Of a stretch of 64,000 bases of DNA, positions 1 through 64,000 are shown in pieces. A model generated the notes under the pieces. It made no database searches. It was not told the origin of the DNA and was given only the letters and a program-made list of their open reading frames with translations. Positions within the stretch are counted from its first letter, which is position 1, and each line of letters opens with the position of its first letter. The DNA lies in the NCBI GenBank assembly GCA_009840445.1, contig VXNS01000008.1:2715-66714 (forward strand), given 5' to 3'. This DNA is from Synechococcus sp. SB0662_bin_14 (lineage in GTDB: Bacteria > Cyanobacteriota > Cyanobacteriia > PCC-6307 > Cyanobiaceae). A program made the position numbers and the translations under genes.

Positions 1-1238
1 TCAAAACCCACCGTAGCAAAGGCCGAGATGCAGGTGAACAGGCTTTCCAGGAAGGTGAACTCCTGGCGCGAACCAACAGCGATCAGCAGCACCATGGTGC
101 TGATAAAGAGCAGTGAGCTCACCACCAGCGCTGCGGCTTGAACCACCAGCTTGGTATCAATGGTGCGGGAGAGAAGGACAACGTCTTCACGGCGCCGCAA
201 GGTGGAGGCCGTGGCGGCCAGGAGAATGGCCATGGTGGAGGTTTTCAAGCCTCCGCCGGTGCCGCCGGGGCTGGCGCCAATAAACATCAGCAGCATCAGC
301 AGCACCAGACTGGCGCCGGACACGTGGTCCAGGCCAAGGGGAACGGTTTGGAAGCCGGCGGTGCGGGCTGCGACCGATTGGAACAGGGCGCCCCAGAAGC
401 GCTCAGCGGCAGAAAGGTCCTGGAAGGACACCTGGGCGCTGTTGAGGCTTTCATACAACAGCAGGCCGAACCATCCCACCAGGATCAACAACAGGGACGA
501 GAGGAGGACCACCTTGGCTTGAAGATCCAGCCGTCGCCAACGCAACGGGAACCAATTCTTGCGATCCCAGAGTTGGGCATGGACCCGATAGCCCAGACCA
601 CCACTGATGATCAAGCCCATCATCACCAGTTGGGCGGGGATGTTGGAGGCAATGCCCTTCAGGCTGTCGCTCCAGAGGGAGAAGCCGGCGTTGTTGTAAG
701 CGCTGGCGGCGTGGAACAGGCAAAACCAGAGCCGTCGCAGCAGGGAGGTCTCCTCAGCGGCAAAGCCCAGCAGGAACAGCAGAAGGGCGCCGGCGCTCAT
801 CAATCCAAACGCCACCCCGGCGATGTGCCAGAACGTACGGCCCACACCGCCTACGCCAAACTGATCCAGGATCTTCTCGCCACTGTCCACCCGGCGCCTG
901 AGACGGGCCCCCTGCTGGACAAAGCCCTGCAGATAGATGGAGATGGCCATCAAGCCCAAACCACCGACGAGAATCAGCGCCATCAGAGTCAGTTGACCCA
1001 AGCCCGTCAGGTCGCGGCCGGGGTCGATGATGGACAGCCCCGTGACGGTGACAGCGGACGTGGCGGTGAACAGGGCCTGCCAGTAGGACACGGGCTGGCC
1101 GTGGGACCACGGCATCCAGAGCAGGACACTGCCCACCACAATCACCAGAAGCCCACAGAGGGCCGTGAACTGGGGCACCGTCAAACGGGACAGGGCGTCC
1201 CTTTGCTGAACGGCCCAGAGGGGCAACCTGGCGCCCAT
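1..1238 (-). CDS. TrkH/KtrB family potassium uptake permease (3' end runs off the window)
   Basis: Manual translation from ATG 1238: ...SYWQALFTATSAVTVTGLS...; at the window edge ...FLESLFTCISAFATVGF. These are Trk pore-loop motifs. Not in the ORF track because the stop lies outside the window. Confidence 0.9.
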   Translation of the reverse strand, partial: MGARLPLWAVQQRDALSRLTVPQFTALCGLLVIVVGSVLLWMPWSHGQPVSYWQALFTATSAVTVTGLSIIDPGRDLTGLGQLTLMALILVGGLGLMAISIYLQGFVQQGARLRRRVDSGEKILDQFGVGGVGRTFWHIAGVAFGLMSAGALLLFLLGFAAEETSLLRRLWFCLFHAASAYNNAGFSLWSDSLKGIASNIPAQLVMMGLIISGGLGYRVHAQLWDRKNWFPLRWRRLDLQAKVVLLSSLLLILVGWFGLLLYESLNSAQVSFQDLSAAERFWGALFQSVAARTAGFQTVPLGLDHVSGASLVLLMLLMFIGASPGGTGGGLKTSTMAILLAATASTLRRREDVVLLSRTIDTKLVVQAAALVVSSLLFISTMVLLIAVGSRQEFTFLESLFTCISAFATVGF

Positions 1239-1248
1239 GGGCGAATGT

Positions 1249-1884
1249 CTACTTGTTGGGCTGGGGTGTCATGCGCAGGTAGGGCTTGATCTCCGTCACC
1301 CCCTTGCTGAACTTCACCTTGGCGTCCGCCGTGGAAATGGCGGGCACCACAACACAGTCGTCACCATCCTTCCAGTTCACCGGCGTGGCCACGGAGTGGT
1401 TGTCCGTAAGCTGGAGGGAGTCGATCACCCGGAGAATCTCGTCGAAGTTGCGGCCCGTGGAGGCGGGGTACGTAATCTGCAGGCGCAGCTTCTTGGCGGG
1501 ATCAACGATAAAGACGGAGCGCACCGTCAGGCTGTTGGAGGCGTTGGGGTGAATCATGCCGTAGAGGTCGCTCACCTTCTTGTCCTCGTCCGCAAGGATG
1601 GGGTAATCAACTGCGGCGCTCTGGGTCTCGTTGATGTCGCCGATCCATCCCGTGTGGCTTGTGGCCGAGTCCACGCTCAGGGCAATGGTCTTGACGTTGC
1701 GCTTGTCCCACTCGGCCCGCAGCTTGGCCACCTCCCCCAGCTCCGTGGTGCAAACAGGGGTGTAGTCCGCAGGATGGGAAAACAGGACCACCCAACTGTC
1801 ACCAGCGAAGTCGTAGAGGTTGATGGGACCCAGTTGAGAATTCTGGGTAAAGTCGGGAACGGTGTCGCCAAGCTGGAGAGCCAT
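1249..1884 (-). CDS. 1-Cys peroxiredoxin (Prx6 family)
   Basis: FSHPADYTPVCTTELG motif; start MALQLGDTVPDF at ATG 1884. Confidence 0.95.
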   Translation of the reverse strand: MALQLGDTVPDFTQNSQLGPINLYDFAGDSWVVLFSHPADYTPVCTTELGEVAKLRAEWDKRNVKTIALSVDSATSHTGWIGDINETQSAAVDYPILADEDKKVSDLYGMIHPNASNSLTVRSVFIVDPAKKLRLQITYPASTGRNFDEILRVIDSLQLTDNHSVATPVNWKDGDDCVVVPAISTADAKVKFSKGVTEIKPYLRMTPQPNK

Positions 1885-2146
1885 GGAAGAAACGCGGATT
1901 ACTCGGTAGTCCCTTTTACACTCTGCACCCGTCCCGTGGCAAGCCGGGGGCCAGGTTCTCCAGAATTTCTTTCTGTCCCCTTGGGGAGAGGGCATCCCTT
2001 GATTCAGCTTTTTGCCGTCCCGCCTCTGGTCCGATTTATATCAACAACGGGTTTCATCCGTGCCCCAGGTGAACCTTCATAACCGGCGGCGCTGGATCTC
2101 AAAACCTTCCCTGTAGCCTTGGGCACCATTGTCAATTTTCCGCCCC

Positions 2147-2872
2147 ATGGCTATTGCCCTGGCCGCACTGCTCAAGGAAGGGACCAAGAAGTCCCACACC
2201 ATGGCCGAGAACACCGGCTTTGTAAGCTGCTTCCTCAAGGGGGTGGTGGAAAAGGCCAGCTACCGCAAGCTGGTGAGTGATCTCTACTTCGTCTACGGGG
2301 CCATGGAGGAGGAGATGGCCAAGCTCAAGAACCATCCCGTAGTGGGTCCCATCGTGTTTGACGAGCTGAACCGCAAACAAAGCCTGGCCAAGGATCTGAC
2401 CTACTACTACGGCGACACTTGGGCCAGCCAGGTGCAGCCCTCGGGATCGGCCAAGACCTATGTAGAGCGCATCCATCAGGTGGCCTCCCAGGAGCCGGAA
2501 CTGCTGGTGGCCCATGCCTACACCCGCTACATGGGGGATCTCTCCGGTGGGCAGATTCTCAAGACCATCGCCCAGAAGGCCCTGAACCTGGGGGACCGGG
2601 ACGGGGTCAACTTCTACAACTTCGACGCCATTGCCGACGAGAAGGCGTTCAAGGTCATGTATCGGGCCAGGATGGACAGCCTGCCCATTGACCAGGCCAC
2701 GGCAGAGCGCATCGTGGAGGAGGCCAACCATGCCTTCGGCCTCAACATGCACGTGTTCAAGGAGTTGGAAGGCAATTTGGTTCTGGCCATCGGCAAGACC
2801 CTCTTCGGCTTCCTCACCCGCCGCCAGCGGGCCGGCAGCACGGAAGGAGGGGCCACCGCCACGGCGGCTTGA
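2147..2872 (+). CDS. ho1: Heme oxygenase (biliverdin-producing)
   Basis: LKEGTKKSHTMAENTGF and AHAYTRYMGDLSGGQIL motifs. Confidence 0.95.
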   Translation: MAIALAALLKEGTKKSHTMAENTGFVSCFLKGVVEKASYRKLVSDLYFVYGAMEEEMAKLKNHPVVGPIVFDELNRKQSLAKDLTYYYGDTWASQVQPSGSAKTYVERIHQVASQEPELLVAHAYTRYMGDLSGGQILKTIAQKALNLGDRDGVNFYNFDAIADEKAFKVMYRARMDSLPIDQATAERIVEEANHAFGLNMHVFKELEGNLVLAIGKTLFGFLTRRQRAGSTEGGATATAA

Positions 2873-3894
2873 GGGTCCGCACCTTGCGGGATGCGCCCCT
2901 ACGCCCCCTCAAGGTGCTCCTGCCCGGCACGGGGCCGCGGTTCCAGTGCGGTGGCCTGGCGGTGGAGTTGCAGTTGGCGGCCACCGCCCGGACACTGGTA
3001 ACCACCCAGGTTGTTACCTATGGGCAGCGACAGGGGGATGCCCCCTTTCTGGACGACCTGCTGCGACAGGAACCGGCCAGCATCCAGCGGCAGGCTTCCC
3101 TTTGGCTGGTGAGCTGGGGTTTTCACGTGCCCCGGTTGCTGGGGCGTCTGCGGGGTCGCGCCGTTGCCTATCACGCCCACAGCAGCGGCTACGGCTTTCA
3201 GTTGCCGCCGGGCGTGCCCGTGCTGGCGGTGAGTCGCCACACCATGGCCTACTGGGGAGCACAGGCGCCGCACAATCCCCTGTTCCTGCTCCCCAATGCC
3301 CTGGGCCCAGCCTTTTGCAATCGTGGCGTCGCCCGGGATCTGGATGTGCTGGTGCAGCGCCGCAAGACCAGCGCCTACGTGCTCCACACCCTGGTGCCGG
3401 CCCTGCGGGCGCGGGGATTGCGGGTCCATGTGCAAGAGGGCTGGGTGGACCGCCTGGAGGGCCTGTTCAACCGCAGCAAGGTCTACCTCTACGACTCCGC
3501 CGACCACTGGAACCGGGCCGGGGTGAGCGAGGGCTTCGGCCTGCCCCCCCTGGAGGCACTGGCCTGTGGCTGTGTGGTGTTCTCCAGCTTGAACCACGCC
3601 TTGGCGGACCATTTCACCCCTGGGGTCAACTGCTTCCAGATTGGTGCGGGCACACTGGCGACGGACGTGGAGCGCATCTGGTCCGTCTGCCGCATGGAGA
3701 CGCCACCCACTCCCGCCGCCGCTCCAGCCTCGGCACCGCGGGGCAACCACCAGCACCACCAGCTTGGACAGGTGCTGCAAGAGGTGAACGCCCATTGGGA
3801 CCGCCTCGCAGCCGGGGATCAACCCCTACGCTCCACCCCCAATCCCTGGCCCCTGGCCGTCCGCTGCAAACGCTGGCTACGGCGCTGGCGCTGA
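2869..3894 (+). CDS. Glycosyltransferase (GT-B fold, GT4-like)
   Basis: EGFGLPPLEALACGCVVF donor-binding motif. Confidence 0.8.
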   Translation: MRVRTLRDAPLRPLKVLLPGTGPRFQCGGLAVELQLAATARTLVTTQVVTYGQRQGDAPFLDDLLRQEPASIQRQASLWLVSWGFHVPRLLGRLRGRAVAYHAHSSGYGFQLPPGVPVLAVSRHTMAYWGAQAPHNPLFLLPNALGPAFCNRGVARDLDVLVQRRKTSAYVLHTLVPALRARGLRVHVQEGWVDRLEGLFNRSKVYLYDSADHWNRAGVSEGFGLPPLEALACGCVVFSSLNHALADHFTPGVNCFQIGAGTLATDVERIWSVCRMETPPTPAAAPASAPRGNHQHHQLGQVLQEVNAHWDRLAAGDQPLRSTPNPWPLAVRCKRWLRRWR

Positions 3895-3933
3895 GCCCCA
3901 GGACCCCATACTGTCAACATCCCCAGGAACAGG

Positions 3934-6315
3934 ATGACCATCCTGGATCATCTCAACAGCAGCCAACAGCAGGCCACGGCCCACCACTGCGGTCCTCTGC
4001 TGGTGGTGGCGGGTGCCGGCAGCGGCAAAACCCGGGTGCTCACCCACCGCATTGCCCACCTGCTGGGTCGCCATGGGGTGGACCCGGAGGCGATCCTGGC
4101 GGTCACCTTCACCAACAAGGCGGCACGGGAGATGAAGGAGCGCCTGGAACTGCTGCTGGCCCAGCAGCAGGCCCTGGACAGCCATGGTCAGCCATGGAGC
4201 ACCCTGCCGGAGCCGCAACAACGGCAACTGCGCAGCCGCATCTACCACGAAGTGACCAAATCCCTCTGGATTGGCACTTTCCATGCCCTCTTCGCCCGGC
4301 TCCTGCGCCTGGAAATGGACAACTACCGGGACCCGGAGGGCTTCGCCTGGACCCGGCAGTTCACCATCTACGACGAGCAGGACGTGCGCAGCCTGTTGAA
4401 GGAAGTGGTCACCCAGGAGATGAACCTGGACCCCCGCTCCTTTGATCCCAAGCAGGTGCGCTGGGCCATCAGCAGGGCCAAGAACAACGGCCTCCTGCCC
4501 GATGCCTATGCCGCAGCCCACCAGGGCCACCGGGGCAGGAAAATGACCGAGGTCTACCGTTGCTATCGCCGCGCCCTGGCCGCCAACAACGCCCTGGACT
4601 TTGACGATCTACTGCTGATCCCCGTGCAGTTGCTGAGGGACGACAGCCAGGTGCGGCAGCGTTGGCACCAACGGTTCCAGCATCTGCTGGTGGATGAATA
4701 TCAAGACACCAACCGCACCCAATACGAACTCTTGCGGCTACTGGCCACCAACGGCGCCGATCCCCACACCTACGGGCCATGGCAAGACCGGTCCCTTTTT
4801 GTTGTCGGGGACGCCGATCAGAGCATTTACAGCTTTCGGGCGGCGGATTTCACCATCTTGATGGACTTCCAGAGGGATTTCGGGGACGGGCAGGGGGATG
4901 AACACACCCGCACCATGGTGAAGTTGGAGAAGAACTACCGCTCCACCGCCACCATCCTGGAGGCCGCCAACGGGTTGATTGCCCACAATCACGAGCGCAT
5001 CGACAAGGTGCTCCACCCCACCCGGGACCGGGGCCGCCCCATCCAGCTCAGTTGTTGTGACGACGAGTTGGCCGAGGCGGATGCCCTGGTGCAAACCATG
5101 GTGGCGGCCAGACGGAGGAATCCCGGCCTGCAGTGGGGGGACATGGCTGTCCTCTATCGGGTCAATGCCCAGTCCCGGGTTTTGGAGGAGGCCCTGGTGC
5201 GCGCCTCGGTGCCCTACACCGTTGTTGGTGGCCTGCGCTTCTATGACCGCCGGGAAATCAAGGACGCCCTGGCCTATCTGCGCCTCGTGCTCAATCCCGC
5301 CGATAACGTGAGTCTGTTGCGGGTCATCAACGTTCCCCGCCGCGGGATCGGCAAAACCACCCTCCAGCGCCTGACGGATGCCGCCACCCAGCTTGGGGTT
5401 CCCCTCTGGGAGATCATCTCCGAGCCGGAGTCTGTGCAGAGCCTGGCGGGGCGTTCCGCCAGGTCCGTGGCGCAATTTGCCACGTTGATCAACACTTTGC
5501 AGCAGGAGGTGGAGCACATGCCCCCAGCGGAAGTGATGCAACGGGTGATTGAAGACAGCGGCCTCATGGCCCAACTAAAGGCGGAGGGCACCGACGAGGC
5601 GGAGGAGCGTCTCCGTAACCTGGGGGAATTGGTGAATGCAGCACTGCAATACCAGGCGGAAACCGATACACCCGACCTCCGGGATTTCCTCACCTCCGCC
5701 GCCCTCGCCAGCGAGGACACGGACAAGGACAAAAGGGATCTGAAGACGGATCAGGTGGTGCTGATGACCTTTCACGCCAGCAAAGGGCTGGAGTTTCCCT
5801 TCGTGGCCCTGGTGGGTCTTGAGCAGGGATTGTTTCCCAATCACCGGGCCATGGAGGATCCAGCCGCCATGGAGGAGGAACGCCGCCTTTGCTACGTGGG
5901 GCTCACCCGGGCCAAGGACGAGCTGCACCTCTTCCATGCCCGGATGCGTCGGCTCTGGGGTGGGGGACGGGAACCCGCCCCGCCTTCCTGTTTCCTGGAG
6001 GAACTGCCGGAGCAGTTGGTGGAGATTCAACGTCCCCGCAGCAGTGGCGTGGCCCTGCGCCGCCAAGTGTACCCGGACAAGCTGCTGCGCAGTGATCGCC
6101 CCGCGGGCACACCGGAATCCCGTGACACCGCCGCCACCCGGACCGCCTGGCGCGCCGGAGACGTGCTGGAGCACGAGCACTTCGGGCAGGGACAGGTGAC
6201 CCATTGCTTCGGCGCAGGGACCAAGCTCTTCCTGGCGGTGAAATTCGGCAGGCAGTCCCCCAAGGTGCTGGATCCCCGCCTGGCTCCCATCCGCCGCATC
6301 AGCACCGCTGGCTGA
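3934..6315 (+). CDS. pcrA: UvrD/PcrA ATP-dependent DNA helicase
   Basis: AGAGSGKT, TFTNKAA, LVDEYQDTN, VGDADQSIYSFR and EERRLCYVGLTRAK motifs. Confidence 0.97.
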   Translation: MTILDHLNSSQQQATAHHCGPLLVVAGAGSGKTRVLTHRIAHLLGRHGVDPEAILAVTFTNKAAREMKERLELLLAQQQALDSHGQPWSTLPEPQQRQLRSRIYHEVTKSLWIGTFHALFARLLRLEMDNYRDPEGFAWTRQFTIYDEQDVRSLLKEVVTQEMNLDPRSFDPKQVRWAISRAKNNGLLPDAYAAAHQGHRGRKMTEVYRCYRRALAANNALDFDDLLLIPVQLLRDDSQVRQRWHQRFQHLLVDEYQDTNRTQYELLRLLATNGADPHTYGPWQDRSLFVVGDADQSIYSFRAADFTILMDFQRDFGDGQGDEHTRTMVKLEKNYRSTATILEAANGLIAHNHERIDKVLHPTRDRGRPIQLSCCDDELAEADALVQTMVAARRRNPGLQWGDMAVLYRVNAQSRVLEEALVRASVPYTVVGGLRFYDRREIKDALAYLRLVLNPADNVSLLRVINVPRRGIGKTTLQRLTDAATQLGVPLWEIISEPESVQSLAGRSARSVAQFATLINTLQQEVEHMPPAEVMQRVIEDSGLMAQLKAEGTDEAEERLRNLGELVNAALQYQAETDTPDLRDFLTSAALASEDTDKDKRDLKTDQVVLMTFHASKGLEFPFVALVGLEQGLFPNHRAMEDPAAMEEERRLCYVGLTRAKDELHLFHARMRRLWGGGREPAPPSCFLEELPEQLVEIQRPRSSGVALRRQVYPDKLLRSDRPAGTPESRDTAATRTAWRAGDVLEHEHFGQGQVTHCFGAGTKLFLAVKFGRQSPKVLDPRLAPIRRISTAG

Positions 6316-6318
6316 GGC

Positions 6319-7398
6319 GTGGCAGACACCACCGGCCGCCCCCCGAACCTGGCCCCTGAGCTTCAACACCTGCTGGGCCGGCAGACCAGCCAGGCCTTGA
6401 CCGCGCTCCTGGCCAGCCTCGCTGCCCAGCCCCTGGGGGTGTGGCTGGTGGGGGGGGTGGTGCGGGATCAACGGCTCCACCGTCACCGCGCAGGGGCCGG
6501 CGGCCAAGGCGGCAGGGTTCAGCCCATGGACGTGGATCTGCTGCTGGCGCCGGATCCCCGGGCGCCGGAACTGACCTTGCCTCAACTGGTGCCCCGCTGG
6601 GAGACGGCACTGTCGGCAGTGGGGTGGTCTCTCAGTGCCCAGGTGCATGGAGACTTCGGCACAGCCCACCTGACGCTAGAACCTGCCCAGGCCCGGCAAC
6701 CGCCCCATCCCGCGGACCGGAAGCTGCTGACCGTTGACGTGGCCATGGCCCGCACCGAGCACTACCCCGCACCTGGGGAGAATCCCCGTGTAACGCTCAC
6801 AGCGGCGCCCGATGCGGTCCTGGTGGACCTGCGCCGCCGGGACGTGTCCATCAATGCCATGGCCCTGCCATGGCCCCACGGCCCACTGCTGGATCCCCAC
6901 GGCGGCCAACAGGACCTGAAGCAGGGCCTGCTGCGCTTTCTCCATGGCGCCAGTCTCCATGACGACCCCACCCGGGTGATTCGCGCCGCCCGCTACGGCG
7001 CCCGTCTCCACATGGACCTGGCTCCTGAAGCGCGCCGCCAACTTCAGGACACCATGGCCCTCTGGCCATGGCGACGGGAGTCCCCCTGTCCGCCAGCCCT
7101 GGGGAGTCGCCTGGGTATGGAGCTGGCCTTGCTGCTCCAGCAGGAGCCATGGCGCCATGGCCTCACCCTCCTGCAACGCTGGGGCGCCCTGGACTTGGTG
7201 GATTGGTCGGGAACCCTGCAGCAGGACGCCACATGGCGCCGCCGACTGCATTGGGCGGGCCGCTGGAAGGTGCCCCTGCTGCCGGCCCTGTTGATGGGCG
7301 CCGCCGACCCCCTGGCCGTGGCTCAACGGTTGCAACTGCCCATGGCCCAGCAACGGCTCATGGCCCAGACCTTGGCGCTGCAGGATTGGCTGGGGTAG
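6319..7398 (+). CDS. tRNA nucleotidyltransferase (CCA/poly(A) polymerase family), apparently C-terminally shortened
   Basis: LVGGVVRD, DVDL, DLRRRDVSINAMA and DDPTRVIRAARY motifs. Confidence 0.85.
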   Translation: MADTTGRPPNLAPELQHLLGRQTSQALTALLASLAAQPLGVWLVGGVVRDQRLHRHRAGAGGQGGRVQPMDVDLLLAPDPRAPELTLPQLVPRWETALSAVGWSLSAQVHGDFGTAHLTLEPAQARQPPHPADRKLLTVDVAMARTEHYPAPGENPRVTLTAAPDAVLVDLRRRDVSINAMALPWPHGPLLDPHGGQQDLKQGLLRFLHGASLHDDPTRVIRAARYGARLHMDLAPEARRQLQDTMALWPWRRESPCPPALGSRLGMELALLLQQEPWRHGLTLLQRWGALDLVDWSGTLQQDATWRRRLHWAGRWKVPLLPALLMGAADPLAVAQRLQLPMAQQRLMAQTLALQDWLG

Positions 7399-7464
7399 TG
7401 CTTCCGATCAGGAAAGACTCTACTTATCAAAAAGACCTGAAATTATTAGACAGTCGTCCTCAAA

Positions 7465-7536
7465 AGCGGGTGACCGGACTCGAACCGGCGACGTTCAGCT
7501 TGGGAAGCTGACATTCTACCACTGAATTACACCCGC
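7465..7536 (-). tRNA. trnG: tRNA-Gly(CCC)
   Basis: Reverse complement GCGGGTGTAATTCAGTGGTAGAATGTCAGCTTCCCAAGCTGAACGTCGCCGGTTCGAGTCCGGTCACCCGCT folds as a cloverleaf with anticodon CCC; CCA is not encoded. Confidence 0.97.
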
Positions 7537-7545
7537 ACCTATGGC

Positions 7546-8694
7546 CTAAGGCCAGAGTTTAGCAGCGGCGGCGGCAACACCGGCGCCGGGCTTGATGTGG
7601 CCCTCCCCCAACTCCATGAGCACCGCTTCAAGCGCGGCAACGGCGGTGAGAACGTCCCGATCACAGACAAAACCCAGATGGCCCATGCGGACAATCTGGC
7701 CCTTCAGGTGATCCTGACCCCCTGCTAGAAGGATATCAAAGCGCTTCTTCATGTGCTGGCGGATGCGTTCGGCATCACCACCGGGGATCACGGCGGTGAT
7801 GGCGGGGCTGCCATGCCCTTCCTTGGCCAGCAGTTTCAGGCCCATGGCTTTGACGCCGGCCTGGGTGGCGGCCCGGTGGCGGTCATGGCGGGCAAAGACC
7901 GCCTCCAACCCTTCCCGCTCCAACATGGTCAGGGCGGCCTCCAGGGCAAACACCAGGTTCACGGCTGGGGTGAAGGGGGTGCTGTTGCCGGCGGCGGCCT
8001 TGCGGTAGCGGCCCAAATCCAGGTAGAACTTGGGCAGGTCGGAGCGTTCGTAAGCTTGCCAGGCCCGGGTGGACAGGCTGACGAAGGACAGGCCGGGGGG
8101 CATCATGTAGCCCTTCTGGGAGCCGGAGGCCACCACGTCCAACCCCCAACTGTCCATGGGCACCGCCGTGGCCCCCAGGCTGGTGACACAGTCCACGATG
8201 GTGAGGGCCTCCCCGTGGGCCTTCACGTGGGCGGCAATGGACTGCAAGTCGTTGAGCACTCCGGTGGAGGTTTCCGAGTGGGTGAGGATGACGGCCCGGA
8301 TGGTTTTGTCCACATCCGCCTCCAGGGCAGCGGCAAAGGCGGACGGATCCAGGGGCTGACCCCATGGCACCTGAACCACCTCCACCTGCAGGCCGTAGGC
8401 CCGCGCCAGCTTCACCCAACGCTCCCCGAACTTGCCGTTGTCGCCGCAGAGCACCCGATCCCCACGGCTGAGGGTGTTGATGATGCCCGCTTCCATGGCA
8501 GCGGTGCCACTGCCGGTGAGCAGCAGGACGGCATTGCGGGTCTGGTGGAGCCACTGCAATTGCTGTTGCACCCGCTCCAGGGTGGCGCTGAAGGCGCCGC
8601 TGCGGTGGCCGATGGGGTGACGGGCCATGACCTGCAGCACCCGTTCCGGAACCGGCGTGGGGCCGGGAATCATCAGGGTGAGCTTGTCCTCCAT
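7546..8694 (-). CDS. Class V aminotransferase (alanine-glyoxylate/serine-pyruvate type)
   Basis: LMIPGPTP, HSETSTG and GSQKGYM (PLP lysine) motifs. Confidence 0.93.
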   Translation of the reverse strand: MEDKLTLMIPGPTPVPERVLQVMARHPIGHRSGAFSATLERVQQQLQWLHQTRNAVLLLTGSGTAAMEAGIINTLSRGDRVLCGDNGKFGERWVKLARAYGLQVEVVQVPWGQPLDPSAFAAALEADVDKTIRAVILTHSETSTGVLNDLQSIAAHVKAHGEALTIVDCVTSLGATAVPMDSWGLDVVASGSQKGYMMPPGLSFVSLSTRAWQAYERSDLPKFYLDLGRYRKAAAGNSTPFTPAVNLVFALEAALTMLEREGLEAVFARHDRHRAATQAGVKAMGLKLLAKEGHGSPAITAVIPGGDAERIRQHMKKRFDILLAGGQDHLKGQIVRMGHLGFVCDRDVLTAVAALEAVLMELGEGHIKPGAGVAAAAAKLWP

Positions 8695-8794
8695 GGCGGC
8701 GGCAGACAGGACGGGAACAGCCAATCACTATAGGAACCGACTTCCCGCCGCCATTGGGATTGCTCTCAACCCGTTATTCGCAACAGCGCCCCCA

Positions 8795-9940
8795 GTGTCC
8801 AACGCCTCCGAAATCGTCAAGGGCTATAGCCTGCCGGTGTGGGTGACCGCCGTGGCCATGGCGGCCCTCCGCTGCCTGCGGGGTGAACCGTTTGTGTCCC
8901 CGGTGTCCGTGCAGTTGCCCCAGGAAAGCGGCCCCCACGGGCTGCCGGTGCAGCAGGCCGCGCCACTGGGAGCGGACACCGCCTTGGCCATGGGGCGCTG
9001 CCAGCCCGGCGACCACCTGGACCTGACCCGGGACCTGCCCATCTGGGTGCTGGCGGAACGGCTGCCCCGTGAGCGTGGTCATCCTGCCCTGCAACTGCTG
9101 CCTGGGGCGGGCGTCGGTGTTCACACCGAGAGCGGCAGGATCTGCGCCTCCAACTTTGCCCTGGACCTCCTGCACCGGAACCTGGAGCCCCTGGTGCCCG
9201 GCCAGGCAGCCGTGCGCCTCACCCTCGTTTTCCCCACCGGCGCCCGCCTGGCGGAGCGCACCAGCAACCGGGCCTTCGGGGTGGTGGATGGCCTGGCCCT
9301 GTTGGGCATGGGCGCCCGGGTGCAGCCGTCGGCAGCCCCGGACCAGTTGGCCGCCGCCCGGCAACGGCTGGCCAACGTTGTGGAAGCGCGCCCCCATGAT
9401 CCCGTGGTGCTGGTGCTGGGCGCCAACGGCTGGGATCTGGCCCGCCGCCATGGCCTGCCCGAGGCGGCCATGGTGAAGGTGGGCAACTGGATCGGTCCCC
9501 TGTTGGTGGAGGCGGCGGAGCGGCGGTGCCACCAGGTGTTGCTCTGGGGGTACCACGGCAAACTGCTGAAGCTGGCCGGCGGCATCTTCCACACCCACCA
9601 CCACGTGGCCGATGGCCGCGCTGCCGTGCTCACCGCCTTCGCCGCTTTGGAAGGTGTTACGGGTTCGAAGCTGGAGCAGTTGTACAGGGCGCCCACCGTG
9701 GAGGCCGCCCTGAACCAGCTTCGCCACCACGATCCGGGCCTGTCCAGCCGCCTTGAGGCGCGCCTCCTGGCGGAAGTGGAACAGCAGGCCCGGGCCTACG
9801 TGGCCCGCCATGGGGAGCACGTGCCGGAGGTGGGGGTTGTGGTCTTTGACGGCCACCGTCAGGTGCGGGGCACCGGCCCCCACGGCCGGTGTTTGCTCAA
9901 CATGGTGCAACCACCCGACCTTGTGGGAATCCTGCCTTAG
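8795..9940 (+). CDS. cbiD: Cobalt-precorrin-5B C1-methyltransferase
   Basis: GYSLPVWVTA, DHLDLTRDL, RTSNRAFGVVDGLALLG and GYHGKLLKLAGGIFHTHHH motifs; start (GTG 8795) is uncertain. Confidence 0.92.
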   Translation: MSNASEIVKGYSLPVWVTAVAMAALRCLRGEPFVSPVSVQLPQESGPHGLPVQQAAPLGADTALAMGRCQPGDHLDLTRDLPIWVLAERLPRERGHPALQLLPGAGVGVHTESGRICASNFALDLLHRNLEPLVPGQAAVRLTLVFPTGARLAERTSNRAFGVVDGLALLGMGARVQPSAAPDQLAAARQRLANVVEARPHDPVVLVLGANGWDLARRHGLPEAAMVKVGNWIGPLLVEAAERRCHQVLLWGYHGKLLKLAGGIFHTHHHVADGRAAVLTAFAALEGVTGSKLEQLYRAPTVEAALNQLRHHDPGLSSRLEARLLAEVEQQARAYVARHGEHVPEVGVVVFDGHRQVRGTGPHGRCLLNMVQPPDLVGILP

Positions 9941-9958
9941 TGTGAGTTCACGTCGACC

Positions 9959-10462
9959 ATGGTCATGCCCTTCAGCGTTTTGTTTTCCGTCTTTGGCATG
10001 GGAGTTGCCCTGATGGGCCTCCAGATCCGCCTGTCCGGCCAGGTGAGAGATCAGATTCGAGGTGTCTATGGGGAGGTCAAAGACCTGGGCGGCCGCATTG
10101 AGCGGGTGGAAGAACGGCTCAGCGGCCGCATCGACCAGGTGCGTGACGAGCTCAACGGTCGTATTGACCAGGTGCGCGACGAACTGAATGGCCGCATCGA
10201 CCAGGCGCGTGACGAACTGGGCGGTCGTATCGACCAGGTGCGTGACGAACTGAATGGCCGCATTGACCAGGTGCGCGACGAGTTGAGCGGTCGCATTGAC
10301 CGGGTCAGTGGTGAGGTCAAGAGTGTTCGTGACGAACTGGGCGGTCGCATCGACCAGGTCAGCAGCGAACTCAAGGAAGTGCGTGGAGAGGTGGCGTTTA
10401 TCAAGGGCCACCTCTCCGCCGCCCTGACGTTGGGATTGTCCAAGACGGTTGAAACACCGTGA
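9959..10462 (+). CDS. Membrane-anchored coiled-coil protein with 11-residue repeats
   Basis: N-terminal hydrophobic segment followed by repeated L(N/S/G)GRIDQVRDE. Confidence 0.75.
   Translation: MVMPFSVLFSVFGMGVALMGLQIRLSGQVRDQIRGVYGEVKDLGGRIERVEERLSGRIDQVRDELNGRIDQVRDELNGRIDQARDELGGRIDQVRDELNGRIDQVRDELSGRIDRVSGEVKSVRDELGGRIDQVSSELKEVRGEVAFIKGHLSAALTLGLSKTVETP
10118..10368 (+). repeat. 33-bp in-frame tandem repeat, about 7 copies (5 near-perfect at protein level)
   Basis: Units such as GGCCGCATCGACCAGGTGCGTGACGAGCTCAAC that vary mainly at synonymous sites. Confidence 0.9.
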
Positions 10463-10673
10463 GCTTCAACGCTGGTTCAACGCCATGGGGGGACGGTCGA
10501 GGAGCGCCCAGCGGATTGGTCCATTGCCGTTACGTGAAGATTGATTGCCCAGCTTGCACCTGGGCCGCAGGAGGCTTGATAAAAGCGCGGTTACCTGCTC
10601 AAATATCAATGTTGCCAATGTTTGTAGCGTTCCCTCGTATGACTCAAAGAGCTGTCCCCCAGTTCTCAAGGCC

Positions 10674-10711
10674 CACACCGGCACACCGGCACACCGGCAC
10701 ACCGGCACACC
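10674..10711. repeat. 8-bp tandem repeat (CACACCGG) x4.75
   Basis: Seen directly upstream of the autotransporter ORF. Confidence 0.9.
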
Positions 10712-10777
10712 AGGCTAGCTAACTTCATCAAGCCTGGTGCGAATGATAAAAATCTTGTAATAAAACTTCGCAACAAT

Positions 10778-13138
10778 TTGTCGGGACTGGGCCTCTCTTC
10801 TCCAGGTTCTCCCGGATGCAGGTCTTGCCCACGGGACGGCGCAAACGTCTCGGGTAAAACAAGCCCACGTCAGTTGCTTCCCCAAGCGGATCCAGGCGCA
10901 AACTCCCTGACTCCTCTCCTGTCCGGATGGCCCGCTGCTGCATCGCTGGCGGCGTTGGCGGTTTTATCTTCAGGAGGCTTGGGCAGTCCGGCTCTGGGCC
11001 ATGTACGACCCCCATTTGACTATAGGCATACTTGCACGGAAGATGATATTCTACCAGCCTATCGTAATACATGGTTTGGGCGGGACGTAACGGATACTGG
11101 TGAGATCCTTTATCTCTATCTAGAAAGCCAGCAATATGGCCGCGGAGACTGCCATTTCCATACTGGCAAATTCGTCGACCGAACAACTGAAGAACCAGAG
11201 GAGGAGCCGGAAGCGCCAGAAGAGGAAGAAAACACCCCACCCGAGGTCGTCCGTCGACATAGAGACATAACTTTCCCTAGAGCCGGCATCGACCCGACTG
11301 ATCGCCTTGCCTGGGGTTTTACTGATAGCGATCTAAGCAACGATTTCCGCGATCCCGACGGGGACGCGCTCACTTACAGCGCGAGCAGCAGCAATCCCGG
11401 CCTGGTGAGGGCAGTGGTTGATGGCTCCAGACTGACGTACAACGCCGTGGTAGGAGCAGGCACGGGAACCGCCACCGTCACGGTGACCGCCAGTGACGGG
11501 GAGGACAGTGTCAGCATGTCTTTCACCGTTGTGGTGTCGAGTAACAGGCCCGAGAGTTCCAGGCCTGGGAACCAGCCGGAGGAACCGGAGACGCAACCAG
11601 AAGAACCGGAGAACCAGCCGGAGGAACCGGAGAACCAGCCTGAAGATGAAAACTCCTTCCTGGACGACCTTTTGGATAATACCGCCGATTATGCCGCTGA
11701 GGAAGCAGTGGAAAAGGCGACGGAGAGGATTCTGGAAAGGGCTTCGGAACAAGCCGCCCGCCAGGTCTTAAAAACAGCTTTGAAGGGTGCGGCCCGTGCG
11801 GTTCCCGTTCTGGGAGCAGCCATGACCGCCTACGACATTTACACCATTTACCAGGACCTCACCTCCTACGACTACGACAGCGGGGAACAGTTCAAGCGGC
11901 TGGCGGAGAACCTGTACATCCACCACGCGGCGCTGGAAAACGGCTCCCTCGCCTGGGAGCAGGCTTTCTCCGGTCAGGAGTTCACCGTCCCCCTCAGACT
12001 GTCCCGCACCTCTTCCCAGGAGGGAGACCCGTCGCCCCGCTTTAACGCTCTTTTCAAGGGCAACGTGGACTTCTCCCGCTTCAGCGACAGCGCCACCGAT
12101 TTTCACGTAGACGGCAGCAGCACCACCTACCGTTTGGGTCTGGACGTGCTGCCCAATCCTGAAGCGCCCCTGGTGACCGGCGTGCAGTTGGCCTTCACCC
12201 GCGCCGACGTGGATTTTGAAGACAGGGAGATCGACACCGAAGGGGACTATGCCCTGCGGCTGTTCACCGTATCCCCCACCGTTGCCTGGGACGCCACGGA
12301 ACATCTCACCCTCCAGGCCAGCATCAGCTACGGCCGCGGGGAAGCAGAAACCACCATCGACGCCATTGCCGACGACCGTTTCGACTTTGTGGAAGGCTCC
12401 ACCACCACAGATAGCGGCGATCTTTTCAGCGTTGCGGCGGGCGCTAACCTGCGTGTCTGGCAATCCGAGGCCAGCGCCTTTCATCTGAAGCTGGGGGGCT
12501 CTACTGCGTCTTTCCTGGACACCAAAGTGCAGCAGGGCCGCCTTGCTGCAGAGTTGTCCCGTGATCTTGCCCTTGAGGCGGGGCGGTTGCGGTCTTCCGC
12601 CAACCTGGCCTTGCTGCTCAGCAATACCGACCCCAGCGCCACGGAATTGAGCGGCAACCTCAACTGGCTTCCCGCCCAGGGCCGCTTGAGCGGCTCCACC
12701 ACTGCACGGGTGTTGCTGTTTGGGGGTGATCGCAGCGAATGGGGCATTAGCGGCGGCCTCTCCCTGTTGCCCGGCCAGCAAGGGGAAGGCCTTTCCCTTG
12801 CCCTGCAACCCTCCTTCGGCCAGGCCAACGCCTCCCTTGCGGGGCTGGAGGGTCTGGATGCCTGGGATCGCTACAGCGACTTGACGGATCTGGCCCTGGG
12901 CGCGACGCCCTTGACGGCCCGCTTCCATGCCGAGGCGGCCTACGGCTTCCGCAAGGGTAACGCTCTCCTCACCCCCTACACCCAACTGGACATGAGCGAC
13001 ACCAGCACCCTCTACGGCGCCGGCTTCCGTTATGCACTGGACAACAGCCTGGATCTGGACCTGAGCGCCAGCCACAGGCAACGCTCCTCCGGCAACAACG
13101 ACAACCGCCTCTTCCTTCAGCTTCGTACCGATCTCTGA
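10778..13138 (+). CDS. Autotransporter-like outer-membrane protein: cadherin/Ig-like domain, acidic Pro/Glu linkers, C-terminal beta-barrel
   Basis: Signal-like AASLAALAVLSSGG...ALG; Ig-like RDPDGDALTYSASSS...VTVTASDG; amphipathic beta-strands ending RLFLQLRTDL. Start is uncertain. Confidence 0.75.
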   Translation: MSGLGLSSPGSPGCRSCPRDGANVSGKTSPRQLLPQADPGANSLTPLLSGWPAAASLAALAVLSSGGLGSPALGHVRPPFDYRHTCTEDDILPAYRNTWFGRDVTDTGEILYLYLESQQYGRGDCHFHTGKFVDRTTEEPEEEPEAPEEEENTPPEVVRRHRDITFPRAGIDPTDRLAWGFTDSDLSNDFRDPDGDALTYSASSSNPGLVRAVVDGSRLTYNAVVGAGTGTATVTVTASDGEDSVSMSFTVVVSSNRPESSRPGNQPEEPETQPEEPENQPEEPENQPEDENSFLDDLLDNTADYAAEEAVEKATERILERASEQAARQVLKTALKGAARAVPVLGAAMTAYDIYTIYQDLTSYDYDSGEQFKRLAENLYIHHAALENGSLAWEQAFSGQEFTVPLRLSRTSSQEGDPSPRFNALFKGNVDFSRFSDSATDFHVDGSSTTYRLGLDVLPNPEAPLVTGVQLAFTRADVDFEDREIDTEGDYALRLFTVSPTVAWDATEHLTLQASISYGRGEAETTIDAIADDRFDFVEGSTTTDSGDLFSVAAGANLRVWQSEASAFHLKLGGSTASFLDTKVQQGRLAAELSRDLALEAGRLRSSANLALLLSNTDPSATELSGNLNWLPAQGRLSGSTTARVLLFGGDRSEWGISGGLSLLPGQQGEGLSLALQPSFGQANASLAGLEGLDAWDRYSDLTDLALGATPLTARFHAEAAYGFRKGNALLTPYTQLDMSDTSTLYGAGFRYALDNSLDLDLSASHRQRSSGNNDNRLFLQLRTDL
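11570..11653 (+). repeat. 21-bp in-frame repeat encoding (NQPEEPE)n linker
   Basis: NQPEEPETQPEEPENQPEEPENQPEDEN. Confidence 0.85.
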
Positions 13139-13149
13139 TTGGTGCGGGG

Positions 13150-13190
13150 CTCAGCGCCAGCCGGATTGTGCCTCCCGATTGGCGCTGGGG
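13150..13190 (+). terminator. Stem-loop downstream of the autotransporter (possible terminator or mRNA-stabilising hairpin)
   Basis: CAGCGCCA...TGGCGCTG inverted repeat; no clear U-tract. Confidence 0.35.
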
Positions 13191-13245
13191 CGCTCCCTCA
13201 GACTTCACCTCTCCCTCTCCTGTTCACCTTCGCTCACCAACTCCC

Positions 13246-13659
13246 ATGACGACACAATCTGGTGTTCCTGTTCCCCGAGCATTGGCTCTCGCAATGACAG
13301 TCATCTCGACCAGTACATTAATAGCAGTGTTAGTTCTTCTATCTAGTGAGAGTCTTGCTCAGAATGGCCGTTTCGGAGACAATCCATTGAATCCAGAGCG
13401 CTGGGGTCCAGGAGCAATAGGTGGCGTTTTAGGTGGCGTTGTGGGCAGTTTCCTTGTCATCTCTGTCTCTAATTCTATTTCTAACGATATCAGAAAATCT
13501 GCACAGCTTCTTCAGGAGTCCGAGACATCTCTTCAGAAACTTAGCAGGCGCTTGGGCAGTAATCCTGGTCTTCACATGAAGGATGCTTCTTTGGTTAAGA
13601 AGCAAATGGATTTAATCGATCAGCAAAAACAATTGATTGATAAACAAATGAAAGGATAA
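13246..13659 (+). CDS. Hypothetical membrane protein: two hydrophobic segments (second is a glycine zipper) and a C-terminal coiled coil
   Basis: GAIGGVLGGVVG; tail KKQMDLIDQQKQLIDKQMK; AT-rich. Confidence 0.6.
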   Translation: MTTQSGVPVPRALALAMTVISTSTLIAVLVLLSSESLAQNGRFGDNPLNPERWGPGAIGGVLGGVVGSFLVISVSNSISNDIRKSAQLLQESETSLQKLSRRLGSNPGLHMKDASLVKKQMDLIDQQKQLIDKQMKG

Positions 13660-13726
13660 ATGTAGATTATGGTATGTGATTGAAATCGGAAAGGACTACT
13701 GTTCACCGTTTCTTGCCCCCCTGCCA

Positions 13727-15109
13727 ATGTTGCACTCTTTGCCACTACTGGCCACACCCGCTTTGTTCAGCTTCCTGTTGCTCCTCCCTCCCCCTCCAGC
13801 CGTTGCAAAGTCCAGCAAGGCCTGGCAACCTTCGCCACAATGCGGCATCAGCTCATATGACTTGACCCATTGCTCTGACATGGGTCTTCTTACCCAAGCC
13901 TCGGATTCAGACCAAGACAAAGAAGACAAGGAATTAAAGATACTAAAAATACGAAAGCCTGAGATTAAAGACTTGTTCAGTGGCTATGCAGGAAGTTTGA
14001 TCAAAGATGATGATCCATTAAACATATCAGAAGGGAAAACACTTGTTTTCTATGTAAATTTAAACAGACAACCAACAAGTCCTGTAAAAGTAAACATCTT
14101 ACCAAACATCTTATTAAAAGACAATCAAAAACAAGAAATTGATCTTGAAAAGTCTCAAGAAATCTTTATCACTCCTAATTCTTTAACTTTCACTGAGGAT
14201 AGTTGGCAAACTCCTCAAGCAGTTACGTTTCTATTAGATAATAACATTGATAAGGAAAACGAGAAAATAAATATCTGTTTTGATCCTTCTGGAGATGGCT
14301 ACACTGAACCAGTTGTCTTAGATCTGGTGATAGCTAATGATGATACTCGCGGATTAACATTGAATAGTCCTGAATTAATCGTGACGGAAGGAGGAGCAGG
14401 TTCCTTCTCAGTGAAGCTAGACACTGAACCAACAGAGCCTATAGTGATAAAAGTTTCTGTCGCCAAAAATAAAGATGAAGATTCTGAACAAGTCTTCCTT
14501 GACTCCGACTACTTTGTTAAGCCCTTCTACTTTACAAAGGAAGACTGGGAAAATGTCACAACGGAGCAACTACAAAACCTGAAAGCCGGTTTCTCACAAT
14601 TCTTCCCGATAAGCTTAAATTACATAGATCAAACAAGACGCACTTTCCAGGCTTTAGCGAATAATTTTTCCCATTTCAATAATGATTCTTTCATTATTAA
14701 TTCTCATTTTTTGGTTTTTTCTGTTGTAAATTGGAACATTCCTCAATCAGTCATGGTTTTTGTAAACGAAAATCAAAAGGATCAAGATGATCGATGGACA
14801 ATCGTTTCTCTTGATCCTTTCGGAGGAGGCTATGATAATAATCAATCAAAAGAAATTGAGATAGAAATTAAAGATACCACATCACCAAGACCATCACCGC
14901 AAGGACCTATCGTACTGACATTATTTATAGGAGCAAACATTCTCGCACTTAAATTTGCTGTAAGTGCAAAGATCAATGACATTGATATTAAGCTTCAAAA
15001 CAAAGAAAATGATCTTTTGAGTGAAATTGATGAAAAAGTTGCAGACATAAAAACGGAGGTAGAAGAGATCAAGGAAGACGTGGAAGAGATAAAAGATAAG
15101 ATCGAGTAG
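13727..15109 (+). CDS. Secreted/membrane protein with two Calx-beta-like Ig repeats, C-terminal TM helix and coiled coil
   Basis: Signal peptide ending AVA; repeats VNLNRQPTSPVKV...LTFTEDSWQTPQAVTF and VKLDTEPTEPIVI...VFSVVNWNIPQSVMV; TM IVLTLFIGANILAL; strongly AT-rich. Confidence 0.65.
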   Translation: MLHSLPLLATPALFSFLLLLPPPPAVAKSSKAWQPSPQCGISSYDLTHCSDMGLLTQASDSDQDKEDKELKILKIRKPEIKDLFSGYAGSLIKDDDPLNISEGKTLVFYVNLNRQPTSPVKVNILPNILLKDNQKQEIDLEKSQEIFITPNSLTFTEDSWQTPQAVTFLLDNNIDKENEKINICFDPSGDGYTEPVVLDLVIANDDTRGLTLNSPELIVTEGGAGSFSVKLDTEPTEPIVIKVSVAKNKDEDSEQVFLDSDYFVKPFYFTKEDWENVTTEQLQNLKAGFSQFFPISLNYIDQTRRTFQALANNFSHFNNDSFIINSHFLVFSVVNWNIPQSVMVFVNENQKDQDDRWTIVSLDPFGGGYDNNQSKEIEIEIKDTTSPRPSPQGPIVLTLFIGANILALKFAVSAKINDIDIKLQNKENDLLSEIDEKVADIKTEVEEIKEDVEEIKDKIE

Positions 15110-15275
15110 AGATAAAGAAAATCTTGGCTAATCAAACAAAACCTGAAGAACCTTGAACCCCAGACAGCCGGCCACCAGGCCGGACAATTTCCGATGGCCC
15201 TCCTCCACCAGCAGAAGACCACATGCTCAGATGACGGTTCCCGACCTAAGCTGGCCACAGTCCGTTTCCGCTCCC

Positions 15276-16910
15276 ATGGCGTCATCGTCCCCTGCCCTGG
15301 CACACCCACCCACGGTGACGGATCCCAACGGTGAATTGCAGCGGGACTTGGCGCGGCACCCCACCATCGTGATTCTGGACTTCGGCTCCCAGTACGCCGA
15401 ACTCATTGCCCGCCGCATCCGCGAGACGGAGGTGTTTTCCGTGGTGCTGGGCCACGGGACCAGCACCACGGAATTGCGGCAGTTGCAGCCCCGCGGGATC
15501 ATCCTCAGCGGTGGTCCCAACTCCACCTACGGGGAAGGAGCGCCCCGGTGTGATCCTGGCCTTTGGGACCTGGGCATCCCGGTGTTGGGGGTGTGCTACG
15601 GGATGCAGTTGATGGTGCAACAACTGGGTGGGGAGGTGGAGTCGTCGCAGCGGGGGGAATACGGCCGTGCCCGGCTTTGGGTGGACGACCCCACGGGCCT
15701 GCTCACCAACGTGGACCACGGCTCCACCATGTGGATGAGCCACGGGGACGGGGTCAGCCGTCTCCCGGAGGGGTTCACCCCTCTGGCCCACACGGACAAC
15801 ACACCCCTGGCGGCCGTCGCCGATGCCCAACGCCGTTTGTACGGGGTGCAGTTTCACCCGGAGGTGGTGCATTCCACCTGCGGCATGGAGTTGATCCGCA
15901 ACTTTGTCTTCCATGTTTGCGGGTGCAGCCCCAACTGGAACACCGCGACGTTTGAGGAGGAGGCCGTTGCCGACGTGCGGGCCATGGTGGGGCAGAGTCG
16001 TGTGCTGCTGGCCCTCTCCGGTGGCGTGGATTCTTCCACCCTGGCCTTTTTGCTCAACAAGGCCATTGGTGCGCAGCTCACCTGTGTGTTTATTGATCAG
16101 GGCTTCATGCGCAAGGGGGAAACGGAGTTCCTCATGAATTTCTTCCGGGAACGGTTTCATATCGACGTGCATCACATCCAGGCACGGGAGCGTTTCCTCA
16201 AACGACTCAAAGGCGTGACAGACCCGGAAGAAAAACGCAAGGCCATTGGCGAGGAGTTTATTCGTGTCTTTGAACAGGAAAGTAAACGTCTTGGCCCCTT
16301 TGATTATCTGGCCCAAGGCACGTTATATCCAGACGTGATTGAATCTGCCGGCACCAACGTGGATCCCAAAACCGGGAAACGTGTGGCGGTGAAGATCAAG
16401 AGCCACCACAACGTGGGTGGACTACCAGAAGACCTGCGCTTCCAGTTGGTGGAGCCCCTGCGGCGCCTGTTCAAAGACGAGGTGCGCAAGCTGGGCCGCA
16501 GATTGGGGCTGCCGGAGGAGATTGTGGGGCGCCACCCCTTCCCAGGGCCTGGTCTGGCCATTCGCATTCTGGGAGAGGTGAGCGAAGACAAGCTGGAGAT
16601 GCTGCGGGATGCAGACATGATTCTCCGGGAAGAGATCAAGGCGGCTGGCCTGTATCACGACATCTGGCAGGCGTTGGCGGTGCTGCTACCGGTGCAATCC
16701 GTGGGGGTGATGGGGGATCAGCGCACCTATGCCTATCCCGTTGTGGTGCGCTGCGTCAGCAGCCAGGACGGCATGACTGCCGACTGGTCCCGCCTTCCCC
16801 ATGAGCTACTTGAGCGCATCTCCAATCGCATCGTTAACGAAGTGAAGGGCATCAACCGGGTTGTGTACGACGTCACCAGCAAGCCACCCGGCACCATCGA
16901 GTGGGAATGA
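15276..16910 (+). CDS. guaA: GMP synthase (glutamine-hydrolysing)
   Basis: [29 protein letters not shown] and KPPGTIEWE motifs. Confidence 0.98.
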
Positions 16911-16934
16911 GGGAAGAACGGGCTCGATTGATGC

Positions 16935-17678
16935 TCAATAGATGCCGCCATCCACTTGCAACACCTGGCCGGTGATGTAGGCGGCAGCGGGATCGGCGGT
17001 AAGGAAGCGGACTGCCCCGGCCACGTGCTCGGGTTGTCCCAAGCACCCCATGGGGATGGCCTTGAGCAGGGCATCGTTTTCCAGTCCCTTGGTCATGTCC
17101 GTGGCGATGAAGCCGGGGGCCACGGCATTGACCGTGATGCCGCGGCTGGCCAACTCCTTGGCACTGGTGCGGGTCAGACCAACGACACCGGCCTTGGCTG
17201 CGGCGTAGTTGGCCTGTCCCGGATTGCCCATCAGCCCCACCACGGAGGTGATGTTCACGATGCGGCCCCGTTTTTGTTTGAGCATGGGTCGCGCCGCCGC
17301 ACGGGTGCAATAGAAGACGCCGGACAGGTTCAGGTCCATCACCGCCTGCCAATCCGCTGTTTTCATGCGCATCAACAACCCGTCACGGATGATCCCCGCA
17401 TTGTTCACCAGCACGTCAAGGCTGCCGCTGCGTTCCAGCGCCGCCTTGATCAAACCGTCTGCTTCCGCCTCCTTGCTCACGTCCGCTTGCAGGGCATAGG
17501 CGCGGCCACCCCCCTCCTCGATGGCGGCCACCACTTCGGCGGCGGCCTCGGGGGAACGGGCATAGTTGACCACCACCTCCGCCCCGGCATCAGCCAACGC
17601 CACGGCCACGGCCCGGCCAATGCCACGGCTGGCGCCCGTCACCAGGGCCGTGCGATCCGTGAGCAGTTGATTGGCCAT
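16935..17678 (-). CDS. fabG: 3-oxoacyl-ACP reductase
   Basis: TGASRGIG, NNAGI and YAAAK motifs. Confidence 0.95.
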   Translation of the reverse strand: MANQLLTDRTALVTGASRGIGRAVAVALADAGAEVVVNYARSPEAAAEVVAAIEEGGGRAYALQADVSKEAEADGLIKAALERSGSLDVLVNNAGIIRDGLLMRMKTADWQAVMDLNLSGVFYCTRAAARPMLKQKRGRIVNITSVVGLMGNPGQANYAAAKAGVVGLTRTSAKELASRGITVNAVAPGFIATDMTKGLENDALLKAIPMGCLGQPEHVAGAVRFLTADPAAAYITGQVLQVDGGIY

Positions 17679-17727
17679 GGCGGTGGTGGGACAACAGGGA
17701 AGACTTCAACCTTGCCACAATGGGGCC

Positions 17728-18996
17728 ATGGACATCCTCGTGGTTGGGGGTGGGCTCTGCGGCACCTTGGCGGCCCTGGCCCTCAGTCGGCATCAGATTG
17801 CCGTGACCCTGCTGACAGGGGCGGCCCACCCGCAAGCCATACCCGCCGCCACCCGTTACAGCTACGGCGGCATTCCCTGGTGGATGGGCGTGGGGAATGA
17901 TGGAAGGACCCTGGCAGGCCAGGGACTGGTGTGCTGGCGGCAGTTGCAGGAGCGGCACGGGGATCTGGGCCTGCGGCCAGCCACCCTGCTGCTCCACTGG
18001 TCTGCGGCTGACGACGCCGATGACCACGCTGGGGTAGAGACTGCCGTGACGGCGCTCATGGCCAGCCTTCCGCCAGGGATCACGCCGGAGCGCCGGGAAC
18101 GTTCGGCCTTCCGCCAGGAGGACCTGCAACCCCTGGGGTTGACCTGTGCCGGGGCCATCGGTCTGCCCTATGGACGCATTGACAGCCACCACTATCGCCA
18201 CGCCATGGTCAGGGTGTTGCAGTCCCAGGGGGTGCGGTGCTTACCGGGGGCAGTGGCCCGGTTGCTGGTGCGCCATGGGCGCTGCACCGGCGCCCGCCTT
18301 GCCGACGGCGCCGTGGTGCGGTGTGACGGCGTGGTGCTGGCCACGGGGGCCGCCATGGCCAGCCTGTTGCCCCTGGCGGGGGCAGACAAGTGGTTCCCCT
18401 ACAGTTGGGCCAGTGTGCTGCCCCTGCGACAACCACAGCCGTGTCCCGAGGTGGTCCTGATGCCCCTGCTGGGGGGGCGGGAGCGGATGGAGCGCCAGGG
18501 CCGGGCAGACCTGGTGGTGGATCCCGGCCTGGCGCCGTGGCATGGGGGCGTGGTGTTTGGCCAGGCCACATGTCTTCAGCACCAGAGCAGGCTTTCTGGT
18601 GCTGAAGACGGCCCCGCCGCGCCGACACTGACGGGACCATGGCAGCCGGCCGTGGCGGAGGCCCGTCTCCGGCAGGCCTTGGCGGAATTGGCGCCCGGGT
18701 TGGCGGCAGCGGCCCGGCGGCAACAGGCGACGGTGCGCCACTGCCCCGTCAGCTACAGCCCTGACGGCCGGCCGTGGGTTGGTGGTTGTCCCGGCACCGA
18801 GAATCTCTGGCTGTTTGGGGGCTTTCGGGGGGGATTTGCCCTGGCGCCGGTCCTGGCGCCGGTCCTGGCGGAGGCCGTTGCCCACAACAGCACCGTTGCC
18901 GTGGAACTGGGGGTGGATCCGGCCCGCCTGCTGAAGCCGCAGGGCCGCTCCTGTCCCCCGTCTCAGGAGGGGGCGCCGAGGAGTTCCGGGTCCTGA
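17728..18996 (+). CDS. FAD-dependent oxidoreductase (DAO/glycine oxidase-like)
   Basis: N-terminal VVGGGLCG Rossmann motif; C-terminal [10 protein letters not shown]...[11 protein letters not shown]. Confidence 0.8.
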
Positions 18997-19913
18997 TCCG
19001 GTGCGGGGGCGGCAGGTTCGGTGGGGGCGTCAGTGGCAGCATCAGCGGCGGCGGGCGACACCCCGTGGATTCGGAACAGATCGGCCAGGACGCTCCGGTG
19101 GCGGGTCCGCTCCACGATGCAGTCCACAAAACCGTGGTCTTGCAGGTATTCCGCCGTCTGGAAGTCAGCGGGGAGCTTTTCTCGAAGGGTTTCCTCCACC
19201 ACCCGCCGACCGGCAAAGCCGATGGTGGCCTTGGGCTCCGCCAGGTTCAGATCCCCCAGCATGGCAAAGCTGGCGGTGACGCCACCGGTGGTGGGATGGG
19301 TCAGGAGGGGAATGTAGAGGCACCGGGCCTGGCGATGGCGGTGCAACGCTCCGGACACCTTGGCCATCTGCATCAGACTGAACAATCCCTCCTGCATCCG
19401 CGCCCCACCGGAGGCGCACACAATCACCACGGGATAGCGGTATTGGGTGGCTGTTTCCACCAACCGGGCGAGCTTTTCCCCCACCACGGATCCCATGCTT
19501 CCCCCCATGAAGGCGAATTCCATCACCCCAAGGGCCAGGGGCATGTCGTGGAGGCGGGCCAGACCCGTCACCACGGCATCGTTCAGCCCGGTGGATTTCT
19601 GGTAGTGGCGCAGACGATCCACGTAGGCCTTGCTGTCCCGGAAACCGAGGGGGTCGGTGGGGCGCAGTTGCTCATCCAGGGGCTGGAAGCTGCCCTCGTC
19701 CACCAGCAAGTGAATGCGCTGCCGACTATCGATGCGGAAGTGGTAGCCACAGTTCAGGCAAACACTGGCATTGGCCACCAGGTCTTTGGTGTAGTTCACC
19801 TCGTTGCAGCTTGGGCACTTGCTCCAGAGGCCGTCACTGCTGTCACTGTCCTGAAGGCTGCGCAGGGCAGGGGCTTCCCGTTTGCGGCTGGCAAACCAAT
19901 CAAGGAGGGACAC
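18963..19913 (-). CDS. accD: Acetyl-CoA carboxylase carboxyltransferase beta subunit
   Basis: LWSKCPSC zinc finger, [11 protein letters not shown] and SGGARMQEG motifs. Confidence 0.98.
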
Positions 19914-19951
19914 GCTTGGCTGTGGCGGGATGACGCCTTATTCAAACCGCT

Positions 19952-20791
19952 TCAGCCGCCAAATGCGAGGCCCACGGTGCTCAACCAGGGCAACAAAATG
20001 GCCAGCCACTGCCGATGCAGCAGTTCCGGGGTGAGCCACACCAGACCAGCGGCGGTAGCCAAGAAGGGTCCAAAAGGGAAGGGTTGTCGGGGCTTGAGGC
20101 GCCCGGCGAGGCGCCCCACCAAGCCAAACAAGCCGCCACTGAGCACCGCCAGAGCCAGGGCCAGCAGGAGGCCCCGTCCCCCCAGCCAGGCGCCCAGCAG
20201 GGCCGCCAGCTTGCCGTCTCCCCCACCCAGGGCCGGCGCCTTCAGCCACCACGTCCCCAGACCACCCACCAGGTCGAACCCCAGCAGAGCCAGGGCTGCC
20301 GCCAGACCGTGGTCCACGAGGGGCGCGAAGGGATTCGTGCCCTCTGCCACAGCCAGCGCCACCGTCGCGGCCAGGCCACTGATCAAGCCCCAGCGGCAGA
20401 GGGGCTCAGGCAACCAGAAGCCGTCCAGGTCCAGCAGCAGCAGCAACAGCAACCCGCTGATGAAGAGCAGACCGGCCAGAAGGCGCAGCCCACCGGCGAC
20501 ACCACTGGCTGCAAGCGGGGTCCGCAGCGCCACTGCCACCCAGAGGGCGGCGGTGAGCCCTTCCGTCAGCCAGTCCCGCAGGGGGATGGGCGCGCCACAG
20601 GTGCGGCAGCGCCCCCGCAACCACAGCCAACCCAGCAGGGGGAGGTTGTCCCGCCATGCCAGGGTTCGACCACAGGCTGGGCAGTGGCTGGCCGGCCACG
20701 TCAGGCTTTCCCCCCGTGGCAGACGCCAGGCCGCCAGGCTGAGGAAGCTGCCCACACAGGCGCCCAGCACGGCCGCCACCACGAATCCCAT
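19952..20791 (-). CDS. pilD: Prepilin peptidase
   Basis: SHCPAC, RGRCRTC, GGGDGKL and FPFGPFL motifs. Confidence 0.92.
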   Translation of the reverse strand: MGFVVAAVLGACVGSFLSLAAWRLPRGESLTWPASHCPACGRTLAWRDNLPLLGWLWLRGRCRTCGAPIPLRDWLTEGLTAALWVAVALRTPLAASGVAGGLRLLAGLLFISGLLLLLLLDLDGFWLPEPLCRWGLISGLAATVALAVAEGTNPFAPLVDHGLAAALALLGFDLVGGLGTWWLKAPALGGGDGKLAALLGAWLGGRGLLLALALAVLSGGLFGLVGRLAGRLKPRQPFPFGPFLATAAGLVWLTPELLHRQWLAILLPWLSTVGLAFGG

Positions 20792-20801
20792 GGCCAGGAC
20801 C

Positions 20802-21704
20802 CTAGGCCGCCATCTTTTTCTCCTCAATCATGCGGTGGATAATGGGGGTGAGAATCAACTCCATGGCGAAGCCCATCTTGCCGCCGTTCACCACCAGACT
20901 CGTGGGGCTGGACATAAACGAATCCGGGATCATCTGGAGAAGGTAGGTGGGTTCAATGGAAAACTGTTTTTTTACGCCACGGCGGAAATGGATAATGACA
21001 AAGCTCTCGTCCGGTGTTGGAATATCGCGACGGATGAAGGGGTTGGAGGTGTCTACCGTCGGCACCCGCTGGAAGTTGATGTGGGTTTCAGAAAATTGAG
21101 GGCAGATGTGATTGATGTAATCCGGCATCCGGCGCAGAATGGTCTCGACAATGGTCTGGGCCGAGTAGCCCCGCTCCGCGTTGTCCCGGTGAATCTTCTG
21201 AATCCACTCCAGGTTCACGATGGGCACCACGCCGATGAGTAGATCCACCAGGTGAGCCACGTTATAGTCGTCGCCCTTGACGCCCCCGTGCAGCCCTTCG
21301 TAGAAGAGCAAATCCGTGTGGGCGGGGAAGGGTTCCCAGGGGGTGAACTCGCCCGGGTTCAAGTTGGTGCCGAGGCGCTGGTTCTGCTCAGCCGCCTCTT
21401 CCGGGCTGTGGAGGTAATAGCGGCGCTCGCCCGTGCCCGTGTCCCCATAGGAGAGGAAGGTCTCCTCCAGCTTTTTGAAGATGTTGGCCTCCGGCCCGAA
21501 GTGGGAGAAGGTGTGGTTGGCCGCGGTGGCTTCCGCCATCTTGACCTTCATGGTCATGCGGTCAAAGCGGTGGTAGCTGTCGCCTTCGATTACCGCGGGG
21601 TTAATGCCTTCACGGCGGAAGATGTGCTCAAATGCCCGCTTTACGGTGGAGGTGCCGGCGCCGGAAGAACCGGTGACAGCCACAATGGGATGCTTCTTCG
21701 ACAT
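20802..21704 (-). CDS. prk: Phosphoribulokinase (proteobacterial/alpha-cyanobacterial type)
   Basis: MSKKHPIVAVTGSSGAGT, LFYEGLHG and FQRVPTVDTSNPF motifs. Confidence 0.96.
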   Translation of the reverse strand: MSKKHPIVAVTGSSGAGTSTVKRAFEHIFRREGINPAVIEGDSYHRFDRMTMKVKMAEATAANHTFSHFGPEANIFKKLEETFLSYGDTGTGERRYYLHSPEEAAEQNQRLGTNLNPGEFTPWEPFPAHTDLLFYEGLHGGVKGDDYNVAHLVDLLIGVVPIVNLEWIQKIHRDNAERGYSAQTIVETILRRMPDYINHICPQFSETHINFQRVPTVDTSNPFIRRDIPTPDESFVIIHFRRGVKKQFSIEPTYLLQMIPDSFMSSPTSLVVNGGKMGFAMELILTPIIHRMIEEKKMAA

Positions 21705-21761
21705 GGGGGAAGGATGGGGGACAACGCCGAGACCAGTGTGTAGCCCCAAGGCGCCGCTTGG

Positions 21762-22874
21762 CTAGACCCGGTTGACGTCCGGCTGTGGAGCCCCGTCTTC
21801 CCCAGGCTCCTCCAGGGCTGCCAGCAGGTGCTCCCCCATGGCACGACAGCCCACGGCAACACAGCCCTCGGCCATCATGTCCGGCGTGCGGACGCCCGCC
21901 TTCAGCACCCGGTCCACTGCGGTTTCCAAGGCGGTGGCCGCATCCTCCTGCCCCAGACCCAAACGCAGCATCATGGCCGCGGAGAGCACCATGGCCAGGG
22001 GATTGGCCCGATCCTGGCGGGCAATATCGGGTGCGGAACCATGGACAGGCTCAAACAGTCCCGGTCCGCCGTCCCCCAGGGAGGCGGAGGGCAGCAGGCC
22101 AATGCTGCCGCTGAGCATGGCCGCCTCGTCACTCAGGATGTCCCCGAACAGGTTGCCCGTCAGCAGCACGTCAAACCGGCGCGGCTGGCGGACGAGCTGC
22201 ATGGCGGCATTGTCCACGTACATGTGCTCCACCGTCACGTCGGGGTAGGCGGACGCCATGCGCTCCACCCGCTCCCGCCACAGTTGGGACACGTCCAGCA
22301 CGTTGGCCTTGTCGACGGAGCAGAGGCGGCGGCGGCGCTGGCTGGCCAGCCTGAATGCCATGGCGGCAATGCGATCCACCTCCATGGCGCCGTAGGTCAT
22401 GGTGTTGAAGGCCCGTTCGTCGGATCCGCTGCCGATGCGCCCCTTGGGCTGGCCGAAGTAGATGCCGCCGGTCAGTTCCCGCACCACCAGCAGATCCACC
22501 CCGGACACCACCTCCGGCTTGAGGGAACTGGCCCCCACCAGGGAGGGGATCACCTTCACCGGGCGCAGATTGGCGAACAGGTTCAGGCCGGCCCGCAGAC
22601 CCAGCAGACCGCTCTCGGGGCGCTGCTGCCGGGGGTTCCGGTCGTATCGGGGGTCGCCGATGGCGGCCAGCAACACCGCGTCCGCGGCGCGACAACGGCG
22701 CAAGGTGTCCTCGGGCAGGGGGTCGCCACAGGCGGCAATGGCGGCGCCTCCCATGGGAGCCTCCTCCATGGTGAGATCCAGCCCATGGCGGCTGCCCACA
22801 GCCTGGAGGAGAGCCTTGGTCACCGCCGTGATTTCCGGGCCAATGCCGTCGCCGGGCAGGAGGGTGATGTTCAT
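21762..22874 (-). CDS. leuB: 3-isopropylmalate dehydrogenase
   Basis: [20 protein letters not shown] and [11 protein letters not shown] motifs. Confidence 0.97.
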
Positions 22875-23926
22875 GGCTGTCGGGAACGCTCCACCTGCTG
22901 CTGCAACCGTTTGAGGTTACGACTCAACTCCGGCAGGCGCGCAAACAGGGCCGAGGCCCGGAGCCAGAGCCGGTTGGGGATCACAGGGAAGCCGCTCACA
23001 ACTTCCCCGGGGGGCACGTCGGCATGGACACCGGCTTTGGAGCTGGCCACCACCCCGTCTCCTATGCGGACCCGGTTGCCCACACCCACCTGCCCCGCCA
23101 GGATGACGCCACGGCCCACCACGGCCCCACCGGCAATGCCCACCTGGGCCGCAAAGGCACAATCTTTGCCGGTGACCACCCCATGGCCAATCTGGACCAG
23201 ATTGTCGATCTTGGTGCCGGCCCCCAGGCGGGTTTCTCCAACGGCGGGGCGGTCCACCGTGCTACAGCAGCCCACCTCCACCCCGTCCTCCAGCACCACG
23301 TGGCCTGTTTGGGGCATTTTGCGCCAGCCATGGCCGGTGGGCACAAAGCCGAAGCCCTCGCCGCCGATCACCGCATTGGCCTGAACCACACAGTTGCGCC
23401 CCAACCGGCTGTGGGAATGCACCACCACGTTGCCGTGGAGTTCACAGCCCTTGCCAATCCACACGTCGTCGTAGAGCACCACGCCGGGATGAAGAACAAC
23501 CTGCTCCCCCACGTGGCAGCGGTGCCCCACCACCACCCCGGCCGCCAGGGATGCACAGTCCGCCACTTGAGCATCAGGCGCCACCACCGCCCGGGGATGG
23601 CGGCCAGGGGTGGGGCGTTGCCGGGGGTACAGGCAATCCAGCGCTTCGGCAAAGCTGAGGCGGGGCTCTGGAGAGGCTGCCCAGGCCATGCCCTTTTGCC
23701 GGGCCAGGCGCTGGAGCGACTCCTCGCCGGCAGGCAGCAACACCGCACTGGCGCCACAGTGGGCCAGGGCTGCCGCCATCGGGTTGTTGCGCTCCAGAAA
23801 GCTGAGTTGGCCCGACCGAGCCTTGTCCAGGGCAGCCGCCCCATCCAGGGGCGGATCGTCCGCCAGCCAGCGGACCCCATCCGGCGGGAGGCTTTCCAGG
23901 GCAGCGAGCAGTTCACTGAAACGCAT
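22871..23926 (-). CDS. lpxD: UDP-3-O-acylglucosamine N-acyltransferase
   Basis: Hexapeptide repeats; GGEGFGF and [12 protein letters not shown] motifs. Confidence 0.96.
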
Positions 23927-25068
23927 CAAGGGGCCACCTCGGGGGAGCGGGTCAAGACCAGGGAATCACGGTGAACCACACAGGCGGCGCCGGGCTGCCC
24001 CAGCAGGGGGGTGACCTGGTTGCGGGAGAGGCCCCGGATCCTGTGGACCACCTCGCTGCTGTGACGGCTGATGCCCCGCGCCATTTCTTCCCCGTCCGGT
24101 CCACAGAGACGTACCGCCTCATGGGGTCCAAAGGAACCCTCCACGGCAGTGATGCCGGCAGCCAAAAGGGACGCACCCTGCTCTTCAATGGCCTTCACGG
24201 CCCCCTGGTCCAGATGCAGGCTGCCCTGGGGCAACACACCGTGGGCCAGCCAGCGTTTGCGGATGGGGATGGGGAGGGCGTCGGCCTGGAAGCGGGTCCC
24301 TGCGTTGCCCCCTTGCAACAAGCCTTCCAGAACGGCAACGGTGCGGCCATCGGCCAGATCCACCGTGATACCGCTGGCGGTGGCAATGCGGGCGGCTTCC
24401 AGCTTGGTGGTCATGCCCCCTGTGCCCCACTGCCCCCCTGGTTCCGCCGCTTGAGCAAGGCGCAGCAGTTCCGCACGATTGCGCACCGCATCGATGGGGC
24501 TGGCTTGCAGGTCCCGCCTCGGATCAGCCGAATAGAGGCGGTCCACGTCCGTGAGCAGGATGAGCCGCTCGGCCGCCACCGCCACCGCCACCCGTGCGGC
24601 CATGGTGTCGTTGTCGCCAAAGCGCAGCTCGTCGGTGGCCAGGGCGTCGTTTTCGTTGACAACGGGGAGCACACGGCGCGCCAACAGGCCCCGTAGCGTG
24701 GCGGTGGCATTGAGATAGCGTTGCCGAGACACGAAATCGCCACGGGTCAGCAGCACCTGGGCCACCAGTTGGTCATGGACGCCAAAGGCCTTGTCATAGG
24801 AGGCCATGAGCAGCCCCTGGCCCACGGCTGCCGCCACCTGCTGTTGCAGCAACTCCCTTGGACGCTGGGTGTCCCCCAGTCGACGACTGCCCAGGCCGAC
24901 GGCCCCACTGCTCACCAGCACCAAGGGACGACCCTGCTGACAGCAGTGGCTCAGGACCCTGGCCAATTCGGCAATGACGGTTTCCGTGTCCCGCTGGTCG
25001 TCTCCCCGCAGGATGCTGGTGCCCACCTTGACCACGATGGGGGAGAGGGAAGTGCCGGAGTCAGCCAT
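23926..25068 (-). CDS. proB: Glutamate 5-kinase
   Basis: VVKVGTS, NENDA, GDNDT and GTGGMTTK motifs; PUA domain. Confidence 0.96.
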
Positions 25069-25163
25069 CGGACGGGGAGCCTGACATATTTCATCACTCT
25101 CGACGGGGATGGGCAACACCGCGGTTAGGTTGGCAGTGCTGTTCAGCTTTGCATCTTTGCACC

Positions 25164-25373
25164 ATGGCCATCACTAGGGGGCAGAAAGTTCGCATCAAGC
25201 GTCCCGAGTCCTATTGGTTCAACGAAGTGGGCACCGTGGCCTCCGTGGACACCAGCGGTATCCTGTACCCGGTAGCCGTGCGTTTTGACAGCCTCAACTA
25301 TTCCTCCTACAGTGGTGTGGAAGGTGGCCTGAACGTGAACAACTTTGCCGAGAGCGAATTGGAGGCGGCCTGA
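25164..25373 (+). CDS. psaE: Photosystem I subunit IV
   Basis: [25 protein letters not shown]. Confidence 0.96.
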
Positions 25374-25433
25374 GGGCGCCACGGGATTCAGCCAGGGCCG
25401 GTCTCCGGACCAACCGTCTCTTGATCGCCGTTT

Positions 25434-26291
25434 GTGCCGGAGCTTCCTGAGGTGGAGGTGGTGCGCCGTGCTCTGCAACACGGTGTTGGCCGTCTCCTGA
25501 TTCACCATGTGGAGGTGCTGCTGGAGCGCACGGTGGCCTTCCCCGTGGGTGACGGCTCAGCCTTTGCCGCCGCCCTCACGGGATGCCGGCTCACTCCCTG
25601 GCGTCGTCGCGGGAAATACCTGCTGAGCCAACTCTCGCGCCAAGGTCGGCCCGCTGGTCAACTGGGCGTTCATCTGCGCATGACCGGCAGGTTTCGCTGG
25701 CTTGACAAGGGGGAAGTCCCTGTGTGTCCCCACACCAGGGTGCAATTTCTGGGGGATCAAAAGGAATTGCGCTTTGTGGACACCCGCAGCTTTGGACGCA
25801 TGTGGTGGGTACCCCCCGGTGCGGTCACGTCCCGGGTGATCCCGGGGCTGGGGCGTCTGGGTCCGGAGCCCTTCACCCCCGACTTTGACGGACCCTACCT
25901 GGAGAAGCGCCTGCAAGGGTCCAGACGGCCCATCAAAACAGCCCTGCTGGACCAGTCCGTGGTGGCCGGTGTGGGCAATATCTATGCGGACGAGGGGCTT
26001 TTTCTAGCGGGTATCCCACCCCATGTGCCCAGCGGCAGCCTGAACCAGGGGCAACTGGCCCGGCTCTGTGGGCGGCTGGTGCAGGTCCTGGCCAGAAGCG
26101 TGGAGCAGGGGGGCACCAGTTTTCGGGATTTTCGCGACCTCCAGGGTATCAACGGCAACTACGGCCAGGAGGCTTGGGTCTACGGGCGGTCAGGGGCCCC
26201 CTGCCGCCGCTGTGGCACACCCATCCAGCGCCGGGTGCTCGGTGGACGGAGCAGCCATTGGTGCCCCTGCTGTCAGCAGGAGGGACGGTAG
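25434..26291 (+). CDS. mutM: Formamidopyrimidine-DNA glycosylase
   Basis: MPELPEVE, HLRMTG, GVGNIYADE and C-terminal zinc finger. Confidence 0.97.
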   Translation: MPELPEVEVVRRALQHGVGRLLIHHVEVLLERTVAFPVGDGSAFAAALTGCRLTPWRRRGKYLLSQLSRQGRPAGQLGVHLRMTGRFRWLDKGEVPVCPHTRVQFLGDQKELRFVDTRSFGRMWWVPPGAVTSRVIPGLGRLGPEPFTPDFDGPYLEKRLQGSRRPIKTALLDQSVVAGVGNIYADEGLFLAGIPPHVPSGSLNQGQLARLCGRLVQVLARSVEQGGTSFRDFRDLQGINGNYGQEAWVYGRSGAPCRRCGTPIQRRVLGGRSSHWCPCCQQEGR

Positions 26292-26312
26292 GCCACCCCT
26301 GTTACAGGCCTG

Positions 26313-27059
26313 CTACAGGAGGAGGGGCAAGGTGTCCAGGGCATGGAGGATGGCCCCTGCATGGTGGCGGTTGGAGCGCAGCAGGGTGTCCGGTCGCACC
26401 TGCCGCCACCACGCCAGCAGTTCCGGCCTGGCGTTGCTCACCATCACCCCCCACCAGGGACCACCCAGCATGGAGCGGTCATTGCCGGAATCACCACAGC
26501 AGAGCACTTGGTGCGGCTGCAGACCCAGCTTCTGCTGGAGATAGCCGCTTACCGCACCCTTGCCCGCGGCCATGGGCAGCAGATCCAGTTGGTAGCCACT
26601 GCTCAACACAATCCGGGCCTGGAGATCGGCCTGCCGCAGACCAGCCCGGAGGCGCTGTTCAAACTGATGGGCCTCCGCGCCCATCCGGGGTGTGGTCAAC
26701 TCGTAACTGAGCTTGTAGGGGGTTTGCTCGGATGCCGGCTGCAGGGTCAACTCGCTCCAGTGGGACAACAGGGCGGCGAGGGCATGGCGATCCCAGCAGC
26801 GCTGCAACCGCTGATCCCAGACCGGATCCGGCTTCCCGCGCCACAGCAGGGTGGAGCCCACACCCGTGGCCCAACCCTCGGGCTCCAGCAGGCTTTCCTC
26901 TTGCTGCAATTGGCGCGCCCCAGCCAGGCTGCGGCCTGTGGCATAGACCAGGCTGATGCGAGAGCGCAGGATCTCTAATGTTCGATTAAGACAGGTCAGG
27001 GCCTGTCTGTCTCCCACAAGGGTATGGTCCAGATCGGTGACCAACAGCAGGTCCTTCAT
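26313..27059 (-). CDS. Sucrose-phosphate phosphatase-like HAD-IIB hydrolase
   Basis: TDLDHTLVGD, YATGRS and GDSGND motifs. Confidence 0.8.
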   Translation of the reverse strand: MKDLLLVTDLDHTLVGDRQALTCLNRTLEILRSRISLVYATGRSLAGARQLQQEESLLEPEGWATGVGSTLLWRGKPDPVWDQRLQRCWDRHALAALLSHWSELTLQPASEQTPYKLSYELTTPRMGAEAHQFEQRLRAGLRQADLQARIVLSSGYQLDLLPMAAGKGAVSGYLQQKLGLQPHQVLCCGDSGNDRSMLGGPWWGVMVSNARPELLAWWRQVRPDTLLRSNRHHAGAILHALDTLPLLL

Positions 27060-27096
27060 TGCCCGTTTCCTCCCCTGACGACTGGGCGCCGTAGCC

Positions 27097-28566
27097 ATGT
27101 CCCAACCCATCATTCCATCCCGCTCCCGCAGCCGAGCCAGCCTGAAGGAAGAGAAGCTCGTCCAATCGGCAGAGGCCCATCTTGAGCGCACCCTCGTCAA
27201 GGTGAAGGGCCAGTTGGCAGGCGCCGTGGCAGCCATTGAGCACCCCAGCAAAGGCATGTCCCTCAACTACGGAGAAGTGTTTCTCCGGGACAACGTGCCG
27301 GTGATGATCCACATGCTCTTGAAAGGGCGGCACGGTCTGGTGCGCCACTTCCTGGGGCTGTGCATGGATCTGCAAAGCAGCGCTCTGCAAACCCGAGGTC
27401 TGTTCCCCACCAGCTTCATCGAGAAAGAGGGGGAGCTGGTTGCGGACTACGGCCAACGGTCCATCGGGCGGATCAGTTCGGTGGACGCCAGCCTCTGGTG
27501 GCCCATCCTTTGCTGGATCTACGTCTCCCACGTGCAGGACTGGCAATTCGGCTGCGACCAACGGGTGCAGCGGGCGGTGCAGCGGCTCCTGGACCTGGTG
27601 ATGCAACCCTCGGTTGCCGGCACGCCTGTCCTGTTCGTGCCCGACTGCTCCTTCATGATTGATCGTCCCATGGACGTGTGGGGCGCCCCTCTGGAAATCG
27701 AGGTGCTGTTGTACGGCTGCCTGAAGTGCTGTGTCCATCTCATGGAGTTGGCCCAACACCACAACGCCGCCCCCAGCAGGCTCCTCAGTCAGAGGATCCC
27801 CCTGACCCGGCAGTGGATCCATGACCTGCGCTCCTACCTGCTGAAGCATTACTGGGTCACCAGCAAAACCATCCAGGTGCTGCGGCGGCGCCCCACGGAG
27901 CAATACGGAGACGTGCAGCACCTGAACGAGTTCAACGTTCAGCCCACGTTCATTCCGGACTGGCTTCAGGACTGGCTGGACAACCGCGGCGGCTATCTGA
28001 TCGGCAACGTGCGCACGGGACGGCCGGACTACCGTTTTTTCACCCTGGGCAACAGCCTGGCCTGCATCTTCGGGCTGCTAACGGCTCCCCAGCAGCGGGC
28101 TTTGTTTCGGTTGGTGCTGCACAACAACAATCATCTGATGGCCCAGATGCCCATGCGCATCTGCCACCCTCCCATGGAGGGACAGGAGTGGGCCATGAAG
28201 ACGGGCTCCGACCCCAAAAACTGGCCCTGGAGCTACCACAACGGCGGGCATTGGCCCAGCTTGCTCTGGTACCTGGTGATGGCGGTGGCCCTGCACGACA
28301 AGGACCACCCCAAGGCGGATGTCTTGTTGACGGGCCAACTCAAAACCCTGCTGGAGAGGTCCTACCAGATCCACCTCAGCCAACTGCCCCGCCAGCAGTG
28401 GGCGGAATACTTTGACGGCCCTACGGGAACGTGGGTGGGTCAGCAGGCCAGAACCTATCAGACCTGGACCATCGTGGGATTCCTGCTGACCCGTGAACTG
28501 CTCCGTAACGGCTGCCAGCTCAATTTTTCGTTTGCGTTGAGCCAGGAGACTTCAGAAGAGTCCTAG
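27097..28566 (+). CDS. Alkaline/neutral invertase (GH100)
   Basis: [23 protein letters not shown] and SYHNGGHWP motifs. Confidence 0.95.
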
Positions 28567-29034
28567 GGTGAGGGACTTGTCAATGGGCAGGGTGGCGCCG
28601 ATGCCCAGGTAAAGAGCCATGAAAGTGCCAAACAGGAAGACGGTCATGGCCACAGGCCGCCGGAAAGGATTCTGGAAACGGTTGAAGCTCTCGATAAAGG
28701 GAACCAGAATGAGGCCCAGCGGCACCATGCCCTGGAGCACAATGCCCAACAGCTTGTTGGGCACAACCCGCAGAATCTGGAACACGGGATAGAGGTACCA
28801 CTCCGGCAGGATTTCCAGAGGCGTGGCGAAGGGATCGGCAGGCTCCCCAACCATGGCGGGATCTAGAACGGACAGCCCCACCACGCAGGCGAGGGTGCCC
28901 AGGATGACCACGGGGAAGATGTAGAGGATGTCGTTGGGCCAAGCGGGCTCACCGTAATAGTTGTGACCCATGCCTTTGGCCAGCTTGGCCCGGAGCGCCG
29001 GATCGCTCAGGTCGGGTTTCTTGAGGATGGACAT
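28552..29034 (-). CDS. petD: Cytochrome b6f subunit IV
   Basis: [15 protein letters not shown] and PEWY motifs. Confidence 0.99.
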
Positions 29035-29101
29035 CGGTGGGATGGGTGGGATGGGTGGGGGGACGCAGAAGCCAGGAGACGTGGGGTTCGCCCATATCAG
29101 G

Positions 29102-29749
29102 CTAGAGGGGACCTGAAATCCCTTGCTTACGGATCATCAGGAAGTGCATCAGCATGAAGACCGCCAAAAGCCAGGGCAGCACGAAGGTGTGGAGACTGTA
29201 AAAGCGGGTCAGCGTAGCCTGACCAACGCTTTCGCCACCCCGGAGAAGTTCCACCAGTTGGTCGCCGACCACGGGAATGGCGGCAGGCACGCCGGAGACG
29301 ATCTTCACAGCCCAGTAGCCCACCTGGTCCCAGGGGAGAGAGTACCCGGTGACCCCAAAGCTGACGGTGATGACCGCCATGGTGACACCCACCACCCAGG
29401 TGAGCTCCCGGGGCCGCTTGAAGCCCCCCGTCAAGTAGACGCGGAATACGTGGAGAATCAGCATGAGCACCATCATGGAGGCGCTCCAGCGATGCACGGA
29501 GCGGATCAGCCAGCCGAAGTTCACCGAGGTCATCAGGTACTGAACGGAACTGAAGGCCTCGGCCACCGTGGGCCGGTAGTAAAACGTCATGGCAAACCCC
29601 GTGGCGAACTGAATCAGGAAGCACACAAGGGTGATGCCGCCCAGGCAATAGAAGATGTTCACATGGGGCGGAACGTACTTGGTGGAGAAGTCGTCCGCGA
29701 TCTCCTGGATCTCCAGGCGCTCTTGGAACCAGTCGTAAACCTTCGACAT
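29102..29749 (-). CDS. petB: Cytochrome b6
   Basis: [12 protein letters not shown]...GISGPL. Confidence 0.99.
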
Positions 29750-29921
29750 AGGAGCAAGGGGGATCAGATGCTCAGGGATGGGAAGGGACAGGAGCCGTAG
29801 CCAGCCCTCCGGCACAAGGCTCACCCTGCGCAATAAAACAGGACTCTAAGCAATCCACGTCAAAACATGGGTGCTGGGGAGGCCATCGCCAAAGAGATTT
29901 TATAGCCTTGAAGCAGGGGAC

Positions 29922-31211
29922 ATGACCATGGACAGGCATCGCGCCAAGATGGACGGGTGGGCGCAAGGTGGTGTGCGCAAACTCAGGATTTGTCTTTCTA
30001 TCGTCATTCTTGCTGGCTTCCTCCTGTGGGCGCCAGCGGTTCAGGCCCTCTCCGAAGACCAGCAACTGGTTGTGGACGCCTGGAGCTTCGTGAACCAAAG
30101 CTACGTGGACCCCACGTTCGAGGGGGTGCCGTGGCGCCGCTTGCGGCAAAAAGCGCTGGAGCAGCCGATCCCCTCCAGAGAGAGTGCCTATGGGGCCATT
30201 GAGACCATGCTGGAACCTCTCGGCGACCCTTTCACCCGTTTCCTCCGTCCAGAGCAGTTCAAGGCCTTAACGGACAGCACGGCAGGCTCCATCAGTGGTG
30301 TGGGCCTGCAGTTGGGCATCAACCAAGGGGAAACAGCGGTGCAGGTGATCTCCTTCCTGGAAGGTTCTCCGGCGGCAACGGCCGAGATTCGGCCAGGCAG
30401 CGTTATCCTGTCTGTGGAGGGTGACTCCGTGGAAGATCTGGGCCTGGAAGGGGTTGCTGCCGCCCTGCGGGGACCGTCCGGCACGGTTGTGGACATTGAA
30501 TTGGTGGCGCCGGACGGTCAGCACCAATCCCTGTCCCTTGAGCGGCGCACCGTGGATTTGCGCCCCGTGCACAGCCGCCGCCTCCGGGAAGACGGGCACA
30601 CCTACGGCCTGCTGCAGATCAGGCAGTTCACAAGCACGGTGCCGGACCTGGTGAGCGCGGCATTGGCGGAACTGCAAAACAAGTGCATCGAGGGACTGGT
30701 TCTTGACCTGCGCAACAATCCCGGTGGTCTGGTGAGCAGTGGCTTGCGGGTGGGTCATTCCCTGCTGGACGGCCAGCCCCTTGTGAGCATCCGGGACCGC
30801 AACGGGATTGTGGACACCATCACCGCACATGCCGGGACCCTCTACGACGGTCCCATGGTGGTGCTTGTCAACAGCGGCACCGCCAGTGCCAGTGAAATTC
30901 TGGCCGGGGCCCTGCAGGATGATGGGCGGGCCGAGGTGCTGGGACGTCCCACGTTCGGGAAGGGGCTGATCCAAACCCTGATCCCCCTGAACGACGGCAG
31001 TGGCCTGGCGGTGACCGTGGCTCGCTACGTGACGCCAGCCGGCCGTGACATCCAGAGCACGGGCATCACCCCCGACCAGGTGCTTGCAGCATCAACGCGG
31101 GAGACCCCGGAGGAAGACGGCCAGGATCCCTGGCTGGAGCGCGCCATGGTTGCCCTGCAGAACCAGCTCCATCGCCATGAAAAGCACATTGAGCGCACGG
31201 CCATGACCTAA
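29922..31211 (+). CDS. ctpA: C-terminal processing peptidase (S41)
   Basis: DLRNNPGG, TASASEI and TFGKG motifs; PDZ domain; divergent from petB. Start is uncertain. Confidence 0.9.
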   Translation: MTMDRHRAKMDGWAQGGVRKLRICLSIVILAGFLLWAPAVQALSEDQQLVVDAWSFVNQSYVDPTFEGVPWRRLRQKALEQPIPSRESAYGAIETMLEPLGDPFTRFLRPEQFKALTDSTAGSISGVGLQLGINQGETAVQVISFLEGSPAATAEIRPGSVILSVEGDSVEDLGLEGVAAALRGPSGTVVDIELVAPDGQHQSLSLERRTVDLRPVHSRRLREDGHTYGLLQIRQFTSTVPDLVSAALAELQNKCIEGLVLDLRNNPGGLVSSGLRVGHSLLDGQPLVSIRDRNGIVDTITAHAGTLYDGPMVVLVNSGTASASEILAGALQDDGRAEVLGRPTFGKGLIQTLIPLNDGSGLAVTVARYVTPAGRDIQSTGITPDQVLAASTRETPEEDGQDPWLERAMVALQNQLHRHEKHIERTAMT

Positions 31212-31222
31212 AGGGCCGTGCG

Positions 31223-31900
31223 CTAGGGGCCTGGTGGCGTCACCAGGCCCATCTCCATCAACAACCTCAGCACGTCGTCAAAGTCATGCCAGGGGTGGAA
31301 GTGTGTCCCCCGCTCCGTCAGCAACCCGGCCAGAACGTCCCTGGCAAAAACCGTGTCCGCCGCCGCCGCCATGCGCACGTCCGTGATGCCGTCGCCAACA
31401 GCAATGGTGTGACCCTGACCGTACGCTTCCATGACCAGCGCCTTTGCCACCAGTTCCTCCTCGGAGCTGTAGGGGCTGTGAACGTGGTGACGGGTGCCCC
31501 CGTGGTTCTGGGGGACAGGCAGGCCTGCAATGATGGCTCTGAAGCGATGGCGGTGCTCGTGGAGCACCGCCTCAACCAGAGGGAGAAAACCGCCGGACAC
31601 CACCACAACGGGGATGCCGGCCCGATCCATGGCGTCGAGGAAGCGCAGGAAGCCGGGTCGCGGGACAAACGTGGCCATCCGCCGCTCCATGGCTGCCAGG
31701 TGCCGGGCCGTGAGGACGGCGCCCAGTTGATCCATGGCCTCTCGAAGCGTGACCCGAAAGCACAGCAGGTCCCCCTTGAGACGACGCCAAAAGTCTCCGT
31801 AGGCGTCCTCCATCAACAGGTCGAAGGTGTCGACGGGGGTGATGGTGCCGTCGAAGTCGCAGAAAACCGTGGCTGGAACCACGGGCCTATCCAGAACCAT
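31223..31900 (-). CDS. HAD-IB phosphatase (MtnX-like)
   Basis: FCDFDGTIT, VVSGG and GDGITD...ADTVFAR motifs. Confidence 0.8.
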   Translation of the reverse strand: MVLDRPVVPATVFCDFDGTITPVDTFDLLMEDAYGDFWRRLKGDLLCFRVTLREAMDQLGAVLTARHLAAMERRMATFVPRPGFLRFLDAMDRAGIPVVVVSGGFLPLVEAVLHEHRHRFRAIIAGLPVPQNHGGTRHHVHSPYSSEEELVAKALVMEAYGQGHTIAVGDGITDVRMAAAADTVFARDVLAGLLTERGTHFHPWHDFDDVLRLLMEMGLVTPPGP

Positions 31901-31997
31901 CGGTGGCGGACCGGAGACTGACCTAATATTTGCCTGGAACCACCGCCAGCAGCGCGCCATGGGTGCCAGCTTTTTGCCAGCATCGGGTTCGGAGTTC

Positions 31998-32732
31998 ATG
32001 GGTCGGCTACGGCTTTCAGGGGCCAGCTTCAGGGGACCGGCGCTGCTCCAGGTTGTGGAGGCCGCCTTGCCAAGGCTCAATGGACGTCAATCTCTGGAAC
32101 TGGATTGTGGGGACTGGCGATTAAGCTGCGGAGACCTGGAGCAACTGCAAGAGCTACTGCTGCAACACAGTCTGCATCTGGTTGCTCTGCGCTCCGTCGA
32201 ACCGCGAACCATTGTGGCTGGCACTGCCCTGGGGCTCATGGCCCAGCCCCGGATGCCAGCGCCCCAGGCGCAGCAGCAGCCCCCTCGCCCCCCCCAGGAC
32301 CCGGCGCCGAAAGCTTACCTTTACGAGGGGCGCCTCCACTCCGGGGACTGTCTGGAACACGGGGCCACGGTGGTGGTTTTAGGGGACGTCAACCCCGGAG
32401 CCCAGATCCGTGCCGCCGGAGACGTGATTGTCTGGGGACGACTGCGGGGCATGGCTCATGCCGGCAGCCGGGGCAATGGAGCCGCCCGCATCGCCGCCCT
32501 GCAACTGCAACCTCAGCAGGTGCGCATTGCCTCCACAACAGCCTTGGGGCCTGGCGAACATGGGCCGCCAGGGCAACCGGAGCAGGCTGTACAGCGCAAC
32601 GGTCAGATTGTGATTGAAGCTGCTACGCTTCTGCACGACCGCATGTCTGGCATGACGCAACGGCCCCCTGTTGCCAAGTCATCTGGCAAGATTAAAGCCA
32701 CCAACGCCTTGCGTCCCAGCTCTTCCCCATAG
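31998..32732 (+). CDS. minC: Septum site-determining protein MinC
   Basis: LHSG...GDVNPGA...GDVIVWGRLRGMAHAG. Confidence 0.92.
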   Translation: MGRLRLSGASFRGPALLQVVEAALPRLNGRQSLELDCGDWRLSCGDLEQLQELLLQHSLHLVALRSVEPRTIVAGTALGLMAQPRMPAPQAQQQPPRPPQDPAPKAYLYEGRLHSGDCLEHGATVVVLGDVNPGAQIRAAGDVIVWGRLRGMAHAGSRGNGAARIAALQLQPQQVRIASTTALGPGEHGPPGQPEQAVQRNGQIVIEAATLLHDRMSGMTQRPPVAKSSGKIKATNALRPSSSP

Positions 32733-32738
32733 CACACA

Positions 32739-33593
32739 ATGCCTTCTTCTGGTTTGATCGCACACATTGATGCCCTGAAGACCAACAACTGCCGCTCTAT
32801 TGTGCTGTGCTCAGGGAAGGGGGGTGTGGGCAAAACTACGCTCACCGCCAATCTTGGGGTTGCCCTGGCCAAGCTGGGGCACAAAACCTGTGTTGTGGAC
32901 GCAGACTACGGCTTGCGGAATCTGGACTTGCTGCTTGGCCTGGAAAGCCGCATTGTTTTTACGGCGCAGGAGGTGATTTCCGGCAGTTGCAGGCTGGGGC
33001 AGGCTCTAGTAAAACACAAGCACGAAGCAAACCTGATGCTGATGCCGGCGGGGAATCCTCGCATGATGGACTGGTTAAACCCGGAGCATATGCAGAGTCT
33101 GATTACCATGCTGGCGGACGGTTTTGACTTCATTCTGATTGATGCCCCGGCAGGTGTTGAGGACGGCTTCAAAAACGCTGTGGCCGGGGCCAGCGAGGCC
33201 ATCCTTGTGGTGAACCCTGAAATCTCCTCCGTACGGGATGCCGACCGGGTGGCGGGACTGCTCTCGTCTCAGGGCAGCGTGGACCTCATTCAACTGGTGA
33301 TCAACCGTGTGCGGCCCAGGATGGTGGAAAAGCTGGATATGATGTCCATTGAGGACGTCCTCGATATTCTGGCGGTTCCCCTTCTTGGAGTGGTCCAGGA
33401 GGACGAGCAGGTGATCATTTCCTCCAACCTGGGGGAACCTTTGGCCTTGGGTAAGTACAAATCACCTGCTGGCGCTGCCTACGGCAACATTGCTCGTCGT
33501 ATCCAGGGAGAAGAGGTCCCAATCCCTGATATCGACAAACCGGCGGGCTTTATAGACCGTCTTGGTGACTTTCTGTCCACGCGAATTATTTGA
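32739..33593 (+). CDS. minD: Septum site-determining ATPase MinD
   Basis: SGKGGVGKTT, DYGLRNLDLLLGLE and SSVRDADR motifs. Confidence 0.96.
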   Translation: MPSSGLIAHIDALKTNNCRSIVLCSGKGGVGKTTLTANLGVALAKLGHKTCVVDADYGLRNLDLLLGLESRIVFTAQEVISGSCRLGQALVKHKHEANLMLMPAGNPRMMDWLNPEHMQSLITMLADGFDFILIDAPAGVEDGFKNAVAGASEAILVVNPEISSVRDADRVAGLLSSQGSVDLIQLVINRVRPRMVEKLDMMSIEDVLDILAVPLLGVVQEDEQVIISSNLGEPLALGKYKSPAGAAYGNIARRIQGEEVPIPDIDKPAGFIDRLGDFLSTRII

Positions 33594-33602
33594 GGTGCCG
33601 CC

Positions 33603-33875
33603 ATGACCATTAGGGAATTGTTGAACCGTCTCTTTGGCAACACGAACACCAGCGCCAACTCTGCTTCCAGCCGTCTGCGCATGGTGCTGGCCCACGACCG
33701 CAGTGACTTGAGCCCCGCCATGCTGGATCAGATGCGCTTGGAAATCATGGAAGTGGTGTCCAAGTATTTGGAGTTGGACCATACCGGCAGTGAACTCACC
33801 CTGGAAACCGAGGAGCGCTCCACGGCTCTCGTGGCCAATTTGCCCATCCGCCGTGTCAGGAAGCTGGTGCGCTGA
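33603..33875 (+). CDS. minE: Cell division topological specificity factor
   Basis: [17 protein letters not shown]...ANLPIRRV. Confidence 0.95.
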
Positions 33876-34067
33876 TCACTTCTCCTGGTGGTCGAGCAGG
33901 TAGACGGCAAGCAAGGCATCCAAGCAGCAGGCCAGCGCGGCAAAGCTGCTCACAAGTCGCCAGAACGGGTTGGGCAACAACAGGCAGAGGGCAAGGCCAG
34001 TCAGCGCCAGACTGACGTCAACGAGAATGGCGCGACTCAGCCATTGCTCGGGAATCCTGGTTAACAT
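33876..34067 (-). CDS. Small hypothetical membrane protein (two TM segments)
   Basis: Hydrophobic 63-aa ORF that fills the gap exactly. Confidence 0.5.
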   Translation of the reverse strand: MLTRIPEQWLSRAILVDVSLALTGLALCLLLPNPFWRLVSSFAALACCLDALLAVYLLDHQEK

Positions 34068-34073
34068 AAGGTT

Positions 34074-35066
34074 TCAGGCAGATTGAAAAGGGTTTTGGGG
34101 CATCAGCGTGGCCAGGGTCTGACTGGTCTGGTCCAGGGCTTGGCGCTCATGGGCAGACAGGATCCAGCCTAGGGCCTGCTCCATAACGTTCACATGGCGC
34201 GGATGGCGCAGGCCGGGAATAGGAACGGTTCCATGGGCGCGGCACCAGTTGACGGCCACGCCAGCCGGTGTGGAGCCGTGGTCCGCCGCCATCTCCCCCA
34301 TCAATGCAAGCAGTGGCTCCAGTTGCGGCAACAGGCGGGCAAAGAGCAGGCCCCGGAGCCCGGATGGACCATGCCTGGCGGTGTACCGCCCGGTCAACAG
34401 GCCCAGGGCGAGGGGAGAATAGGCGATCACCTGGATGCCCAGCTCTCGACAAGTCTCCAGCACACCCCCCGGTTGGCGCGGCTGCTGGGACAGCAGGGAG
34501 AACTGCACCTGCACACTGCGCAACGGCACACCGGCATCCGCCATCCAACCCGCCACATGGCGCAGCCCACGAGGACCCAGGTTGGACAGTCCCACGGCCT
34601 TGGCACCCCCAAGCCGCACCTGATCCACCAGTCCCTGCAACAAGGGCGTCTCCTGCCATGGGGCGTAACGGGCCGTACTCCAGTGGAGCTGCACCAGGTC
34701 AATGGGTCGCCCCAGCCGTTGACGGGAAGCTGCCGCAGCCTTGCAAAAGCCGCGACGCCCCAGGCGCCAAGGGTAGGGCGCCAACTTGGTGGCCACGGTC
34801 ACCCGTTGGCGCTGTCCCGGTGGCAGGCGGGACAGACCTTGGCCCAGCAGGCTTTCGCTGCGCCCCTGAAGCTTGCCGGTGCCATAGGAGTCGGCAGTGT
34901 CGAAGAAGGTGAGCCCGGCCTTGATGCACGCTTGAAAGGTATGGAGCAGCAGGGGATCATCCCGCTGGGGGTCGTAGTTCCAGAGCAGGCGGTTGCCCCA
35001 GGACCAGGTGCCCACCCCGATGGGCGCCACGGCCGGTGTGCCCCACATCTGATCTTCTCCGCCCAT
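34074..35066 (-). CDS. Aldo/keto reductase
   Basis: GVGTWSWG, FDTADSYG, VATK and AYSPLALG motifs. Confidence 0.93.
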   Translation of the reverse strand: MGGEDQMWGTPAVAPIGVGTWSWGNRLLWNYDPQRDDPLLLHTFQACIKAGLTFFDTADSYGTGKLQGRSESLLGQGLSRLPPGQRQRVTVATKLAPYPWRLGRRGFCKAAAASRQRLGRPIDLVQLHWSTARYAPWQETPLLQGLVDQVRLGGAKAVGLSNLGPRGLRHVAGWMADAGVPLRSVQVQFSLLSQQPRQPGGVLETCRELGIQVIAYSPLALGLLTGRYTARHGPSGLRGLLFARLLPQLEPLLALMGEMAADHGSTPAGVAVNWCRAHGTVPIPGLRHPRHVNVMEQALGWILSAHERQALDQTSQTLATLMPQNPFQSA

Positions 35067-35100
35067 CCCCGATTCGCTCCCACGGATCAGGCACGCCAAT

Positions 35101-35913
35101 CTAGCCGGGACCTAAACAGGTAATGGCCATGGGCAGGCCTGCCGCGTCCGTCGCCGGGATGCTGGGCAGTGTTTGACGTTGCCTGTCCATGGCCACGGCA
35201 AGGCATGCAAGGGCATCCACCAGGTCATGGCGTTGGAGGTGACGGCTGCTGCTGCGAACGAGGGCTTGATCCACAAATCCTGTGGGATCCCAGCCCCAAT
35301 GCTGACCAAGGAGCTGGAGGCGCCGATGCTGACCTGAACGCCCGTGTTTGCTGACGGGTGCGGGCCACTGGGGTTGATGCCGTTGCTGCAGTTGCAAAAA
35401 CGTCAACTCCGGGTGGCATTCCCGCAACTGCCGGGGGCGCTGTGGCTGTGCCTGAAGCCAACCGTCCAGCTCCCGAATCCGCTTCAGGAGATGCCAACTC
35501 TGGATGGAGAGGCCTGGCCCACCCCCAGAGCGTTGCGCTGCCGTCGCCAGACCATGGCTGGGCAGAGACAGGCAGCAGCGCCCTGGTGGAGAAAACACAC
35601 TGCTGCTGCGCCCCGCGGGCGCCAGAAGGCGTCGCGCCCAGCGGTCACAGCAGCGGGACTGCCCATGACTGGTGAGGCCAATCGGCATGTCGATACACCC
35701 CACGTGCTGCTCACCCATCTCCAGGGACTTCAGGCTGGCCAACAGGGACAGGGTGAGTCTCTCGTCCGTCAGGCGCGCCAGAATCCAGCCCCCACGGCAA
35801 CCATCCAGACCCAGCCTCGCCACGGTGGGTGACCCTTGGGGACCGATGGGCCGCCTGATCACTGCGAGGGGCTGACCCAATCGTGGATCAGGCGTCGGAC
35901 CACTGCACTTCAC
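35101..35913 (-). CDS. DUF429 family protein (predicted nuclease fold)
   Basis: LGLDGCRGGW, IDMPIGL, ECHPEL and DLVDALAC motifs; start is uncertain. Confidence 0.85.
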   Translation of the reverse strand: MKCSGPTPDPRLGQPLAVIRRPIGPQGSPTVARLGLDGCRGGWILARLTDERLTLSLLASLKSLEMGEQHVGCIDMPIGLTSHGQSRCCDRWARRLLAPAGRSSSVFSPPGRCCLSLPSHGLATAAQRSGGGPGLSIQSWHLLKRIRELDGWLQAQPQRPRQLRECHPELTFLQLQQRHQPQWPAPVSKHGRSGQHRRLQLLGQHWGWDPTGFVDQALVRSSSRHLQRHDLVDALACLAVAMDRQRQTLPSIPATDAAGLPMAITCLGPG

Positions 35914-35939
35914 CTGTTAGGATGTCCTCCGCTTTGGCT

Positions 35940-36013
35940 GGCGGGCGTCGCCAAGTGGTTAAGGCAGCGGCTTGTGGCGCCGCTATTCGGGGGTTCGAAT
36001 CCCCTCGCTCGCC
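35940..36013 (+). tRNA. trnH: tRNA-His(GTG)
   Basis: GGCGGGCGTCGCCAAGTGGTTAAGGCAGCGGCTTGTGGCGCCGCTATTCGGGGGTTCGAATCCCCTCGCTCGCC; G-1 present; anticodon GTG. Confidence 0.97.
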
Positions 36014-36049
36014 CTTCACAACTTGTTTTGTTGGCCCCATAAGCTGGCC

Positions 36050-37153
36050 TCACAATCTGGCTGCTGCTCCCATTGCGGCTCCAACAACGGTTGAGTGTGT
36101 CTGGAGTTGGGCCAGGATGCCTGCCCCCCCAAAGCGTACGGGGTCGTCACAGAACAGACCGGTCTCCTGTTGGGCGGCGGCGATGGCGGCACGGGCCTCC
36201 TCTGGCTGGAGGTGGGCCGTATTCAGGGCAACGGCCCGCAGCCGACAGGGGAGCGACAGGGCAGGACAGGCCACGGCAGCCACGGTCTCGTAAAGCTTCA
36301 CCACCTGGGGCAACGGGGGAATGGGAACGGAGGGGCCGTCAGGGGCCAGGGAAAGCAGGCGTTGCTGTCGGGCCCGGTGCACCAGCACCAGATCGGTGGG
36401 CTGGCTGCCCCGCAACAGGGGAAGGGTGGCGGTAGAGCCGGGATGGAGCAGGGAGCCCTGGCCTTCCACCAGCACCCAGTCGGCGCCCGCGCCGGCCTCC
36501 AGCACCGCTGCCTCCACGGCGCCCGCCGCATAGTCCACCCGCACCGCATCCAGGGCAATGCCGCCGCCACTGATGAGGATGCCAGCTTGACCGGTGGCCA
36601 CAAAGTTCATGGCCAACCCCTGGTCCACCCCGGCCCGGTGCAACTCCAACGCGGCGCTCATCTTGCCCACAGCCATATCGGTGCCAACAAACAGCACCCG
36701 TCGAGCAGGGCTGCGGGCGGCACGGGCGGCACCGACCCGCTGCGGGTCGGGTTCACGGCGCAGGTCCCAAATCCAGCAATTCGGCCGCAGCAATGCGCGC
36801 AGCTTGGGGTCGTCAGCCATGGGGGTGTGCAGACCGTTAGCCAGGCTCAGGCCCGCGGCCAGGGCAGCCTCCACATCCCGACGCATCACCTCCGGAATCC
36901 GACCACCGGACGGGGCCAGGCCGATGGCGGCCACCGTGGGTCTCATGGGCAAAGCCTCTTCCAGGGTAGCCACCACGGGCACGGGACGGGGAATTCCCGT
37001 GACCTCAACCAACCGGGCCCCGGCGTTGTCGGGGTCAATCACCGCCACGATGGGACCACGTCGATAGCGCAGCATGGCAAGACCGGTCTTGCCGAGGAGA
37101 CTTTGCAGGCCACCGTGCTGGAGAAGAACCAGGGGGGCGGACGCACTCAGCAT
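36050..37153 (-). CDS. DUF1611 domain protein (DgcN-like N-acetyltransferase)
   Basis: GKTG, VGTDMAVGKMS, ATGQAG and VEGQGSL motifs. Confidence 0.88.
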   Translation of the reverse strand: MLSASAPLVLLQHGGLQSLLGKTGLAMLRYRRGPIVAVIDPDNAGARLVEVTGIPRPVPVVATLEEALPMRPTVAAIGLAPSGGRIPEVMRRDVEAALAAGLSLANGLHTPMADDPKLRALLRPNCWIWDLRREPDPQRVGAARAARSPARRVLFVGTDMAVGKMSAALELHRAGVDQGLAMNFVATGQAGILISGGGIALDAVRVDYAAGAVEAAVLEAGAGADWVLVEGQGSLLHPGSTATLPLLRGSQPTDLVLVHRARQQRLLSLAPDGPSVPIPPLPQVVKLYETVAAVACPALSLPCRLRAVALNTAHLQPEEARAAIAAAQQETGLFCDDPVRFGGAGILAQLQTHSTVVGAAMGAAARL

Positions 37154-38214
37154 TGGAGGGGTTTGGCAAGTTGAATGCCCAGACCAGGGGCAGTGCCGGG
37201 CCGGATCACGTCCTGGATCCGCTCAAGGCCCAGAAAGGGGTCATGGCGCAGATTAAGATGGCTGTCCAGGTCGGGCCATTGCACCAGGGGGAGCAGTTGG
37301 GCTGCAGCGCCGTTGAGCAGGCTGGTGTCCCCGTAGCAGCCCAGCATCAATCGGAGGCCCAACTGTTGGGCCACGCGGGCCATGAGCAGGGTTTGGCCCA
37401 GGCCACCGTGTTTGAGCAACTTCAGGTTCACCCCATCCACGTGGGGGGCGAGGCGGATCAGATCCTGAAGGGTCCAGCAACTTTCATCCACCACCAGGGG
37501 GAGGGGGCAGTGGAGATGTAGAGCAGCATAGCCTTCATGGTCGTTGCCGGCGGCAGGGAGAGGTTGCTCAAGCAACACTGCCCCTTGATCCGCCAGCCAT
37601 GGGGCCATGGCCATGGCCTGATCCAGATCCCAGCCCCCGTTGGCGTCAATTTGCACGTCCACGGGACGGGGCCAGCGTTCCAGCTCCTGAAACGTGGCCT
37701 GCACCAACTGCCGGTCATGGTCCAGGCCTTGGGGGCTGCCGAGTTTCAACTTGATGCGGCTGGGGTGCACCTGGTCAAACCATTGCCGCAGCCGTTGCCG
37801 CACCGCCGCCACGGAGCCGAGACCAACGGTTACGCTGGTGGCCCTACACCGTTGCCGATCCAGGCCCCAGAGACGCCAAAGGGGTCGCCCCAAGGCCTTG
37901 CCCCACCAGTCCCGGAGCGCCAGGTCCACCCCGCAGCGGGCTGGGGGGGAGAGGGTCTCCAGCAGCGGCTCACACTGTTGCCACTGATCCGGAGCATAGG
38001 GCTCCAGTTGGGGCCAAAGCCGGGCCAGCTCTGCCGCCACGGCTTCACCGGTGTAGTGGTGATGGCCTGTGTCCACATGACCCGTTTCCCCGAGTCCGGT
38101 GATGCCCCCATGGCTGATTTCCACCAGTAACCGCTCCAGACAGTGGGTTTGGCCACGGCTGATGGTGAGAGGAACGATTCTCTCAATCTGGAAGGAACGG
38201 CAGCAACCGTGCAT
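37147..38214 (-). CDS. Dipeptide epimerase / enolase-superfamily racemase (DgcA-like)
   Basis: KLKLG, IDANGGW, EQP, DES and NLKLLKHGG motifs. Confidence 0.88.
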   Translation of the reverse strand: MHGCCRSFQIERIVPLTISRGQTHCLERLLVEISHGGITGLGETGHVDTGHHHYTGEAVAAELARLWPQLEPYAPDQWQQCEPLLETLSPPARCGVDLALRDWWGKALGRPLWRLWGLDRQRCRATSVTVGLGSVAAVRQRLRQWFDQVHPSRIKLKLGSPQGLDHDRQLVQATFQELERWPRPVDVQIDANGGWDLDQAMAMAPWLADQGAVLLEQPLPAAGNDHEGYAALHLHCPLPLVVDESCWTLQDLIRLAPHVDGVNLKLLKHGGLGQTLLMARVAQQLGLRLMLGCYGDTSLLNGAAAQLLPLVQWPDLDSHLNLRHDPFLGLERIQDVIRPGTAPGLGIQLAKPLQC

Positions 38215-38294
38215 GAGCGACTGGTGTGCAGGTGGGCGCCGCTGGTGCAGCAATTGGGGAAGACTATAAAAACGTGAACCGCCGCAACGCCCTG

Positions 38295-39662
38295 ATGTTT
38301 CCCCTGGCCCCTGCCACCCATCCCTCCACCCCAGGCCGCCGCTATGCCATCACCACCTTTGGCTGCCAGATGAACAAGGCGGATTCCGAACGCATGGCCG
38401 GCATCCTGGAGGCCATGGGCTACCGCCATGAAGAGGACGAACTGGCTGCCGACCTGGTGATCTACAACACCTGCTCCATCCGGGACAACGCCGAGCAGAA
38501 GGTGTACAGCTATCTGGGACGACAGGCCCAGCGCAAGCGCCACAATCCCCGTCTCACGTTGGTGGTGGCAGGTTGTGTAGCCCAACAGGAGGGGGAAAGC
38601 CTGCTGCGGCGGGTCCCGGAGTTGGACCTGGTGATGGGACCACAACACGCCAACCGCCTGGGCAGCCTGCTGGAGCAGGTGGAGAGCGGCCAGCAGGTGG
38701 TGGCCACCGCGGAGCACCAGATCCTGGAAGACGTCACCAGGCCCCGACGGGAGAGCAGGGTCACGGCCTGGGTCAACGTGATCTACGGCTGCAACGAGCG
38801 CTGCACCTACTGCGTTGTTCCCGCTACCCGCGGCCGTGAGCAGTCCCGCGCACCGGAAGCCATTCGCAACGAGATCGAGACCCTGGCCCGACAGGGGTAT
38901 CGGGAGATCACTCTTCTGGGTCAAAACATTGATGCCTATGGCCGGGACCTGCCGGGCATCACCCCTTCGGGTCGGCGGCGCCACACCCTCACGGACCTGC
39001 TGCACTTCATCCACGACGTGGAGGGCATTGCGCGTATCCGCTTTGCCACCAGCCATCCCCGCTATTTCACCGAGCGGCTGATTGCTGCCTGCGCAGAACT
39101 GCCCAAGGTGTGCGAGCACTTCCATATTCCCTTCCAAAGCGGGGACGACCAGGTGCTGCGTCACATGGCCCGTGGCTACACGGTGGGCCGCTACCGCCGC
39201 ATCATCCGCACCATTCGCCGGTACATGCCGGAGGCTGCCATCAGCGCCGATGCCATTGTGGGGTTCCCCGGGGAAACGGAAGCCCAGTTCCGGAACACCA
39301 TGGCCCTGGTGGAAGAGATCGGCTTTGACCAGCTCAACACCGCGGCCTATTCACCCCGCCCCCACACCCCGGCCGCCACCCGGACAGACCAGGTGCCGGA
39401 GGCGGTGAAGGTGGAGCGACTGGGGCGCCTCAACAGTTGCGTAGAGCGTTGTGCCCGGCGTCGCAATCAACGCTATGCCCAGCAGGTGGTGGAGGTGTTG
39501 GTGGAGGGGCGCAACCCCAAGGATCCTGACCAGTTGATGGGTCGCACCCGCAGCAACCGGCTGGTGTTTCTGCCGGATGCGGGCCATGGGCCGGGGGATC
39601 TCGTGTCCGTCCGTATTGGCGCGGTGCGCCCCTTCTCCCTCAGCGGCTGTTCCCTGACGTGA
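38295..39662 (+). CDS. miaB: tRNA-2-methylthio-N6-dimethylallyladenosine synthase
   Basis: [20 protein letters not shown] and TRAM domain. Confidence 0.97.
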
Positions 39663-39702
39663 ACCCGGGGGACCACCGCCACGGTTCACCTGATAGGTTC
39701 CA

Positions 39703-40826
<1,124 letters not shown>

Positions 40827-40833
<7 letters not shown>

Positions 40834-41237
40834 AAGGCTTGCTCTGGCTCCCCCTGCTGGTGATCTTCGTGGTCCTGACGGCCCTCGGCTGGCTGGAGCG
40901 ACGGCGCCAGGCCTTGTTCCGTCGCTGGGCGGAAGGATCGGAACTGGCCAAGCTGGATGCCACCATGGCCATGCGCCTCCGGGATGGGCACATCAGTTGG
41001 GGATCTGTAGGCCCCAAAGGCGTTGAGTTGGCCGGGGACATTGCTGTGAAACATCTGGAGATCTGCGAGTTGATGGCGGATCGCTCCGGGGACGTGCCCC
41101 TCACGGACGAGGCTTACGGCCCCTGTCGTTTGCGCCTGGTTACGGAGGGTCGCAGTCTGGACATTCCGTTTAGTGACGCAGTGCGGGCCCGCCTGTGGGT
41201 AGATGAACTGATGTCTCGGGCGTGTTGCCAATTGTGA
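40827..41237 (+). CDS. Conserved hypothetical membrane protein
   Basis: N-terminal TM LLWLPLLVIFVVLTALGWLE; lies between ddl and ftsQ. Confidence 0.75.
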
Positions 41238-42001
41238 GGCCCAGATCCCAGGAGATCGGACAGGGGTGGTGGCGGCTGATCCAGTTATGGCGCCTGCTGG
41301 TGTTCAGTGGCGCTGTGGTGGGACTGGCCTGGGTGCTGCTGGAGAAAGGCTGGTGGGTCAAGACCGCCGGTCAGGTGGTGTTCCATGGCGCGTCTCCACA
41401 GGAGCACGGGACGCTGGTGGCGGCCAGCCCGCTCCAATTCCCCACCCCCTTGCTTGCAGTGGACCCTTCATCCATGGAGCAGCAGTTGCGGCGTTTGGCC
41501 TGGCCAACGCTCCAGGTGCAGGTGCAACGGGCCTTGGCGCCACCGCAACTGGTGGTTCACCTGCAGAACACCACTGCCCAGGCCTGGGCACGGCGTTCCT
41601 TTGCGGATCGGGTGGAGCGGGGCGTGCTGGACCACCAGTTCAATTGGACCAGGGTTGATGGACACCACCCGTTGGATCGTTTTCCCGTGGTGCGGCACCA
41701 CGTGCTGGTGGAGTTCTGGACCCCGGGCCGGCAAGACACGCTGGCTGAACTGTTCGCGGGTTTGGAGCACCTGCAGACGCCGGTGCAGACCATCCGGATC
41801 ACGGCAGACGGGCAATTGGTGCTGGGCACCTCCCAGGTTCTGGGGGAGGTGCACCTGGGCAAGCCGGATCATCTGGAGCGCAAGCTTGCCACCATGGATC
41901 ACCTTTACGCCCACCTCCAAAGAAGTGGGCCGCCGTTCTCCTATGCGAACGTGGATCTACGCAATCCTGATCAACCCAATCTTGGTTTATCAGAGGGGTA
42001 A
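41234..42001 (+). CDS. ftsQ: Cell division protein FtsQ/DivIB
   Basis: TM plus POTRA-like region, C-terminal VDLRNPDQP; directly upstream of ftsZ. Confidence 0.85.
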   Translation: MRPRSQEIGQGWWRLIQLWRLLVFSGAVVGLAWVLLEKGWWVKTAGQVVFHGASPQEHGTLVAASPLQFPTPLLAVDPSSMEQQLRRLAWPTLQVQVQRALAPPQLVVHLQNTTAQAWARRSFADRVERGVLDHQFNWTRVDGHHPLDRFPVVRHHVLVEFWTPGRQDTLAELFAGLEHLQTPVQTIRITADGQLVLGTSQVLGEVHLGKPDHLERKLATMDHLYAHLQRSGPPFSYANVDLRNPDQPNLGLSEG

Positions 42002-42183
42002 AGCTAAGGACAAACCCACTCCACTGATGCTGGAGGCTACTAGAATGCCCCATGCCCCATGGGGTCAGGCGTTATTTGAGATCTTAAGCTTCTGCACAGA
42101 ATTAAGGGCTTGACAATGGCAAGTCAATTTCGGACTTTGCTGCTACATTGAAACTGCCCTATTCCTAAACCTTGAGCAGAGCC

Positions 42184-43416
42184 ATGGACAACAGTAGCGG
42201 CTACGGCACTCTGGACGGACAGTCAGCCGCCAAGATCGTCCCTGCTCAAAATGCTCGCATCCGTGTTGTCGGGGTTGGCGGGGGCGGCAGCAACGCCGTG
42301 AATCGTATGATCGAAAGCGATTTACAATGCGTGGATCATTGGGTTCTCAACACCGATGCTCAGGTCCTGCTCTGCTCATCGGCGAAGAACTGTCTTCAGC
42401 TTGGTCAGCGGCTCACCCAAGGTCTTGGCGCGGGAGGCAACCCGTCCATCGGCAAGAAGTCGGCCGAGGAGTCCCGATCAGAGATCCAGCAGATGATGGA
42501 GGGGGCCAACCTGGTGTTCATCACAGCGGGCATGGGGGGGGGTACAGGAACTGGCGCTGCTCCCGTAGTGTCCGAGTTGGCCAGGGAGTCCGGGGCACTC
42601 ACGGTGGCCATTGTCACCAAGCCGTTCAAGTTTGAGGGTCGCCGCCGGGCCGCGCAAGCGGAGCAGGGGATTCGGGAGTTGTCCGCCCACGTGGACAGCC
42701 TGATTGTCATTCCCAACGATCAGCTTCGCAGCTCTAGCGTTTCCGGTGGGCGTTTGCAAGACGTCTTCAGCAGTGCGGACGATATCCTCTATTGTGGTGT
42801 CAAGGGCATCAGCGATATCATCACTCAACCAGGGCTGGTGAACGTGGACTTCGCCGACGTCCATTCCGTGATGAAGAACGCTGGCACGGCGTTGCTGGGC
42901 ATCGGCAAAAGCTCGGGCCGCTCCCGCGCCAAAGAGGCTTCTCTTGCAGCCATTAACAACGATTTACTGGAATGCAAGAAAATTCATGGGGCTAAGGGGT
43001 GCATCATCAACGTCACCGGGGGGAGAGACATGACCCTGGATGACCTGACGGAGGCCTCGGAGGTGATTACAGCCATGGTGGATCCAAGCGCCAACATTAT
43101 TGTGGGTGCGGTACAGGATGATTCCATTGAAGGAGAAACAACCGTTACTATTATTGCAACAGGTTTTGATCGCGACACAAGCTATGCGAAGGAGCAAGGG
43201 AGCCACGTTGTTGAGTCCCGAAACAACCTCCTGGAGGAACAGGATTCCTTCACGCCGTCCCTTGACGAGAGGCCTGGGGCAAAAATTCCCTACTTCCTTG
43301 AGACGCGCCGTGGTCGCAACCGCAATCCCCAGTCTCTGCATGGAGCTTCGGGCAATGGCAGCGGTCCAGACACCGTATCCCATCCATCGGAAGACAGGGT
43401 CTCGGCAAATCGTTAG
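42184..43416 (+). CDS. ftsZ: Cell division protein FtsZ
   Basis: GVGGGGSNA, GMGGGTGTG and NVDFADV motifs. Confidence 0.97.
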   Translation: MDNSSGYGTLDGQSAAKIVPAQNARIRVVGVGGGGSNAVNRMIESDLQCVDHWVLNTDAQVLLCSSAKNCLQLGQRLTQGLGAGGNPSIGKKSAEESRSEIQQMMEGANLVFITAGMGGGTGTGAAPVVSELARESGALTVAIVTKPFKFEGRRRAAQAEQGIRELSAHVDSLIVIPNDQLRSSSVSGGRLQDVFSSADDILYCGVKGISDIITQPGLVNVDFADVHSVMKNAGTALLGIGKSSGRSRAKEASLAAINNDLLECKKIHGAKGCIINVTGGRDMTLDDLTEASEVITAMVDPSANIIVGAVQDDSIEGETTVTIIATGFDRDTSYAKEQGSHVVESRNNLLEEQDSFTPSLDERPGAKIPYFLETRRGRNRNPQSLHGASGNGSGPDTVSHPSEDRVSANR

Positions 43417-43514
43417 GTGACCCGGAGTCCACGCCAATCCCGAGCATCCCGTGTGGCTGCTGCCTTCCGGCTCTGACCAGGTTTGGGCGTCTGGAACGCG
43501 TGGGTCCGAGTCAC
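43417..43514 (-). ncRNA. ffs: Signal recognition particle RNA (4.5S)
   Basis: Reverse strand contains GGTCAGAGCCGGAAGGCAGCAGCC (domain IV motif) within a long hairpin closed by GTGAC/GTCAC. Confidence 0.92.
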
Positions 43515-43548
43515 GTCAATAATAGCATCTGCATGACCAGGGTGCCAT

Positions 43549-44364
43549 TTGCCTCTCACGATTCGGGATTTGCAGAATTACAAGCGTCAGGGGCGCATCA
43601 TTACGGCCCTGACCGCCTGGGATGCTTTGAGCGGGGCTTGGGTAGAGGCCTCGGGTTGTGACGTGGCCTTGGTGGGAGATTCCCTGGCCATGGTGAGCCT
43701 GGGGCACGCCACAACCCTGCCCGTCTCCCTGGAGGCCATGGTGCATCACACCCAGGCGGTGGGTCGGGCAATCCAGCGGCCTCTACTGGTGGCGGACCTC
43801 CCCTTCCTCAGCTATCAGTGTGGCGCTGAGCAGGCCGTGGCCGCGGCGGGTCGCTTTCTCAAGGAAACCCCATGTCAGGCCGTCAAGCTGGAGGGGGCCG
43901 AACCAGAGACGACGGCGGTGATCAGCCGACTGGTGCGGACCGGTATCCCGGTGATGGGCCACCTGGGACTCACGCCCCAGTCTGTCCATTGCCTGGGGTG
44001 GGGTCGCCAGGCTCGCAGCGCCCCCGATCAAGAGCGGTTACGGCAGAAAGCCTTGGACCTGCAGCAGCAGGGATGCTTTGCCCTGGTGCTGGAGCACGTC
44101 CCGGCGGTGCTGGCCAGCGGACTACGGCGGGAGCTGGAGATTCCCGTGCTGGGCATTGGCGCCGGCCCGGATTGTGACGGTCAGATTCTGGTGACGGCCG
44201 ACCTGCTGGGACTCACCCCCAGCCAGCCCCCCTTCGTGAAGCCACGGCTTCAGGGGGCGGCCATGTTCAAGCAGGCTCTACAAGGCTGGTGTCATGAGCA
44301 GCGCCACCAGGAGCAAACAGCTCCTCCACCCACAGCAGGCAATCCGCCAACACCTGGTTGCTGA
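43549..44364 (+). CDS. panB: 3-methyl-2-oxobutanoate hydroxymethyltransferase
   Basis: LVGDSLAM, ADLPF, VKLEG and GHLGLTPQ motifs. Confidence 0.97.
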   Translation: MPLTIRDLQNYKRQGRIITALTAWDALSGAWVEASGCDVALVGDSLAMVSLGHATTLPVSLEAMVHHTQAVGRAIQRPLLVADLPFLSYQCGAEQAVAAAGRFLKETPCQAVKLEGAEPETTAVISRLVRTGIPVMGHLGLTPQSVHCLGWGRQARSAPDQERLRQKALDLQQQGCFALVLEHVPAVLASGLRRELEIPVLGIGAGPDCDGQILVTADLLGLTPSQPPFVKPRLQGAAMFKQALQGWCHEQRHQEQTAPPPTAGNPPTPGC

Positions 44365-45493
44365 GACGAAATCCTTGGGGTTGACTCAGACGCAGGCAGG
44401 GTCCTTCACAACACAGCAAGCCTTGGGCACAGTCCCTCTCCAGCCGTGGTGACAGGGTCATCAAGGCCTCCGGCGGCAAGGAGCACTGCTGCGCCAGTTG
44501 CCGACAATTGACCCCTTCACCGCGGCGCAGTCCCGTGATCAGCAAATCCTCCAAGCGCTCTTTAGCACTGGCGGGAGGATGCACCCCATGTCGTGGTCCA
44601 CGGAGCCATGTCTGATAGCCGGAACGGGTGCGGGGGCGGATCAGCCGTTGCCCCGCCACGCTGCTGGCGGCCCCCATGCCAAAGCCCCACCACTGCCCGC
44701 CTCCCCAATACACCCGATTGTGGCGACAGGCATGGCCGGGCAGGGCAAAGCTGGAAATTTCATAGCGCCGCAAGCCGGCCGCCTCCAGCCGCTGGGCTGC
44801 CCGATCCAGCATGGCCGCAGAGGTGTTCTCCGGCGGCAAGGACAGACGCCCCTGCTCCAGCCAGCGGTCAAAGACCGTTCCCTCGCCGATGGTGAGGTCA
44901 TAGAGGGACACATGGGGGGGAGCCAGGGACAAGGCCTGGTCCAGGGTTGCCTCCCACAGAGCCGGGGTGAGACCCGGCAGACCGGAGATGAGATCCAGGC
45001 TCCAGCGGCACAGGCCTGCGGCTCTCAACAGCGCCGCAGCGGTCTCAATATCCCGGCGGCTGTGGCGGCGCCCGATGGCCGCCAGCAGCCCATCCTCAAA
45101 ACTCTGCGCCCCAAGACTGACGCGGTTCACACCCGCTGCACGGTAACCCTCCAGGCGCTCGGCAGAAACATCCGCCGGGTCCAGTTCCATGGTGATCTCC
45201 GCACCAGGAGCCAGGCCAAACTGGTGGTTCAACAAGGCCAACAGCCATGCCGTCTGCGGGGCGCTCAGCAGGGAGGGGGTGCCGCCGCCCATGTACACGG
45301 TGGAGAGGGGGGGACCCGCCGGGCTGGTGCTGATTTCCTCCTCCAACCAGCCGAGGTACTCCGCTACGGAGCCGGACGTGGCCCCATCCGCCCGCTCCCC
45401 CAAGGGCACAACGGGAAAATCACAGTAAAAACAACGGCGATGGCAAAAGGGAATATGCACATACGCACTGCGTGGCTTTGAAGAGGCCATCAT
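44267..45493 (-). CDS. hemW: Radical SAM heme chaperone HemW (HemN-like)
   Basis: YVHIPFCHRRCFYCDF, GGGTPS and YEISSFA motifs. Confidence 0.9.
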   Translation of the reverse strand: MMASSKPRSAYVHIPFCHRRCFYCDFPVVPLGERADGATSGSVAEYLGWLEEEISTSPAGPPLSTVYMGGGTPSLLSAPQTAWLLALLNHQFGLAPGAEITMELDPADVSAERLEGYRAAGVNRVSLGAQSFEDGLLAAIGRRHSRRDIETAAALLRAAGLCRWSLDLISGLPGLTPALWEATLDQALSLAPPHVSLYDLTIGEGTVFDRWLEQGRLSLPPENTSAAMLDRAAQRLEAAGLRRYEISSFALPGHACRHNRVYWGGGQWWGFGMGAASSVAGQRLIRPRTRSGYQTWLRGPRHGVHPPASAKERLEDLLITGLRRGEGVNCRQLAQQCSLPPEALMTLSPRLERDCAQGLLCCEGPCLRLSQPQGFRLSNQVLADCLLWVEELFAPGGAAHDTSLVEPA

Positions 45494-45571
45494 GGTGTGG
45501 CAACCCGGTTCAAACTCTGCCCTTCTCCCACGGCACCTGTTGTGATTTTTAGCGATCACCCCAGCGCAGAG

Positions 45572-46675
45572 ATGACCGCACCCCTATTCGAGCGCATCCT
45601 GCCGTTGATCAACGCCCTGGAGCGCCCCTGGCTCTGGCTGATTGGCGTCGGGGTGGTGCTGGGGCTGGCCATGGCCCTGCTGGTCCAGCAGGTGCGCAAC
45701 TGCCTCCGGGTCGAGGAACGTCAGCTTCCCTGGGACATTCTGCTGATTCGCGCCGCCGGCCTCAGTCTGGGGTTGGTGCTGGCCAATCTTCTGGCGGCGC
45801 CCTTACTGCTGCTGCCCTTACCGGAGTCATGGCAACCGGTCAAACCCGTTGCCCTGGTGCTGGCCAACCTGGTGCTGGGGTTGGCTGGTCTCGTTGTGGG
45901 ACAGTTGCGGGGGCAAGCCCTGCGCCGCCTTCTGGGGGCCACCAGCAGTGAAACCTTGCTGCTGGAAGAGGGCCTGGTGCAGCGCTCCGCCCCCAAAATC
46001 CTTGACACCAGCGCCGCGATTGACGGGCGCATCGGGGCGCTTCTGGACTCCGGTCTGCTGGAGGGTCAAGTGATCATCCCCCAGGTGGTGCTGGAGGAGT
46101 TGCAAACCCTGGCGGACTCCGGGAAAGGGGAAAAACGCAGCCGCGGCAGGCGGGGATTGGACAATCTGTCCGCCCTGCGCCGTGACTACGGTCGCCGCAT
46201 CGTCACCAACAGCACCAGCTACGACGGCGAGGCCGTGGACGAGAAACTCCTGCAACTCACCGGCGACGCCAGCGGCATCCTCATCACCACGGACTACACC
46301 CTGGCCCAGGTGGGGCGTCTGCGCAACATCCAGGTGCTCAGCTTGAGTGAACTGGTGGTGGCCCTGCGGCCCGAAGCGCAGCCGGGGGATCAATTCACCC
46401 TGAAGCTGGTGCGCCAGGGCAAGGAACCGGGACAGGCCATCGCCTACCTGGAGGACGGCACCATGGTGGTGGTGGATAACGCCAAAGCGCTCATTGGCCA
46501 GTCAAGAAACGTGACCATCACCGGCGCCCTGCAAACCAATTCCGGCCGCATGGTGTTCGGCCAACTCAGCCCCGGGGCGGAATCTCCAGGGGCAAGCCAG
46601 CCTCCCCCCCGGTCTGGGAATCGGGGGCACCGCAAAGAGCCGCAAAGAGCCGCAAAGAAAGGTGACCAGACATAG
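45572..46675 (+). CDS. PIN/TRAM domain membrane protein
   Basis: LDTSAAIDGRI, KRSRGRRGLD and GKEPGQAIAYLEDGTMVVV motifs. Confidence 0.93.
   Translation: MTAPLFERILPLINALERPWLWLIGVGVVLGLAMALLVQQVRNCLRVEERQLPWDILLIRAAGLSLGLVLANLLAAPLLLLPLPESWQPVKPVALVLANLVLGLAGLVVGQLRGQALRRLLGATSSETLLLEEGLVQRSAPKILDTSAAIDGRIGALLDSGLLEGQVIIPQVVLEELQTLADSGKGEKRSRGRRGLDNLSALRRDYGRRIVTNSTSYDGEAVDEKLLQLTGDASGILITTDYTLAQVGRLRNIQVLSLSELVVALRPEAQPGDQFTLKLVRQGKEPGQAIAYLEDGTMVVVDNAKALIGQSRNVTITGALQTNSGRMVFGQLSPGAESPGASQPPPRSGNRGHRKEPQRAAKKGDQT
46630..46658 (+). repeat. 10-bp tandem repeat (CCGCAAAGAG) x~3 in the 3' end of the PIN/TRAM gene
   Basis: Seen directly in the sequence. Confidence 0.85.
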
Positions 46676-46864
46676 GACAACCTTCCCTACTGGATGCCCT
46701 CGCACCATGGGAAAGTCAGCCGTGGAGTGGGTTTGCGTGGGCCAGCAGACTGAACAGCGATTTTCCCAGGTTCCTGTTGCGACAACCATAAAGACTCAAG
46801 ACAGAAGGCCCGCAGCGGCGCGCCGGGTCTTCCGCTCATGGGATCTGCGTAGCAATTATCAGAT

Positions 46865-47902
46865 TTAGCTTTTATCCCTTGAAGATATAAATATATTCTC
46901 ACGATGCCATTTTAAGTATTCTAAATGCTTATTAATATCATTGACATGATCAAAGCTGATAGAATTACTATATGGACCAATTTTATCTAAATCTTCAATA
47001 ATATGCCTTGAAGGATGTAAGGTACCATCCTGATTAAAAGTTATCAATCCTTGATCAAATGCAGCGTCCCAAGAAGCGGAAAGAAGCAGACAATTATCTG
47101 GATCTAATCTAATATCCTCAAATTTAGCCCAAGGCTTTATATGAGAAGCTCTTAGTAATTTTGGATTTTTTATACCTGTAAGAGAGCATTGTTCTCGACT
47201 TTTTATAAGATACTCTCTAAGGACATCTTGCCCTATACGTCTTTCTACTATTATCTTTCTTTCTTCTTCATCTTCAGCTAATTTCCCAATTTTACTCTTA
47301 TAATCACTTAACAATAGCCCCTTATCTTTCTCAGGTTTACTACGGATACTAGTATCAGCCTTATTAGTATCTTCTGATTTCGATTCTTCAATTACCTGTT
47401 CAGTGCCAGGCAAATCATTATTTCTTCTAATATAAATCTCTTCTAATTCTAAAATAGTAAGACCATTGACTTTATGATTCCATTCTCGAATTCCGGTAGT
47501 ACTTGTACATAAAATAACGGATGAAGCCTGGGTAGGACTACTAAAACCACAGTTTTCTACCAGCTTAAGGAAATTTCCTTCTTGAATTAAATGACCTTTT
47601 TGTTTAAGTTCGTCTATTTTTTTCATATAAGGCTTAAATCTCCTAGGATAATCTGGATTTCCTCTAATCTTATCTTCAAAGGAATCCTCGAATTTTGCTT
47701 CTTTTATGACTACGAATTCATCCTTTGGATTCTGTCCTTGTGAGAAAGGTTTATGCGGACAATAATCACTGACTGGATTATTAGATGGGTTTTCATGCGG
47801 ATAAAACCCCCTGACTGGATTTGTATGCCCTCTCCGTCTAAGGTAAAATTCCTCTCCTCTTATAGAATCAATAAAATCAGGATTAACAACGTGCCTAGGC
47901 AT
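46865..47902 (-). CDS. HNH endonuclease with N-terminal DUF4357/RAMA-like domain
   Basis: FSSPTQASSVILCTSTTGIREW resembles the DUF4357 consensus; RIGQDVLR...CSLTGI...RASHIKPW...NCLLLSASWDAAFDQGLITF is an HNH domain; very AT-rich. Confidence 0.8.
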   Translation of the reverse strand: MPRHVVNPDFIDSIRGEEFYLRRRGHTNPVRGFYPHENPSNNPVSDYCPHKPFSQGQNPKDEFVVIKEAKFEDSFEDKIRGNPDYPRRFKPYMKKIDELKQKGHLIQEGNFLKLVENCGFSSPTQASSVILCTSTTGIREWNHKVNGLTILELEEIYIRRNNDLPGTEQVIEESKSEDTNKADTSIRSKPEKDKGLLLSDYKSKIGKLAEDEEERKIIVERRIGQDVLREYLIKSREQCSLTGIKNPKLLRASHIKPWAKFEDIRLDPDNCLLLSASWDAAFDQGLITFNQDGTLHPSRHIIEDLDKIGPYSNSISFDHVNDINKHLEYLKWHRENIFISSRDKS

Positions 47903-47929
47903 AACGAAAGACCATAGTAAAAGATTACA

Positions 47930-48061
47930 GGGCACCTCGAAAAATTGCCATCCCCCCGCACGGGAAAGCTTGCTGGCCTACGAGAAATCCCGCTAAAACT
48001 GACTTTCTCATGGTGATACGGCAGCCCTCCAGAGGGCTTTGTCCGATTTTTCGAGGTATCC
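47930..48061. mobile_element. MITE-like element, 132 bp
   Basis: Ends GGGCACCTCGAAAAATTG and (reverse complement) GGATACCTCGAAAAATCG match 15/18 with a 12-bp perfect core; TACA direct repeat at 47926-47929 and 48062-48065. Confidence 0.75.
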
Positions 48062-48269
48062 TACATTTATCGCAAATCCTTTCATTAGTCAATAAGTATG
48101 AATACTTATGGGACTTCACCAAACAACTGTACGCTCTTTGCCCAACTCAGCAGCCCCAGCGGGGAGCCTCCCACCGTCGCACGGGAGAACCCACCCCAAC
48201 CCCGCCAGCACCATGAGTGCCCCTCAACTGGCTAGGCTACCTGCTACGGCCCAGACGAGCAAAAGCACG

Positions 48270-48977
48270 ATGCCCCGAGGAGTCACCACTTCCATCCCCC
48301 AGGCCATCTCCACCGCCTATGAGACGGCGGAGACCAGTGTGCTGCGAACACCGCCGCCCGACCTCCCCTCCCTGATGCTGCGGGAGCGCATCATCTATCT
48401 GGGCTTGCCCCTCTTTTCAGACGACCAGGTGAAACAGCAACTGGGGGTGGACGTGACCGAACTGATCATTGCCCAGTTGCTCTATCTGGAGTTCGACAAT
48501 CCCGACAAGCCCATTTTCTTCTACATCAACTCCACCGGCACAAGCTGGTACTCGGGCGAGGCGGTTGGTTTCGAGACGGAGGCCTTTGCCGTTTGCGACA
48601 CCCTCCGCTACGTGAGGCCACCGGTTCACACCATCTGCATCGGCCAGGCCATGGGCACGGCCGCCATGATTCTTTCCGCCGGCGCCAAGGGGTATCGGGC
48701 TGCCTTGCCCCACGCCTCCGTCGTTCTCCACCAGCCCCGCAGCGGCGCCCGGGGCCAGGCCAGCGACATCCGGATTCGTGCCCAGGAAGTGCTGCACAAC
48801 AAGCGCACCATGCTGAAGATTCTGGCCGCCAACACCGGCCACACCGTGGAGAAGTTGGCCCGGGATTCCGACCGCATGACCTATATGACCGCAGAAGACG
48901 CCAAGGAGTACGGTCTGATTGACCGGGTGCTCACCAGTAGAAAGGAGTTGCCCGCAGCGCCACCGCCAACACCTTGA
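48270..48977 (+). CDS. clpR: ClpR (non-catalytic ClpP-like subunit)
   Basis: [18 protein letters not shown] with the ClpR-type insertion; YINSTG; precedes clpP. Start is uncertain. Confidence 0.85.
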
Positions 48978-49014
48978 CCCCAACCCGCCTCCCCTCTCAC
49001 CACACTCCTGTCCC

Positions 49015-49611
49015 ATGCCTCTCGGAACCCCCAGCGTCCCCTACCGCCTGCCCGGCAGCCAGTTTGAGCGCTGGGTCGACATCTACACCCGCCTTGGGGT
49101 GGAGCGGATCCTGTTTCTAGGCTCCCAAGTCACCGATGGGGTGGCCAACGCCCTGGTGGCCAACATGTTGTACCTGGACTCCGATACCAGCAAGCCCATC
49201 TACCTGTACATCAACTCTCCCGGTGGTTCCGTCACGGCGGGCATGGCCATCTACGACACCATCCGCTACGTGAAGTCCGACGTGGTCACCATCTGCGTGG
49301 GCCAGGCCGCCAGCATGGGGGCGTTTCTCCTAGCCGCCGGCACGAAGGGCAAGCGTTCGGCACTGCCCCACAGCCGCATCATGATCCACCAGCCCAGCGG
49401 TGGCACCCAGGGGCAGGCCAGTGATATTGCCAGGGAGGCCAAGGAAATCCTCCGCAACCGGGACAGCCTCAATCGGGAGTTGGCGGCCATGTGCAGCCAG
49501 CCGGTGGAGAAGGTGGCCAAGGACTCGGACCGGGACTTCTTCATGGGGGCCGAAGACGCCAAAGCCTATGGTCTGATTGATCGGGTCATCGCCCACCCCG
49601 GTGAGGCGTAG
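49015..49611 (+). CDS. clpP: ATP-dependent Clp protease proteolytic subunit (ClpP3 type)
   Basis: [17 protein letters not shown] and IMIHQP motifs. Confidence 0.95.
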
Positions 49612-49705
49612 AAGCTGCCGTGGTGGGGATGTGGTCATGGATCCTTGACAGTGGCTCCCTGAACACGGGCACGCAAGGGGCAAAGCTGCTAAAGCAAAGA
49701 GAATT

Positions 49706-50122
49706 TTGTTAACCTTCTTGGATCTCAAAACCGCTTTTGCTGCTGTTGGCCATTGCGCTGTGTGGTCCGATCTGGACGTGAGCGACGTGGAGAGGAACGC
49801 CTTTTTTGAGGAACTCAACGCTCGCCACCCCTACAACGCCATGGAAGAGGAGGAGTGGCTTGCCCTCACGGATCAGTTGTGGGACCGGCACCGCAAGGAC
49901 GGGCAAGAGGCCATGTTGGCAGAAGCGACCACAGCCTTGAGCCCCGGCCAGCAACTCACCGCCTTTGCCATGGCCTGCAAAATCGTCGCCAGTGACAACC
50001 GGATCAATCACGACGAGATCAGCTTTCTCATCCGTCTCGCCGAGACCAACGGTCTCAACATCCTGGAGAGTCGCACCATCCTCAGCGTGATGCAAATTCT
50101 CTGCCTGGATGCCTTGGCCTAG
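49706..50122 (+). CDS. TerB-like (tellurite resistance family) protein
   Basis: AVWSDLDVSDVE and IVASDNRINHDE: a duplicated (A/S)D-x-x-x-x-x-x-E metal-site pattern. Confidence 0.7.
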   Translation: MLTFLDLKTAFAAVGHCAVWSDLDVSDVERNAFFEELNARHPYNAMEEEEWLALTDQLWDRHRKDGQEAMLAEATTALSPGQQLTAFAMACKIVASDNRINHDEISFLIRLAETNGLNILESRTILSVMQILCLDALA

Positions 50123-50167
50123 AGTACTTAGGACCAGCAATCCTCCACTGGGGTCAGGTTCCTTTCG

Positions 50168-51163
50168 ATGGCCAATCTTTTCTACGACAACGACGCTGAT
50201 CTCTCGGTCCTGACCACAAGGACGGTGGCCATCATCGGCTACGGCTCCCAGGGCCATGCCCATGCCCTCAACCTCAGGGACAGTGGGGTGAAGGTGGTTG
50301 TGGGTCTTTATGAGGGGAGCCGCTCCGCCGCCAAAGCCCGGGCGGACGGCCTGGAGGTGGTGTCGGTGCAGGAGGCCGCCGCCCGGGCGGACTGGATCAT
50401 GCTGTTGCTACCGGACGAAGTCCAGAAGCAGGTGTACGAGGCATCCGTGGCGCCCCACCTCACTGCGGGAAAGGTGCTCAGCTTTGCCCACGGCTTCAAC
50501 ATTCGCTTCCAGCTTGTTGTGCCCCCCACGGACGTGGACGTGGTGATGATTGCCCCCAAGGGGCCGGGTCACACGGTGCGTTGGGAGTATGAAAACGGCC
50601 AGGGTGTTCCGGCCCTCTTCGCCATTGCCCAGGATGCTTCCGGTCAGGCCCGCCCGTTGGCCATGGCCTACGCCAAAGGCATCGGCGCCACCCGGGCGGG
50701 CATCTTGGAAACCAGCTTCAAGGAGGAGACGGAGACGGACCTGTTCGGGGAGCAGGCCGTGCTCTGTGGCGGCCTGAGCGCCCTGGTGAAGGCGGGCTTT
50801 GAAACCCTGGTGGAGGCGGGCTATCAGCCGGAACTGGCCTACTTCGAGTGCCTCCACGAGGTGAAGCTGATTGTGGATCTGATGGTGAAAGGTGGTCTCA
50901 CCGCCATGCGGGACTCCATCTCCAACACCGCTGAATACGGTGATTACGTCAGTGGCCCCCGCCTCATCACGGAGGACACCAGAGCGGAGATGCGGCGGCT
51001 GCTGGCGGAGATCCAGGACGGCAGCTTTGCCAAGCAGTTCGTGGCGGAGTGCGAGGCGGGCAAGCCCCGGATGAACGCCATGCGCAAGCAGGATCAGGAT
51101 CATCCCGTGGAGGCTGTGGGCCAACGGCTGCGGGCCATGTTCAGTTGGCTGAAGGCCGCCTGA
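50168..51163 (+). CDS. ilvC: Ketol-acid reductoisomerase
   Basis: [11 protein letters not shown] and [14 protein letters not shown] motifs. Confidence 0.98.
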
Positions 51164-51184
51164 CGCCGTTGCGGTTGCGCTGCC

Positions 51185-52168
51185 GTGTCCCCACTGGCGG
51201 GCTGGGGCCTGTTGGCGGCCGCCAGTGGGTTGGATTGGCTGCTGGGGGATCCCCTGGCCTGGCCCCACCCTGTGCAGGTGATGGGCTGGGGCATCAACCG
51301 GCTGCGCCATGGGCTGGAGCCCTTGTGCCGCCAACAGCCCCGACGGCTCCAACTGGTCGGAGTGGCGTTGGCGGCCGCCATGGTGCTGTTGGCCATGGGG
51401 GCGGGCATGACCCTGGAGTGGAGTACACGGCGCTGGCCGCTGTTGGGCACCCCCTGGTTGATTCTGGCCATGGCCAGTTGTCTGGCTGGGCGCAGCCTGC
51501 GCCAACGGGTCATGGCGGTGCTGGCCCGGCTGGAGCCCTCCCCGGATCTTCCCACCGCCCGTCAGGCCCTGGCCAGGATCGTGGGGCGCGACGTGACGGA
51601 CCTGAGCCGCCGCCATATCCTGCGGGGCGTGGCGGAAAGCGCCAGCGAAAACGCCGTTGACGGGGCCTTTGCCCCCCTGTTCTGGATGGGGGTGGGGGTG
51701 GCGCTCCAGGCCCTGTGGGGGGAAGGGGCGCCGGGTCCGGTGGCCATGGGCTGGTGCTTCAAGGCGGTGAGCACCATGGATTCCATGGTGGGCTATCGGC
51801 AGGGAACCCTGCGCTGGCTGGGAACCGCCGCCGCCCGGCTGGAGGACGGGATGGTGTGGCTGCCCTGCCGCCTGGCGGTGCTGAGCCTGGGGGTCATGGT
51901 GGGGCGACCCCTATGGCTGTTGACCGTGGCCCAACGGGATGGGGCCGCGGATCCGTCCCCCAATGCCAGTGTCTCCATGGCGGCCTATGCCCATGCTGTC
52001 GGGGTCCGGTTGGGAGGGCGCAACCGCTACGGCCGGGAGGAACGGGACAAACCCCTGTTGGCCGCCGGCCACCCGGATCCCCAACCCGCCAGTGTGCTGG
52101 CCATGGTGGACCTGACCCGACGGGGTCTGGTGCTGTGGCTGGTGCTGGCGGGCGCGCTCAGTTGCTGA
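51185..52168 (+). CDS. cobD: Adenosylcobinamide-phosphate synthase
   Basis: GDP..WPHPV, ESASENAVDG and TMDSMVGY motifs. Confidence 0.93.
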   Translation: MSPLAGWGLLAAASGLDWLLGDPLAWPHPVQVMGWGINRLRHGLEPLCRQQPRRLQLVGVALAAAMVLLAMGAGMTLEWSTRRWPLLGTPWLILAMASCLAGRSLRQRVMAVLARLEPSPDLPTARQALARIVGRDVTDLSRRHILRGVAESASENAVDGAFAPLFWMGVGVALQALWGEGAPGPVAMGWCFKAVSTMDSMVGYRQGTLRWLGTAAARLEDGMVWLPCRLAVLSLGVMVGRPLWLLTVAQRDGAADPSPNASVSMAAYAHAVGVRLGGRNRYGREERDKPLLAAGHPDPQPASVLAMVDLTRRGLVLWLVLAGALSC

Positions 52169-61155: not shown

Positions 61156-61228
61156 GGGTGTTGGTCCTTGATGCAGTGAGTGGTGGACAAGACGTTTGGC
61201 ACTATGGGGTTAGCCATGGTGTCAAACC

Positions 61229-61486
61229 ATGATTGTACCCCCCGGAAGGGTAACGGCCCCCACTTGGCGGCTGGCGGCGCCGCTCATGGTTCTCATCGGC
61301 CTCTATCAGCGGTTCATCTCGCCCCTGTTGCCCCCCCGATGTCGTTTCAGCCCCAGTTGCAGCGCCTACGCCATGGAGGCCCTGGAGCGCCATGGCCTCT
61401 GGCGGGGCGGCTGGTTGAGTGTTTGGCGGCTGCTGCGGTGCCACCCCTTCACGGCAGGGGGCTACGACCCCGTTCCTGACCCATGA
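61229..61486 (+). CDS. yidD: Membrane protein insertion efficiency factor
   Basis: YQRFISP...[10 protein letters not shown]...RCHPF...GYDPVP. Confidence 0.95.
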
Positions 61487-61797
61487 TCCACCCCCCCATA
61501 AGCCATGCCGGCTGGCCACCCCTCGTTCTGCTGACCCGTTCCGGGTGCTGCCTCTGCGCCGGTCTGGCGGAGCGCTTGGGCTCCTTGCTACCCCAAGGGA
61601 CGCTTCAGCTTGTGGACGTGGACGGGGATCCGGTGTTGCAGCAGCGTTTCGGGCTGCTGGTGCCCCTGCTGGTGGTGGGGTCGGACCCCCTGCGCGATCC
61701 CGTCCTGCCGCGGGTGCCGCCACGGCTCAAGGGGTTGGCGCTGCAGCGTTGGCTGGAGAAGCATCTCCATCGATTGGCCACGGCAGACCATGGCTGA
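61483..61797 (+). CDS. Glutaredoxin-like protein (DUF836)
   Basis: TRSGCCLC CxxC motif; lies between yidD and murE. Confidence 0.85.
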
Positions 61798-61863
61798 TTG
61801 GAGCCGGAGCCCGCAAGCTTGGGGGCCACGTCCATCGCCGGAACTGAGCCCATGGTTGCACCC

Positions 61864-63360
61864 ATGCGCCTCCATGCCCTTCTGAAGGCCGCCGCTATTC
61901 CCTTCCCCGCCCCGCTGGCGGACGTGGAGATTCAGGGGGTATGCGGGGATTCCAGACGGCTGTCGCCCGCAGCCCTGTTTGTGGGGGCACCGGGCGCCCG
62001 CGTGGACGGCGGGGACCACTGGGCAGCCAGTCTGGCGGGTGGTGCGGTGGCAGCGGTCATCGGCCCCGAAGCGGCACGGCGGCATCCACCGGATCCGGAA
62101 GATCCGGTGGTGGTGGTGGAGAACCCCGCAGCCTGTCTGGGGCGGCTGGCATCCGCCTTCTGGGGGCATCCCAGCCGGCAGTTACAACTCATCGGCGTGA
62201 CCGGCACCAACGGCAAAACCACCATCACCCACTGGATCGAGCACCTGAGCACTGCCCTGGGGACACCCACGGCCCTGCTGGGCACCCTGGAAAATCGCTG
62301 GCCGGGGACCGTCCTGAAAGCCACCCACACCACGGCGCCGGCGGACGTGGTCCATGGCCAGCTTGCCCAGGCGGTGGCGGACGGCGTTCAGCGGGCCGCC
62401 ATGGAGGTGAGTTCCCACGCCCTGGCGCAACAGCGGGTGGCAGGGCTGGCGTTCAGCGGCGCCGTGCTCACCAACCTGAGCCAGGACCACCTGGATTTTC
62501 ACGGGGACATGGAGACGTATTTCCAGGCCAAGGCACGGCTGTTTGCGGCAGACCTGCTTCACGGGCAGGCGGTGGTGAATTGCGAAGATGCCCATGGGCG
62601 CCTTCTGCGGCGGCAGTTGGGGGCCAAAGCCTGGGGTTGTCGTCTGCTGGATCCCCGGCAGCGGGATCAGTACTCCCCGACGGCGCCGGATGCAGAATTG
62701 GTGATGTGCGACCTGGCCATGGGCGACGACGGGGTGGAGGGACGACTCCTCAGCCCCAGGGGTGAAGGGCGGTTTCACTCTCCCATGCTGGGGCGTTTCA
62801 ATCTGATGAACCTGCTGCAGGCAGTGGGTGTGCTGGTGAGTTGCGGGGTGCCCCTGGGGCGGTTATTGGAGCAGGTGTCCAGCTTCGGGGGGGTGCCTGG
62901 CCGGATGGAGGCCGTCACGGCGCCGGATATCACCGTTGTGGTGGACTATGCCCACACCCCTGAGGGGCTGGCCAGTGCGTTGCAGGCCTTGCGCCCCTTC
63001 GTGGTGGGACGGCTGATCTGTGTGTTCGGCTGCGGCGGGGATCGGGATCGGAGCAAGCGGCCCCTCATGGCAGCGGCAGCCGCCGCACTGGCCGACGAAC
63101 TGGTGATTACCTCCGATAATCCCCGCAGCGAAGATCCCGAAGGCATCCTGGAGGAGATCTGCGCCGGGCTGCCGGCAGGAACGCCCCACCAGCGGGAACC
63201 GGACCGGGGCCTGGCCATTCACAGGGCGGTGATTCAGGCCGGGGTAGGGGATACGGTGCTCATCGCCGGCAAGGGCCATGAGACGGTCCAGATTGTCGGC
63301 CATGAACAACGCCCCTTTGATGATCGCCGTGTGGCGGCAGCCGCCGTGGCCCAGCGCTGA
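61864..63360 (+). CDS. murE: UDP-N-acetylmuramoyl-tripeptide synthetase
   Basis: GVTGTNGKTT, MEVSSH, DYAHTP, TSDNPRSE and AGKGHE motifs. Confidence 0.97.
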   Translation: MRLHALLKAAAIPFPAPLADVEIQGVCGDSRRLSPAALFVGAPGARVDGGDHWAASLAGGAVAAVIGPEAARRHPPDPEDPVVVVENPAACLGRLASAFWGHPSRQLQLIGVTGTNGKTTITHWIEHLSTALGTPTALLGTLENRWPGTVLKATHTTAPADVVHGQLAQAVADGVQRAAMEVSSHALAQQRVAGLAFSGAVLTNLSQDHLDFHGDMETYFQAKARLFAADLLHGQAVVNCEDAHGRLLRRQLGAKAWGCRLLDPRQRDQYSPTAPDAELVMCDLAMGDDGVEGRLLSPRGEGRFHSPMLGRFNLMNLLQAVGVLVSCGVPLGRLLEQVSSFGGVPGRMEAVTAPDITVVVDYAHTPEGLASALQALRPFVVGRLICVFGCGGDRDRSKRPLMAAAAAALADELVITSDNPRSEDPEGILEEICAGLPAGTPHQREPDRGLAIHRAVIQAGVGDTVLIAGKGHETVQIVGHEQRPFDDRRVAAAAVAQR

Positions 63361-63400
63361 GGTTCCGCCGGTCCGCCATGACGCAGTGGCGGACGTGGAC

Positions 63401-63751
63401 TCAGGTGGCAGCCATGGGAATCTGGTCGTCGGCGTCGTCTTCAAGGGGGCCGGCCATCAGGCCCTCTTCCTCCACAAGGGCATCGGCTGTGAACTCGATC
63501 ATCCGCAGGCGGGCGTGGGGGTTGCCCTGGCGAGCGTCCTCGAACATGGACTGGATATGGAGACGGGCAAACCCGGTTTCCCGGAGAATGGTCACCACCT
63601 TCAAGGCGGGGAGCAGGGCGCCGGTCAAGGCCATATTCACCCTGTGCTCCGCCACGGCAAAGGCATTGGCAAAACACTGGCCATCGCTGCGGATTTGCAC
63701 CGCAGCCAGGGGATGGAAAAAGCGGGGACGGCGTTTAGGGGACACAATCAC
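63401..63751 (-). CDS. Hypothetical protein
   Basis: 116-aa ORF with GC-rich third positions between murE and the aminotransferase. Confidence 0.55.
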   Translation of the reverse strand: MIVSPKRRPRFFHPLAAVQIRSDGQCFANAFAVAEHRVNMALTGALLPALKVVTILRETGFARLHIQSMFEDARQGNPHARLRMIEFTADALVEEEGLMAGPLEDDADDQIPMAAT

Positions 63752-63772
63752 GCTGCAAATATGATTGGAACC

Positions 63773-64000
63773 TTAAGCCTCGGGGGTCCCTGAATTTGTG
63801 ACCAAGGAAGCAATTTCACGAATCAGGCATTCCGATTCCGTGGGCAACGTGGTCATGTGGCAGCAGGCCCGTACACAGTCCGGCTTTTCAAAGCTTCGTA
63901 ACACCAGGCCCCGCTCCGCCAGGGCGTTGACCACCAGTTGCGACCTGTAGCCCCCAACACGAAAGCTCACCAAACCAGCGGGCGGCGCCTCCGGTAACAG
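63773..64000 (-). CDS. Class V aminotransferase / cysteine-desulfurase-like protein, C-terminal part (5' end outside the window)
   Basis: PAGLVSFRV...GLVLRS...VRACCH resembles the C-terminal small domain. Confidence 0.6.
   Translation of the reverse strand: MLPEAPPAGLVSFRVGGYRSQLVVNALAERGLVLRSFEKPDCVRACCHMTTLPTESECLIREIASLVTNSGTPEA

Follow-up and report, generated by a model that had tools for sequence, protein, structure and literature searches.

Among enzymes of solved structure, the only sequence relative of the nuclease considered here is VcaM4I (6yex), whose active site consists of H224, N241, D250 and D254 (a general-base histidine, a structural asparagine and two metal-ligand aspartates); alanine swaps at these positions impair the enzyme, and its nuclease core is non-specific and becomes toxic when the inhibitory linker is removed (PMC7897488). 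HphI, BbrI and other ordinary type II enzymes also belong to the HNH_2 family, and therefore the nuclease family alone does not imply modification dependence. Concerning the DNA-reading part, RAMA was listed on HNH and other restriction nucleases in 2016, the RAMA-HNH fusion included, and its tie to adenine methylases was drawn from comparative genomics (PMC4738411). The RAMA domains of CcrM and MPND touch the DNA backbone non-specifically, and 6mA left MPND binding unchanged (PMC9963953). GIY-YIG-RAMA and RAMA-Mrr fusions were named as future targets in 2024, and a 2025 review mentions ongoing work on RAMA-HNH endonucleases; in the literature searched, no published results were found for RAMA-HNH or other RAMA/DUF4357-nuclease fusions.

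The gene described here lies in a stretch of 64,000 nucleotides of a Synechococcus contig (hereafter the window) and encodes a protein of 345 aa on the minus strand. The first-pass annotation had presented it as a lone, very AT-rich gene situated between a TRAM gene and clpR, and this description holds: the reading frame has a GC content of about 34% in a genome of 0.62 GC and 2.16 Mb (the profile runs at 0.33-0.39 along the gene vs 0.63-0.66 on either side), it is alone in its islet, with a TRAM-domain gene on one flank and a Clp protease paralogue on the other. The start codon is the ATG at 47902, as the closest homologue opens MPRRSVDPAFIDSLRGKKF and the window protein opens MPRHVVNPDFIDSIRGEEF; an alternative GTG start at 47935 was discarded because it falls within a repeat element and because the homologues begin at the ATG. 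Both sequence motifs quoted in the annotation were recovered: residues 120-141 read FSSPTQASSVILCTSTTGIREW and residues 221-258 read RRIGQDVLREYL...RASHIKPW. The host genome belongs to the Candidatus Synechococcus spongiarum group of sponge symbionts, and is reduced.

Same-genus relatives align to the window up to 46635 and resume at about 48134-48190, and the gene therefore sits in an islet of about 1.5 kb at a hot spot. At the same TRAM-clpR site, one congener (G008) has 64 nt, and another (G009) carries an unrelated AT-rich gene encoding a 308-aa coiled-coil protein. The features of the locus are collected in Table 1.

Table 1. Features of the RAMA/DUF4357-HNH locus (window coordinates; those of the gene include the stop codon).
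Feature	Position	Strand	Basis
RAMA/DUF4357-HNH gene	46865..47902	-	ORF and translation, GC profile, homologue N-termini
N-terminal RAMA/DUF4357-type unit, residues 10-155	47438..47875	-	Repeat-unit alignment, PDC-S14 profiles, AlphaFold
DUF4357 core, residues 98-148, F120-S-S-P-T-x-A126 and W141	47459..47611	-	Pfam PF14267
Clade-specific 27-residue loop, residues 35-61, PHENPSNNPVSDYCPHKPFSQGQNPKD	47720..47800	-	Gap in all other units
Variable charged linker, residues 156-215	47258..47437	-	Low pLDDT, low identity
HNH_2 (beta-beta-alpha-Me) nuclease domain, residues 216-340	46883..47257	-	Pfam, PADLOC, VcaM4I matches
Catalytic H254	47141-47143	-	Aligned to VcaM4I H224
Catalytic N270	47093-47095	-	Aligned to VcaM4I N241
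Catalytic D279	47066-47068	-	Aligned to VcaM4I D250
Catalytic D283	47054-47056	-	Aligned to VcaM4I D254
Variable islet between TRAM gene and clpR	46636..48135	.	Alignment limits of same-genus relatives
MITE-like repeat, 17-nt terminal inverted repeats	47929..48062	.	Inverted repeat; 19 genome copies
Partial inverted copy of MITE-like repeat	46672..46752	.	56-nt inverted repeat, 71% complementary

To judge from sequence comparison, the C-terminal domain belongs to the VcaM4I/TagI subfamily of beta-beta-alpha-Me nucleases and is intact. It matches HNH_2 (PF13391, residues 239-290) with 40 bits against a Pfam cut-off of 21, and a PADLOC HNH model matches the nuclease half at E 9e-30, while PADLOC type II models also match the protein. 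VcaM4I is reached at E 4e-15 from the single sequence and, with a profile of 15 family members, at E 4e-32, the match spanning the whole C-terminal domain including the helix ahead of the core. Foldseek on the full-length model ranked VcaM4I first and also listed TagI; the nuclease half of this model, built from 15 sequences, is of low confidence, and it served for this ranking only. When positions are counted along the HMMER alignment to VcaM4I, the four catalytic residues are retained (Table 1), and they are invariant in 15 homologues of the family alignment, for which reason the predicted nuclease is very probably active. The assignment to an HNH domain of the RxGQ...ASHIKPW type was thus well founded, and the likeness to SRA-HNH and EVE-HNH type IV enzymes pointed out at the same time proves to be real homology.

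The N-terminal half required a more careful reading. DUF4357 (PF14267) matches the whole protein at E 8e-8 with 32.5 bits, and the N-domain alone at E 3e-8 with 34 bits, both below the Pfam gathering cut-off of 38.4; the homologue of the congener G007 likewise falls short of it (31.3 bits), and precomputed matches to both PF14267 and PF13391 exist on 12 full-length homologues. An exhaustive search of residues 1-160 against 1.84 billion representatives returned 26 proteins, and the best matches were proteins made of 3-6 DUF4357 repeats (E down to 8e-27), some fused to a Swt1-like HEPN domain and others with weak, sub-threshold STAND-NTPase signals. Residues 10-158 align end to end with these repeat units of about 110 aa, the 27-residue loop excepted; all 36 aligned units match PF14267, with the A and the W of the motif F-x-S-P-S-x-A-A...G...W invariant, and the family alignment shows no variation at F120 or A126. 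In addition, three PADLOC PDC-S14 profiles match residues 54-156 by their C-terminal part (E down to 1e-11). Homology of the N-domain to DUF4357 is, on these alignments, solid, and the domain can be described as a single unit of RAMA/DUF4357 type.

As for RAMA itself (PF18755), Pfam gave the window protein no direct match even at E values as high as 1. In several repeat proteins, nevertheless, the models of RAMA and DUF4357 cover the same residues, DUF4357 positions 1-54 corresponding to about 46-99 of RAMA; one of these proteins (P0104) reaches 60.5 bits for RAMA, whose cut-off is 35.2, and RAMA matches at E <0.01 were obtained in 5 of 36 units. Because the models overlap in relatives while the window protein itself has no direct match, the tie of the predicted N-domain to RAMA is only transitive. 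Structural comparison gave no further link: in a Foldseek search of the N-domain model (AlphaFold, pLDDT 85.7, pTM 0.79) against the PDB, the best E was 0.76 and neither CcrM (6PBD) nor MPND (7YDT) was among the best 50, nothing significant was found among viral structures, and no RAMA entry was found when the 36-unit profile was searched against PDB sequences. The layout proposed by the first-pass annotation, a RAMA/DUF4357-like N-domain followed by a linker and an HNH domain, is therefore sustained by the DUF4357 match, the homology to repeat proteins and the HNH_2 match; of the two candidate families, DUF4357 was found at a significant though sub-cut-off score, and RAMA was not found directly.

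Two parts of the protein stand out by their variability. The loop lies between beta strands of the N-domain, where model confidence falls to 52-62, and it is confined to the window protein and its nearest relatives (P0002, P0089 and the G007 copy). The linker is of variable length and disordered (pLDDT <50 at residues 164-191), with 8-30% identity among homologues; it had been called acidic, and it is indeed present and highly charged, but only slightly acidic, with 15 D+E vs 12 K+R. Outside the linker, identity among homologues is 20-30% in the N-domain vs 46-49% in the nuclease (22% vs 61% for P0005). The N-domain has diverged at about double the rate of the nuclease, a pattern to be expected of a module that sets specificity.

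The complete architecture has few carriers: of 301 species in the family, only the host genome and one congener have it, and among GTDB representatives it occurs only on a Synechococcus spongiarum contig and in one Prochlorococcaceae MAG; about 12 metagenomic clusters also carry it, all in picocyanobacteria-like contexts, and the closest full-length relative lies on a Candidatus Synechococcus spongiarum contig. The same HNH domain with other N-termini is widespread. Two further HNH_2 genes occur in the host genome: a second DUF4357-HNH allele, AT-rich and of another clade, that adjoins dxr and is frameshifted, and a GC-rich gene with an unrelated N-domain. These two genes fit the turnover known from defence genes, and several of the related loci sit in defence or transposon islands, beside transposases or defence genes.

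No methylase occurs within 6 kb of the gene in the window, the nearest being an N6_N4 methylase ORF of native GC at 54149-55114, 6.2 kb away, in agreement with the annotation, which had seen no adjacent methylase. Nor was a dedicated methylase present at any of the approximately 10 related loci examined (the window, G000:C85, G007, and the loci of P0002, P0006, P0011, P0013, P0014, P0017, P0010 and P0005), a setting that fits the lone-gene context of a type IV enzyme.

Taken together, we favour, with a confidence somewhat above even, a solitary, horizontally acquired endonuclease of restriction type, with the build of a type IV (modification-dependent) sensor-HNH enzyme. This reading is the best one because it accounts for a VcaM4I-type nuclease, a defence-associated DNA-binding module, the lack of a partner methylase, and gain, loss and diversification at hot spots. 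DUF4357 has been placed on GmrSD, GIY-YIG, T5orf172 and McrB proteins, and the RAMA/DUF4357 module recurs on GmrSD, McrB, GIY-YIG (PDC-S14), T5orf172 and HEPN defence proteins. The N-domain would dock on incoming DNA marked by something that host DNA lacks, most probably a modified base, and specificity is likely to reside in this fast-evolving domain and in the loop peculiar to the clade. By analogy with VcaM4I, a non-specific nuclease dimer would be held closed by the helices ahead of its HNH core and would open only upon engagement of the sensor, and the cut would fall near, yet outside, the sensed site.

Which modification might be read? The annotation had proposed dependence on m6A from the RAMA-like domain. 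Under this more specific alternative, RAMA/DUF4357 would read N6-methyladenine and the enzyme would cut m6A-bearing phage DNA in a context that the host leaves unmethylated. The name RAMA goes back to the link of the domain with adenine methylases and the restriction enzymes that accompany them (PMC4738411), and specialists list RAMA fusions as candidate 6mA sensors; one pull-down study reported a preference of MPND for 6mA DNA, and winged-helix fusions to HNH, GIY-YIG or PD-(D/E)XK nucleases do sense m6A and cut near Gm6ATC (PMC11037411). Against this, 6mA had no effect on MPND binding and, in CcrM and MPND alike, the only DNA contacts of RAMA are with the backbone (PMC9963953), the window protein has neither a direct RAMA Pfam match nor a fold match, and two homologues adjoin a gene for an adenine-type methylase (NPPW motif) with no apparent conflict.

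The host itself also weighs against such a reader. Its genome carries at least 15 candidate N6A/N4C methylase genes (2 of the D12 class, 9 N6_N4 and at least 4 strong N6_Mtase), a count that agrees with the methylase richness reported for the sponge-symbiont Synechococcus group, and much m6A is probably present in host DNA. A nuclease with a general dependence on m6A would be toxic to its own host, so that only a strongly context-specific m6A reader would be viable there. On balance, m6A reading is unlikely, though less so than any of the alternatives that follow, and the step from RAMA homology to m6A dependence is unsupported, as it goes back to comparative genomics, MPND being indifferent to 6mA and the window protein having no direct RAMA match.

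A classical restriction endonuclease blocked by methylation, with its protective methylase encoded elsewhere and RAMA acting as a mere DNA clamp, is the next reading to consider, and we regard it as improbable. Its appeal lies in the type II members of HNH_2 and the PADLOC type II matches mentioned above, in the description of most RAMA-fused nucleases as restriction enzymes of N6A-modifying restriction-modification systems (PMC4738411), and in a host whose methylase genes, at least 15 in number, would offer candidates for the unlinked partner. Two related loci do have a methylase gene as neighbour. In G007 and in the P0002 genome, the homologue lies at a dxr-linked site next to a methylase from an NspV-type restriction-modification operon; the methylase and the NspV-type enzyme form an operon in the P0002 genome, while in G007 the methylase survives and only the last 45 codons of the enzyme are left, 70 nt from the homologue. 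This methylase was rejected as the cognate partner, because it belongs with the NspV-type enzyme and both of these genes are absent from the host genome. Beyond this case, no homologue has a dedicated adjacent methylase, and about 30 GC points separate the window gene from every nearby methylase, so that it did not arrive as a member of a restriction-modification pair; no observation ties it to any particular methylase of the host. A 150-aa N-domain from a family of non-specific DNA binders would, moreover, be a poor reader of unmodified sequence.

The gene could also be a selfish or decaying passenger, either a homing-like HNH gene moving between intergenic hot spots or the cargo of MITE-like repeats, as might be suspected of an isolated AT-rich gene in a variable intergenic region, with related alleles at further hot spots (the dxr site is one) and a frameshifted paralogue in the same genome. 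It is also bracketed by inverted copies of a MITE-like repeat: a 134-nt element, present in 19 copies in the genome and in more across the genus, lies 27 nt upstream of the start codon, and a partial inverted copy, which matches repeat loci in relatives and other copies in the genome, lies past the stop codon. The repeat had no match in Rfam. MITE-like repeats were nonetheless rejected as the general vehicle of the gene, the G007, P0002 and C85 alleles having no flanking repeat. A passenger is, in addition, hard to reconcile with an intact reading frame that retains all catalytic residues, with a nuclease subfamily (HNH_2/VcaM4I) that is not a homing-endonuclease family, or with distant GC-rich homologues that show long residence in picocyanobacterial genomes, and no intron, intein or phage context was found for the gene; this reading is very improbable. 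An origin from phages or plasmids was rejected on separate grounds, as records there carry the HNH domain and never the whole architecture.

Least credible of all is an abortive-infection effector, that is, a non-specific nuclease freed by a phage cue other than modification, with RAMA as a general DNA tether, since the toxicity of the VcaM4I core once its linker is gone (PMC7897488), the non-specific DNA binding of RAMA (PMC9963953) and the presence of DUF4357 repeats on a HEPN protein and on proteins with weak, sub-threshold STAND-NTPase signals (abortive-type families) are set against an islet with no sensor or partner gene, and against the fact that all characterised enzymes of this nuclease subfamily and architecture are direct restriction enzymes.

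The gene adds an example to a class that is known computationally, and it brings no new principle. RAMA/DUF4357 domains were predicted as m6A readers in 2016, but two solved examples bind non-specifically, and the MPND structures contradict the reading claim of 2016. Cleavage reports what an N-domain recognises, and a small, single-polypeptide RAMA-HNH enzyme with an intact VcaM4I-type nuclease is therefore a direct assay of whether these domains read modifications. It is doubtful that the RAMA/DUF4357 unit of this protein truly senses a modified adenine, be it m6A or a hypermodified base of phages, in a context-selective way, with the loop and the fast-evolving surface providing safety for the host; should it be so, this 345-aa enzyme would become the first enzymatic proof that RAMA reads DNA modification. 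The gene also illustrates how single-gene defence islets come and go at fixed hot spots in a reduced symbiont genome that is already full of methylases.

Compared with known systems, the N-domain resembles the RAMA domains of CcrM (6PBD) and MPND (7YDT/7YDW) as a small alpha+beta DNA-binding module, with homology through the overlap of Pfam models; those domains are, however, embedded in a methylase or in a deubiquitinase-like protein, and Foldseek did not connect them to the N-domain model. The PADLOC candidate phage-defence system PDC-S14, also a single-gene nuclease, shares the DUF4357 part (residues 54-156 of the window protein), but its order is GIY-YIG followed by a C-terminal DUF4357, whereas here the reader comes first and the nuclease is HNH, with no GIY-YIG match in Pfam.

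Closer in layout are the RAMA-nuclease fusions predicted by Iyer, Zhang and Aravind in 2016, among which RAMA+HNH has the same architecture (PMC4738411); the window protein differs from them in matching DUF4357 and not RAMA directly, in its 27-residue loop, and in having no linked adenine methylase. The winged-helix fusion endonucleases (HtuIII, Ahi29725I and FcyTI among others) follow the same plan of a small reader joined to interchangeable nuclease folds, and are solitary type IV enzymes that cleave near the sensed site; their reader, for which sensing of Gm6ATC is demonstrated (PMC11037411), is of another fold than the predicted reader of the window protein. The closest counterparts remain VcaM4I (EVE-HNH) and TagI (SRA-HNH, 6ghs), in which an N-terminal sensor, linker helices and a C-terminal HNH_2 nuclease follow one another in the same order (PMC7897488). 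Their genes are solitary like the one described here, and the VcaM4I nuclease is homologous at the E value given above, with an identical H/N/D/D catalytic set. The difference lies in the sensor, a base-flipping EVE or SRA domain of the PUA superfamily in these two enzymes, and a RAMA/DUF4357 unit of unrelated fold in the window protein.

A MITE-like repeat of 134 nt, which lies on either side of the gene for the candidate DUF4357/RAMA-HNH nuclease, is present in 19 copies in the source genome (G000), with further copies in congeners. Of the 19 copies, 13 have a 500-nt stretch with a GC content of 45% or lower no more than 1.5 kb away; for random positions, the proportion is 10.6% (p 2.6e-9, Mann-Whitney test). 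Small AT-rich genes on contigs C36 and C2 are likewise flanked by pairs of the repeat, with copies approximately 1 kb apart. The AT-rich islets are either the target of the repeat or its travelling companions.

At the nuclease locus, three tandem copies of CCGCAAAGAG sit directly at the left boundary of the variable region, at the extreme end of the TRAM-domain gene, and the final 13 codons of this gene are unlike those in relatives. On the other side, the real start of clpR is probably the ATG at 48273 (MPRGVTTSI...), which matches relatives, and the 55 codons listed upstream of it fall within or beside the variable islet. In the congener G009, the same hot spot harbors an unrelated AT-rich gene encoding a protein of 308 aa, whose N-terminal part is a coiled-coil and whose C-terminal part has no convincing Pfam match.

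Features of the hot spot, the related nuclease and methylase loci, and the MITE-like repeat
Feature	Location	Strand
Tandem repeat, 3 copies of CCGCAAAGAG	window 46630-46659	
MITE-like repeat (134 nt)	window 47929-48062	
MITE-like repeat, second site	window 46672-46752	
MITE-like repeat, other copies in G000	contigs C2, C6, C36, C45, C57, C71, C83 and others	
clpR ORF as listed	window 48108-48977	
N6_N4 methylase gene	window 54149-55114	
Second DUF4357-HNH gene	G000:C85:2308-3200	minus
Third HNH_2 nuclease gene, same subfamily	G000:C58:61133-61981	plus
AT-rich gene at TRAM-clpR hot spot of congener	L013 (G009:C40) 1465-2391	minus
NspV-type restriction enzyme/NPPW methylase	L046 (G007:C11) 104-1742	
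NspV-type restriction enzyme/NPPW methylase	L020 5086-7267	

The source genome carries two other genes of the HNH_2 type. The second DUF4357-HNH gene (34% GC) stands alone between dxr and an oxidoreductase gene, and belongs to a clade other than that of the main gene, with 46% identity to the homologue P0006; a frameshift splits its N-terminal beta-strand part from the remainder. The third, with a GC content of 66%, encodes an N-terminal domain of approximately 150 residues without a match to any Pfam family, and may represent another sensor-HNH enzyme.

The methylase load of G000 is very high for a genome of 2.16 Mb. N6_N4_Mtase accounts for nine matches, one of them the gene in the window at 54149-55114, and the D12 class for two; N6_Mtase has at least four strong matches and approximately nine weaker ones, the latter in ORFs 900-1700 aa long. 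In one genome, an HNH homologue has as its neighbor an operon in which an NspV-type restriction enzyme is paired with its NPPW methylase. In the congener G007, the restriction enzyme is reduced to its last 45 codons and the methylase is intact: this locus is a restriction-modification system decaying to an orphan methylase, adjoining an HNH islet.

Among the proteins matched by the N-terminal domain of the main protein, P0088, P0090-P0096, P0099 and P0104 (550-990 aa) are tandem arrays of DUF4357/RAMA units, three to six per protein. In P0095, a Swt1-like HEPN domain also scores above the Pfam cut-off. Weak STAND-NTPase matches occur in P0092 and P0104, with no single domain passing by itself. 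This tandem architecture is apparently undescribed.
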